This document shows positions 1 through 55,413 of a stretch of DNA of 55,413 nucleotides, piece by piece. Source of the stretch: Girardia tigrina (Eukaryota). Both the position numbers and the translations under genes were made by a program. Below the pieces are notes generated by a model. It did not search any database and had not been told where the DNA came from. It was given only the letters and a program-made list of their open reading frames with translations. Positions within the stretch are counted from its first letter, which is position 1. The number at the start of each line of letters is the position of its first letter. Location: assembly GCA_001938485.1 (NCBI GenBank), contig MQRK01241687.1:1-55413 (forward strand), given 5' to 3'.

Positions 1-1175
1 TAGCGAAGATGTCCTACCAAATGCTTTTCGAAGTCGATTTTTATAACCAATTATCGACTTGTCAACGGTCTTATATTTTTCCTTTATGTCTCTGTCCAAT
101 AGACATAAGACAATAACGTTCTGTTTCGCTTTTGCCACTCCCGCGAATTGAAAGAATGTTTCCCATTCTTCTATGAACGTCTCCACATTGTCACCTTTCC
201 TGAATTTTTCAGGTAGTAATTGGTTCGTGAAGTTGTCCAAAGCAGCATTGTTCGCCATGTAAGTAGTGTTTATGCCACTTTCATTAATATCACATTCTAA
301 AGTCATAATTCAACACCAGCAAAAATTTATTAATATTTACAATTCATATACTTAAACAAATTTCTTGTTACTTCAAATTATTTCGCCCAAAATTAGTTCA
401 TTAAATTTTTTCGATTAAATTTTGAAAATATACAAAAATTTAAATCTAAAATAATCTTACATTTTTTTTTACAAAAATTTTACAATATTAAATCTTAATT
501 AATCTTATATTTTTTTACAAAGAAATTTTACAATATTAAATCTTAATTACCCTAAGTTCTTGTCTATAAGCCGGACTCGTGTATAAACTGGTTTCTCAAA
601 ATTATATATATTCTAAAAAAAATTTTTTATCTTAGATAAGCCGGACTCATTGATAAGCCGTAAAGTTTTTCGATTTCGAAACAATTTGATGTTCACTTTG
701 TGATCAAACAATTATCAGCTACTTTTGTAAGATTAACGCCGCGGCTTATAGACAAGAACTTAGGGTAATCTTATATTTTTTACAAAAATATTACTATATA
801 TAATCTTATATTTTTTACAAAAATTTTAAACTTAAATAATTTACATTTTCTTACAAAAAATTTATAAATTTTTTTAATGTAACCAAATTTTACATTCTTA
901 CGAAACTTAATCATAAAACTAATTAATTTAAATTTACAATAACCATTTTATTAAAAAAAATTATTTCTGAAAATATTAATCCGTTAATTAAAATTTATTT
1001 AGCTTATTCTATAACTTTTATTAAAATATGTTAATTGTTATTACTGTAAACATATTTTAAGTAAGTATTTATTATCATATTTTTACTTACATTGTAATTG
1101 TTAACTTATTTCTTTTAAATTTTCAAATTAAAAAAAATAATAAACTATTTTGGCGAAACTTAAACTAACCCCTCA
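1..1175 (-). mobile_element. Gag-bearing LTR-type (Ty3/gypsy-like) element, 5' part, in an intron of paralog A
   Basis: Open gag frame at 258..1 (MANNAALDNFTNQLLPEKFRKGDNVETF...), near-identical to the copy at 11061. Terminus reads TGAGGGGTTAGTT on the minus strand. Confidence 0.7.
550..765. mobile_element. pogo/Tc1-type MITE
   Basis: Perfect 24-bp TIRs CCCTAAGTTCTTGTCTATAAGCCG, flanked by TA on both sides. Confidence 0.85.
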
Positions 1176-1357
1176 TAGTGACGTTATTGATATGATTTCA
1201 GAGACAATTTGAATTCAATACATAATTTATATTATTTAAACTAAAACATTATTACCATAATACTTCAATTTTAATATTTTCCTTCATATTATTGTACTAT
1301 AAATGCTTCAATTTTATAATAATAGTAATATAATACAATTATTTGCATAAAAAATAC

Positions 1358-1493
1358 CGATTTAGCGTTATGATCAAACATGACCGAATAATTGAAGTCT
1401 TTGTTGTAATCTATTTGGTAAGTACAATCGTTGTTTTTCAAACTGCATATCCAATCTGACTGCGAAAGAGACCAATTTATATCAATTCCACAA
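1358..1493 (-). CDS. CLCA-like paralog A, exon 4 (Cys-rich region); gene continues off the left edge
   Basis: Follows a 43-nt intron. Encodes CGIDINWSLSQSDWICSLKNNDCTYQIDYNKDFNYSVMFDHNAKS, then a GT donor. 136 nt as in paralog B. Confidence 0.82.
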
Positions 1494-1536
1494 CTATTTT
1501 AATAAGTTTTATAATAGTAATGACTTTTATATTTAC

Positions 1537-1645
1537 CTTGATTTTAGAAAACTTGATCCGTTGAAATACGTGAGTTGATTTCTATGCAAACTTTCGGAAA
1601 ATACACCGTATCTGAATTTTGTAAATTCCTTCATAATCTCTCGTC
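1537..1645 (-). CDS. CLCA-like paralog A, exon 3 (degenerate zinc-binding motif)
   Basis: CAG acceptor and GT donor. Encodes GREIMKEFTKFRYGVFSESLHRNQLTYFNGSSFLKS, aligning with CLCA GRxFVHEWAHLRWGVFDE. 109 nt as in paralog B; splice phases fit. Confidence 0.85.
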
Positions 1646-2059
1646 CTGTAAATTAATGTCAATTTATTTATATTTGGTAAATTCAATAATTATGTAACTT
1701 ATGTTAAAAATATTTTGCCTTAACTGATAGTTAAATCAAAGAACACATTTAGAGAAATTTTTATTCTCAACATCTAATAACATTGCTTTGTGATATATAT
1801 ATATATATATATATTATTGAAAAATATAATTTTTTTTAAATATAAAGCTTTTTTATATAATTATTAGACATGTTTTGATGCTTACATACACCATCATCAG
1901 CAATATTTGGAAATTTAGTATTTTAAAATTTGAAAAGTTCAATATTTTATTTGTTCTTAATAATATGATTTTAAAAGGTATATTAAGTTTAAATGGAATA
2001 ATTTCAAAAATATATTATAATTTATTAAAGTATTATTTGGTAATAGTGGCAACAATATT

Positions 2060-2325
2060 TTAATTAAAAATTTTAAGTATTGAAATAACCTTACTTTGCC
2101 CATTCTGAATGTTAATTGATGGTTTGTAGTGTCTTTTTAGTACAGTATCACAAAACTGACGCTCATAATGTGAATCGAATCCCTTTTGTAGAATAGAAAA
2201 CTCATTCTTTGAAATGGATGAGGTTCTGTTTTTACAACATAACCAATGATCAAGATCATTATTCCATCGACTCGTTTGCGAATGCTCGCTAATCCGGGTT
2301 AGATGACGATTTGTCTTTGCGATGT
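2060..2325 (-). pseudogene. Penelope-like element, C-terminal half of the GIY-YIG endonuclease
   Basis: Encodes IAKTNRHLTRISEHSQ...DHW...FSILQKGFDSHYERQFCDTVLKRHYKPSINIQ...ILKIFN, aligning with the GIY-YIG at 39902..40237. Confidence 0.8.
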
Positions 2326-4574
2326 GGGCCTCCCATCTCTGTAATGGTATTGAGCCTAAGGCTCTTTAGAGGGTCCACCCAAACTAAAGTCCTTAAGAGC
2401 CCCCCGATAGGCCTCCTACGGGGTCAGTGGCCTTCCGCCTCTGAGTAGTCGGCTTGCCAGTAACGAACGACCAACCATGGAACTTGGTACCATGGCCGTA
2501 CATGCCGTTGGCTGTTACGGTGGACGCGTAACAACCGCAAAATGGGCACTTGAATTGTCCTTTTGCAGTCTTGTAATCGGCTGGCAGTCGGTATTGTAGG
2601 TGCGTCTCTTCGGCATCGTCGTTCGGCTGTATCATCGGCATACTCACAGTTGCGTCCGGCAACTGAGGATTGGATTAGTTTGATGTCGGCTCTTCCTCGT
2701 TCTCTTCTTCCAAGTTTTCTTCTCTCTGGGCGTTGGATGTTGGCGCTTCTTGATGATTCTTCTGAATATGAATCCTTAGGAATCCAGCGGCCTTGTATTC
2801 CCTCGGACAGTGTTGACATTGATATTTTCCTTTATTCTGACGTGACTGAGCTTTCTTCTCTCTCTTCTTCCGCGGGATTAGCGCTGCTCCTTCGTGATCT
2901 CTTCTGAGATGCCTGTTTAACTCCTTCACTCCCGCATATTGTTTGTAACAGGCATCCATCGGGCAGCTGTGTTCTTTCTGACGAGGTAGCACCAGTCTTA
3001 GTGTTTGCTTGTCCCCGCTTCTTTGGATTCTCTTCATTCGGAATACTTTCTCGATCTTTCCATCCATCATCAGTAAGTTTTCCTGCAGAACGTCTCTTTT
3101 AAATTCACCGAAACTGTACTCGGCTCCAAAGAGCCAGTGAGCATCCACTCTGAGACATTCTACCAGATGTTGCTTTCTTCGAACGCTGATCTTCTTTCCG
3201 CCGATGAGATCGCATCCACTGATCTGCTTGACGTTCTCCGGGCATTCTCCTTCGTATTGTGTACGATTCTTCTCCGCGCGATGATATCCACTGAGCTTTG
3301 CAGTCCAATTGATATCTCATCCATCCTGATCCTTTCGGCTTTCAAAATCCCCAAAGTTCGCCGAGTACATAGATTGTGAAATGCTTTTAGCTTTTTCACG
3401 TGTACTTCATTTTTCCTCCAATTTTCACAGCTGTAGTAAACCACCGGGAATACACAGCTGCTAATTATTTTCTTCTTATTCCGGAGAGACAATTTGTTGT
3501 CTTCAACACTGGTCTGATAGTCCGTAATTTCGCAGCTCCTTTCTGATTTCTGGCTTTGATGTCCGTACCTGAGCTTCCTCCACTTTCAATTATCGATCCC
3601 AGGTAGCAGAATTCGTCCACCCATTCTATTCCGGCATTCAGCTCATCTCTTGCCGTAATGTACTTTGTTTCATTGAGATTCAGGATCTTTGTTTTCCCAA
3701 TGTTGATTTTGAGCTCCATATTCAAGAACACAGTGTTGAGACACGTGAGATTCCATTCGATATTTCCCTAGTCTTCGTCCAGTAAAAACAGGTCGTCTGC
3801 ATAAGCAAGTCTGTTCACGGTAAGCTCTTCCCCATTGTATTTTAGTTTCACACCACCTGATAGTCCTTCTTTGATCGCGATCTTAATTGCATGATCAAAG
3901 ACAAGGTTGAATAATAGAGGACCCAATACGCAACCCTGACGGACTCCTTTTTCCATACTGAATTTATCCTTTCCAATGCTTCCCGTGAAAACTTCATGAA
4001 ATTTCATGATGATACTTAGCATCCGATCCTGTAATCCAATTCCTTGAAGGTAATCCCAGAGAACTTTCCTGGGTACACTGTCAAATGCCTTTTCAAGGTC
4101 GATAAAAATAGCAAATACGTTTATGTTCTGGTATCTGGCCTCTTCTTGTATCTTTCGTAAGATACCAATAGCGTGCGCTGTACTTCTGTTTGGTCTGAAA
4201 CCAAATTGCCAGTCATCCAGTATCCTTTCGAGATGTGGCAGTAATCTATTTGCAATGATTTGGGCCAAGATCTTTCCTCCTACATCAAGTAGGAATATAC
4301 CTCTATAATTATTCAATTCCTTCTTTGAACCCTTTTCTTTGTATAGGATCACGACTTTCGTTGTTTTCCAAGCCTCCGGCAATTCTGCTCTTTCCTCCCA
4401 TATATCCACGAAACATTGCTGTCTCTTCTCAGTCAACTGGAGACCGCCCCATTTATATAGCTCTGGAATGATACCGTTGTTTCCAGCAGCTGTACCGTTC
4501 TTTAGTTGTCTAATAGCGGTACATACTTCTTCTACGTCCGGTGAGTGATCTATTTCGAGTGCTTGGCTCTATTC
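2326..4574 (-). mobile_element. 5'-truncated RTE-like non-LTR retrotransposon (RT plus three C2H2 fingers), disrupted by stops and frameshifts
   Basis: RT motifs NNYRGIFLL, QFGFRPNRST, FIDLEKAFDSV, GVRQGCVLGPLLF, LAYADD and FCYLGS. Flanked by an 8-bp duplication TGCGATGT at 2318-2325 and 4575-4582. Confidence 0.9.
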
Positions 4575-5300
4575 TGCGATGTACGAGTTTTGACACCCAT
4601 TATAATTAAATTTATATACCAGATTAGCTTGCAAACCAAAAACTGTTTTCGATTTATTTGAGAGGAAACTTTGAACTTTGGATGTGACAGAGACTACTTT
4701 AGCACTACATATTGTTCTACAAATACTCTTATTAAAAGCTCTAAATCCTTCAGAATATGAAATTTTAATAATTCGTTTGTATTCTTCAGTACTTTCTTCT
4801 TTTAATTGTTTCTTAACTCGTGTATATGTATATAATTTGTCTAAAGTTACCCTAATGTTGTGTCCTATTTACTTGTTTGCATACACATTGTCCCACAAGC
4901 GCCATCTAAGAATATTTCAACCCTGATTTGTAATTTCAAAACTGGACGACAAATTCCAAACTCTGTGAACAAGCCCTTTTATCATGCCCTCTGTATTTTT
5001 CCTCACAAAACCTCTGTGGTTCTGTGTAAAGACTTGTATCTGTTGCCTTTCTGAATAATTCAGTTTTATAGACTCCATTCATCCTAGTGACAAGAATGTC
5101 CAGAAAATGAAGTTTATTATCTATTTCCAATTCTGTGGTGAATTTAATATTAGGATGAAGACCATTCATGAATGTAACGAATGGATCTAAGAGGGATTGA
5201 TTGCTGAAAACCAAAAAGACATAATCTACATATCTCTCGTACAAAATATATGTAGATGATGATTGACTTTGAGGTTCGTTTACACTTAAAGCCGACAATA
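4575..5300 (-). pseudogene. Penelope-like element, RT C-terminus and N-half of GIY-YIG
   Basis: Encodes YERYVDYVF...MNGLHPNIKFTTELE...LHFLDILV...RKATDT, then NLVYKFNYNGCQNSYIA at the LINE junction. Confidence 0.85.
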
Positions 5301-6115
5301 GCTAACCGATTAAACACGGAAAATAGAAATTTCCTGATTATTGTAGACATCTTCATATCATTGATGAAAAGGAGTGTGATCCGTGTGATGATAGGGTTCG
5401 TTTTTTTTAATGCGGTGTTTTTAATCGTCTTTTCATAAAACTTTTAAGTACTTTTAGTTTTAAAAAGTATACATACAAAAGTCAACACTTGATGAGGAGT
5501 CATCTTTAAATTTCAGGTGTAACGATTTCTTTTAAGAAATATAATTCTCTTCAATTCGTTGTCTTAAAATTGGTATATTTTGTTTACAAACAAATTAATT
5601 TAACATAAAACGAAAGAGGAACTGTCCCTCAGAACAAACGTTATCCCTTAATATCACAATCTCCGAGATTGTTAATCATTAGCTGGCAACAACTTGGTTT
5701 ATTGTGACTGAAAATTGCTCTTATCAACGTTAACTCTTATGTTTTCAACTCTTCCACATTGCGGAAAGTTTCTTTGTGCTGCTCTTTTTCATTAACAAAA
5801 ATAATGATGCCGTATAACATTTAATTGTTCTCTTTCTCACTAATCGGCCTTTTTTCTAATCCTCATCATCAAATAAATATTTGATTAAATTTAAAGTTTC
5901 AAAAGTTTACTTTTTAGTGCTATTAAAAATGCATTTTTTGATAAATATAGAAACAAAAACGAACATAATTAAACCAAATAAATCTGAAAACTTCATCATT
6001 TACTGTTGGTCAAACTAAATGTTAATTGTTATTTTATAAATTTAAGTTTCAAAAATATGTTTAAACAATTTAAGTCTGTATTAACTAATATAGAAATATG
6101 GAAGCATCAAAAGAC

Positions 6116-6413
6116 CTTTTATAATTGGATTTCCATTGTCGAAGTATGTGTATGGAATTCTGATGAATTCTCCGGGGTCTCCGCATCCTCCTGTTTGTTT
6201 TGTAAAAGGTTCTGTTTTAAATTTGTTTTCTTTAGGTGTTGAAATGAAAATTTCTCCTTCTCCACATTGTTGCCATGTAATATTTTCGGATGCGATGATG
6301 TTCCACGAGGTTGGTACCACTATATATACGGTTCCGAATTGAACCCCTGTTATGTTTGACTTCATATTACCAGTCGCGGTCCACAGAGCAGCAGACGTTT
6401 CATTTATATATTT
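6116..6413 (-). CDS. CLCA-like paralog A, exon 2
   Basis: AG acceptor after a 49-nt intron. Encodes KYINETSAALWTAT...VQFGTVYIVVPTSW...PFTKQTGGCGDPGEFIRIP, matching the CLCA N-terminal pattern (PYTxQxxxCGxxG). 298 nt, the same length as paralog B exon 2. Confidence 0.88.
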
Positions 6414-6462
6414 CTAATGAATTCATTTTGAAACAGATGCATACAAAGAAAAATAAAAAAAC

Positions 6463-6621
6463 TTGAATATTTTGCATTAAATTTCCATTTCCTTCAGGAA
6501 CATCTTCTTTTATGAAAATTACCAGATTCTGAAATTTTGAATTCGAATCCAAAAAGACCTTAAACTGGAGAGAAGAATGCACATTCAAAAGAAATAAGAG
6601 TAAAATAATAAATAGTTTCAT
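6463..6621 (-). CDS. CLCA-like paralog A, exon 1 (signal peptide and start of the N-terminal domain)
   Basis: Encodes MKLFIILLLFLLNVHSSLQFKVFLDSNSKFQNLVIFIKEDVPEGNGNLMQNIQ, followed by a GT donor at 6462. Homologous to exon 1 of the plus-strand paralog. Confidence 0.85.
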
Positions 6622-7147
6622 AATTTTAAAAATTTTGATTCAAATGAACATCCTTTTATAAGTTCTCTTAATGACGTTATGTCTATTTTTAATTATGCGA
6701 CTGGACTTTTATATAGTATTTTATATAGAATTTTATATAGTTTAATATTTATTTTTTAAAAAAAATAAATTTTAGAATTATTTTTGAAAAAAATAAACTA
6801 TTGAAAAACTACAAACAAAATGGAAAGATAAATATAAATAAAAAAAACCTTTATTAAAGTAAAACAATCAATCTTCAAAACACCTGTATTTATTTTAATA
6901 AATAAAAATTATTTTCAATTTTTCAAATTTTTATTTAGTAAATAAATAATAAAATTATATTTTCCTTATTGGTGTAAAATCCGGTTCACTAGTCACCAGA
7001 TTTGAAAGTTTTAACAATCAAGTAAAACTTAGTGAAATTAATTTAAGTTGTTAATTATACATAATAAATGTATAAAATAATAACGTTTTATGATTTACCT
7101 TTTAACTTTTTAAAAATCGTGTTTAAAGTTTATATTTTTATAAAATA

Positions 7148-8066
7148 TTAGGTGTACAACTAATTAATTTCGTATTTGTTACGAAATAACCTTATATTCG
7201 TATTTGTTACCTCATTTCGAATTTGTTACTAACCTCATATCTATTTATGTAGTCAATNNNNNNNNNNNNNNNNNNNNNNNNNNNNNNNNNNNNNNNNNNN
7301 NNNNNNNNNNNNNNNNNNNNNNNNNNNNNNNNNNNNNNNNNNNNNNNNNNNNNNNNNNNNNNNNNNNNNNNNNNNNNNNNNNNNNNNNNNNNGCACATCG
7401 TTTACTCTCAGAAGCTTATCCTGAATATGCTCCAGAGGTTAGAGTATATCAGCAGTGGTTTGCACGATTTAAAAGTGGCGATTTTGACACAGAAGACAAA
7501 GAGCGATCAGATCCATCAAAAAAGTTTGAAAACAAAGAATTGGAGGCATTACTCGATCAAGATCCATGTCAAACTCAAGAAGAACTTGGAAAAACATTGG
7601 AAGTCACTCAACAAGCCATTTCTAAACGTTTAAAAGCAGCCGGATACATTCAGAAACAAGGAAATTATGTGCCACACGAATTGAGGCCGCGAGACGTTGA
7701 GAGACGATTTTGCATATCTGAAATGCTGCTTAATCGCCACAAAAAAGAAACCGTTTTTACATCGTATTGTCACTGGAGATGAAAAGTGGATTCATTACGA
7801 CAACCCAAAACGTAAAAGATATTATTTAAAGCCAGGCCGACCAGCCAAATCGACACCAAAGCCGAATTATTCATGGTTTGAAGGTAATGCTCTGTATTTG
7901 GTGGGATCAGAAGGGTGCGCTGTACTATGAGCTGTTAAAATCGGGCCAGACGGTCACGGGAGAGCTATACAGGCAACAATTGATACGTTTGAAGCAAGCA
8001 CTTTTATACTTAAATAAATGGTTTTTTTAATAAAAAAAATAAGAAATTAATTAGTTGTACACCCAA
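7148..8066 (+). mobile_element. Mariner transposon, internally deleted and frameshifted
   Basis: TIRs TTAGGTGTACAACTAATTAATTTC / GAAATTAATTAGTTGTACACCCAA with TA duplication. YVPHEL and IVTGDEKWIHYDN motifs present; the C-terminal catalytic part is missing. Contains an N gap. Confidence 0.9.
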
Positions 8067-8135
8067 TATAATTTAACATAATCGAATAAAACAAATCAAA
8101 CATATACAATTCTTTTTAACTGATATTGCTTATTA

Positions 8136-9135
8136 CAACGATTCCCAAACTATGTGTCGGGATCCAACTAGGGGTCGTGAGAGGAATCGTAGTGGGTCGC
8201 AAAAAATAACAAAATGATAATTATTTTAATTTAAACGAATTCGAATTTCGATTATTATTAAAACCTTATTATTTTATTAATATTTTTCATTTGTTAAAAT
8301 TGCATTTGTTTAAATAATATCATAAAAAACTTTTGGAGGCAATAAAAATCATTAAAAGTACTTTTCCTTTTCGCGTCATCTTATAATTGTGAGGCTGGAT
8401 CTTCAGTTAATAGTTTCAATTAAAAGCAAATAAGCTGCAACTCTAAATTTTTTTACGTCTGAAATTATCGCGCATTGAAGTTATTAGAGGTTCTTGGAAA
8501 CTCGTCAGAATTATTAATATCAGACATTAAAACTTTTATCATACCACAAAAAAATGTTTAAATCTAATATTTAAACAAATTTATTTTTTTTGAGAAACTA
8601 TTTGTTTCATAAATCTTAAACCGATATAGATAAAAATACATATAAATATTCATACTTGCTTTTTTTATTACTTCTATAATTACGATAACACTTTAAAATA
8701 TTTAATCGTTTCATTTAATTTTATTACTTTTTTAAAATCGTTTCACATAACAATTATACACTTTTTTTACTTTTTATATTATATTAAAACTCTCAAAAAA
8801 TTTTATTAGCAATTTAATTGATCTTAATTTTAGTAATTTTATTTTTTCGAATGTTACATATTTAATTATATAAAAATTTTAATTTGTACATATTTAATAT
8901 AACTTTCTTTCAAAAATTTTCCTAACATTTTTAATTCCTAACAGAAGTTAATGTGAAGTCCATTATGGAACGATGTAAGAAACAGGCTCATCCTTCGCAT
9001 GGACCTCAATAAAAATGCAATTTAAAATAAATTTATTTCCTTCATTAATGTTTTTACACAGTAAGGTTATGTGGGTCACCAAAAGGTGGAGTCATCAATA
9101 GTGTGTTGCGACTATAAAAAGTTTGGGAACCACTG
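8136..9135 (+). mobile_element. Non-autonomous hAT (Charlie/Buster-type) element
   Basis: Ends CAACGATTCCCAAACT and AGTTTGGGAACCACTG, with a near-matching 8-bp duplication GCTTATTA/GCTTATAT. Remnants FASSYNCEAG (dimerisation domain) and QAHPSH (C-terminus). Confidence 0.8.
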
Positions 9136-9324
9136 GCTTATATAGTTAGAAGACAATTGTGTACTTTATGTCTTACGCAAAAATAATTTAATATGATTGG
9201 ATGTACATTCAAAATAGGTTTGAAAAACTTAATTAATAGTGCATTAGTAATTATCCTTTCATAATTTAACGTTGATAATTTTTTGAATAAAGCTTTTTTG
9301 ATGAAAATTTTAAATTGTTTTCTT

Positions 9325-9430
9325 ATCAACGGTTACGATATTATCGAGACAATCGGTAGCGGTCAGTACGCAAAAATGTATTTAGGGAGAAAGAAAATGT
9401 CTTATAAAATGATTATTGTTACTGTAAAAC
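9325..9430 (+). pseudogene. Isolated Ser/Thr kinase N-lobe fragment
   Basis: Encodes INGYDIIETIGSGQYAKMYLGRKK...IVTVK: a Gly-rich loop followed by a VAxK-like motif. No downstream kinase motifs seen. Confidence 0.5.
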
Positions 9431-9508
9431 ATAACTTAACTGTTTTCTTATACCCGAAAAGCTCTTTGGGCTTGAAAGTATAGGGCTTTTTCAAACACTA
9501 TTACGATT

Positions 9509-9699
9509 CATAATCTCAAATTACAGTCTTGATCAGTTGTTTGAAACATTAAAAATTTGCCAAGTAGTAGACATGCATGAAATTTGATCAAACCGAACAT
9601 AATCTCAAATTACAGTCTTGATCAGTTGTTTGATTTGATCCATTGAAACATTAAAAATTTACCAAGTAGTAGACGTACATGAAATTTGATCAAACCGAA
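9509..9699. repeat. Tandem duplication of an ~89-bp unit
   Basis: CATAATCTCAAATTACAGTCTTGATCAG...GATCAAACCGAA occurs twice; the second copy has a short insertion. Confidence 0.9.
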
Positions 9700-10513
9700 T
9701 ACACTACTCAATTCGCTTATTGAGTTGCTTGGCATTTTTGATAATCTACTTTCGTTTTAAAATCCATCTAATGTAACAATCAAGATTGATACTTCGTTTT
9801 CCTCTAAACCGTCTACTTCACTGACAAATTTAAATTCGTCTATCCGATGTCGTCCTAGTCACAATCAAATTTCTTAAAATTACTTATAGCTTTCATGTCC
9901 ACAATGACTTGTTGAAATTACTTAATTAAAATAATTCGTTTCAAGAGACATAAATAACTCTAATATTTGCTTTATTTAAACAAAAAGGATGTTCAGTATT
10001 TATTTAAATTTAGAGTTATTGATTCATTTTAAAGAAAGTGCGCGAACAAATTCCTTTGATGTTATGATTTGATGTTATGATCAAATAATATCACAGATAT
10101 ACGATTGTATATTTTATTTCTGAATTATTACTCCATTTTAGAGATATTTTAATGACTCTGGAGATGCAACTATTGTACTGAATGTGACTTTTCGATTTTA
10201 ACACTTATTATCGTAGTATTTTATATATTTGTTCATTTATTTTGTTTCTTTTCTAATTATTTTCCCAACATTTTTAGTGGATCAATGAAAATTCGTATTT
10301 GGGATTATTATTTCACAAGATAGAAATCAATTACACTGTTTTTTATACGAGTGTTTACATTTAACTCTCCATCTTCTTTGAGTCGTATGAATAACTCTTG
10401 AGCACATTTTGTCGGGTTGGAAATAAAGGTCACTCGATTTTTTATACGCTCTTTGATTTATATATGATGTACCCGATTATTTTGGTAAAATCTTCAACTT
10501 TCCATAGTAATTA

Positions 10514-12400
10514 TGAGAGGTTAATTTAAATTTGCATCTCGCCAAAATAATTTATTATTTTTTTAATTTAAAAGGTAAAATATTTTAATGTTAAAATGCT
10601 TATTAAATATTTTAAAATTAAAAAATGATATAATAAAAGAAAATCATAAAAAAATTAAATATCTATTTAAAAATAAAAAATATGTTTTTTTAATGTAACT
10701 ATTAAATATCATAAAATTAAAAATGATAAGAAAACCATTAAATATTTACTTATAAATAAAAATATTTTTACAGGTATATCAATTTATATATTTTAATACA
10801 AGTTATGAAACAATTTTAAATAAATTTTAAAATCAATTTTTAGATATATGTGAAAATTATTTAATAAATTTAAAGTTTAAAATTTGCTAAATTTCAAAAA
10901 TTGAATCTAAAAGAATTTAATAGATTAATTTGTGGCGAGATAATTAAATTAACGAGAAAATTTGTTTGAATATGTGAATTTTTGTTATATTTATAAATTG
11001 TGGTGTGAAATTATGAGTTGTGAATTTGAAAATAATGAAAATGACTTAAACGCTACTTACATGGCGAACAACGCTGCTTTGGACAACTTCACGAACCAAT
11101 TTTACCTGAAAAATTCAGGAAAGGTGACAATGTGCAGACGTTCATAGAAGAATGTGAAACATTTTTCCAATTCGCGGGAGTGGCAAAAGCAAAACAAGAC
11201 GTCATTGTCTTGTGTCTGTTGGACAGAGACATAAAGGAAAAGTATAAGACCGCTGACAAGTCGATAAGTGGTTATAAAAATCGACTTCGAAAAGCATTTG
11301 GGAGGACATCTTCGCTATTTGAAAATTGGTCGGAAGCATGCCGGTATAGGATGAAAGATGATATACCTGAATTTTTTTTCGAAAAAAATAGAAAAGATGA
11401 CAGAAAGAATTATGCAGCATAACATATCAAAAGAAAGTATAATGGAAACATTATTAATGAATTGTTGTGATGACAGGAATATCAAGAAAGAAGTTCGGAT
11501 GAATAATGTAAAAGGAGTAGAACATATAAAAGAAAAGATCAAAATGATACACGAGATTAAGAATATAGAGGATCAGATAAATTTTGTAAGAGATAACGTG
11601 ACGCAGAACAGACCCCGGAGTTACAAGGAGCCTGTGACTCAAAATAACAATAGATTTGAACAAAAGCATACAAGAGTCGGGGGCACAGAGAACACCAGAT
11701 TTACTAATGATCAAAACTGGGAGAGAAACCAATATATGAGCGTAACAAATAGACAACGGGAAACTAGGAAATGCTTCGGATGTGGAATGGAGGGACATAT
11801 TAGAAAAAACTGTACAACAAGGACAACAAATCAAATTCCATGGTTGTGGACAGCAGGGAAATGTAAGAAGAAACTGTCTGAATATTGAATGAAAACGGCG
11901 CCATAATAGAGGTCATCGGGAGGATGAATGTTACACCAAGTTAAACGGGAGAAGAAACCAACAAAGATCAACGAATAACAATTATAAAGGAGGGGGTTAC
12001 AATCAACGACAATATAGAGATAGAGAAGACAGGAGAAGAGGAGACAATAGATGATTTGTAGCGAACATTGAAGAAGAATATGAAGAATCGGTAATGGATG
12101 AAGACCACCCAAAAGACAGAGCCTCGACAGAAGGGGAGCCAGTTGGGACAATAAACTAATAGATACGAAGGACTCCCAAAATATCGGTATTTATAGTAAA
12201 AGTAGTATAACATATATTATAGACGTAATGAGTGACAAATCAGAAAATATTAAAGCAGTAGAAGGGAACGTAAACGATAAAGTTCGGAAGTTTATAAAAA
12301 ATGATGTATACAGAGGTAATTGTGGAAAATGTTTAGAACAAAAAGAGTTAGAACAAAAAACGTTGGCAAAATTTTAACACAGTATTTATGACAGTCTGAA
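10514..12400 (+). mobile_element. Gag-bearing LTR-type element with frameshifted gag and CCHC zinc knuckles
   Basis: Gag starts at 11061. Contains CFGCGMEGHIRKNC and two further degenerate knuckles. Shares its TG terminus with the copy at 1-1175. The 3' limit is approximate. Confidence 0.75.
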
Positions 12401-12959
12401 TAATATTCAGTATAAATTTGGTTAAATTTGGTAAAATATTAGTGTGTTTTTAAAGACCACCTGAGGATTTTTGTGACAGCCTAAGTATATCTGAACGAAT
12501 TTTGCCATCCTTCTATTGCATTATTATTTCTTAAATTTCATTAAAAAGACTTGTTTCTGCATGTCATAAATGCAATGGAAAACTGACCCTACCTAAAATT
12601 TCATCAAGTACCGTTCCCATATAATATTCGTGAAAATATGATTAGATTTTTGTAAGGTAATTTGGGAAAGACTCAATTGATTTTAAAAAGTTGAAAACAT
12701 TTCCAATGTGAGTTTTTTTCTATAAATGCCAATTCTGTTAAAGAATAAGTATATATTCTTATATGTTCATTTTCACTATATATTGTTTTTAATCCAAAAT
12801 TTATTTAACAGCCTTGCATTTGGACACTTGGAGATGCCATTTAAAAATGCCTTTTAAAAATTTCATATCATTAGTTCCGGGTTGAGATTGGGGAGTAATA
12901 TTTGCAGTACTTAAATTGTTTGTTGCAATTTATTTTTTAATATTGCAAACATTACTGGA

Positions 12960-14224
12960 ATCACATGATGGTTATATAATGTATTATGATGCAAATTCAC
13001 TATATTCATCATCGATGACAAAATATTTACCAACAGGAGAAATGGGATGGTGTCGAGAGGAAGAACAATTAACATATCAGAAATCGGAAGAAGAATCCGA
13101 AAATGGATACGTTTATGAAATCGATTTACGATATCCAAATGAATTAAAGCAGAAATCATTTTATTATCCCTTTTGTCCGGAACGGTTTTTACCGAAAACA
13201 CCGTTGGAAGAATTGTCATCATATGAGAGAATGGTTTATCCAGAACGACCAGATCGAAAAGAAAAATTGGTATAATCTTTTCTCGTTAAACACAAATATA
13301 TTATCGAAGGATGAACACTGGATTTCTATTTGCGTCAAGGAATGGAATTGGTAAAAATCCACATGAAATTAGAGTATAAAAAATCACCTTGGTTGAAACC
13401 ATATATTGAGTTCAATATCCAAAAAGGAGAGAAGCAGGAAAAAAGACATTTGGTGATTTTCTTTTCAAATTTATGAACAATTCCTTTTGTGGAAAAACTT
13501 TGGATAATGTTCGAAATCACTCAAATATTAAAATAGTTAATAATCAAAAAAAATTGAAAAGTTAGCAGGCAAACCAGAATAAAAATCCATAACGGCATTC
13601 AATCGGATATTGTGTGCTGTTGAAATGAGGAAGACTTCGATAAAATATGATAAATTCAATTATATCGGTTTTACTGTTTTGGAATTATCAAAATTACTGA
13701 TGTTCCAATTTGCTTACGAAGCATTGCATTCGAAATGGAATTTTGAGTTCGGAAATGTTCAGATCCATTATACTGATACCGATTCTTTTTTCGTACAAAT
13801 TTATGATAGTTTAGAAAATATTAACGAGAAATTAGCACATTGGTTACATCCATCGGATTTGGGGAAATTCAAAGACGAAATGGAAGGAGTAAAAGTAATT
13901 GAAGAACTGGTTGCAATAAAGTCAAAAGAAAATAGTTTCAAACATATTCTGGTATCAAAAAAACAGAAAGGAGAAACTTGTAAAAACAAAGGAGTCAAAG
14001 ATGTGACTTTCAATGATCGCGTTAATATTTTATTCAATAATGAAATGGTTATGAAAGAAGAAAAACATATTATATCAAAATTACATGAAATAAATATTTC
14101 ATCGAAAGCCAAGCAAGCATCGTCAGGATACGACAATAAAAAACGTTATCCATTTAATCACGTAACATCTTTTCCTATAGGTTTTAATAAAAACGAATTA
14201 GCGGAAAAATATATTTTATTTTAA
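12960..14224 (+). pseudogene. Protein-primed DNA polymerase B, Polinton/Maverick/adintovirus type, frameshifted
   Basis: Motif A YYDANSLYSSSM, then YEIDLRYP and PWLKPYIEFN; motif B KFMNNSFCGK; YIGFTVLELSKLLM; motif C YTDTDSF; LGKFKDE, KNKGV and YDNKKRY. Confidence 0.9.
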
Positions 14225-16385
14225 TTTTTATTAATAATTTAATTTAATTTTTATGAAAAAAATAATAAAACATTAAATAATTTTATCGATTTTTAGGGAC
14301 TATTTCATTAGTCTTTAGAGGGGTCTGACTATCACTTCAATAATAACATTAATCCTGGGTGAAGAGGGTGTGTGGACACCTGGCAGGAGGAAAAACGAAA
14401 CCTCATAAAGGGCGGAGGAGGTGCTTGGAGCCAACAGCCATCCATACTTGGATAGGCGATAGGCAGCACCAGGTTCCTTGCCTACTGAGAAACTCAACAA
14501 TATGAAAAACCAAGTCATAAAATGCTTTTCTATAATTGATTGCACCCACGGCCCAACGGCTACGGTATCAAAAATAATTTCAATTTAAATATTTTTCATT
14601 TTTATGAACTGGCTAATTTTTTTGTCACAGATATTTTATTGAAAAAATATTTACATTATATATTTACAGAATTTTAATATTGAATAAAAAGTAATGAATA
14701 ATAGACGAGAAATATTGTCAGTAAATCTGTAATGCGTTTAGGGGGTCCCTTGTAAATTAATTTGTATTTATATTTCATCCCTACAGTGCAATGAGGTTTT
14801 ACAAGTTTGAACTGATTTATGACTAAATATAATAATATTTTGTGTTCAATAGGTTGCAGAAAGACCGACGTAAATGTAAAAAATATTTCTGCTCATTTTG
14901 TTTCCTTTTTCTTAAAAAAGTTCCTTTAATTATATTTCCTCATTTTTAGTAACGTAATTTTGTGTTAATGTGATAATTGTGGTACATCATTTCCTTAAAT
15001 AAAAATATTTGTTTTTATATTTCAAACATTTTATGTAGAAAGTACAAAAACCATTTTTAAAGTGAGTTATTTATTACTCTTTTAAGATTTGCTTTTTATT
15101 TTTATTTTTATGAAAGTTTTATAATGCGAAATTATTTTGTAAAGTTTACCGATTTCCTTTTTTCAGTGAAGCAAAAGCGACTGGATTTATAAATGGAAGA
15201 AAAAATACTTTCAAAGAAAAATAAGTTGACCTAAATATCATTTAGAAAATGAGGAAATTATTATTTGAAGAAATATTTATTTAAATTATTATATATTATG
15301 AAATAGAAAAATAAAAAATAAAACGTATACAATATTAATATTTTTAAGAATATATTTCAGGCAAACTAACAAAATTATATGTTTTCAAATGTCGCCTAGA
15401 ATAATTTGTAAATAATTTATAAATAATCATGAATTATTTTTTATTGATAAATATTAAATTAGACAAAATTCGATAATTTTTAAAATGTTTATGTTTTTCA
15501 GAAATAAAATGTTTAATATATTTCCTTAAAGATTTATTTTTTTTTCATTTATAAATATTTATAAAAAAATTGAAATATATTTTGTACATAATAATAAAAA
15601 GTATTTTATTTAAATATAATTCTACCATTATTTTACAGAAATTTATTTTTTAGAATGTTAAGTAACAAATATATAATAGATTATAAAATATAATTTTCTC
15701 TGAACTTATTTGAAATTATATAACTAATTATTTTACTTATAATTGTGGTTTAATTTCTTTATGTAATAACTTTTAACAATTGAACACTTAAAATTATATA
15801 ATATAAATTTTTTATAAAATAAAATCGTATTATAATAAGTTGCGTAAGGACGTTAATAAATTATAATTAATTTGATTTTTCGGAGACTTCTATTATCTTT
15901 AGAATTTATAGTAAACGATTTCGACAACTTTTTATAGTTACAAATATTATATTTTTATTATTTATGTTAAATTTCTCAATTAATTTTCTGAAAACGTCCT
16001 ATTATTATAATTATTATAATTATGCATTTATTCTTTATTATAAATATTCATTATAAAATAAAAAATTGTTCTTAATATTTAATTATTAATAACTTATTTA
16101 TCATATTACCATATTATCTAAATTTGTATTATAAAACTTTTTAACAAGTTTTCATTAATGTTTCAAAATAAAATTTTGTACTTTAAGAATTAAGAATTTT
16201 AAAAAATTTCAAAAATTGTATTATTTATTAATCATAAAGATATTATTATTATTGTAAATATTATTATTATATTAATTATATTATTATCGTTATTATATTC
16301 AATAAAAAATCACTATATTGTAAAATATAATTAAATATAAACATATTTGTACATGAATTTGAAAAACAAGGGCAATTCATTGAAG

Positions 16386-17460
16386 TTAAAAGTCAAAAAC
16401 CGATTGAAAATTTTTTATTAATTTGGACGGATTAACCGTCATCTTCAGAACAACTAATTTTTTTAAAAAAGAAATGGACTTATATACCACCGGTAATAAT
16501 TGAGCTATAAATATGTCATCATTAAATCGTTTAAAAACCCTCAATAAATTAGTCGAGAGTGAGTCTTGAACGTTAATTTCAGGATCCAAAGATATTACTT
16601 TTCACATGACACTCTTTCCCAGTAATTCTTAAAGATTTAATTAATTTAATTAAATTTAATTTTAAAGTTATGGATGTTTATCTATCCTTTGCTATGTTTA
16701 CTATGTCACGCAATATTACTTCCACTTTCCTTAGGACTGTGTTCATGGATTATCTTACAGAGATGACGCGAAGTCACTCCGATGTATGTGGCATTGCACC
16801 AATTATATGTATATTGGTAAATTTGATCCGAACACAATCCTAACAGTGTTGAAGATTTATTACTAAACATATCTTCAATATTTTGGGTACGGGAGATTAT
16901 TTTTAAATGTATAGTATTATTTCTACTGCTTTTAAAATAGAATTTTTAATGTTTTAAAACCTTTTAAATAAGGTACGGTTAAAATATAAGACTTTCATCA
17001 CATCGCCTATATCTATATGAAAGAGCACATGAACGAAAAATAAAGCATTTAATTATATTTCTACGATATTGAGATTCACAAAAACTATTCGGTGTTGTAT
17101 ATAACGCCGTATTAGTTTTCTTTCTCAGTCTCATAAGAACCAATCTTCCTCTCAATTAACAAATCCAGAAACGATAATTTATTGTCATTTTATGTCTCCA
17201 TAATAATCTTTACATTTGGGTGCAATGCCACATACATTGGAGAGACTTTGCGTCAACTCTGTAAGAGAATCCAGGAACACAGTCCTAAGAAAAGTGGCTT
17301 AAGAAAGTGACGTATTGATTGCACAATCGTTACCGGCAGTATATAAGTACATAATTTTTTAAAAAAATTAGTTGTTCTGAAGATGACGGTTAATCCATCG
17401 AAATTGGTAAACATTTTAAATTGGCTTTCGACTTTAATAAAAATAATTATTGATACAAGT
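16386..17460. mobile_element. Fold-back Penelope-like remnant: GIY-YIG/RT fragments with inverted terminal segments
   Basis: Minus-strand YIGVTSRHLCKIIHEHS and WERVM...INVQDSLSTNLLRVF. Segments 16390-16500 and 17325-17435, and 16735-16800 and 17220-17290, are inverted copies. Confidence 0.75.
17373..17413 (+). ncRNA. Minimal type I hammerhead ribozyme (Penelope-associated)
   Basis: TGTT-CTGAAGA-T-GACGG-TTAAT-CCATC-GAAA-T-TG-GTA-AACA: full core, 4-bp stem I, one mismatch in stem II. Confidence 0.7.
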
Positions 17461-18579
17461 TATTTTTATTCATTTTTTATATTCATTAAATTATTTTAGC
17501 ATTACTTTTTATTACGTAGAAAACGATAACAAATTCATTTTATAAAAGTTTTAAACACAAATTACTAATAGTCATTGTTAATTAATTATTTTTATTAATA
17601 TAGTATTTTATAAGGATTATTAAAATTTCATTATAATCATGTTTGATATTATATTTATTACTCCTATATTCATTATCTTATTAAAACATTTTTCATTAGT
17701 TTTTTAATTTATTAATAGAATATATAATATTAATTAAAATATTTTTAAAAATCAAAAAAAAAATTCAAAACTATTATAACTAAACTGTGAATGAATTTTC
17801 TAAATAAATAATTTTGCGAGATGAATTTTTAACTAACTCCTCATAATTATCATAAATATTAAAAAAATTTTATTAGTATATTAGTAGTCTTTGATTGAAA
17901 AAAACATAGTAAATATTCTTATTATAATAATTAAAATATTGTTCATCTTTCTTAATATTGTATTCGTTATATTTTTTTAAATTATGATTATATCACTATT
18001 TTATCCCTTATTTTATTAAAAACATTATTTTGTTGTTACTAATTTTGAATATAACTTTGAATAGTACTATCTCAAGAACATTTTGTAAATTAATTAATTT
18101 ACGAATATAGAAATGAGCAATAAAATCACAATATTTGATACGTTTCCTTAAAGATATATAATCTTCTTTTTGATTTAAAAATAATTTGAAATAAGTTGAA
18201 ATATATTTATTTAAATAAATATTATTTTATTATTGTGCGAGAATAAGCATATAAAATTAAAAGTATTTCATCTAAATATAATTCATCCAGAATCTTTCAG
18301 AAGTCGTTCTGGATGTTAAATAGTAAATATATAATAGATTATAAAATATCATTTTCTCTGAACTTAATAATTATCTCATAAAAAAATTTGAAACTACTAA
18401 ATTATATTACTAATTATTTTATCAAGGTTTGAGGTTTTTTATATTAATATAAATGATTTAAAAATTTAAACACTTTAATATAAAATAATAATATTAAATA
18501 AAATCGAATAATAAGAAGTTGTGTAAGGACGTTAATATATTAAAATTCATTTAATTTTTTACAAGCTTTTATTACGTTT

Positions 18580-18930
18580 CATTTGTTTGTCTGTCTGGAT
18601 GCATCAAATCTTGCGATCGAAAATTCATCCACTTCCCGTTCACCTAGCGACATGAAACTTTCAGGACTGATGTATTCTAGGTNNNNNNNNNNNNNNTCAC
18701 TGTCACTGCTCATCTACCGCCTTTAGTTTGGCCGCAAAAAGTAATTAAAGTGTCGTTCTCATGTTTTCCTCAGTAGTAGGCTTTGAAATTTGCTACATCT
18801 AAATGCAAATAGAAATCGGGTTTCGCCTGGTAGGCTTTTATAATTCAGTCACAAAAATGTGGGAAGTGGGTGAAATAGATACAGAACCGCAAACATATGA
18901 CAAATTATAAAAGCTCGTACACCAAAAACT
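18580..18930. mobile_element. Probable non-autonomous Helitron/DINE-1-like repeat
   Basis: GTTTGTCTGTCT microsatellite head followed by ATGAAACTTT and TTGAAATTTG motifs; GC-richer island. Family assignment is by resemblance only. Confidence 0.35.
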
Positions 18931-21900
18931 TTTTTGGTATGATATTATTAAAAATATATAATAAACGATTTTGATAACATTTTTATAGTTTTAAATATCC
19001 TTTTTTCATTATTTTTTTTATGTTTCTTATTTTTTGAGAAAATATCCAGAAAATAATTTCAGAGATAAACTTGAATATTTCTATCACATTATTTGAACTA
19101 AAATTTAAAAATAACATAAAAGTAATTATTTTTATAATAAATTTAGTGCTAGTAAATTGTGAAGTCATAAATAAATTTAAAGTAAAATTAATTAAAATGT
19201 TTTATTAAATGTTGTTATTACAATAAAAATAAGTATTAAAACGTTCATTGAGATGTTCATAATAATTTTGAAATTTTAAAATATTCCTAACTCAAAATAA
19301 ATTCACACTTGCTTTGATTTATAATTAATTATTTATGCATTTATTTTTATAATAAATATAAAAAAAATATTTTTTCACATTACTAATATTTTTAAATTTT
19401 ATAATTCCAAAGAATAATTGCAACTAAAACATGTTTGAATTATAATACAATATATTATTATTTTTATTTTATTTATTATATTCTTATATCTACAAAAATA
19501 ATCATAATAATTTTTTTATAAAAATTTAAAAACATTTGTCATTATTTTTATTATTAGTTTTTTTTATTATTATTAAGGTATTCATTATATTATAGTATTA
19601 TTTAAATTATAATTATAAACTTTATTTATTGTAAGTACTTTTAATAAGTGTAAATTAGTATTTCTAAATTTTATTTGTTTTATATTTAGATTTTTTTCTA
19701 AAATATTTTTATTTTTTTAAAAATTTCATTTATTATTATTATATATTTTAAGTATTATTAATAACATATTTAAAATAATATTTCTTCTCTAAATTCGATT
19801 AACTTTATTATTATTATTATTCATTGTTATAATCAAAATATTATTATTGGGTTCTTGCTCAAAAGACATTATCATGAACACAAAAATTTATTTCTATAAC
19901 AATTTGAATTTTTTAAACAAATATTTTTGAGGAACTTTTGCACTTTCTTTTTACACAACCATTATAAATAAAAATAAATATAAATAAAAATATGGTTAGT
20001 ATATTTTTTTGCAGATTAAAATTCTATATTCTTTTTAATAAAAAATAAAGTGAATTAAAATTTTGTCACAAAGATTTTGTTGCGTCTTTTATTAATTTTT
20101 CAATTTTATGGTACATTTAAATTTACTTGTTTCTCGATTATATTTTCCAAAATAAAATTAAAATCGCATTTTTCATTTAAGTCGATTTAATGGTTTTACA
20201 ATTATTTTTTTAATTCATATTACCATTTCCCAAAAGAAATTATAATTACATTTTAATTTAACTTTGATTTAAAAGTTACAAAAATAGTTTAGTTTACTTT
20301 TATTTCGCAAATAAAATATCAAACTTAAATTACTTTTTATTTTATTTCAATTAAATATTTTCATCAAATTTGAAATTAACTTTTTTACTTTATAATAAAT
20401 CTTTACATAAATCTTTTAATAATCCTACCGTAAAATTTATTTTATTCCTTACTTAAATTAATTTTTTACATTAAATTTCTGAATATCTTATTTTAACATA
20501 TTTATAACAATATTTTACGGAATGTAATTGTTTATTTAATAATTTGATAAGATTCAAAAATTTTATATTTTATGAACGCTCCCCAACAATTATTATTAAA
20601 TTCGTTACATTATTATAAACATAATTTTTTATGTAAAAAACAATAAACAATAAAAAAAATCAAAATTCGATAGCTAATTGAAAATATTTATTAATTTCGA
20701 CGGTTTAACTTTAAATTTACTTATATAGTGCAGTTAATGATTATGTATAATTCATTAATTGCATAATATATTTTGCATAATAAAATTGCATAATATATTT
20801 TTTGGTATTTTTGTTACAGTTTAGACGCGAAGACTTAATTCTACAATGACAAAGACAGATGGACATCATCAGAGCTGTCATTCTTATATAACAAAACCAT
20901 TTTTTAAAGTATTCAAAGTTAAATTGTATTACACTTTTATGAAACATATAACACCTTAATCTAATAACTGCTGCTATGGTGTAGAGTCACGGAAAACATT
21001 TTTTTCATCCAAACTTTAGAAGAATTGATCAATCAAGCAACTGTTATTGACAAAAGAGTAGTCCTCTTATCCTTTTTAATTTTTCTGTTACAGCTTATTA
21101 ATCCCTCATCGTATATTTGTAATATCTACCAGACTTCTTGGTTTGAGTTTTTTTAAGTAAATAAAGTTAAACCTATTTTCCTACATTTTTTATCTAAAAC
21201 ATTACAATAAGATAAAGCGATTAATCCTTCTTTTAATTTTTTAAACCATTGTGCTTATCTACAAAGCTATTAAAGGAAAACTTCAGTTCAATTTGTATTA
21301 AAATGTCTTTTTTATTCATCTGAGAAGCAATTTTTTATCCCACCGTCCCATGACTTTGTAGCGCATTCCTCTTCACATATCGGGTATCTGTTAATGCAAA
21401 AATAAGTAAATAATAATACCAAATCCAAACTACAGTTAAAAGTTGCTATACACTGAAAGGTGACGAAATCTATTAAATCTCATTTTAATAATCATTTTAA
21501 AATACGTTTATCAACAAAAAATGTTTTATTTTTGTATTTTGTAAAAAACTTTTATTATATTTAAAGTAAGTATTTTTCATTCTGATTTTTACAAAAAAAT
21601 TCCAATTTAAATAAATTTTATTTAAAATTAATTAAAATTATTTTAACTCTAAAATTTCTTAATAAAAAACCAAAACGTTAACAATATATAATAACATTTA
21701 AGGAATTTTGTAAAACAATTTTAATCAATACAGTGCCCAATTTTTCCCTAGAGACTGATCAGTATTATCAGAGTCACAGCAGATATAAATCTCGAGAATC
21801 TCGTGCTGGGATCATTTTAAAATATTGTTGAGACAGATCATTACTTGACTGAAGAGAAATATTTTTTAATATCGTTAATATCAGATAAAATCTAAAGAAC

Positions 21901-22965
21901 TCAAAGTTCGATCACTAAATTTGTTTCTTTATTAATCTCGTGAAAATTCTAATCGATTCACAATTGCAATTGATGAGATTCTGTCTGATTGGTTGACCAA
22001 TCATTGCGAGCCTTTTCATATTTTTATTTTCTTTCATGCGCTCACTCAGTCTACTCGGAAATTCTTTTCAGTACACAAACTAACGTATTTCACAAAATTA
22101 TAATTTCACTATATATGAAATACATTTTATACTTTAATAAATATTTTCAAAATTGAAATGTTTAATTTAATAAATTATTAAATCTTAGTTAAAATAATAC
22201 TTCAGAAATTTCTTAATATATTCGAATTAATTACATTTTTCAAATAAAAAGTTCAAAATAATTTAAAAAGAATCTTAATAAATAAAGCGATTAGGATTTT
22301 TCAAAAGAAATGGATAAATTTTATATTGAAATAAAAAACAGATAGAATTAAATTAAAATTAAAAAATATATTTTTATACATATATTTTTCATACATTTTG
22401 AAATATAAAATGAATCATTAGAATAGTTATTTCTTGATATTAGGTAATTTTATTTATATTACTTAATGTCATATTATAATAATATGAAAGATTTTAAATA
22501 AATTAAAAGAAAACATTTTCATTTAACAGTAAATATTTTAAGGATATTCAGTTTGTTTGATAAAATATTTAATAATAATGTGTTTTATAAGATGTACCGG
22601 AACGTCCAATATAATTTCTTTTAGAAGTTATAAATTCAGACTGTAAATTACAGTAATATTTATAATAATAAAAGTAAGATAATTTATTAATCAACCCAAC
22701 ATATTTTTATAATTTAATATAAATCTTAGATATTTTCTTTTCATAATATATCGGTTTTAATTAATTAAAACTTGTAAATGTTTGATTTTTGTTTACTTTA
22801 ATTATTATACTGTTTTTTTGTTTTTTTAAAAAATAATCTTCTTACTTTTTAGTATTTTAAACTTAATGTTCTTTTTATTTCACATAATGTTTTTTTGTTT
22901 AAATATTAAATTGAAATATTTATAAATTATTTAGTGCATTAAAAATTTAAACTAACTCCACATAA

Positions 22966-23001
<36 letters not shown>

Positions 23002-26000
23002 AAAATTTTAAACATTTAACTTTAGGACTGAATATATTAAATTTTAATTTATAATTTTTATTGTATTTTATCTATATTTATTACTTATTTTAAACTCAAA
23101 AACAGATTTTTTATCATCCGGAGTTACAATCAATATATATGGTATTTATTTTATGAATAATATTTCTGAACAATATTTAGGACTTTATGCACTTTCTTTA
23201 CACTAACCATTATAAATAAAAATCGATATTTATTCTAATATTGTTATTTTATTAATTAGGAATTTTAATTTTATAATCGTATTTAAAATTATAAAGGTCT
23301 CTTCTTAAAATTTTTTCACAAAGATTTCCTTTTATTTTTATAAAATTTCCATATTATTTTACATTTTCATTTTAACACAATTACCTTTTTAATTAACATT
23401 GTAACGTACATTTTCACTTCAAAATAATTACATTTTCAATTTAAAATCATTTATTTAAATTTAACTGTTTTTAAATTAAATTTCGATTTAGATGAAATTA
23501 CATTTTCAAAAAATTAAAATTAAAATTTCATTTTCATTATTTCAAAACCATTATATTTTAATTTTAAAATTTATGAATTCATATGATATTTGATTTGTTT
23601 TATATTTAGATAAAAGTTAAAAAATAATTTTTTAGTTTATTGTCTTTTCAAATATTAAATTTTGCGTTTTATATAAAAATTAAAATTTACTTTATTAATA
23701 AATTTCTTTATGGATTTTGTGTTGAACCTTAAAAATCTACCTTAAAATTTGTTGTTATTTAAATTAATTTTTTACTCTATTTTATGAAAATCTTATTTTA
23801 ACATAATCTATAAATCTACTTTAGGAAATGTAATTATTTCATTTGTAAATTTATTAGATTTTAAATTCAAAAATTTTATGAATTCACCAAAGCTCCTAAC
23901 AAATATAATGAATAACACAAATTTAAAGAAAGAAATAATATTGATTATTATAAGAAAGTATTTAGAATATATTTCTAAATTTAAGTAGATCCAAATATTA
24001 TAATTGTAAACAAGAGGAATCAGACAGATTATTGCATGAGATTGGTCATACGAAACCTTTCTTGACTTGGCCTATTTCTTTACAGAAAAAAACTTAAAGT
24101 AATGTAAAACTAAAAATATTAATAAAATATTTACATAATATTTAGAATTCCAGTTATGTTTAGATAACAAAGATATTTAAAATATTGTTTACAAAATTTT
24201 ATTACTATGTTTATAATATTCAAATACGATTTATATAGAAATTCAACTTCATCATTTTAAATTTATTTCAAACTTAGACCTTAGAGTGGGGGACTTTAGG
24301 TTTGTTTATTAAAAATAAATGCTGTAAATTTAATTAAATAATCGTTTTTTAATTTAATAACAGTCTTTGTAATATTAATATGCCAACTTATAAACAAAAA
24401 AAATTTTGTGTGGGGACTATAGTGACCCCACTCCGTCCTTTATATTATGAAATAGACTCCGTACTCTAAGCGTTAATTATTACAGAGTTAAATATTCAGA
24501 AGAAAAATATATATTTTTGTAAAAGTTTCAGAGATAATGAAATGAATATTCCAGCTGTGTTAGTATTTTTTAAAATTTTGTTTTCCCATTAAAGATATAA
24601 GGAATTTTATTTATTTATTCATATATTATGAAATACACAAATCAGAAGAAATAAAACAAAGTAATATTGATAAATATTGATGAAAAGAAGAATATATTAT
24701 AATATGTTTGTAGATTATAAACAAAATAAATATTATAACATTATAATATAATTGCCAACAAAAGGGTTCAGAACCAGTTAGAACCAGATTGACCTTTTGA
24801 CTTGTCTTCTTTATAAACACAAAAACGTATATTAAGAACACCAATTTGACTTTTTTTATTTACACAAGAATTTTGATTGTCCTTAAGATAATCTTTGTCA
24901 AAGCTTTCGTACAATTGCATTCTAAACTAAATTGATTAATTGAATTAATTCTTTTTATTTTTTGGCAAATGGTGAAATAATATTAATAAAATATTTACTA
25001 AAAACTTATTGGATAGAAATTAAAATGATTATTAATTATTTAAAAAATATTAATTTGATTTATTTATAAAAAATTGTAAAAACTAATTAACTTACTTAAA
25101 ATTTTATTATTATTTGAAATTAAAATAAATTTAAACATTACATATTTTCAGATAACAAGAATTAAAATATTAATCATCCATCTGGTAGGAGAGACACATT
25201 TCCATATCAACATACATATTCAAACACAAAACATCAAACATTCAAAATATTCCTCACAACGTAATTTAATAATATAAATATAAGTAAAATTTTGGATAAT
25301 AAAATATATTTTACTATACATAACAAAAAAACAACAATCAAGAAAACAATTACACAATAAAAATAAAATACAAATACCGTCGAAACAATAATTGAGGAAG
25401 AGCGATAGAAACCTGTGATTGTCGATTTGGATGATCGAATGAAGACCCGAGCCAAATTGACGTTAGGGAAGATTGAATGTAAACTCGAGCCAAACTAAAG
25501 CAACGATAAATTAGATATTCTTAAATTCACATTATCCCATTGTAAATTTTAACGATTTTTTGGTAATCACTTTTTAAATTTACATTTTTTTAAAAAATAT
25601 AAAAATAAAAAAAATATAAAATATAAAAAAAATGAAAATATAATTTTCAATTTAATTGCCTTTCTTTTAAAAAATATTTATGCAAATTTTATGAAAAATA
25701 TTTTTTTTATCTTTGAGTGTTCTTTTTTGATTTATTAAATTTTTTTGGAAAATCTGACAAATTTTTAAATTATCTAAGAATAACAAATCATGTTAATCCT
25801 ATATGACTCGTCCGTATAGAAATTACATATTTTCGCGATGCAGATTAAACTGGAAGATATAATTCATGAACATCGTCTCTAAATCAGAAGTGGTTGTGGT
25901 TAAAGTGCTTGTTGAAAAGTGGATAAAAATAAAATATTGCAAAATTCAAATTAAACTGGAAACCTAATTACCACATTTTTATCAATCATACTAAAAAATG

Positions 26001-26049
26001 TATGTAATATAAATAGGAATATAAATATAATAAAATTAAAAATATAAAA

Positions 26050-27186
26050 AATATAATAAAAAATATAAATATAATAAAAATATATAATAATGAAATATTA
26101 ACCATTTTAAAATGAAAAAATATAAATAAAATATATGTACAGTATAACGTCAAAATTTATCTAAAATTAGGGATCGCCAAAACAGAGTTGTAAACATCTC
26201 CATTTTCATTTTCTTCAATTTCATATTCCAAAAATGTATCATTTTCACTATAAGTAATCATTAAGAAAATCATCTTCCTCCATTGGATCCTGAATATCTG
26301 CTTAAAAATTTTTAAATTTATGGCAAAAAGCAGAATTAATTAAAGCAGGCTTAATGTAAACAATCGGTTTTTAAAAAATCTAAATTTATATTTAATTTTA
26401 TTTTAGGCGTATAAAAACTTTATTCTTTTTAGGTCATTTGTTTCTTTAATTTTCTCATTTATTTTTAAAGTAATTTTCAGAGTGTATTATTCGATATTTT
26501 TATTAAATATTCAGTTGCATTCAAAATTCTTATTTATTCGTGTATTGCTCTCAATAAACAAGAAATAAATAATATATTGTGACTTCTTTCATTCCGCTTA
26601 ATTATTTATAAAATATGAAATTATGAAATATTATCATTTATTTATGTAAAATTGATGATACTTCTTTCGCTTAATACAATATACGAAACTAAATATATAA
26701 TCACGGATAAAAATATGAATGAAACAACTGAATTGTATTAAATATATACTTGAAAGTTTTATGTCTGCGATGGGTCTAGCAGACGACTGAAAGCTTCTCT
26801 AAAAGGCCAACCCTTAGAGAGCTATAGGTTCACTACCATCTTAAAAAGAGTGGGAGACCCACATATTTAAATATATTTAATTTTAAATAATAAATATAAA
26901 ATAACTTAATATATTAAACATAATGTATTAAATGATTTAAACAAAATTTTCAATTTAGTTTTACATTTTTAATTATTTTTCCTTTTACAAAAAAATAATA
27001 CAATGCATTTAAAGAAAAATACATTTTCAACTTAGTTTTATTAATATTTTTAATTGCATCTAGAAAATGATATACAGTAGACTCCGTATAATGCGAGTTT
27101 ATACCACACGATTTCATACAATATCTCATAGTACTAATATCTCATTTTATGCGATGCATTTTTACATGTAAACATCATTCACGTTA
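26050..27186. repeat. Segmental duplication, copy 1 (paired with ~28840-30199)
   Basis: Long stretches are near-identical to 28840-30199, with an ~250-bp indel near 26340/29120. Confidence 0.9.
26761..26864 (+). mobile_element. ~100-bp structured insert, probable 3' end of an RTE-like LINE (second copy at 29776-29879)
   Basis: Aligns with the LINE 3' end at 2322-2425 (minus strand), ends in CCCACAT and keeps the same helices. Confidence 0.6.
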
Positions 27187-28820
27187 CAATCCTAACAGTG
27201 TTGAAGGTTTATTACTAACCATATCTTCATGTCTTTAGAATTCCAGTTATGTTTAGATAACAAAGATATTTAAAATATTGTTTACAAAATTTTATTACTA
27301 TGTTTTTAATATTCAAATACGATTTATATAGAAATTCAACTTCATCATTTTAAACTTATTTCGGACTTAGACCTTAGATTTAAATTAGACCTTAGTTTTT
27401 AATTATATTTTAGGTAGGGGAGATTATTTTTAAATGTATAGTATTATCTACTGCTTTTAAAATAGAATTTAATCTTTTAAAACCTTTTAAATAAGGTACG
27501 GTTAAAATATATAAGTTCTAAACTATTTTTATTAGAGTTACAAGATTGATCTTGAACATCTGTAAGTTTATTATTATTACTTTTATCAATTAATTTATCA
27601 ATAGTTTCTTTCGTTAGCATATCAACTACTGATTTGTAAAATCCATTATCATGTAATAATTTTGTTAACTTATTAAGACTTTCATCACATCGCCTATATC
27701 TATATGAAAGAGTCCATGAACGAAAAATAAGGCATTTAATCATATTTCTACGATATTGAGATTCACGAAAACTATTTGGAGTTGTGTATAACGCCGTATT
27801 AGTTTTCTTTATCAGTCTCATAAGAACCAATCTTTCGCTAAATTAACAAATCCAGAAACGATAATTTATTGTCATTTTATGTCTCCATAATGAACTTTAC
27901 ATTTTGGTGCAATGCCACATACATTGGAGAGACTTTGCGACAACTCTGTAAGAGAATCCAGGAACACAGTCCTAAGGAAAGTCGCCTAGGAAAGTGACGT
28001 ATTGATTGCACAATCGTTACCGGCAGTATATAAGTACAGTCATAGTTTATGTAAAATGACGGTTAATCCGTCGAAATTGTTAAATATTTTAAACTGGATT
28101 TCTACTTTAATAAGAATAATTATTGATACAAGTTATTATTATTCCTTTTTTATATTAATTATATTATTATTATTAAATGCATTAAATTATATTAACATTA
28201 CTTTTTATTACGAAAAAAACGATAGCAAATTAATTTTATAAAAGTTTAAACACAAATTAGTAATAGCCATTGTTAATTAATTATTTTTATTAATATAGTA
28301 TTATTATAAAGATTATTAAAATTTCATTATAATCATGCTTAATATTATTATTTATTACTTCTATATTCATTATCTTATTAAAAACATTTTTGATTAGTTT
28401 TTTAATTTATTAATAGAATTGTTTATGTTTTCTATTGTAATTTTAATTATTTTATTATTTTTAATTTTACTGACTTATCTTATTTAATGAGTGTTGTTTA
28501 ATGTATGTCGTTGGAAATCTTCGTTAAGATTAATAAGTGTTTACTTATTTCGCACTAAATCTTTTAACAAAGTTAAGTGAATCTTCGTGATAAAATTATA
28601 GTTTTTAAAATTACTGAACAATATTTTAAAATTAGTTGTTTTCACCTCCAATCTGCAAACCTTCGTATGTGCAGCAATATTACTCCCATTACCCAATCGT
28701 CCATGCTCCTGAATCCGTTTACAGAGATGACGAGACGTCTCTTTATGTTTATGTTGCAATCTGGTTTATCAATTTTCGTGTAATGGGTGCAGCGCTACAT
28801 ACATTGGAGAGACGTCTCCA
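27187..28820. mobile_element. Penelope-like remnants, largely a duplicate of 16836-17720 plus a further GIY-YIG fragment
   Basis: ORF 27477..27830 (KKTNTALYTT...MIKCLIFRSW) and ORF 28541..28759 (ETSRHLCKRIQEHGR). Decayed hammerhead near 28050-28080. Confidence 0.8.
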
Positions 28821-28839
28821 ATAAATATAATAAAAGAAT

Positions 28840-30199
28840 AAAAATTAAATATAATAAAAATATATGATAATGAAATATTAACAATTTAAAATGAAAAAAA
28901 TATAAATAAAATATATTTACAGTATAACCTCAAAATTTATCCAAAATTAGGGATCACCAAAACAGAGTTGTAAACATCTCCATTTTCATTTTCTTCAATT
29001 TCATATTCCAAAAATGTATCATTTTCACTATAAGTAATCATTAAAAAAATATCTTCCTCCATTGGATTATGAATATCTGCTTGATAATCTTTAAATTTAT
29101 GGCAAAAAACAGAATTTGCCAAAACTCATTGATTTTCAAAAGATTGTTTTTAAGTGGTTAAAATGGGAAGTGGGCTTATTTTAGAATTGGCCAAATTTAA
29201 AGATTATACTGTATTTTTACTTCTGTTGTATTTTTAAGTTAATCCTTTAAATAATAATAATTACCTCCATTTTAATTTAGAACAATTGCAATTCAATAAA
29301 ATTCCAACTTTCATTTTTATTTATATTTTAAAATTTCGCTGAAATATTTGGATTAAGTTTAATGTAAACAGAAATCGGTTTTTAAAAAATCTTCTAAATT
29401 TATATTTAATTTTATTTTTAGGCGTATAAAAACTTTATTCCTTTTAGGTCATTTGTTGCTTTAATTTTCTCATTCATTTTTTAAGTAATTTTCAGAGTGT
29501 ATTATTCGATATTTTTATTAAATATTCAGTTGCATTCAAAATTCTTATTTATTCGTGTATTGCTCTCAATAAACAAGAAATAAATAATATATTGTGACTT
29601 CTTTCATTCCGCTTAATTATTTATAAAATATGAAATTATGAAATATTATCATTTATTTATGTAAAATTGATGATACTTCTTTCGCTTAATACAATATACG
29701 AAACTAAATATATAATCACGGATAAAAATATGAATGAAACAACTGAATTGTATTAAATATATACTTGAAAGTTTTATGTCTGCGATGGGTCTAGCAGACG
29801 ACTGAAAGCTTCTCTAAAAGGCCAACCCTTAGAGAGCTATAGGTTCACTACCATCTTAAAAAGAGTGGGAGACCCACATATTTAAATATATTTAATTTTA
29901 AATAATAAATATAAAATAACTTAATATATTAAACATAATGTATTAAATGATTTAACGAAAATTTTCAATTTAGTTTTACATTTTTAATTATTTTTCCTTT
30001 TACAAAAAATAATACAATGCATTTACAGAAAAATATATTTTCAACTTAGTTTTATTAATATATTTAATTGCGCCTGGAAAATGATATACAGTAGACTCCG
30101 TATAATGCGAGTTTATACCACACGATTTCATACAATATCTCATAATACTAATATCTCATTTTATGCGATGCATTTTTACATGTAAACATCATTCACGTT
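28840..30199. repeat. Segmental duplication, copy 2
   Basis: Near-identical to 26050-27186, including the structured 100-bp insert and the left part of the MITE. Confidence 0.9.
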
Positions 30200-30289
30200 A
30201 TACAAGTCTTTCTTCGTTCAACGCGATTTCCTATAACGCTATTTCATACAACATATATCATATTAATCGCGTTATACGGGAGTCTACTG
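30089..30289. mobile_element. Tigger/pogo-type MITE (truncated copy at 27075-27186)
   Basis: TIRs CAGTAGACTCC(C)GTATAA with TA on both sides. Confidence 0.85.
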
Positions 30290-30521
30290 TATAATTAAAA
30301 ATTATTTGTGGTAAATAGTAAATAATAAATTTTAATTAAAAAACAGAATTTTATTTTTCTATTAAGTTGTCAAATATGAAATTTGTAGAAAATTCATAGA
30401 TATTCGCCCACTAAATTTTTATTCCATGGCTTCAGCAAGCTACAGCTTATCTAGCAAATGTGTTGATAATTGATAATGTTGAACTTTGATGAATGGCGTA
30501 ACGATCTGTTTTAGTAAATTA

Positions 30522-30720
30522 TCAATAATCTTTGATTTTAGTTCTACAAATTTCAAGTTCGTTGCTTGTTTTATTTTTTGTTTTAGCGTCGTCATGTTGG
30601 GTCATGTATGGACATACCATAAAATCTTTCATCGATAATGCAGCAGCATTTTGATGTAAGTTACCCTTTCTATATTCAAAAATCGTGTCTAACCTACTCA
30701 GTAAACTACTCATTCTCTTT
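30522..30720 (-). pseudogene. Ty3/gypsy pol remnant (RNase H C-terminus)
   Basis: LSRLDTIFEYRKGNLHQNAAALS resembles the IEYRKGxxHxNADALSR motif. Confidence 0.6.
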
Positions 30721-33700
30721 ACTTTAGATTTGGCCTAAATTATTGTTATCTTTTTAGTAACCATTGTAATTTTAATAATTCTTATTATTTTAAAAACTAT
30801 TATAAATACTTCTATAAAATATATAATTATCTATACCTTTATCAAAAATATTTAAATATTGTTTTTAATTATACAAATATTTCTGTAAAACAAAACAAAC
30901 TTTTTCTGTGATCTAAAAAATTCTTTGAAATTTGTTTGGCTAAATTGTTGCTTAAAAATTCTTAAATTTGGTTATGTTTTGGAGAGTTAAAGATCGTTGA
31001 AAACATCCAGAAGGAGTTGTAAATTGTGATTTATTATTTGAAAATTTGTCAAATAGAACGAAATGTTTGAAAGATTTTAAATAGGTTTAAATTTTGGTAT
31101 TGGATTTTAATCGAATTAATTTGAACGTAGAAAATCGTTCTGAAAAATAAACGATTATTTGACAACTTATTAAAAGAAGTTTGAAAGAATTATGATTATT
31201 ATTATTTATTATTATTATTATTTCTTTTTCCATTGACTTTATTGAATAATTAAGTACGGTGATGAGTGATATTTATTAATAACACAATTGACACCAGATT
31301 GTCATGAATATAATTTATTGTCAATTCATTCGCCAACAATAAGTGTATTTCTGGTTATGTCTAAAGGAGTCTTGCCGAAATCGTCACAGTGAATTTATTG
31401 TACAAATGCTGATTTCCCTGTTTAGTCTGTTACTAAACATTTGTCCGGTGAACTCGCAATGTAAGTGGTTTAGGTGCCGGTAGTTTGGTGGAAATTCGTC
31501 GGTGAAAGTACCATGTGAGACAAATTACCAGTTCCGGTTAAACTAGAAAACCCGACCAAAATGAATAGTGATCTGGTTGAATGCGTCTCAGACAAACAAT
31601 CAGCTTGTAGATTTTCCCAATGCGGCAAAAATCAGTGAACTTTGAATTGTCCAGAATATTTATGCATAGAATTGGAACAAAAGAATTATATTATTTCTAC
31701 ATATGATGTCACATCATGCTCTGTTGTTGGCAATTATCCATTATTTCTTTGAAATCTGTTTTAAAGTGGTACAATGAAGGACTATAGTTGAAGTTGCCTT
31801 TTATATAATCGTACTATCGAATCTTTAGAGTTGAAAAAAGGGGAATAGAAATATTACATGGATTTTCGCAATAGCGTGCATCCATAAATTAAATCAAAAC
31901 TTGAAATCGCTGCATCTTCATCAGCATTATTAAAACTGCCAATATCAAAATGGCAAGCATTGCGACACAGTTCTGGAATCTGAATAATTGTAATTTGAAC
32001 GGCTGTTGTCCGTTTTGATGGCGGTATTCGACTGTAAATGTCCTTTCCATTGTCGTGCGGGCCACGAAAAAATGTCTTGTAACATAATTCAAAATGAATT
32101 TGATGTAATCCGCATGTTACGACTGATTTTCCAAGAAAAGTAGGATTAAAACCAGCCATCTCAATATTTCATTTTAATTTATCGATTGAATCGATAATAA
32201 TGATAATTTATTTATCATATAGTAGTAGCTAAGCTACTACAAATATAAATCGCGGATTGAAAACGTTCTTCTAAAAAAATTAATGAGAATTGGTATAAAA
32301 AGAAAACAAATCAGTCTGAAATTATGATTAATATTGTAAAAAAATGTTTCTAAGTTTTTTATAAAGAAAATATATTGCTGAGATGTTTCATTAAATGATG
32401 TAGAATGAAGTATTAACTTGTGAATCTGAGTGTAGCCTCAATCGAATGTCTCTTGCATAAGTAATTCGAGAGTGAACCAAACTCGGGTTGGAGTTCTTTG
32501 ATGTAGATTATTTGGTTCTCCAACATACAATTTCCATTTTGATAAGTTTGTCAAAGTTAGTGGTTAATGGAGACGTGACAGAATTGACAGAACGAGAATC
32601 CAGGCACTCTCCATCTTACAGTCTAATAGTTGGATTAATCTGACCAACAGATGGCGAAGCCATTAAAAGTAAAATGATGCGACATGAGAATAATGACGAT
32701 GAGATACTTCCTATCAAAATTTACTTGGACCAATATACCCCCTACCAACTCCACAATGCTGCAGCTGCGCAACTGTGCCGACTATGTATGTCATTTTCAC
32801 ACTAAGGTGTCCAATGTCATGGAAACATTTGATCCATATATCTCAAAACATCATTGATATTACAGGTCCTAAACAATCAAAAAAGGATTTATCATATCAT
32901 AAACCATAAAGATTGATTGACTGCATTGTTGTGGTTGTCACTTTAAGTTTCAATATCTAGAAAATAAAAAACAATTTCGTTTATTGCATTTTGGTCATGA
33001 TAAGTAGTACACAAAAATGTTTGAGTTCTACGGTATATATTCAGTTGTTTCTTGAAATTAGGAAAGGTAACATGCCCTGGGAAGTAGTCGATGACAGAAA
33101 TCTTTTAGGTGTAATATATTGACTAAAAGTTTATGACTAGTCATGATTTTGAAATCTCTGTGTTACAGAAAGTGTTTAAAATATATCACCACTTTGTAGA
33201 TAGCTAATGGTTCTTTAGTTTTTTGGGAAAGAACCCAATTTTTACACGATTATTATTGATGACATACTTATAGTTGCATCGATTGAATGAGTAAATTCGT
33301 CAAAAGTGATTCATTTATCGTAATCAATCTTATCGCGAACAGTGTGATATAAACTGATGATAAAAAATTAACATACCACTAAACTTTCTGGTATCTCTAA
33401 CCATTTTTGGTGAAACTAATGAAAGAATTATATCTAAATTTCCTTTGACTGAAGAGCGAAAGTTGTGACTAATGCTGTAATGTAAAAAAATGATTTTTGA
33501 TCTTCTTGATCTTCACTAGATTTGTAAAAACGATTTTGAAATCATTTTTTTCTTTTTCTTCAGTTGGACTAATATTGGACTGATGTCGCATTGCAAGGAG
33601 GTTGGATTTTGTGTTGCAAAGGTTTAAATCGATCATTTTTTGTATTATTGTGGTCGTAAAATTTGAATTTACTTTGAATCAATCATTTTTTTCATGAATA

Positions 33701-34445
33701 AAGCGGTTATCTGAAGCTGATTGAATTATTTTTGTAAACAAAAAATTACTCATTTTTTGAAACGATTTGATTATAAATTGATTCTAATTTTGTGGGAAAT
33801 CATAATTTTTTTTTATTTTTGTTTCGTGAGAATTGAAAGAATTATTCATCGGAAATTGAAAAAACAGGAGTTGAATTTGAAATAGCGAATTTTTACATCA
33901 TGCGCACTCACTCATCGATCGAATCGATAAATAAAATAACCGGTAACGATCCGAACAAAGTTCATATTCTCAATCCGACAAAAAGATAAAATTTTCTATA
34001 GAACTCATTTCGAACGAGCAGCATTTCACGTTAAGAAACAACACAATCGGTAGTAAACTTCAATGTATTCTTTTTAGAACACGAGATTTTATATGTGAAT
34101 CAAATCCTCGAGATATTGATGATTCCAGAGTCCGTAAACTTAATGCAGATTTAAAAATGAGTGAATATTATGAAAGATATTCCACGTATGAATTAAATGT
34201 TGAAAAGGTTTTCAAAGAAGGAGCTATATCTCATGATAAGGTACTCATTTTTTTATCTGTCTGGAGTGATGAAAAATTGGTATTTTTGATGTTTCAGATG
34301 AGTGATTGAACATAATATAAGTTTTAATTGCGAAATAAGACATTTAAAATTTAAACTATTAAATGGAAATTATATATTTTGTAAAAAAAAGTTGAAGCTA
34401 AATTTTTAAACATAATAAATAAAAGTTTGTAAAATAAAATTATTA

Positions 34446-35750
34446 TTGGGTTGAGGAATAAGTTCCCGCCGTTTTTTGAAAAATTAAAATTTTATTTTTA
34501 AACAGAAAAGTTACTACAAATTAATAACAAATATATTCTCCGCCATTGTTCAAGACTTCTTCCCAACGTTCAACGAGTTTTTCAATGTCTCTTTGGTAGA
34601 AATCGCCCGGCCTTGACTCGAAAAATTCAGCCAACCAAACTTGCAGTTCTCCATCATTGTTGAACGAAACACCACGCAAAGCGTTAGAAAGCGAACGGAA
34701 AAGATGAAAATCAGATGGAGCCAAGTCAGGTGAATACGGAGGGTGCGGTAACACTTCCCAACCAAGCGTTTGAATGGCTTCCTTTGTCATTCTGGCAATA
34801 TGAGGACGTGCATTGTCGTGTTGAAAAATAACGCCATGTTGTCGATCCGGATGTTTTTGTCTTATAGTGGTGTTGTGTCTATGTAGCTGTTGAACATAAA
34901 GTTCTGCGTTAACTGTTTGCTTTCGAGGAAGCAATTCATAATGAATAATTCCTTCCCAACCCCACCAAACGCATAGCATTGTCTTTCGTGGATGAAGATC
35001 CTGTTTTGCTCGCGGTGTCGATTGTTCTTCTCGGCTACGCCATTCTTTGCGCTGTTTCATGTTGACGTACAGACACCATTTTTCATCACCCGTTACAATT
35101 CGATAAAGAAATTGTTGCTTATGACCGTGAGTAGAGCGATGACGGGCAAGCAAAGTCGCCGAAATTGTGGATCGCTGGTTTTTGTTGTTTTCGGTCAAAA
35201 GATGTGGGACCCAAGCTCCCATTTTTTGAACTTTTCCCATTGATTTCAGGTGGTTCACGACAGTTTTTTGATCACAGTCCATTTGTTTCGCCAATTCTCG
35301 AGTGGTTTGACGCGCGTCTTCATGCAAAAGTTTGTTCAAACGCTCTTCATCGAATTCATTTAGTCGTCCTGAACGAGGTGCATCCTTGAGGTCAAAATTG
35401 CCAATTTTAAATTTTGTGAACCAATCACGAGCGGTTCTATCAGCTATAGCACCTTTTCCGTATACAGCACAAAGCTCTCGGGGAGCGTCTGCGGCTTTGG
35501 CGCCTCGATTATACGCAAACAATAGATGGTGTCGGAAATGCTCATTTCTGTCGACTTGACATTCCATTTCAATGGTCTAAAAATCGACAAAAATTAATCT
35601 GAATAAAAAAATAAAAAACACCATTTTAAAGCAAAACAATAGCTTTCAAATAACATATAACATTACATCAAAAAATTTGATTTAAATATTAAATTGATTA
35701 AAAATTGATTAAAAATTCAAAAAACGGCGGGAACTTATTCCTCAACATAA
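34446..35750 (-). mobile_element. Full-length mariner transposon
   Basis: ~35-bp TIRs TTGGGTTGAGGAATAAGTTCCCGCCGTTTTTTGAA (two mismatches in the right copy), TA duplications, 1305 bp. Confidence 0.95.
34521..35567 (-). CDS. Intact DD34D mariner transposase, 348 aa
   Basis: WVPHLL, IVTGDEKW, HDNARPH and YSPDLAPSDFHLF motifs; 34 residues between the second and third Asp. Confidence 0.95.
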   Translation of the reverse strand: MECQVDRNEHFRHHLLFAYNRGAKAADAPRELCAVYGKGAIADRTARDWFTKFKIGNFDLKDAPRSGRLNEFDEERLNKLLHEDARQTTRELAKQMDCDQKTVVNHLKSMGKVQKMGAWVPHLLTENNKNQRSTISATLLARHRSTHGHKQQFLYRIVTGDEKWCLYVNMKQRKEWRSREEQSTPRAKQDLHPRKTMLCVWWGWEGIIHYELLPRKQTVNAELYVQQLHRHNTTIRQKHPDRQHGVIFQHDNARPHIARMTKEAIQTLGWEVLPHPPYSPDLAPSDFHLFRSLSNALRGVSFNNDGELQVWLAEFFESRPGDFYQRDIEKLVERWEEVLNNGGEYICY

Positions 35751-37160
35751 TAAAATAATTTTATTAGGTAAAATCTAAAACGAAATGCGTAAAACTATCA
35801 TCTTATTAATCATATTCTTAAAAAGATTAAAGTTGAAAGGGATTCCTGACATCTCTGCCAATGTTCGAATTTTTAAAACCTGATAGTCGACCTGGATAAC
35901 TTATTGTAGACATTTGTTTCAATCTACTTTTAATAGAACACCATAAATAAAATATGAAAAAATAATCAATCGAATAAAAAAAATAAATATAAATTGTATT
36001 GTGAAAACATAATAATTTATAAAATATTATTTTTATCATAAAAAATTTTAAATTGAAGAAATCTGTAACACCATAAATCAACAACATTAAATATCAAATA
36101 GATAGAATTTGTTTAGTAACAAATATAATATTAGGTAATTATCAAATAAAATATTATTTAATCATTTTATGTGAAACTAAAAACTTCGTCGATAAATCAC
36201 CAAAAAATATAATCTTCTCTATTCCTAACATTTGCTTCCTGAATGTCATTCTAGATAAAAGTAAATCTTCTCTACCTTCAAATAAAGTAAAATTCTTTCA
36301 CTTTCCTTTCACATCTGAAAGAATATTGTTTCAAAAAGTTAATCAATTTGCAAATTAATAAAAAATATATTTTGGAATATTACAAATCTAAAACAAGTAC
36401 AACTGGAAATAAAGCAAAAGATAGAACACAATTTTTATTAGAAGAGAAGTACAAAATCAATGTCAAAGAAATGATATAAATATAAACGACTCTTACAGTC
36501 AGTCCTTTGTTCTTCATCAATTGAATGAAGAGGACCCCCTCTGAAAGGATTAATTTATAATAGAGACGTAGAATCTATAAATTTTTGGTTCCTGATGTTT
36601 CAGGTGAGCCATGGACATTCAAGAAGGATTTGCCGAGGAAATTATCGAAGAATGAACACAAAAGGTTATCTCTATTTCGAGACACTGTACTGGAGAAGAT
36701 TGTATCGTGGAGTACAAAAATAAGAGACATATTATGACATGAAGTTTAAATTCAATTGGTATCTATAAGAATATCAATTAAAATATATATAATAATTTCC
36801 TTTTTTTATTTTTTGTTTTATTTAATTTTCAGCTATTTTCTCACTAACTGATGCAACGACTTCATGAATAATTCTTCATTTGGTACGAGGAATCAGGAAT
36901 GAAAAATAAATATGTTTTCTTCGATGTTCTTTTCTTCTTGTCTGTATGTAGTGAAAATACCAAAAGAATATTTTCAATTAAAACTAAAAAATACCTTACA
37001 AGAACAAATATGTAAGAAGAATAAAAATCAAAATAAAAAGAATAAGAATTACAGTTAAAGATTATATATACAAATATCATTCACAAACTTTTTTCAGTTC
37101 TTAGACCCCTCTACAAGACATAAGATATAATCGGACCCCGATTATTCAAATTGATTATTA

Positions 37161-38446
37161 TTAGAGTGAACCAAAAGTCTTTTCGTATTTTCTACGTCTT
37201 TTTGTTCAATTGTTTCTTATTACCAAATAAAGATATTTTATATACATATGTTATATGTTTTTAAAGCTCTTGAACTGCTCTATCACTATATTTATTAAAA
37301 CTTCTAATTAGTCGTTAATATAATTTTATGGTCTTTTAGAAAAATCATGGAAGATTTTGAAATTTGTGTTCTTTTACGCCATTACTGGAAATATGGCTTA
37401 AACGCAACCGCAGCAACAAGGAAGATATGAGAAGTTGAAGGCGATAATGTGGTCTCAAATCGTACTGCACAAAATTGGTTCAAAAGGTTCAACGAAAGCG
37501 ACATTGACCTCGGAGACAATGCACGTTCAGGCCGACCTATCACTGTAGATTCCGGAGCACTTCGTGAAGCCGTCGAGACAAATCCGTCAATAAGTACTCG
37601 CAGATTGTCGGTCAAACTCGATATTCCTCAAACATCCATTGTACGACACCTTCATGCTCTTGGCCAGGTCAATAGACGATGTCGATAAGTACCTCATGAA
37701 TTGACACAAATTCAAGTCGAAAAGCGTTTCGATACTTGTCGGAAATTGCTTGAAAATCCGTGCGATGACCGTTTCATCCGTCGAATTGTAACTTGCAATG
37801 AAAAGCGGGTTTACTTCAGTAATCCAAACCAACAAAATCAATGGTTGGACCCCAGATAAATGGCGAAACCCGTAGCGAAACGAGATCTTTTCTCAAGGAA
37901 GGCACTTTTGTGTGTTTGGCGGAATTTCGAAGGCGTGATTCACTTCGAACTGGTTCCAAATAGTCGTACCATGGACGCTGACCTTTACTGCGCCCAACTT
38001 CATCAAATTTATGCGGCACTTGGCGAGAAATACCCCGCTTTGATCAATCGAAAGCGAGTTCTTTTACAACAGGACAATGCAAAACTGCACACCACCAAAC
38101 AAACAAAGTAAAAAATCAAAAATCTCGACGTCTTTGAACTTCTTCCACACCCGGCGTATAGTCCGGATCTTGCGCCATCCGACCATCACCTTTTCCACTC
38201 TATGTCACACTTTCTTCGTGGTCGCAGCTTCAATAATCTGGCCGAGGTCGAAAACGGGTGTCACCAGTTCTTCGCTTCTAAGAACAAGGATTGGTACCGC
38301 AGCGGGATCGCACAACTTGCCCATANNNNGGTTCAAGCTATAGATTCAAATGGCCTTTACTTTGAAACTTAAATGTTTTTTATTTGTTGTAAAATTATGT
38401 TTAAATTTTTAATAAAAAATACGAAAAGACTTTTGGTTCACCCTAA
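37161..38446 (+). mobile_element. Full-length mariner with a pseudogenised transposase (37347-38372)
   Basis: TIRs TTAG(A/G)GTGAACCAAAAGTCTTTTCGTATTTT with TA duplications. QDNAKLH and YSPDLAPSDHHLF motifs, several in-frame stops. Confidence 0.92.
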
Positions 38447-39022
38447 TATTGAAATAAAAATTAATTTTTAATCTAATAATCCTTTAGTGAAGAAGTGGTT
38501 TTAATTGTAAACACTCTTTATCTTTCTGTGGACCCCTTACGAACCACAGCTTCAGAACCACTGATTTTGAAGGCCTTCCAAATTTGAAATGTGTTTTTGA
38601 ATTGTATATAACACTCATTTTGAAAATAAATTGGGTGTAATTTAAATAATTATCTATTTCAAGATATTACCTTTCAAAATAAATTTGAGTAAATTTCCCT
38701 TTTGAGATGTATTATTATATATTTTAAAAAATTTCTAAAAATATAATGCCTAAATTATTATGTAAAAGTATTATTTTTTTCTGTTTTTTCTTTATTTTTA
38801 TTATTTTTAAAACCTTTTGATACGGAAACAAAAGAGAATAAAAGATCATTAATAATTATTTCTTATTTTACCAACTAATGCCACTTATTTTTTGTTTAAT
38901 TAGATTTATTATATTCAATATTTATTTGTTTATTTATTGTGTTATGAAAATATAAATCAACAAATAACATAAGTAACTCAAATTTATATATAAACTCGAC
39001 TTAGAAACAAGAATTTTATAAA

Positions 39023-39184
39023 ATGAAACTTATTATTCTCATTCTGTTTAATATTCTCTTCAAAGTGTCTTTGAGTTCTCAGAAAGAAGTAATTCTCGAC
39101 TCAAATACCAAACTTCAGAACATTCTTGTATTTGTGAAAGATGATGTTCCTTGGAATGATGGAGTCCTGTTTGAGAGAATAAAG
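39023..39184 (+). CDS. CLCA-like paralog B, exon 1 (signal peptide)
   Basis: Encodes MKLIILILFNILFKVSLSSQKEVILDSNTKLQNILVFVKDDVPWNDGVLFERIK, with a GT donor at 39185. Confidence 0.85.
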
Positions 39185-39235
39185 GTTTGATTATAATATT
39201 ACCACTTTTAAAATTTTATTAAATAATTGTATCAG

Positions 39236-39533
39236 ACATATCTTAATGAAGCTTCGAAAGCATTGTGGACAGCTACAAGTAATATGAAAGAAGGTAAAAG
39301 AGGAGTCCAATTCGGAACTGTATACATAGTGGTCCCCGAATCATGGAATGTAACCAAATTTGATAATGTAACTTGGCAGCAGTGTTCCAGGGCCAATATT
39401 TTTATAACGACTGACAAAGACAATGGTGGCAAAACGACCCCATTTACAAAACAAATTGGTCGATGTGGAGATCCGGGAGATCACACGAGGTTTCCTGTTT
39501 CGTTTTTTGACAAAGATGTAACTTCTTCAAAAG
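39236..39533 (+). CDS. CLCA-like paralog B, exon 2
   Basis: Follows a 51-nt intron. Encodes TYLNEASKALWTAT...VQFGTVYIVVPESW...PFTKQIGRCGDPGDH, with a phase-1 donor. Confidence 0.88.
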
Positions 39534-39778
39534 GTTAGAATTTTCTATATGAAATTTCATTACAACTGGAATTATAAATATTTATTTTAATTAAAAATTA
39601 TGTTAATAAATTGCAAGAAAATTACTTTCATCCATTACAATAAAAAATGTGTCAACATTTTTAAGTTCATCATGACTACGAAAAGTTATTTAATTTTTTT
39701 AAATTCGCCACATAATTTATTTATTAGTTCGAATTTAAAAATATTAAATATTTGTCAAAAACTTAAAATTATTAAGGA

Positions 39779-41026
39779 TTTTATAATCAAGAACGCCATT
39801 AAAATCAAATTTTTGTGTCGCAATATATTTCGGTGGATTTTCCACCATCTTTAGGCTGAATTAACGACAATTTCGCTGTCTTATATATGGCAAATTGATG
39901 ATTATGCAAACATCTTGCGTAATAACAAATTAAATATTTTTAACAAAGTGGAAGAGAGACTTGTTTGTACATTAATGAACGGATTAAGTGTTTTAATCAA
40001 TAATGCTTCACAAGTAACTCTTTCCCAATAATTTTTAAAATTACTGCACAATATTTTAAAATTAGTTGTTTTCACCTCCGATTTACAACCCTTCGTATGT
40101 CCAGCAATATTACTCCCACTACCCAATCGTCCATGCTCCTGAATCCGTTTACAGAGATGACGAGACGTCTCTCCAATGTATATAGCGTTGCACCCATTAC
40201 ACGAAAATTGATCAACCAGATTGGAACATAAACTCAAAGGAGTACGAGATTTATTGCTGAATATACTTTAAATTTTGTAAGATTTTGAAATGATTTTTAA
40301 ACTTAAATTTTTACTATCAATTGATTTTAAAATAGACGATTTAAATTTTGTGTAACCTTCTGAATAAGGAACGATTAGCGTATATCCAACATTAGAATTT
40401 TCATTAGATAATTTATCGGGTTTTAATTCTTCTTACCCTCATGTTCTTTATTCATTAATTTATCTATCGTTTCATTAGTTAACTTCTCTAAAAATGATTT
40501 CGAATAGCCATTTTTCTGCAATAGTTCTGTTAGTTTATCTATGCTTGCATCTGCTTTTCCATATGTTGATGATAGAGACCAACATCTAAATAACAAACCT
40601 TTTATCATACCTCTATTATACTTGGTTTCACAGAAGCTTTTAGTAGTAGTATATAACCCTGTATCTGTTTTCTTTCTATAAATCTCTGTCTCGTAACGAC
40701 TCCCTTTTCTCTCAATTAACAAATCTAAAAATGGTAAAACATTCTTCTCAAGCTCAACCGTAAAAACAATATTAGAATGAAGGGAATTCATATAAGATAA
40801 AAACGGCAACATATTTTCACGCTCTTTGAAGACAAGAAAAATATCATCAACATATCGTTTAAAAGCTAAAGGTCTAGCACCCGTGAACAAGTGAATTTTA
40901 TTTTCAATATTAGACAGAAAAATGGATGCAAGTGTTGGTGCCAAAGGGGAACACTTGGCAACACCATCTACCTGTTTATACCTATTATCAATTATCATGA
41001 TTTTAATGGCGTTCTTGATTATAAAA
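39779..41026 (-). mobile_element. Penelope-like element (RT C-half plus GIY-YIG) in intron 2 of paralog B
   Basis: YKQVDGVAKCSPLAPTLA, FKRYVDD, LPFLDLLI and CNGCNAIYIGETSRHLCKRIQEH. Bounded by a 29-bp inverted repeat; decayed hammerhead at ~39819-39857. Confidence 0.9.
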
Positions 41027-41687
41027 TTTTGCCATTATTTTTTAGATTTCTCATTAAGGATTTAATATTGTTTCAAAAATTGATTAAATTTATAAAGGAC
41101 TTTTTAAAATTAAAAAAACTGTTTAAGTTTTAATGTTACGACAAGTAAAAAGTTTGAATAAATTAAAATGTCAATAAAAGTTATAGAATATGATAAATTA
41201 AAATCAGGATATAATTTATCATAATTTAAACGAAATTAATTAAGAAGTTGGCGAAATTAAAAATTCAATAAACGACAATTAATTTGAAAATGCGTGTTTG
41301 TCGTAGTAATAAATTTTTATGTTAAATATGAATTCGGATTGTGAAATGTTAAATAGCGACAATATTTTGCCCATATAGAAGAACTGTATTTGATGTAGGA
41401 TAATATATATCTTTTCTTACACTAGTGATTGCAGTTTCCGATGCTTTGAGGCTCAATAATACTTCATCGTTTTCTGAAGTCCATGAACCGAGACAACTCA
41501 TAACTATAGTTTCGAGATTAACAGTTAACCTGATTGTATCTTTTAAAATAAGTGTTTCATTTTCTTGAATTTAGAAAGACCATTTTAATCATAAGAGTGT
41601 ATCTAAAAGAAAAAAAAATTTAAGATAATTTATTTGATTTTTAAATAATTATAAATATTTAAAAAATGACGATAGTGAATTTTTAAA

Positions 41688-42157
41688 AGTCAAAAAATTT
41701 TCGTCAGAATATATTGTGATTAATTTCGGCGGATCAACCGTCATCATCAGACTGATGATTTACATTTATAAATGTAATGGGTGTGACGCCATATACATCG
41801 GAGAGACTTGTCGTCATCTCTGTAAACGGATTCAGGAACATAATCGCAGGGAAAGTGATAGCAATATTGCTCAACATAAGAAGAACTGTTTGAATAGTAA
41901 AGTTGATGTAAGTAATTTTAAGATTTTGTGTTCACAATTTGATAATTACTTGGAGAGGGTGATGTGTGAAGCATTGTTGATTAAAATCAATGTCCAAACA
42001 CCATCCTCTTCAACTTTATTGAAAGTATTTTCATGATTTAAATGACATAATGATTACATAAACATTGCTTTGATATATAAACGCGAGTATATCATTGTTA
42101 ATTCAGTTGATCCGTCGAAATTAATCACAATATATTCTGACGAAATTTTTTTGACTT
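41688..42157 (+). mobile_element. Penelope-like GIY-YIG fragment with an ~50-bp inverted terminal segment
   Basis: ORF 41716..42036 encodes YKCNGCDAIYIGETCRHL. Segments 41689-41738 and 42105-42155 are inverted copies. Confidence 0.85.
41716..41752 (-). ncRNA. Minimal type I hammerhead ribozyme
   Basis: GT-CTGATGA-T-GACGG-TTGAT-CCGCC-GAAA-T-TA-ATC-AC, with a palindromic stem III/loop (ATTAAT). Confidence 0.6.
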
Positions 42158-42269
42158 CTTAAATAATTGTTTTATAAATTTTTGAATTTGAAAGTCCTAT
42201 TTATTTCAATAATCAAAAGTCAAATAAATATTATTTATTTTATGATTTTATTGGATTACTGTGTTCCAG

Positions 42270-42378
42270 GAAGAGAAATGATGAAGGAATTCATGAAGCT
42301 GAGATACGGCGTTTACGGGGAGGAACCTTACAATAATAAGACAAGGATATATGACGAAATAAAACCGTTTTGGTCCAG
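42270..42378 (+). CDS. CLCA-like paralog B, exon 3
   Basis: CAG acceptor and GT donor. Encodes GREMMKEFMKLRYGVYGEEPYNNKTRIYDEIKPFWS. Confidence 0.85.
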
Positions 42379-42481
42379 GTTAATTATAATTTATAAGAAA
42401 TTTATTTAAGCCTTTTTTAAAGATATTTTCTTAAAAAACATTAATTTCAAAATTTTTTTAATAACTTTTTAATACATCTAT

Positions 42482-42952
42482 TGGCATTTTCACTTTATCT
42501 CCACCCCTAAAATTTTTGATAACTAATTTTTATATTTATTAAATATTAACAAAATATTGATTAATAAATATATTTAATTTTAAATATTTAATTTAAATTT
42601 TATTGGATAACTTAAAATTAATTAATTAAGACATTTCAAGACAGCAACGATAAACAGCACTAATCAAAGATTGGCATGAGCAAAGGAGCACAGATAAATG
42701 TCGTGGGAGAGTTAGAATTTATATGCAGGGTAGGACAGACTAAAAAAAATATAAAATTTGTAGGTAGTTTTTGGAATCCTATTTGGTGGAATTCATGTAG
42801 TATTCAAATTCGCAGTATTCTGGCCTCCGGAATCACAAATGTAACGCTTTTTGAGTATTTGAGTCATTTGAATAAATTGTTTGATCAATTTTGAAATTTT
42901 ATTTATTTTTTTTATCAAAAATTTTAGGGGTCAAGATAAAGTGAAAGTACCC
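42482..42952. mobile_element. MITE with ~40-bp TIRs in intron 3 of paralog B
   Basis: TTTCACTTTATCT..ACCCCTAAAATTTTTGATAA and its inverted copy at 42912-42952. Confidence 0.75.
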
Positions 42953-43522
42953 ATCTTTTTTAATATATAATAAATTTTCTTTAATGATAATCTTTTTGAA
43001 ATATTTTTTTAAATAACCAAATTTGTATTTATTTTTTTTAAATTACATAGAGATATTTATTGTCATCAAGAATTCTGGTTTTGTTTATTAAAATCAATTG
43101 TCGAAATCAAGGAATATCGCAAAGTGTCATTGTGAAAAAGCTGGAATGAATAGAGGTTATTACTGACAAACTTGATATAGTTATCTTCTGTAAATATTTT
43201 GAAATTTTTCATCACAACAATATTATTCAATTCGAATATTGAAGGGGGCTTCCTTTCAAATTGAATAAAAATCATCTCGGGGTCACAATTTGATCTTTGT
43301 TGTTTTCATTTCCTCCTCATAGCGGATCGAACAGAACTTAAATCAGAGTTTATCCTCTTCATGTTTCATGCAATGAAAGACGTCTTACATTGGTATTGGT
43401 TTCTTCTTTTAAAAGAGATGACTGTTAAATTTTAAAGAAAAAGGATTTTAAGTTTCCTATTTTTTTTATTATGATTACAATTACTTAAATAAGTAATTTC
43501 AAATATTTCTTACTAGAATCAG

Positions 43523-43658
43523 TTGCGGAGAAAACGTTGTATTGAATTTGGTCGGAAACCCAACGGAATGTCTACGGGAGAATAATGACTGTGCGTACAA
43601 TATTGTCCCAAACCAGTCTCATAATTATTCCGTCATGTTCGATCATCATTCGGACAAG
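43523..43658 (+). CDS. CLCA-like paralog B, exon 4
   Basis: Encodes CGENVVLNLVGNPTECLRENNDCAYNIVPNQSHNYSVMFDHHSDK, then a GT donor. A second in-frame AG lies 6 nt upstream. Confidence 0.82.
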
Positions 43659-46589
43659 GTATTATTTTATATTTACTAAATAAATATAATTATGAAATTG
43701 AAATAAATTTACCAAATATAACAAACGTATAAATATTTTTGTCTCTCAGATTTATGATTAATAATAATTTTGATTAAATACTGCCGAAAGTAAAATTTTA
43801 AATGGAAATATCGGAATTGCACTTTGAAGAGATATTCCGGCTCTTATCTTGCTCCTTCGATTCAGAGGTTTAGTCAATATGATCTGAAAAAGATAAAATT
43901 AGTAGAGTTACATTTAACATTGTATTTCTTGAGACAAAAGAATTAGTCTAACATAGAATAGAAATGTTTTAGATATCTAAAATAGATTTGTTTCATGTAA
44001 AAAATTAAGAAGAGTGTGAAGGTCGGACTCAATTTCAAAATTTTTGAAACAATTATTTTTTATAAAGAACTTCTAAAATAATTAAATATTTAAAATCAAA
44101 AGTTTTTAAAGCAATTTCAAGTAATATATATATATATATCTTAATTAATTTAAAAAAGTTATTTTCGAAAATAATCAAATTTTAATTGTAGATTAAAAAA
44201 ACTTAAAATGAATTTAATTCGGAAATGATGGATTTTTAAATAATTGATTTAAAAGAAATATATAAAGACCAGGTTAATTATGTTGTACTAATTTTAAAAG
44301 TTATTCTAAAAATAAATATTAAGATTTTTATCATTAATGTATCGTAAATATAATAAAAATTTGAATATTGTAAATTATTTTGTTGTATTTAAATTGTATC
44401 TAAAATTTGTATGATATTTAAAATAATTGTAGGTAAAAAATGCTTTTAAACTGAAATATTGATAATAAAAAAACATTAAAATCTTTATTAATGTTTCACA
44501 AAAAAAAGAAATAACATTAAACTAATTCTAAAATAATAAAAAATCATTATGGTTAATTATGTTGGTTTTAATTTATAAATAATGGAATGTAAATTTTCAG
44601 AATAAATAGAATAAAAAATTTTCAATTTTAAATAACTTATCCGTTTATTTATATTTATAATTTCATATTTTTATATAAAAAATCTGGTCAAAAAGAAAAC
44701 GAAAAAGTTCCTCGACAAACAATTTTTTATTAAAAAAATTGTTAAATAAAAATTGTTTGAATAATTGTTAATTGTGTTATTAATAAATTTTTGGTGTTAA
44801 TGAATTATAATATTGATCAAGAACCCAACAAAGAGTAAAAGGTTTTGTACCTTCATCATGTCCAGAATGTGCGAATGGTCTTATTATTGATACTTACTTT
44901 TACTTGTTTGTCGAAACAGTGAATCTATCTTTCGATTTCTTTAGTGAAAGTGATTTTCTAAGATTATTTTATTGTAGTTGTTGTGAGGATCTTCGAAAGC
45001 TTTTTTAATTAAAGCTACAAAAGAAAGACAATTTAAATTAATTTATTCAAAGTATATTTTAAAAGTATATTTTTGGAATATATTTTAAAGTATAAGTAAA
45101 TATTAAAAAAACAGAAATGTTTAGATTTTTAAATTAATAAAAGTAATGAATTAAATAGATTTCAAAATGAATTAAATTTAAAGTACTTGGTAAATTAAAT
45201 AGTTTTGAAAACAAATTAAATAAAACATCTTAAGAATAGTTAAACATAATTTAATAAAATTTTAGAAAGTAAATACAAGACGAAGAAAAATAAATATCAT
45301 AATAAATATTTAAATTGACGAAATTTAATAAATTATTCATATAAAAGAAAATACAATATTAAAAAAATACATGGTATAACTCCCATCTTCCAACCTTCAG
45401 GATTTTACCCATGACTTGTAATCTCCTGAGAACAGTGAAATAAATCACTCTTGTGGTCTGTGCGTTATCCTCATTATCTATTTGAAAATAGTTTATTGTT
45501 ATAATTAAAATAGTTTTTAAATTCAAAATTTTTATAAATTTAAAGATAATATAAAAATTTCGAAAATAATAAATCTGCATATTTATATTTACAATTATTT
45601 TAATTTTATTGGTTTGTGCAAAAAAAATCAAAAAATCGTTCTTCAGCAATTTAATTTGGAAATCTTGTTTGAATAATGTTTATATTGTTGATATTTTATA
45701 AAAATTTCGAAAATGTCTGAACCGTCGCCTGAAAATAATATCAAGCCTTACAATTATAATGATTTAAAATGTTTTTATAAAGATAATTATTTTCACAGAA
45801 TTGAACAAATAAAAATATTTTTATAATATAATTTTTTTAAATATAAAGTTTTTTTCTTCACAGTAGTTCTACTTCCATTAAATCATTAAACAAATCCATA
45901 AATATTCGAATATATAATATAAATTTATGGCAACCAAAATGAGGAATAAATTATCTCTAGTAGAAATCTTCAAAGAAATAAAATAACGTTAGAAAAATAA
46001 TATAACAAGGAAGTTGGATACAGATATTGACGAATTAAAGTTCGTATTTACGATTTATCAGAATGTTCTTGCTTTCGAAGTTGCCTCGGAAAACCGGAAT
46101 AATTTATATTAAAGTAATGGATTGAAGTTAGAAACGTTATGCAAATGTAACAAATCTTGGCCTTTTAAAAGCAAATTTATTGAAAAACTTTAGACAAAGT
46201 ACAAAATCTTAATCCTAGAATCTATCAGAATCCGTCAGCATCCATCAATTCATCTCATCATCTGAGTTTTTAAAGCGATGTCCAGCATAAAGTGTGATAA
46301 AGATATCTGAAAAAAGGAAACTCTGAAGAAGCCACATCTATAAATTTTATAGGATGCGGAAGTATCTCCATCCAAGACCTAAAATTGTGTTTTTTGTCAA
46401 TGCAGCAACGTTAGATAAAGTATTTTCAAGGAAAAGCATAATTTTTCTGACACTATGACCAATCTGAAGCAGCAACTCTTTAATTTTATCCCTTACTTTG
46501 AGAAATGTTTCGCTTTAGTATCGCGCTGTAGCTAGTTTTCCGATAGTGAGCTACTTATAGTAAATTACTCTATTTGCCTCCGATTATAT

Positions 46590-47090
46590 TCACAACAGCA
46601 TCTTTTTCACATGAATATTCTGTTTGCGCTCTGTATTCTCGTAATTCACACTTTTCTCGATACCAGTAACAATAAGCCAAAGAAACGATAAGGCGAGATG
46701 TATAAACTCAATCATTGAACAATATTTGCTTGAGATAAGTGGTATGACTCCCATCTTCCAACCATCAAGATTTTACCCATGACTTGTAATCTCCTGAGAA
46801 CAGTGAATTAAATCACTCGTGTGGTCTGTGCATTATCCTCATTCAATAATGATTGCAATTTGGTGTCTTCTATTTATTTGGTCTGTATTTTTTTATCCTG
46901 CAGACTTAAATTCACCATCTCTAAACTTTTGGAATCAAAATTTAATCATCAAATAGCCCATTGTACCATCTCCATATGCTTGAAATATCGAAGCATTTGT
47001 TACTGTAGCGGTTTTACAAGTTTCAATATTAAAAGCATTCAGTGTTTGAAATGTAACTTTCGTCTATTATTAACTGTAAAAAGGGTTTTA
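46590..47090 (-). pseudogene. Decayed mariner transposase fragment (partial duplicate at 45372-45485)
   Basis: EDNAQTTRVI..TVLRRLQVMGKILKVGRW resembles the mariner HTH-to-WVPHEL linker. Confidence 0.6.
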
Positions 47091-47385
47091 TTAAAAAAAT
47101 AGATCTTAATATAAAGTATATATGAATATATATATGTATATATATATATATGTGGATTTTGAGTTGTTGTGGACAGAAACGACGTAACACAACATTATCT
47201 GTTTTATATCTTCATAGAAAAATTAAGTCGTATATAGGGAAATTTCATACTACAATTTATAGTTAAACTTGCTTCAAAGAAATACCTTTGTTTAGTACTT
47301 ATTTATACTTATTAAATGAACAAAAGAATTGACTTTCATTTTCTAAATGATTTTTATATTTCGAATTTGAAATAAATTTATTTAG

Positions 47386-47503
47386 AGCATCTATTTCTGT
47401 GACGACGATTTCCGACCTCACAATCGAGAGGCAGATTCCATCCAAAATAGAAAGTGCGACAAAAGAAGCATCACAAATGTTACACTTTCTCATTCGGACT
47501 TCA
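47386..47503 (+). CDS. CLCA-like paralog B, exon 5
   Basis: Encodes SIYFCDDDFRPHNREADSIQNRKCDKRSITNVTLSHSDF, matching CLCA FCxxxxHNxEAPNxQNxxCxxRS. TAG acceptor and GTAAGT donor. Confidence 0.85.
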
Positions 47504-47701
47504 GTAAGTTTAGATTTAGAGTTTTGACTTCTTTGAAAAAACTACCTAAAGATTATTAATACCGGATAAATGAACTCTTTCTAAGGTAAAATATAAAATT
47601 AAATAAATATATATTAAGTGTTATGAAAATTGTGAAAGATGTTAATTGATTTTAAAGAAACTTTTCCACTTATTCTTAAAATTAAAATGGTGTTATTTGA
47701 G

Positions 47702-47749
<48 letters not shown>

Positions 47750-49594
47750 ATAAATATTGCTAAGAGCAATAAAGATTAAAAATAATTTTAAAGTAAATAT
47801 CTGCCACAAGAAAAAGCATTATTGTCAGAACTATTACGTCTTCGTGACTTATATTACAGAATGAAGCACTATCTTCTGATTATAAAAAAACGACACGAGA
47901 AAATAAAATATTTACTCGATATTTATCACACATTACAATCATCAATTCATAATATCCTAATCTTCAGAGAAAAAATAAAAGAAGGAAAAGTACGGAACTT
48001 TTTTTTCCTTGACTAAAATATACAACTCTGGTTGTTATCTGGATGACTGATGTAAGCTACACCAGTACTGTGCTTTGCGTCGTTTCGTTTTGCATTTTAA
48101 TGAAGTTGCGTCTTAAGATAGTAGAAAAATCCATAATAAAAAATGGATTTTAGGATTTGGAGCACTAAAAAAAATTTACACCTCCTAATTAAGCAGCGAC
48201 GCCACTTCTAAAAACGCAAATAGTTAAACAGCGCAAAGCGAGGTATTGTCGTATTTATTTTGTCGCTCGTATCTGCGATCTATTTCGTGTGGCCCATTCA
48301 ACTAATCGTTGCTGTGTTCAGTGATTTAATTCTGTTGATCATTCATTATTTTTGTCTAACTAAAGTATTATCATTTTATTTATTCGTTTATACTTTATAA
48401 GGAGGTTTACCTATATCCTAGAGTTGAGTTAGCTTTTTTATGCAATGCTATTACGCAAAGACCAGAAATAAATTATATAAATGGTTATTCATCGTAGACT
48501 TATAATATTTTGGCCATAGTCAAGAAATCCACAAATTATATTCTTTTTCTAAACAAACTCCAAATGAAAAGAATAAGAATCTTAATTTTTACTGTTAAAA
48601 TAACAAATTTATAATATTTTCCTTTTATCCTGAAAATATATTTTTATTTCACAAATTTCACAAATTTCAAAGATAAGTAATATACATTTATCATTTTCAA
48701 ATCATTTTTGTTGTGAATATAACTTATATTAGACCTTCCATTGGGACCCTTAAAATTTTATACAAATTTAGTTATTTCATGACAACAACACAAAACTGCT
48801 TGTCCGTACTTTATTTATATGATTACTTAGCACAGTGGTATCTACTCTGTATGGTGTATCCCCTAGAATGGCGCGAGAATATTGCAAGGAAAGTGCACAA
48901 TTGTTAGGAATATACTTTCTTCGTATAGAAACAAAGAAAAAATTGAATCGGTTTTGAAAAATATTTATCATCATATTTTTAAATGTTTATTTAAAAAAAG
49001 TATAAAAATATTGGGAAACGCTTTTTTTAAATCTTTTTATCACTCTTTGTAAAAAATAGAGATTAGGAAGTGTTGTCAAATCTCTATTTTTACTATAAAA
49101 TAAAAGTTGCCAACAAAGCTAAACTAGCCCAACTCAATATATCAAGGAATTGCGTTAGGCTAATTTAGTGTTCGAGAAAATAAAACAATTATGTCAAGAG
49201 AAAAGTAACGATCAACAAAAAATTATTTTAATTCAACACTAAAAAATTCACATACGAGAGAGAGAGAACGGAAGGGACAAATCTCGATTTTGAATGGTGT
49301 TTATTGTTCAAAGGTTTCAAAAGAACGATCTTCTGTTGTGACAATATCGATAGAAACGTCAAAGAATCATTCGGTTGCACAACGAGATTTTGAGGAAATA
49401 TGGAGAGATGCACTTTCAGGGGGGAATATTGATAAATTGGTTTGCAGAAAATTCCTTTACGAACCGAATTTACAGGAAAATGCTTTGTAGGNNNNNNNNN
49501 NNNNNNNNNNNNNNNNNNNNNNNNNNNNNNNNNNNNNNNNNNNNNNNNNNNNNNNNNNNNNNNNNNNNNNNNNNNNNNNNNNNNNNNNNNNNNN

Positions 49595-49639
<45 letters not shown>

Positions 49640-51588
49640 TATATGTACTTTTGAAACTTTTTTCCTTCTTACGACTTTTTAAAATTGGATATCTTCTATT
49701 TCTATCTTTATAATTTGGATAACTGAATAATCACAATATGACTTCTATAGAGTTGATTCAACATAATATTGTAATTCGTAGGAAAAATAACATGATTGAT
49801 TTGGTTTAGGATTTTATAAATAGGCGTATACAAATAATCTCTGTTCAATAATTCCTCGAAAGTTGGGTAATTTGAATATAAATCGCAAATAAAAGAATAA
49901 CAAAAAATCACACGTGAAATGAGCAATCATTCTGTGTACCATCAACAATAAAAAAATCACAAATCAAACACGAACGAGTTACCAAAAACACTAGAAAACA
50001 AACACAAAAATCAAAGAACATGCAAATAAAATAATCACGCAGTGTCAGTAAGTAGGGCACTACACTCTTATATTAACTCACCAGGTCTATTTATGTATTT
50101 GTGTATTTGTTTGCTACAAAGTTTTCTACTTCCCGTGGTTTGATTGAGCTGACACTTTTCACATATGTGATATCCCGATGATAAACATTAATCAATTAAT
50201 ATATTTCTATACAAATGATAAATTAATCACTTTGCAAAAAAAACAATTTAAGATTGCCCCTTTAATTATTCTTTCTTTATAAATTACATTGTGTTAAGTT
50301 CGGGAATGTGACTCGATTGTATCCTGATCCAACCAGGGCAGACAAGTTCAGTAAAGAAGCGGAGGAAAGGCCATTCAGCATCCCGTAAAAAGTACCTTGA
50401 TTCAATGGGGTATGAGCAATATTGTTGGGGCCGCAATCACACCCGCGAGCATCTCGTTCTGATAAACTAGACATGTCTGAATTCCCGTGAGACGATCTCA
50501 AGTTCGAATCTTCCTTTAAAGGACTGGTCAAATGATTATTGTCAATGTCATTTCCATCGCAATGTCGCAAAATTCTCACATGAAAATATTTCAACGCGCA
50601 CATTCAGAAAACCAAATCCAAATGGACGCCAATTTATTGAGATAATTTAAACAGCAAAATTAATCTTTTGTCCGACATTTTTTTTACGTTTAAAAGTTAA
50701 TTTTTTTCTCTTGTTATCGGTTCATTTTTTAATTAAAAGAATTTTGTTGATGTTAAAGAAATATTCTTTTATATTCACTTTGAGAAATTGTGAAATTTAA
50801 AATGCGAATTTTCGATGAGTATTAAAATTTGTTAAGAGAAAAGAACTTTTCGATTTCCAGCAAGACAGACTGGATGCCTGTTACTTGGGGGTCACCACAC
50901 ATGGAAACAAATAATTTTTTTTCTATTTTTCATAACTTTTTGATTCTTTTGTATTTTTAGTAATAAATGCATTTTAAGATTCCTTGTTAATTATAGTTTA
51001 TTCGACTAGATCTTTGTCAAAAGTAATTTACAAAAAGTATTGATGTTATAGACACATGGTTCTTAACTTTTTTACTGTTTTTTTCTCTTGTTAAAAAAAT
51101 TTTCTGCTTGTTTAAGACGCTAAAATAACTTTTTAAAACTGAGATTTTCGAATCAATAATTGATTCTGACCTATTCGTTTGAAAAAGTTTGAGTTGTACT
51201 GTATAGTTCTCAATCTCGCTGTGATCTGAAAGTAAGAAAGCACTGAAACCCTCACAAAAAGGTTCATTTTAACTGATCAGTCAATTTTATACGTTAAACG
51301 ACTCAATCAGACAACTTGTTTGAGTTGTGGACCAAAAGTCTCTACAATTTGTTTACAATTGCGATTGATTCAAAGTCGCATTCCGAAAATCTTCCAGTTC
51401 TACCGATTTCAAAATTGCATATGCAATTTGACTCTTATCTACAACATAATCTTAAGGGTTCATTGGGTTTCCTCCCAGAATCAATGGCAATATTAACGGG
51501 GTTTTTAACAAAATATATTTTATATTTGACTTGTTTATTCTTCCAAGGCTTCGACAAGTTGAGTCAATGTTGATTATATTTAATTCAG

Positions 51589-51695
51589 GTCTCAATTTGA
51601 CGAAAAATTCATTTGAAGAGACACAATTTAAAATTCTGAAAAATCGTCACAGGAAAATTGTTCTAGTCCTCGACAACTCCGGCAGTATGACGAAT
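51589..51695 (+). CDS. CLCA-like paralog B, exon 6 (start of the vWA domain, MIDAS motif)
   Basis: Encodes LNLTKNSFEETQFKILKNRHRKIVLVLDNSGSMTN, containing DxSxS. GTAAG donor. Confidence 0.88.
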
Positions 51696-51766
51696 GTAAG
51701 ACGTGCTTTTAATTTGTAAAGTTTTCCCAAAAGATATTTCAATTAAGAAATATACTTTAAATTATG

Positions 51767-52394
51767 TTATGTAAGTAGCGTTTATGCCACTTTCATTATT
51801 ATCACATTCTGAAGTCATAATTTAACACCACATAATTTATTAATATCAACAATTCACATACTTAAACAAATTTCTTATTAATTCAATTATTTCGCCCAAA
51901 ATTAATTCATAAATTTTTTGATTAAATTTTGAAAATTTACGAAATATAAACGTCATATTATATTTACATTTTTTTACGAAAATTTTACAAAATTCAAATT
52001 TTAAATTATTTTACATTTTTCAAATTAAACTTCAGATTATATTTATATATTTTACGAAAATTTTACAAAATCTAAACCTTAAATTATTTTACATTTTTTC
52101 TACGAAACTTTATCATACAAACTAATTAATTTAAATTTGCAATAGACCCCTTTGTTAAAAAATTATTTCTTAAATATTGATCTGTTAATTATTTATTTAA
52201 AATTTATTTCAATTTATTTCATAACTTTTATCAAAATATATCAATTGTTATTACTGTAAACATATTTTAAATAAATATTTATTTATCATATTTTTACTCT
52301 ACATTTCAATTTTTAAATTTATTTCTTTTAAATTTTCAAATACAAAAAAATAATAAATTATTCTGGCGAAACTTAAATTTAAACTAACCCCTCA
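51767..52394 (-). mobile_element. Leader-only copy of the gag-bearing element in intron 6 of paralog B
   Basis: Homologous to 257-1175 but without the MITE; same AACTAACCCCTCA terminus. Confidence 0.8.
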
Positions 52395-52506
52395 TTATGT
52401 AAAATTTTGTTCAGTCTTAAAATAGTACTATTATTTAAGCGTGATTTTTTTAATATTTTTTCTAACATTTATATATTTTATTTTTAATATATCTTTTTAT
52501 AATTAG

Positions 52507-52728
52507 ATAATTGAAAACATGAAAACCGCACTTTCATATTTCATTAGTAACGTTGTGGAAAGCCAAGCAGAAGTTGGTTTAGTGTCTTTCAGCAAGATCG
52601 GAGTTATTAAAAGTCGATTATTACCGATGAATACTCGCGGAAATAGAGACGAAATTATAACCAAAATTGCTAATCTTACTGCAGATGCAACGACAAATAT
52701 CCCAGATGGCCTCAGAAAGGCTTTTGAG
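52507..52728 (+). CDS. CLCA-like paralog B, exon 7 (vWA domain); later exons not found in the window
   Basis: Encodes IIENMKTALSYFISNVVESQAEVGLVSFSK...ADATTNIPDGLRKAFE, a typical vWA segment. Phase-0 AG/GT boundaries. Confidence 0.85.
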
Positions 52729-54482
52729 GTACTTTACATATACCTTTGTATAACTGTCCATATATTCATTATGATAGATTTTTAAATTATCCGTTGATAC
52801 TAAAATTTAAATTATTATCAAAGGATCATATCTACATGTATTCAGAATTAAGTTTAATGTTAAAAGGTTAATTCATGAACTAAATCCTTTATTTTGCGCA
52901 AAATAGAACATGAAATGAATAAACAAATAATAAAAAAATAGTAAAGAAAATAATAATGCGAAAGCAATGAAGAATAAAACAGACACGTCAAGGTTACAAA
53001 CCAGCTAAATTATTTTAGCTAAATAAAATACGTTAAGAAGCTCAAACAAAATAATTTAAGTACCATATTCTGAAGGAAATAGGATATGTAAGAAGCATAT
53101 TTGCAAGAGAATTTGTCGTTTTAAAGGGTTTACAATGACATCAAAACGTTCTCTGAAATACATGGAAAATAAATTGTTGATTGCAAGTTAAACTTGATTA
53201 GAAATTAATTGTAAAAATTACATTTGACAGTGCATTGCCAATGGGGAAAAGTATCAGTAGAAAGAAGAAGTAATGCATCTCAGAATGTCTACGAAGAGAT
53301 ATACAGTGGCTTTTAGGGGATGAGGTGATCTACCATGACTTCATGAATTATATAATTCACAGAGATCCCACTGTAGATTGTAAAAAGTATTTGAACGTCT
53401 TATTCAGATTCAGCCGATTCCATTGAACAAGAACAGATGTACTGAGACTAGTCAAGGAGAGAGAGAAGCATCTGCAAAGTTTTAAAAGTGAGATGTTACA
53501 AGGAGTTCGCCTAAGAATAGAAGCTAAACAGGCATCTCAAGAAAGACAATAAAGCGTTGCCTACTGCTGCTTTGACAGAAACAACAACAATGATTATTAT
53601 TAAAGAAGACGCACAAATTTTCAAATTTATTTGCTGTTAAGAAACTTATAAAACAAACAGGAAGCCAGCAAAACATCTTCTAAGGATCAAAAATTGAACG
53701 AAGCGAACATTTTTCAAATCTCATCAAATCAATCACAAAAAATCAACTACATTAACAACAAAAATCCCAAAGATATTTCAGAAATTCCAAATTCTTTAGC
53801 CACGGATCATTAGACTATCTCAACCGTGGTAGAAGAAAGAATCAGTGCCGTAGAAACACTGATCTTTTAGGATCACAAATTTAACTGCTAGAATAGAGTT
53901 CAAAACGCCATCTCGTGGCTGTGTAAGTCTATAAATACAGTCAAAAGTAAACAAAACCATGGAAATACAATCCATGAATGGTCGTTTGTTACAAGAAAGC
54001 CAAAAAGATCTCGGAGACTGAAGCAATCTAACTCCATATTAGACCTATTGGAGAGCTGCAATAAACTCATTTTATTTGATGGACATTTTAACAGGTTATA
54101 TGCTCAAAACAACTGGAAGAAATCTTAGGCCTACATTGGAAATACAAATAAATATCTCAAAACTCGAGTCAGTGAGCATTTACTATTACATCGATCGAGA
54201 AAGGTTTTTGATCAAACTTCACACTGTAAAATTCTTTTTCTGCTTCAAAGGATACTGTTTCTGTTTTCAGCAGTTTGGAGCAGCAGTTCTGCGAATCGCT
54301 ATTTATAAGACAGTACACATTATTAATTAATATTCAAAATAGGCAAAGTTGCGCCATTTTAAATATTTAATTAAATAATAAAAAATGTCAATGATACCCA
54401 ATGATATCTTGAAATAACAAAATATAAAATTTAAAATATCCAATTAAAAACAATATTTAAATAAATACTCAAATATTTATAA

Positions 54483-54521
54483 TTGCTGATGATAGGGTAT
54501 AAAACTTTGAAATATGTTCAA
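54483..54521 (+). ncRNA. Probable minimal hammerhead ribozyme
   Basis: TTG-CTGATGA-T-AGGG-TATAAAA-CTTT-GAAA-T-AT-GTT-CAA. Stem II is weak. Confidence 0.5.
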
Positions 54522-54599
54522 ACATCAATTTCTTAAAAAAAGATTTAACTGAATCACTTCTCTTTCTCTATATATGTATATATTATTATATATCGCTCC

Positions 54600-54673
54600 A
54601 TATATATATATATATATATATATNNNNNNNNNNNNNNNNNNNNNNNNNNNNNNNNNNNNNNNNNNNNNNNNNN

Positions 54674-54724
<51 letters not shown>
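54600..54724. repeat. (TA)n microsatellite spanning an N gap; others at ~1793, 22970, 47703 and 49595
   Basis: Directly visible in the sequence. Confidence 0.95.
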
Positions 54725-54727
<3 letters not shown>

Positions 54728-54763
54728 TGTAAGGTAAAATCTTTATAATAGGGATAAAAACAA

Positions 54764-54804
54764 GACGACGCGTTTCGAAATAATAAAAATTCCATCATCA
54801 GGTC
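54764..54804 (-). ncRNA. Minimal type I hammerhead ribozyme, canonical Penelope type
   Basis: GAC-CTGATGA-T-GGAAT-TTTTATT-ATTTC-GAAA-C-GC-GTC-GTC, with palindromic ACGCGT and a GUC cleavage triplet. Confidence 0.8.
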
Positions 54805-55211
54805 ACAAAATGTATCAAGCAGGTACACTATATGGAAACTTGCCGATAATAAATAAAATTTATCCAATAAATTATTGGATGAAAATAACTTTATTTCACT
54901 TTTCCCTAAAATTAAGAAAAATGCACTAAATGCAATCAATCTCATTCTCGCAAACCAACCATTGGCAGCTATGAATTGCCATTTGAGAAAACGATATGTT
55001 TTCTCTATCGTTCCGTACTTTACAAGGTAACGGAGACATATGATAAAGATGACAACTAACAGCACACCAAAAGTTAATCTTTGAGATGAAACTTCTCACA
55101 CTCAATGCAATAAACTCAATTTTAGCCTTCCATCAAATCCAAAACAATCCGAAATCTCATCGATGCAATTTGACTGAAATGTCTGACCACATGGAAATCT
55201 GAGAGAACGTT

Positions 55212-55373
55212 GTGTTATCTCAACTGTACCAGGTTTGACACTGGTGACACTCAGTGTTATCTCAACTGTACCAGGTTTGACACTGGTGACACTCAAATAC
55301 AGCAATGCCAAAAATTACCATTGTACCAGGTTTGACACTGGCGACACTCAGTAAAAAAACAGCAATGCCAAAA
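55212..55373. repeat. 42-bp tandem repeat: two full copies plus a partial third
   Basis: GTGTTATCTCAACTGTACCAGGTTTGACACTGGTGACACTCA twice, then TGTACCAGGTTTGACACTGGCGACACTCA. Confidence 0.9.
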
Positions 55374-55413
55374 ACTTTATTATATGAGCAGCCGACCTCC
55401 TCATTAAAGTCAT

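Follow-up and report, generated by a model that had tools for sequence, protein, structure and literature searches.

We identified a four-helix RNA motif at the 3' end of an RTE-like LINE in a DNA sequence of Girardia tigrina (the window, which here means the whole stretch of 55,413 nucleotides that was analysed). The motif proved genuine, as four sequences share it and differ by compensatory changes in its helices. It likely acts as a template-recognition and start-site signal for target-primed reverse transcription (TPRT). The overall picture that we consider probable is that the motif serves as the reverse transcriptase (RT)-binding and TPRT start signal of a tail-less, three-finger RTE-like LINE, of which at least two subfamilies have inserted at one and the same YIG position of Penelope elements. 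In this picture, targeting of Penelope is a property of some subfamilies of the lineage, and insertion at one position is the more surprising finding. The 3' RNA motif of this three-finger lineage is itself apparently undescribed.

The window is animal-like DNA of 27% G+C with many mariner and Penelope fragments. The LINE that carries the motif, copy A (Table 1), has a frame interrupted by stop codons and frameshifts. Using tblastn, we matched it in three pieces to residues 416-1138 of the intact protein P0001 with 91-94% identity, and Pfam RVT_1 and zf-C2H2 were detected in it. Copy A is flanked on both sides by a 10-bp target-site duplication. The original prediction let the LINE end with CACAT; this was wrong, because ACAT opens the duplication (2325-2316 / 4582-4573) and the true end is nucleotide 2326. 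The predicted absence of poly(A) was borne out, and a microsatellite tail is likewise absent. Unlike the short-repeat 3' ends of RTE-type elements, the 3' sides of copies A, B and D and of L001, a relative from metagenome contigs, showed no tandem repeats. The letters AC directly follow all four of these and a further metagenome relative, L024, so the terminal A may be common to element and target.

Other features were observed elsewhere in the window. Copies of mariner transposase lie at 34521-35576 (-), 7393-7782 (+) and about 37390-38370 (+), the first of which is an open 351-aa frame with Transposase_1 and HTH_48. Open frames at 13583-14224 (+) and 11355-11888 (+) are polymerase-like and gag-like, respectively, the latter with a weak zinc-knuckle match; the former, which gave no Pfam hit, presumably resembles a fragment of a family-B DNA polymerase. 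Two exon-like stretches on opposite strands, 6169-6418 and 39231-39480, are 67% alike, and their translation may resemble CLCA-family proteins.

Table 1. Positions of the LINE copies, the terminal RNA motif of copy A and the interrupted Penelope element in the window.
Feature	Position	Strand	Remarks
Host Penelope upstream of insertion (RT tail, first GIY-YIG half)	4573..5400	-	BLASTP residues 1-33, E 1e-8
5' target-site duplication copy, copy A	4573..4582	-	YIxE codons of the Penelope endonuclease
Copy A, RTE-like LINE (5'-truncated, broken)	2326..4572	-	RT, three C2H2 fingers, terminal RNA motif
P1 hairpin	2402..2423	-	Arms 2423-2419/2406-2402, 12-nt loop; coding, PVGGLSG
Pseudoknot loop strand (predicted)	2409..2413	-	Complementary to 2331-2327
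P2, long variable hairpin	2352..2401	-	Arms ~2401-2384/2369-2352; constrained folding
ORF stop codon	2393..2395	-	Within P2 5' arm, 67 nt upstream of element end
P3 hairpin, length varies	2333..2347	-	Arms 2347-2344/2336-2333; first two C-G pairs invariant
Terminal strand, predicted partner of P1 loop	2326..2331	-	Last bases of the element
3' target-site duplication copy, copy A	2316..2325	-	9/10 identical to 4582-4573
Host Penelope downstream of insertion (second GIY-YIG half)	2063..2325	-	BLASTP residues 30-113, E 2e-14
Copy B, motif-only insertion, different subfamily	26762..26860	+	A+T-rich DNA, outside YIG site
Copy C, segmental duplicate of B	29777..29875	+	29359-30200 = 26351-27186, 97.5%
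Duplication of D, 5' copy	53220..53229	+	3' copy 54133-54142, 8/10 identical
Copy D, decayed, 5'-truncated, second subfamily (P0004/P0139-like)	53230..54132	+	tblastn P0139 903-1188, 35%, E 4e-35

The sequences and helices predicted for 2322-2425 and its relatives were all found in place. The motif overlaps the 3' end of the ORF: the finger-bearing frame passes through P1 and terminates inside P2. The 3' arm of P2 continues into a conserved junction word, GGYTCANTACC (invariant columns of alignment A3), and conserved letters are concentrated at the P2-P3 junction. The knot, in which the loop of P1 would pair with the terminal strand, measures 5 bp in copy A and 7 bp in B and L001; in L024 it has 6 bp in the common register and 7 with the last base. 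G-U pairs occur in the helices on the sense strand. Two extra bases at 2389 were seen in a minority of contigs in all four sequencing runs aligned, and on our reading by hand they would close the internal loop of P2. Summed contig depth was higher over the motif than over the RT, which was not used as evidence. Two tRNA-like readings were rejected. As a tRNA T-loop or B box, the junction word fits L024 only, and its bases pair in P2 and P3; as for a CCA-ended tRNA-like terminus, the end of L001 differs and the final A can be target-derived, so this is not a general feature.

P0001 is an intact ORF of 1145 aa with an AP endonuclease (Exo_endo_phos_2), RVT_1 and three C-terminal C2H2 fingers, in agreement with the RTE-type layout, in which one ORF of some 900-1200 aa encodes both AP endonuclease and RT. 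An RT tree was generated with FastTree and midpoint rooting from 126 rows, after 5 of the 131 candidates had been dropped for short coverage. Multi-finger proteins formed their own branch (45 of the 126 rows, SH-like 99) beside other hits, several with DUF6451, in a tree that holds neither curated references nor an outgroup. On the basis of such a tree, the lineage is labelled RTE-like and is not filed as a member of RTE. Two proteins of Schistosoma rodhaini, P0063 and P0082, fell within the multi-finger branch; assembled genomes thus exist for it. AlphaFold predicted the C-terminus as three fingers, each confident by itself but loosely linked to the next (pTM 0.33), and Foldseek and Atlas searches with this part returned generic C2H2 proteins only, which is uninformative on RNA or DNA binding.

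Penelope-like elements are described as encoding an RT followed by a GIY-YIG endonuclease, with two cysteines between GIY and YIG (PMC8557442). The expected order of RT and GIY-YIG was found around copy A, and, as far as homology identifies it, the target is a Penelope-like element. The flanks of copy A represent two GIY-YIG halves that overlap at YIxE when compared with an uninterrupted protein of the window, which scores PF01541 above the cut-off; the upstream flank also matched the Penelope RT of the window by tblastx. Empty Penelope copies show CxxC before YIG, and in the flank of copy A one cysteine of the pair is retained. Several Penelope-like fragments, decayed and lying in either orientation, occur at 16500-17800, 27400-28800 and 39900-41900 and include six uninterrupted YIG sites. 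These six other YIG sites of the window are empty: five read LCK..H after the YIG motif (another Penelope subfamily), and one is cut short.

Contigs of four sequencing runs (X1, X7, X13 and X18) were aligned to positions 1800-4800. The empty site was represented by one X13 contig that joins 2064-2300 to 4573-4800 with 18 letters between, and loose ends at 4573 in X1 and X18 also read as the empty site. Among the 15 X1 joints listed (191 in total), 10 link ten different LINE positions to 4573 (6), 4577 (2) or 4578 (2). Of the remaining five, four are internal to the LINE and one is internal to Penelope, and none of the X1 joints listed connects the LINE to another place in the flank; insertions elsewhere cannot show as joints, and the analysis is blind to them. 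In a second table of X1 joints, two more junctions to 4573 were found among the 12 rows listed of 105. Overall, at least 12 different 5'-truncation points in X1 are joined to 4573, 4577 or 4578. One X1 junction, about 125 nt long (2423 + 27 nt), corresponds to a motif-length copy at the Penelope site. Under a uniform null over the 228-nt flank, such clustering has a probability of roughly 1e-17, a rough figure. Junctions at 4577 and 4578 (4 of 12 cases) imply duplications of 6 and 5 bp; those of copies A and D are 10 bp. An X1 contig that runs from 2459 back to 2322 was also seen, as expected if a short copy inserted again beside a filled site. The LINE and the Penelope flank were both present in runs of four studies, some labelled freshwater sediment or leaf litter, which may be read as a shared host group or as horizontal transfer.

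Specificity for the YIG codons is not lineage-wide, as copy B, L001 and a group of loose ends at 2343 lie outside YIG sites. The loose ends at 2343 come from 138 X1 and 8 X7 contigs (agreement 0.53-0.6) and have B-like termini; their flanks are mixed, A+T-rich and not YIG sites, and the flank of L001 is not a YIG site either. Just 3' of the element in L001, at 4773-4864 of that locus, there is a long imperfect inverted repeat, which may be the target of that subfamily. A weak Rfam match at this repeat was far below the gathering score.

Copy B consists of the motif alone. It is 47% G+C, versus 22% and 8% in its flanks, and has kept P1, P2, P3 and a 7-bp loop-to-end match, as predicted. No target-site duplication was found in the flanks of B, nor in those of L001. 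The sequences at 26761 and 29776 had been counted as two observations of a free element of about 100 nt; over 104 nt they show 100% identity, and both lie in an 843-bp duplication (97.5%), so they represent one insertion. Copy B is best read as an extreme 5' truncation. It is unlikely that it belongs instead to a non-autonomous, SINE-like family made of the motif alone. B does start within 1-2 bases of P1, and many contigs, those with loose ends at 2343, combine B-like termini with mixed flanks; however, the window holds a single insertion, no tRNA was detected, B contains no A or B box, and truncation gives such lengths at the Penelope site.

The short copies also bear on the possibility that the knot mainly forms or protects the RNA 3' end, as an exonuclease block, a poly(A) substitute or an end coupled to termination, while the RT recognises something else. 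Terminal bases buried in a helix, the absence of a tail and a stop codon placed in the P2 5' arm in L001 and L024 as well as in copy A would all suit such a role. Motif-length insertions occur (copy B and the junction of 2423 + 27 nt), and the last paired base is where copies end. Both observations agree with a start signal without being exclusive to it, and the two roles can coexist. As the main function of the knot, we consider 3'-end protection quite improbable.

Metagenome contigs were scanned with a protein alignment, and 72 loci were obtained without using the motif for selection. The multi-finger group accounts for 5 of the 72, and 3 of these 5 include the 3' end. L001 and L024 (32% and 35% protein identity, respectively), both chosen by protein homology alone, carry the four-helix architecture between the end of the ORF and the end of the element or contig. 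The contig of L015, a relative with two fingers, includes the 3' end but showed no motif; in the multi-finger loci L002 and L030 the 3' end is missing. In an alignment made by hand of A, B, L001 and L024 only (D was left out as too decayed), compensatory changes occurred in 10 of 25 helix columns among sequences that are 42-61% alike, in support of the covariation originally claimed. Two-sided changes were distributed over P1 (4/9 columns), outer P2 (1/5), P3 (2/4) and the knot (3/7). The peptide encoded over P1 is PVGGLSG in P0001, P0002, P0004, P0009 and P0164, with differing residues before it; in the L001 cluster 7 of 8 members have KIEAGNGT, and L024 has ARGAGSGT. Because this peptide varies by branch while the pairing persists, the constraint acts on the RNA. 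Two functions had been proposed for the motif. The recurrence at the same place in two relatives of 32-35% identity, together with the compensatory changes, makes an RT-recognition element the best reading; the other proposal, a ribozyme, is weak.

We compared the match between the terminal strand and a hairpin loop with that in 5000 dinucleotide shuffles per sequence. Shuffles did as well in 17 cases for B, 23 for L024 and 40 for L001, and in 528 for copy A and 1401 for the decayed copy D. The predicted loop-to-3'-end match was thus seldom equalled by shuffles in B, L001 and L024, but in copy A alone, with 5 bp, it is not significant. Unconstrained nested folds of A, B, L001 and L024 put the terminal strand elsewhere and lie 3-10 kcal/mol below the nested part of the motif alone; the knot duplex (-9 to -12 kcal/mol) renders both states roughly comparable, with a pseudoknot penalty of our own estimate. 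Single-strand folding z-scores were weak, -0.8 for A and -2.2 for B. A competing longer P1 hairpin was found in the folding of copy A, and, when folded freely to minimum energy, both A and L024 form extended P1 hairpins. These extended hairpins and the 528 shuffles that equal copy A would be expected if the hairpins alone matter and the loop-to-end match is not formed, or is one state of a switch. Against this, B, L001 and L024 have 6-7 Watson-Crick pairs made of different letters, and 3 of the 7 knot columns are two-sided; we judge the hairpins-only explanation very unlikely.

That the motif is not a recognised named family agrees with an Rfam search of the window and the motifs, in which no family matched. 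Nothing reached gathering scores in the window, nothing was found at E up to 10 on the copy A motif, and B and the metagenome loci gave only weak, unrelated matches. Employing blastn and nhmmer over the window, we found no additional motif copy, and the decayed copy D was recovered by neither. Protein-guided scans of viral contigs revealed no relative; six viral-contig stretches from a DNA pattern scan showed no P1 or knot by eye and no profile score and were put down to chance. Contigs of prokaryote genomes yielded 6 loci, 0 with the motif. A structure descriptor, designed after the motif had been seen, found no match in the other metagenome loci; it gives 0-3 matches per 381-kb shuffle and was not used for significance. 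HRIMA motifs are described as nearly all restricted to metatranscriptomes (PMC10085705).

The evidence for one-position insertion includes a second subfamily. Copy D occupies the same YIG position in another Penelope copy and ends with AGGCCT, which is followed by YIGNTNKYLKTRVSEH codons. By base composition, the match between the two copies of its duplication has a chance of about 0.001. A and D are different LINE subfamilies, the RT of A being about 59% identical to P0139; their Penelope hosts are only 67-74% alike, and their duplications are separate. Several X1 joints carry extra letters, and one set, translated by hand, encodes the end of a third subfamily, P0164. It could be supposed that the clustering at YIG is not targeting and that one old LINE-in-Penelope composite was amplified and later deleted in parts. 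Penelope copies are numerous, and the filled-site joints all come from one run (X1), with a short side of less than 30 letters in 9 of 10 joints of the first table. Deletions, however, would not share one breakpoint at the edge of the duplication or carry extra letters, and a single composite does not fit A and D with their different subfamilies, diverged hosts and own duplications. We regard this history as highly improbable.

HDV-like and twister ribozymes are present in RTE-type elements (PMC6765202, PMC8501958), and a pseudoknotted junction of several stems, in which a few linker bases (A-N-U-A, G) are invariant, could suggest that the motif is a self-cleaving ribozyme whose class is new or permuted. 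The HDV-like ribozymes known from R2, RTE and L1Tc share with the motif the retrotransposon context and the pairing of a 5' hairpin region with the last strand; they differ in lying at the 5' end of the element and in needing P3, L3, P1.1 and J4/2, none of which was found here. The original prediction was right that the HDV P3 is lacking: no P3 lies between the loop strand and the P1 3' arm, and the L3 word is absent from the sense strand in 4 of 4 copies. The hammerhead word CUGANGA is absent from the same strand in 4 of 4 copies, and a crude HDV-like descriptor found no fold in the 5' regions of L001, L002 and L015. Rfam gave no match, either in the window at the gathering score or with the motifs at E up to 5-10, and the core words are missing from the sense strand. 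The motif lies entirely upstream of the element end, and a cut making this 3' end would need every catalytic part upstream of the cut, an arrangement that no small ribozyme class is known to have. A ribozyme has very little likelihood.

The start-signal model is drawn by analogy with A-clade R2, in which a 3' pseudoknot, zinc-finger contact and downstream homology are combined. In this model, the element protein would bind the P1-P2-P3 junction in cis while translation terminates in P2, and the AP endonuclease, perhaps with the help of the fingers, would nick the bottom strand where the word ACAT begins. The tail-less RNA, without a poly(A) of its own, probably reads through into Penelope sequence. 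Its first Penelope-derived bases could pair with the primer, the knot marking the start of copying, and early termination would yield copies from about 100 nt up, including copy B. The high-copy, dispensable Penelope target may provide a safe harbour, and each LINE insertion would break the nuclease of that Penelope copy. Going further, it is conceivable, though doubtful, that the lineage, as yet unrecognised, includes Penelope-specific hyperparasites that home to the YIG codons, disable Penelope copies, ride Penelope transcription and set the start of reverse transcription by a new class of finger-read, tail-less pseudoknot completed by the first target-derived base.

Template recognition is structurally detailed for R2 and L1 and not for RTE in the account given in PMC13708176, where gene writing is named as an existing use of RTE elements. 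The question is open to direct testing, since the motif is compact (about 100-125 nt), its helices are clear and P0001 provides an intact natural protein. If a single-ORF AP-endonuclease element outside Tx1/R1 inserts site-specifically, target specificity would have arisen one more time, and such an element would offer a handle on the specificity determinant, be it the endonuclease, the fingers or the pairing of RNA with primer. Breakage of one retrotransposon's nuclease by another, at the active-site motif, would be a clear case of conflict between mobile elements.

Neither the motif nor the Penelope YIG target was reported in the open-access literature searched; a catalogue entry (Repbase, Dfam) may exist. 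The LINE resembles members of the RTE clade (RTE-1, SR2, SR3/Perere-3, BovB and plant RTE) in its single ORF of about 1150 aa with AP endonuclease and RT and in its short 3' region with a structured 3' end. The 10-bp duplications of A and D are within the RTE range, given as 7-15 bp in PMC6007223, which also describes a 3'-terminal hairpin, supported by compensatory changes, in plant RTE/Au SINEs. It differs from RTE in having three C-terminal C2H2 fingers, where a single C-terminal finger is called relatively rare in RTEs (PMC9115989), and in having no microsatellite tail and a four-helix knot that overlaps the ORF. Its targeting of one position (A, D and at least 12 junctions) also sets it apart from RTEs, for which short repeats at the end and no tight choice of insertion site are described (PMC1291365, PMC6007223, PMC3747384).

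A-clade R2 elements of birds and turtles are likewise site-specific non-LTR elements with three zinc fingers and a pseudoknotted 3' RNA under about 100-125 nt. In PMC11601368, the 3' pseudoknot is needed for insertion and ZnF3 contacts the knot, and in vertebrate R2 about 4 nt of homology to the downstream target is also needed. In R2, however, the nuclease is restriction-like, the fingers are N-terminal and the target is rDNA, whereas the protein here has an AP endonuclease. The R2 knot lies 5' of a GGAAAAG hinge and a terminal stem (PMC11601368), while the motif here is closed by the extreme 3' strand across two hairpins. No sequence relation to the R2 3' pseudoknot was found; the likeness is in working only.

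Tx1- and R1-clade elements resemble the LINE described here in that they are LINEs with an AP endonuclease and occupy fixed positions within multicopy repeats. The target of Tx1 is a DNA transposon. In the survey of target-specific non-LTR elements in PMC4640811, transposons are among the targets listed, and the target-specific families belong mostly to the RLE, Tx1 and R1 groups and not to RTE. The difference lies in the target, which in the present case is the catalytic-motif codons of the nuclease of another retroelement.
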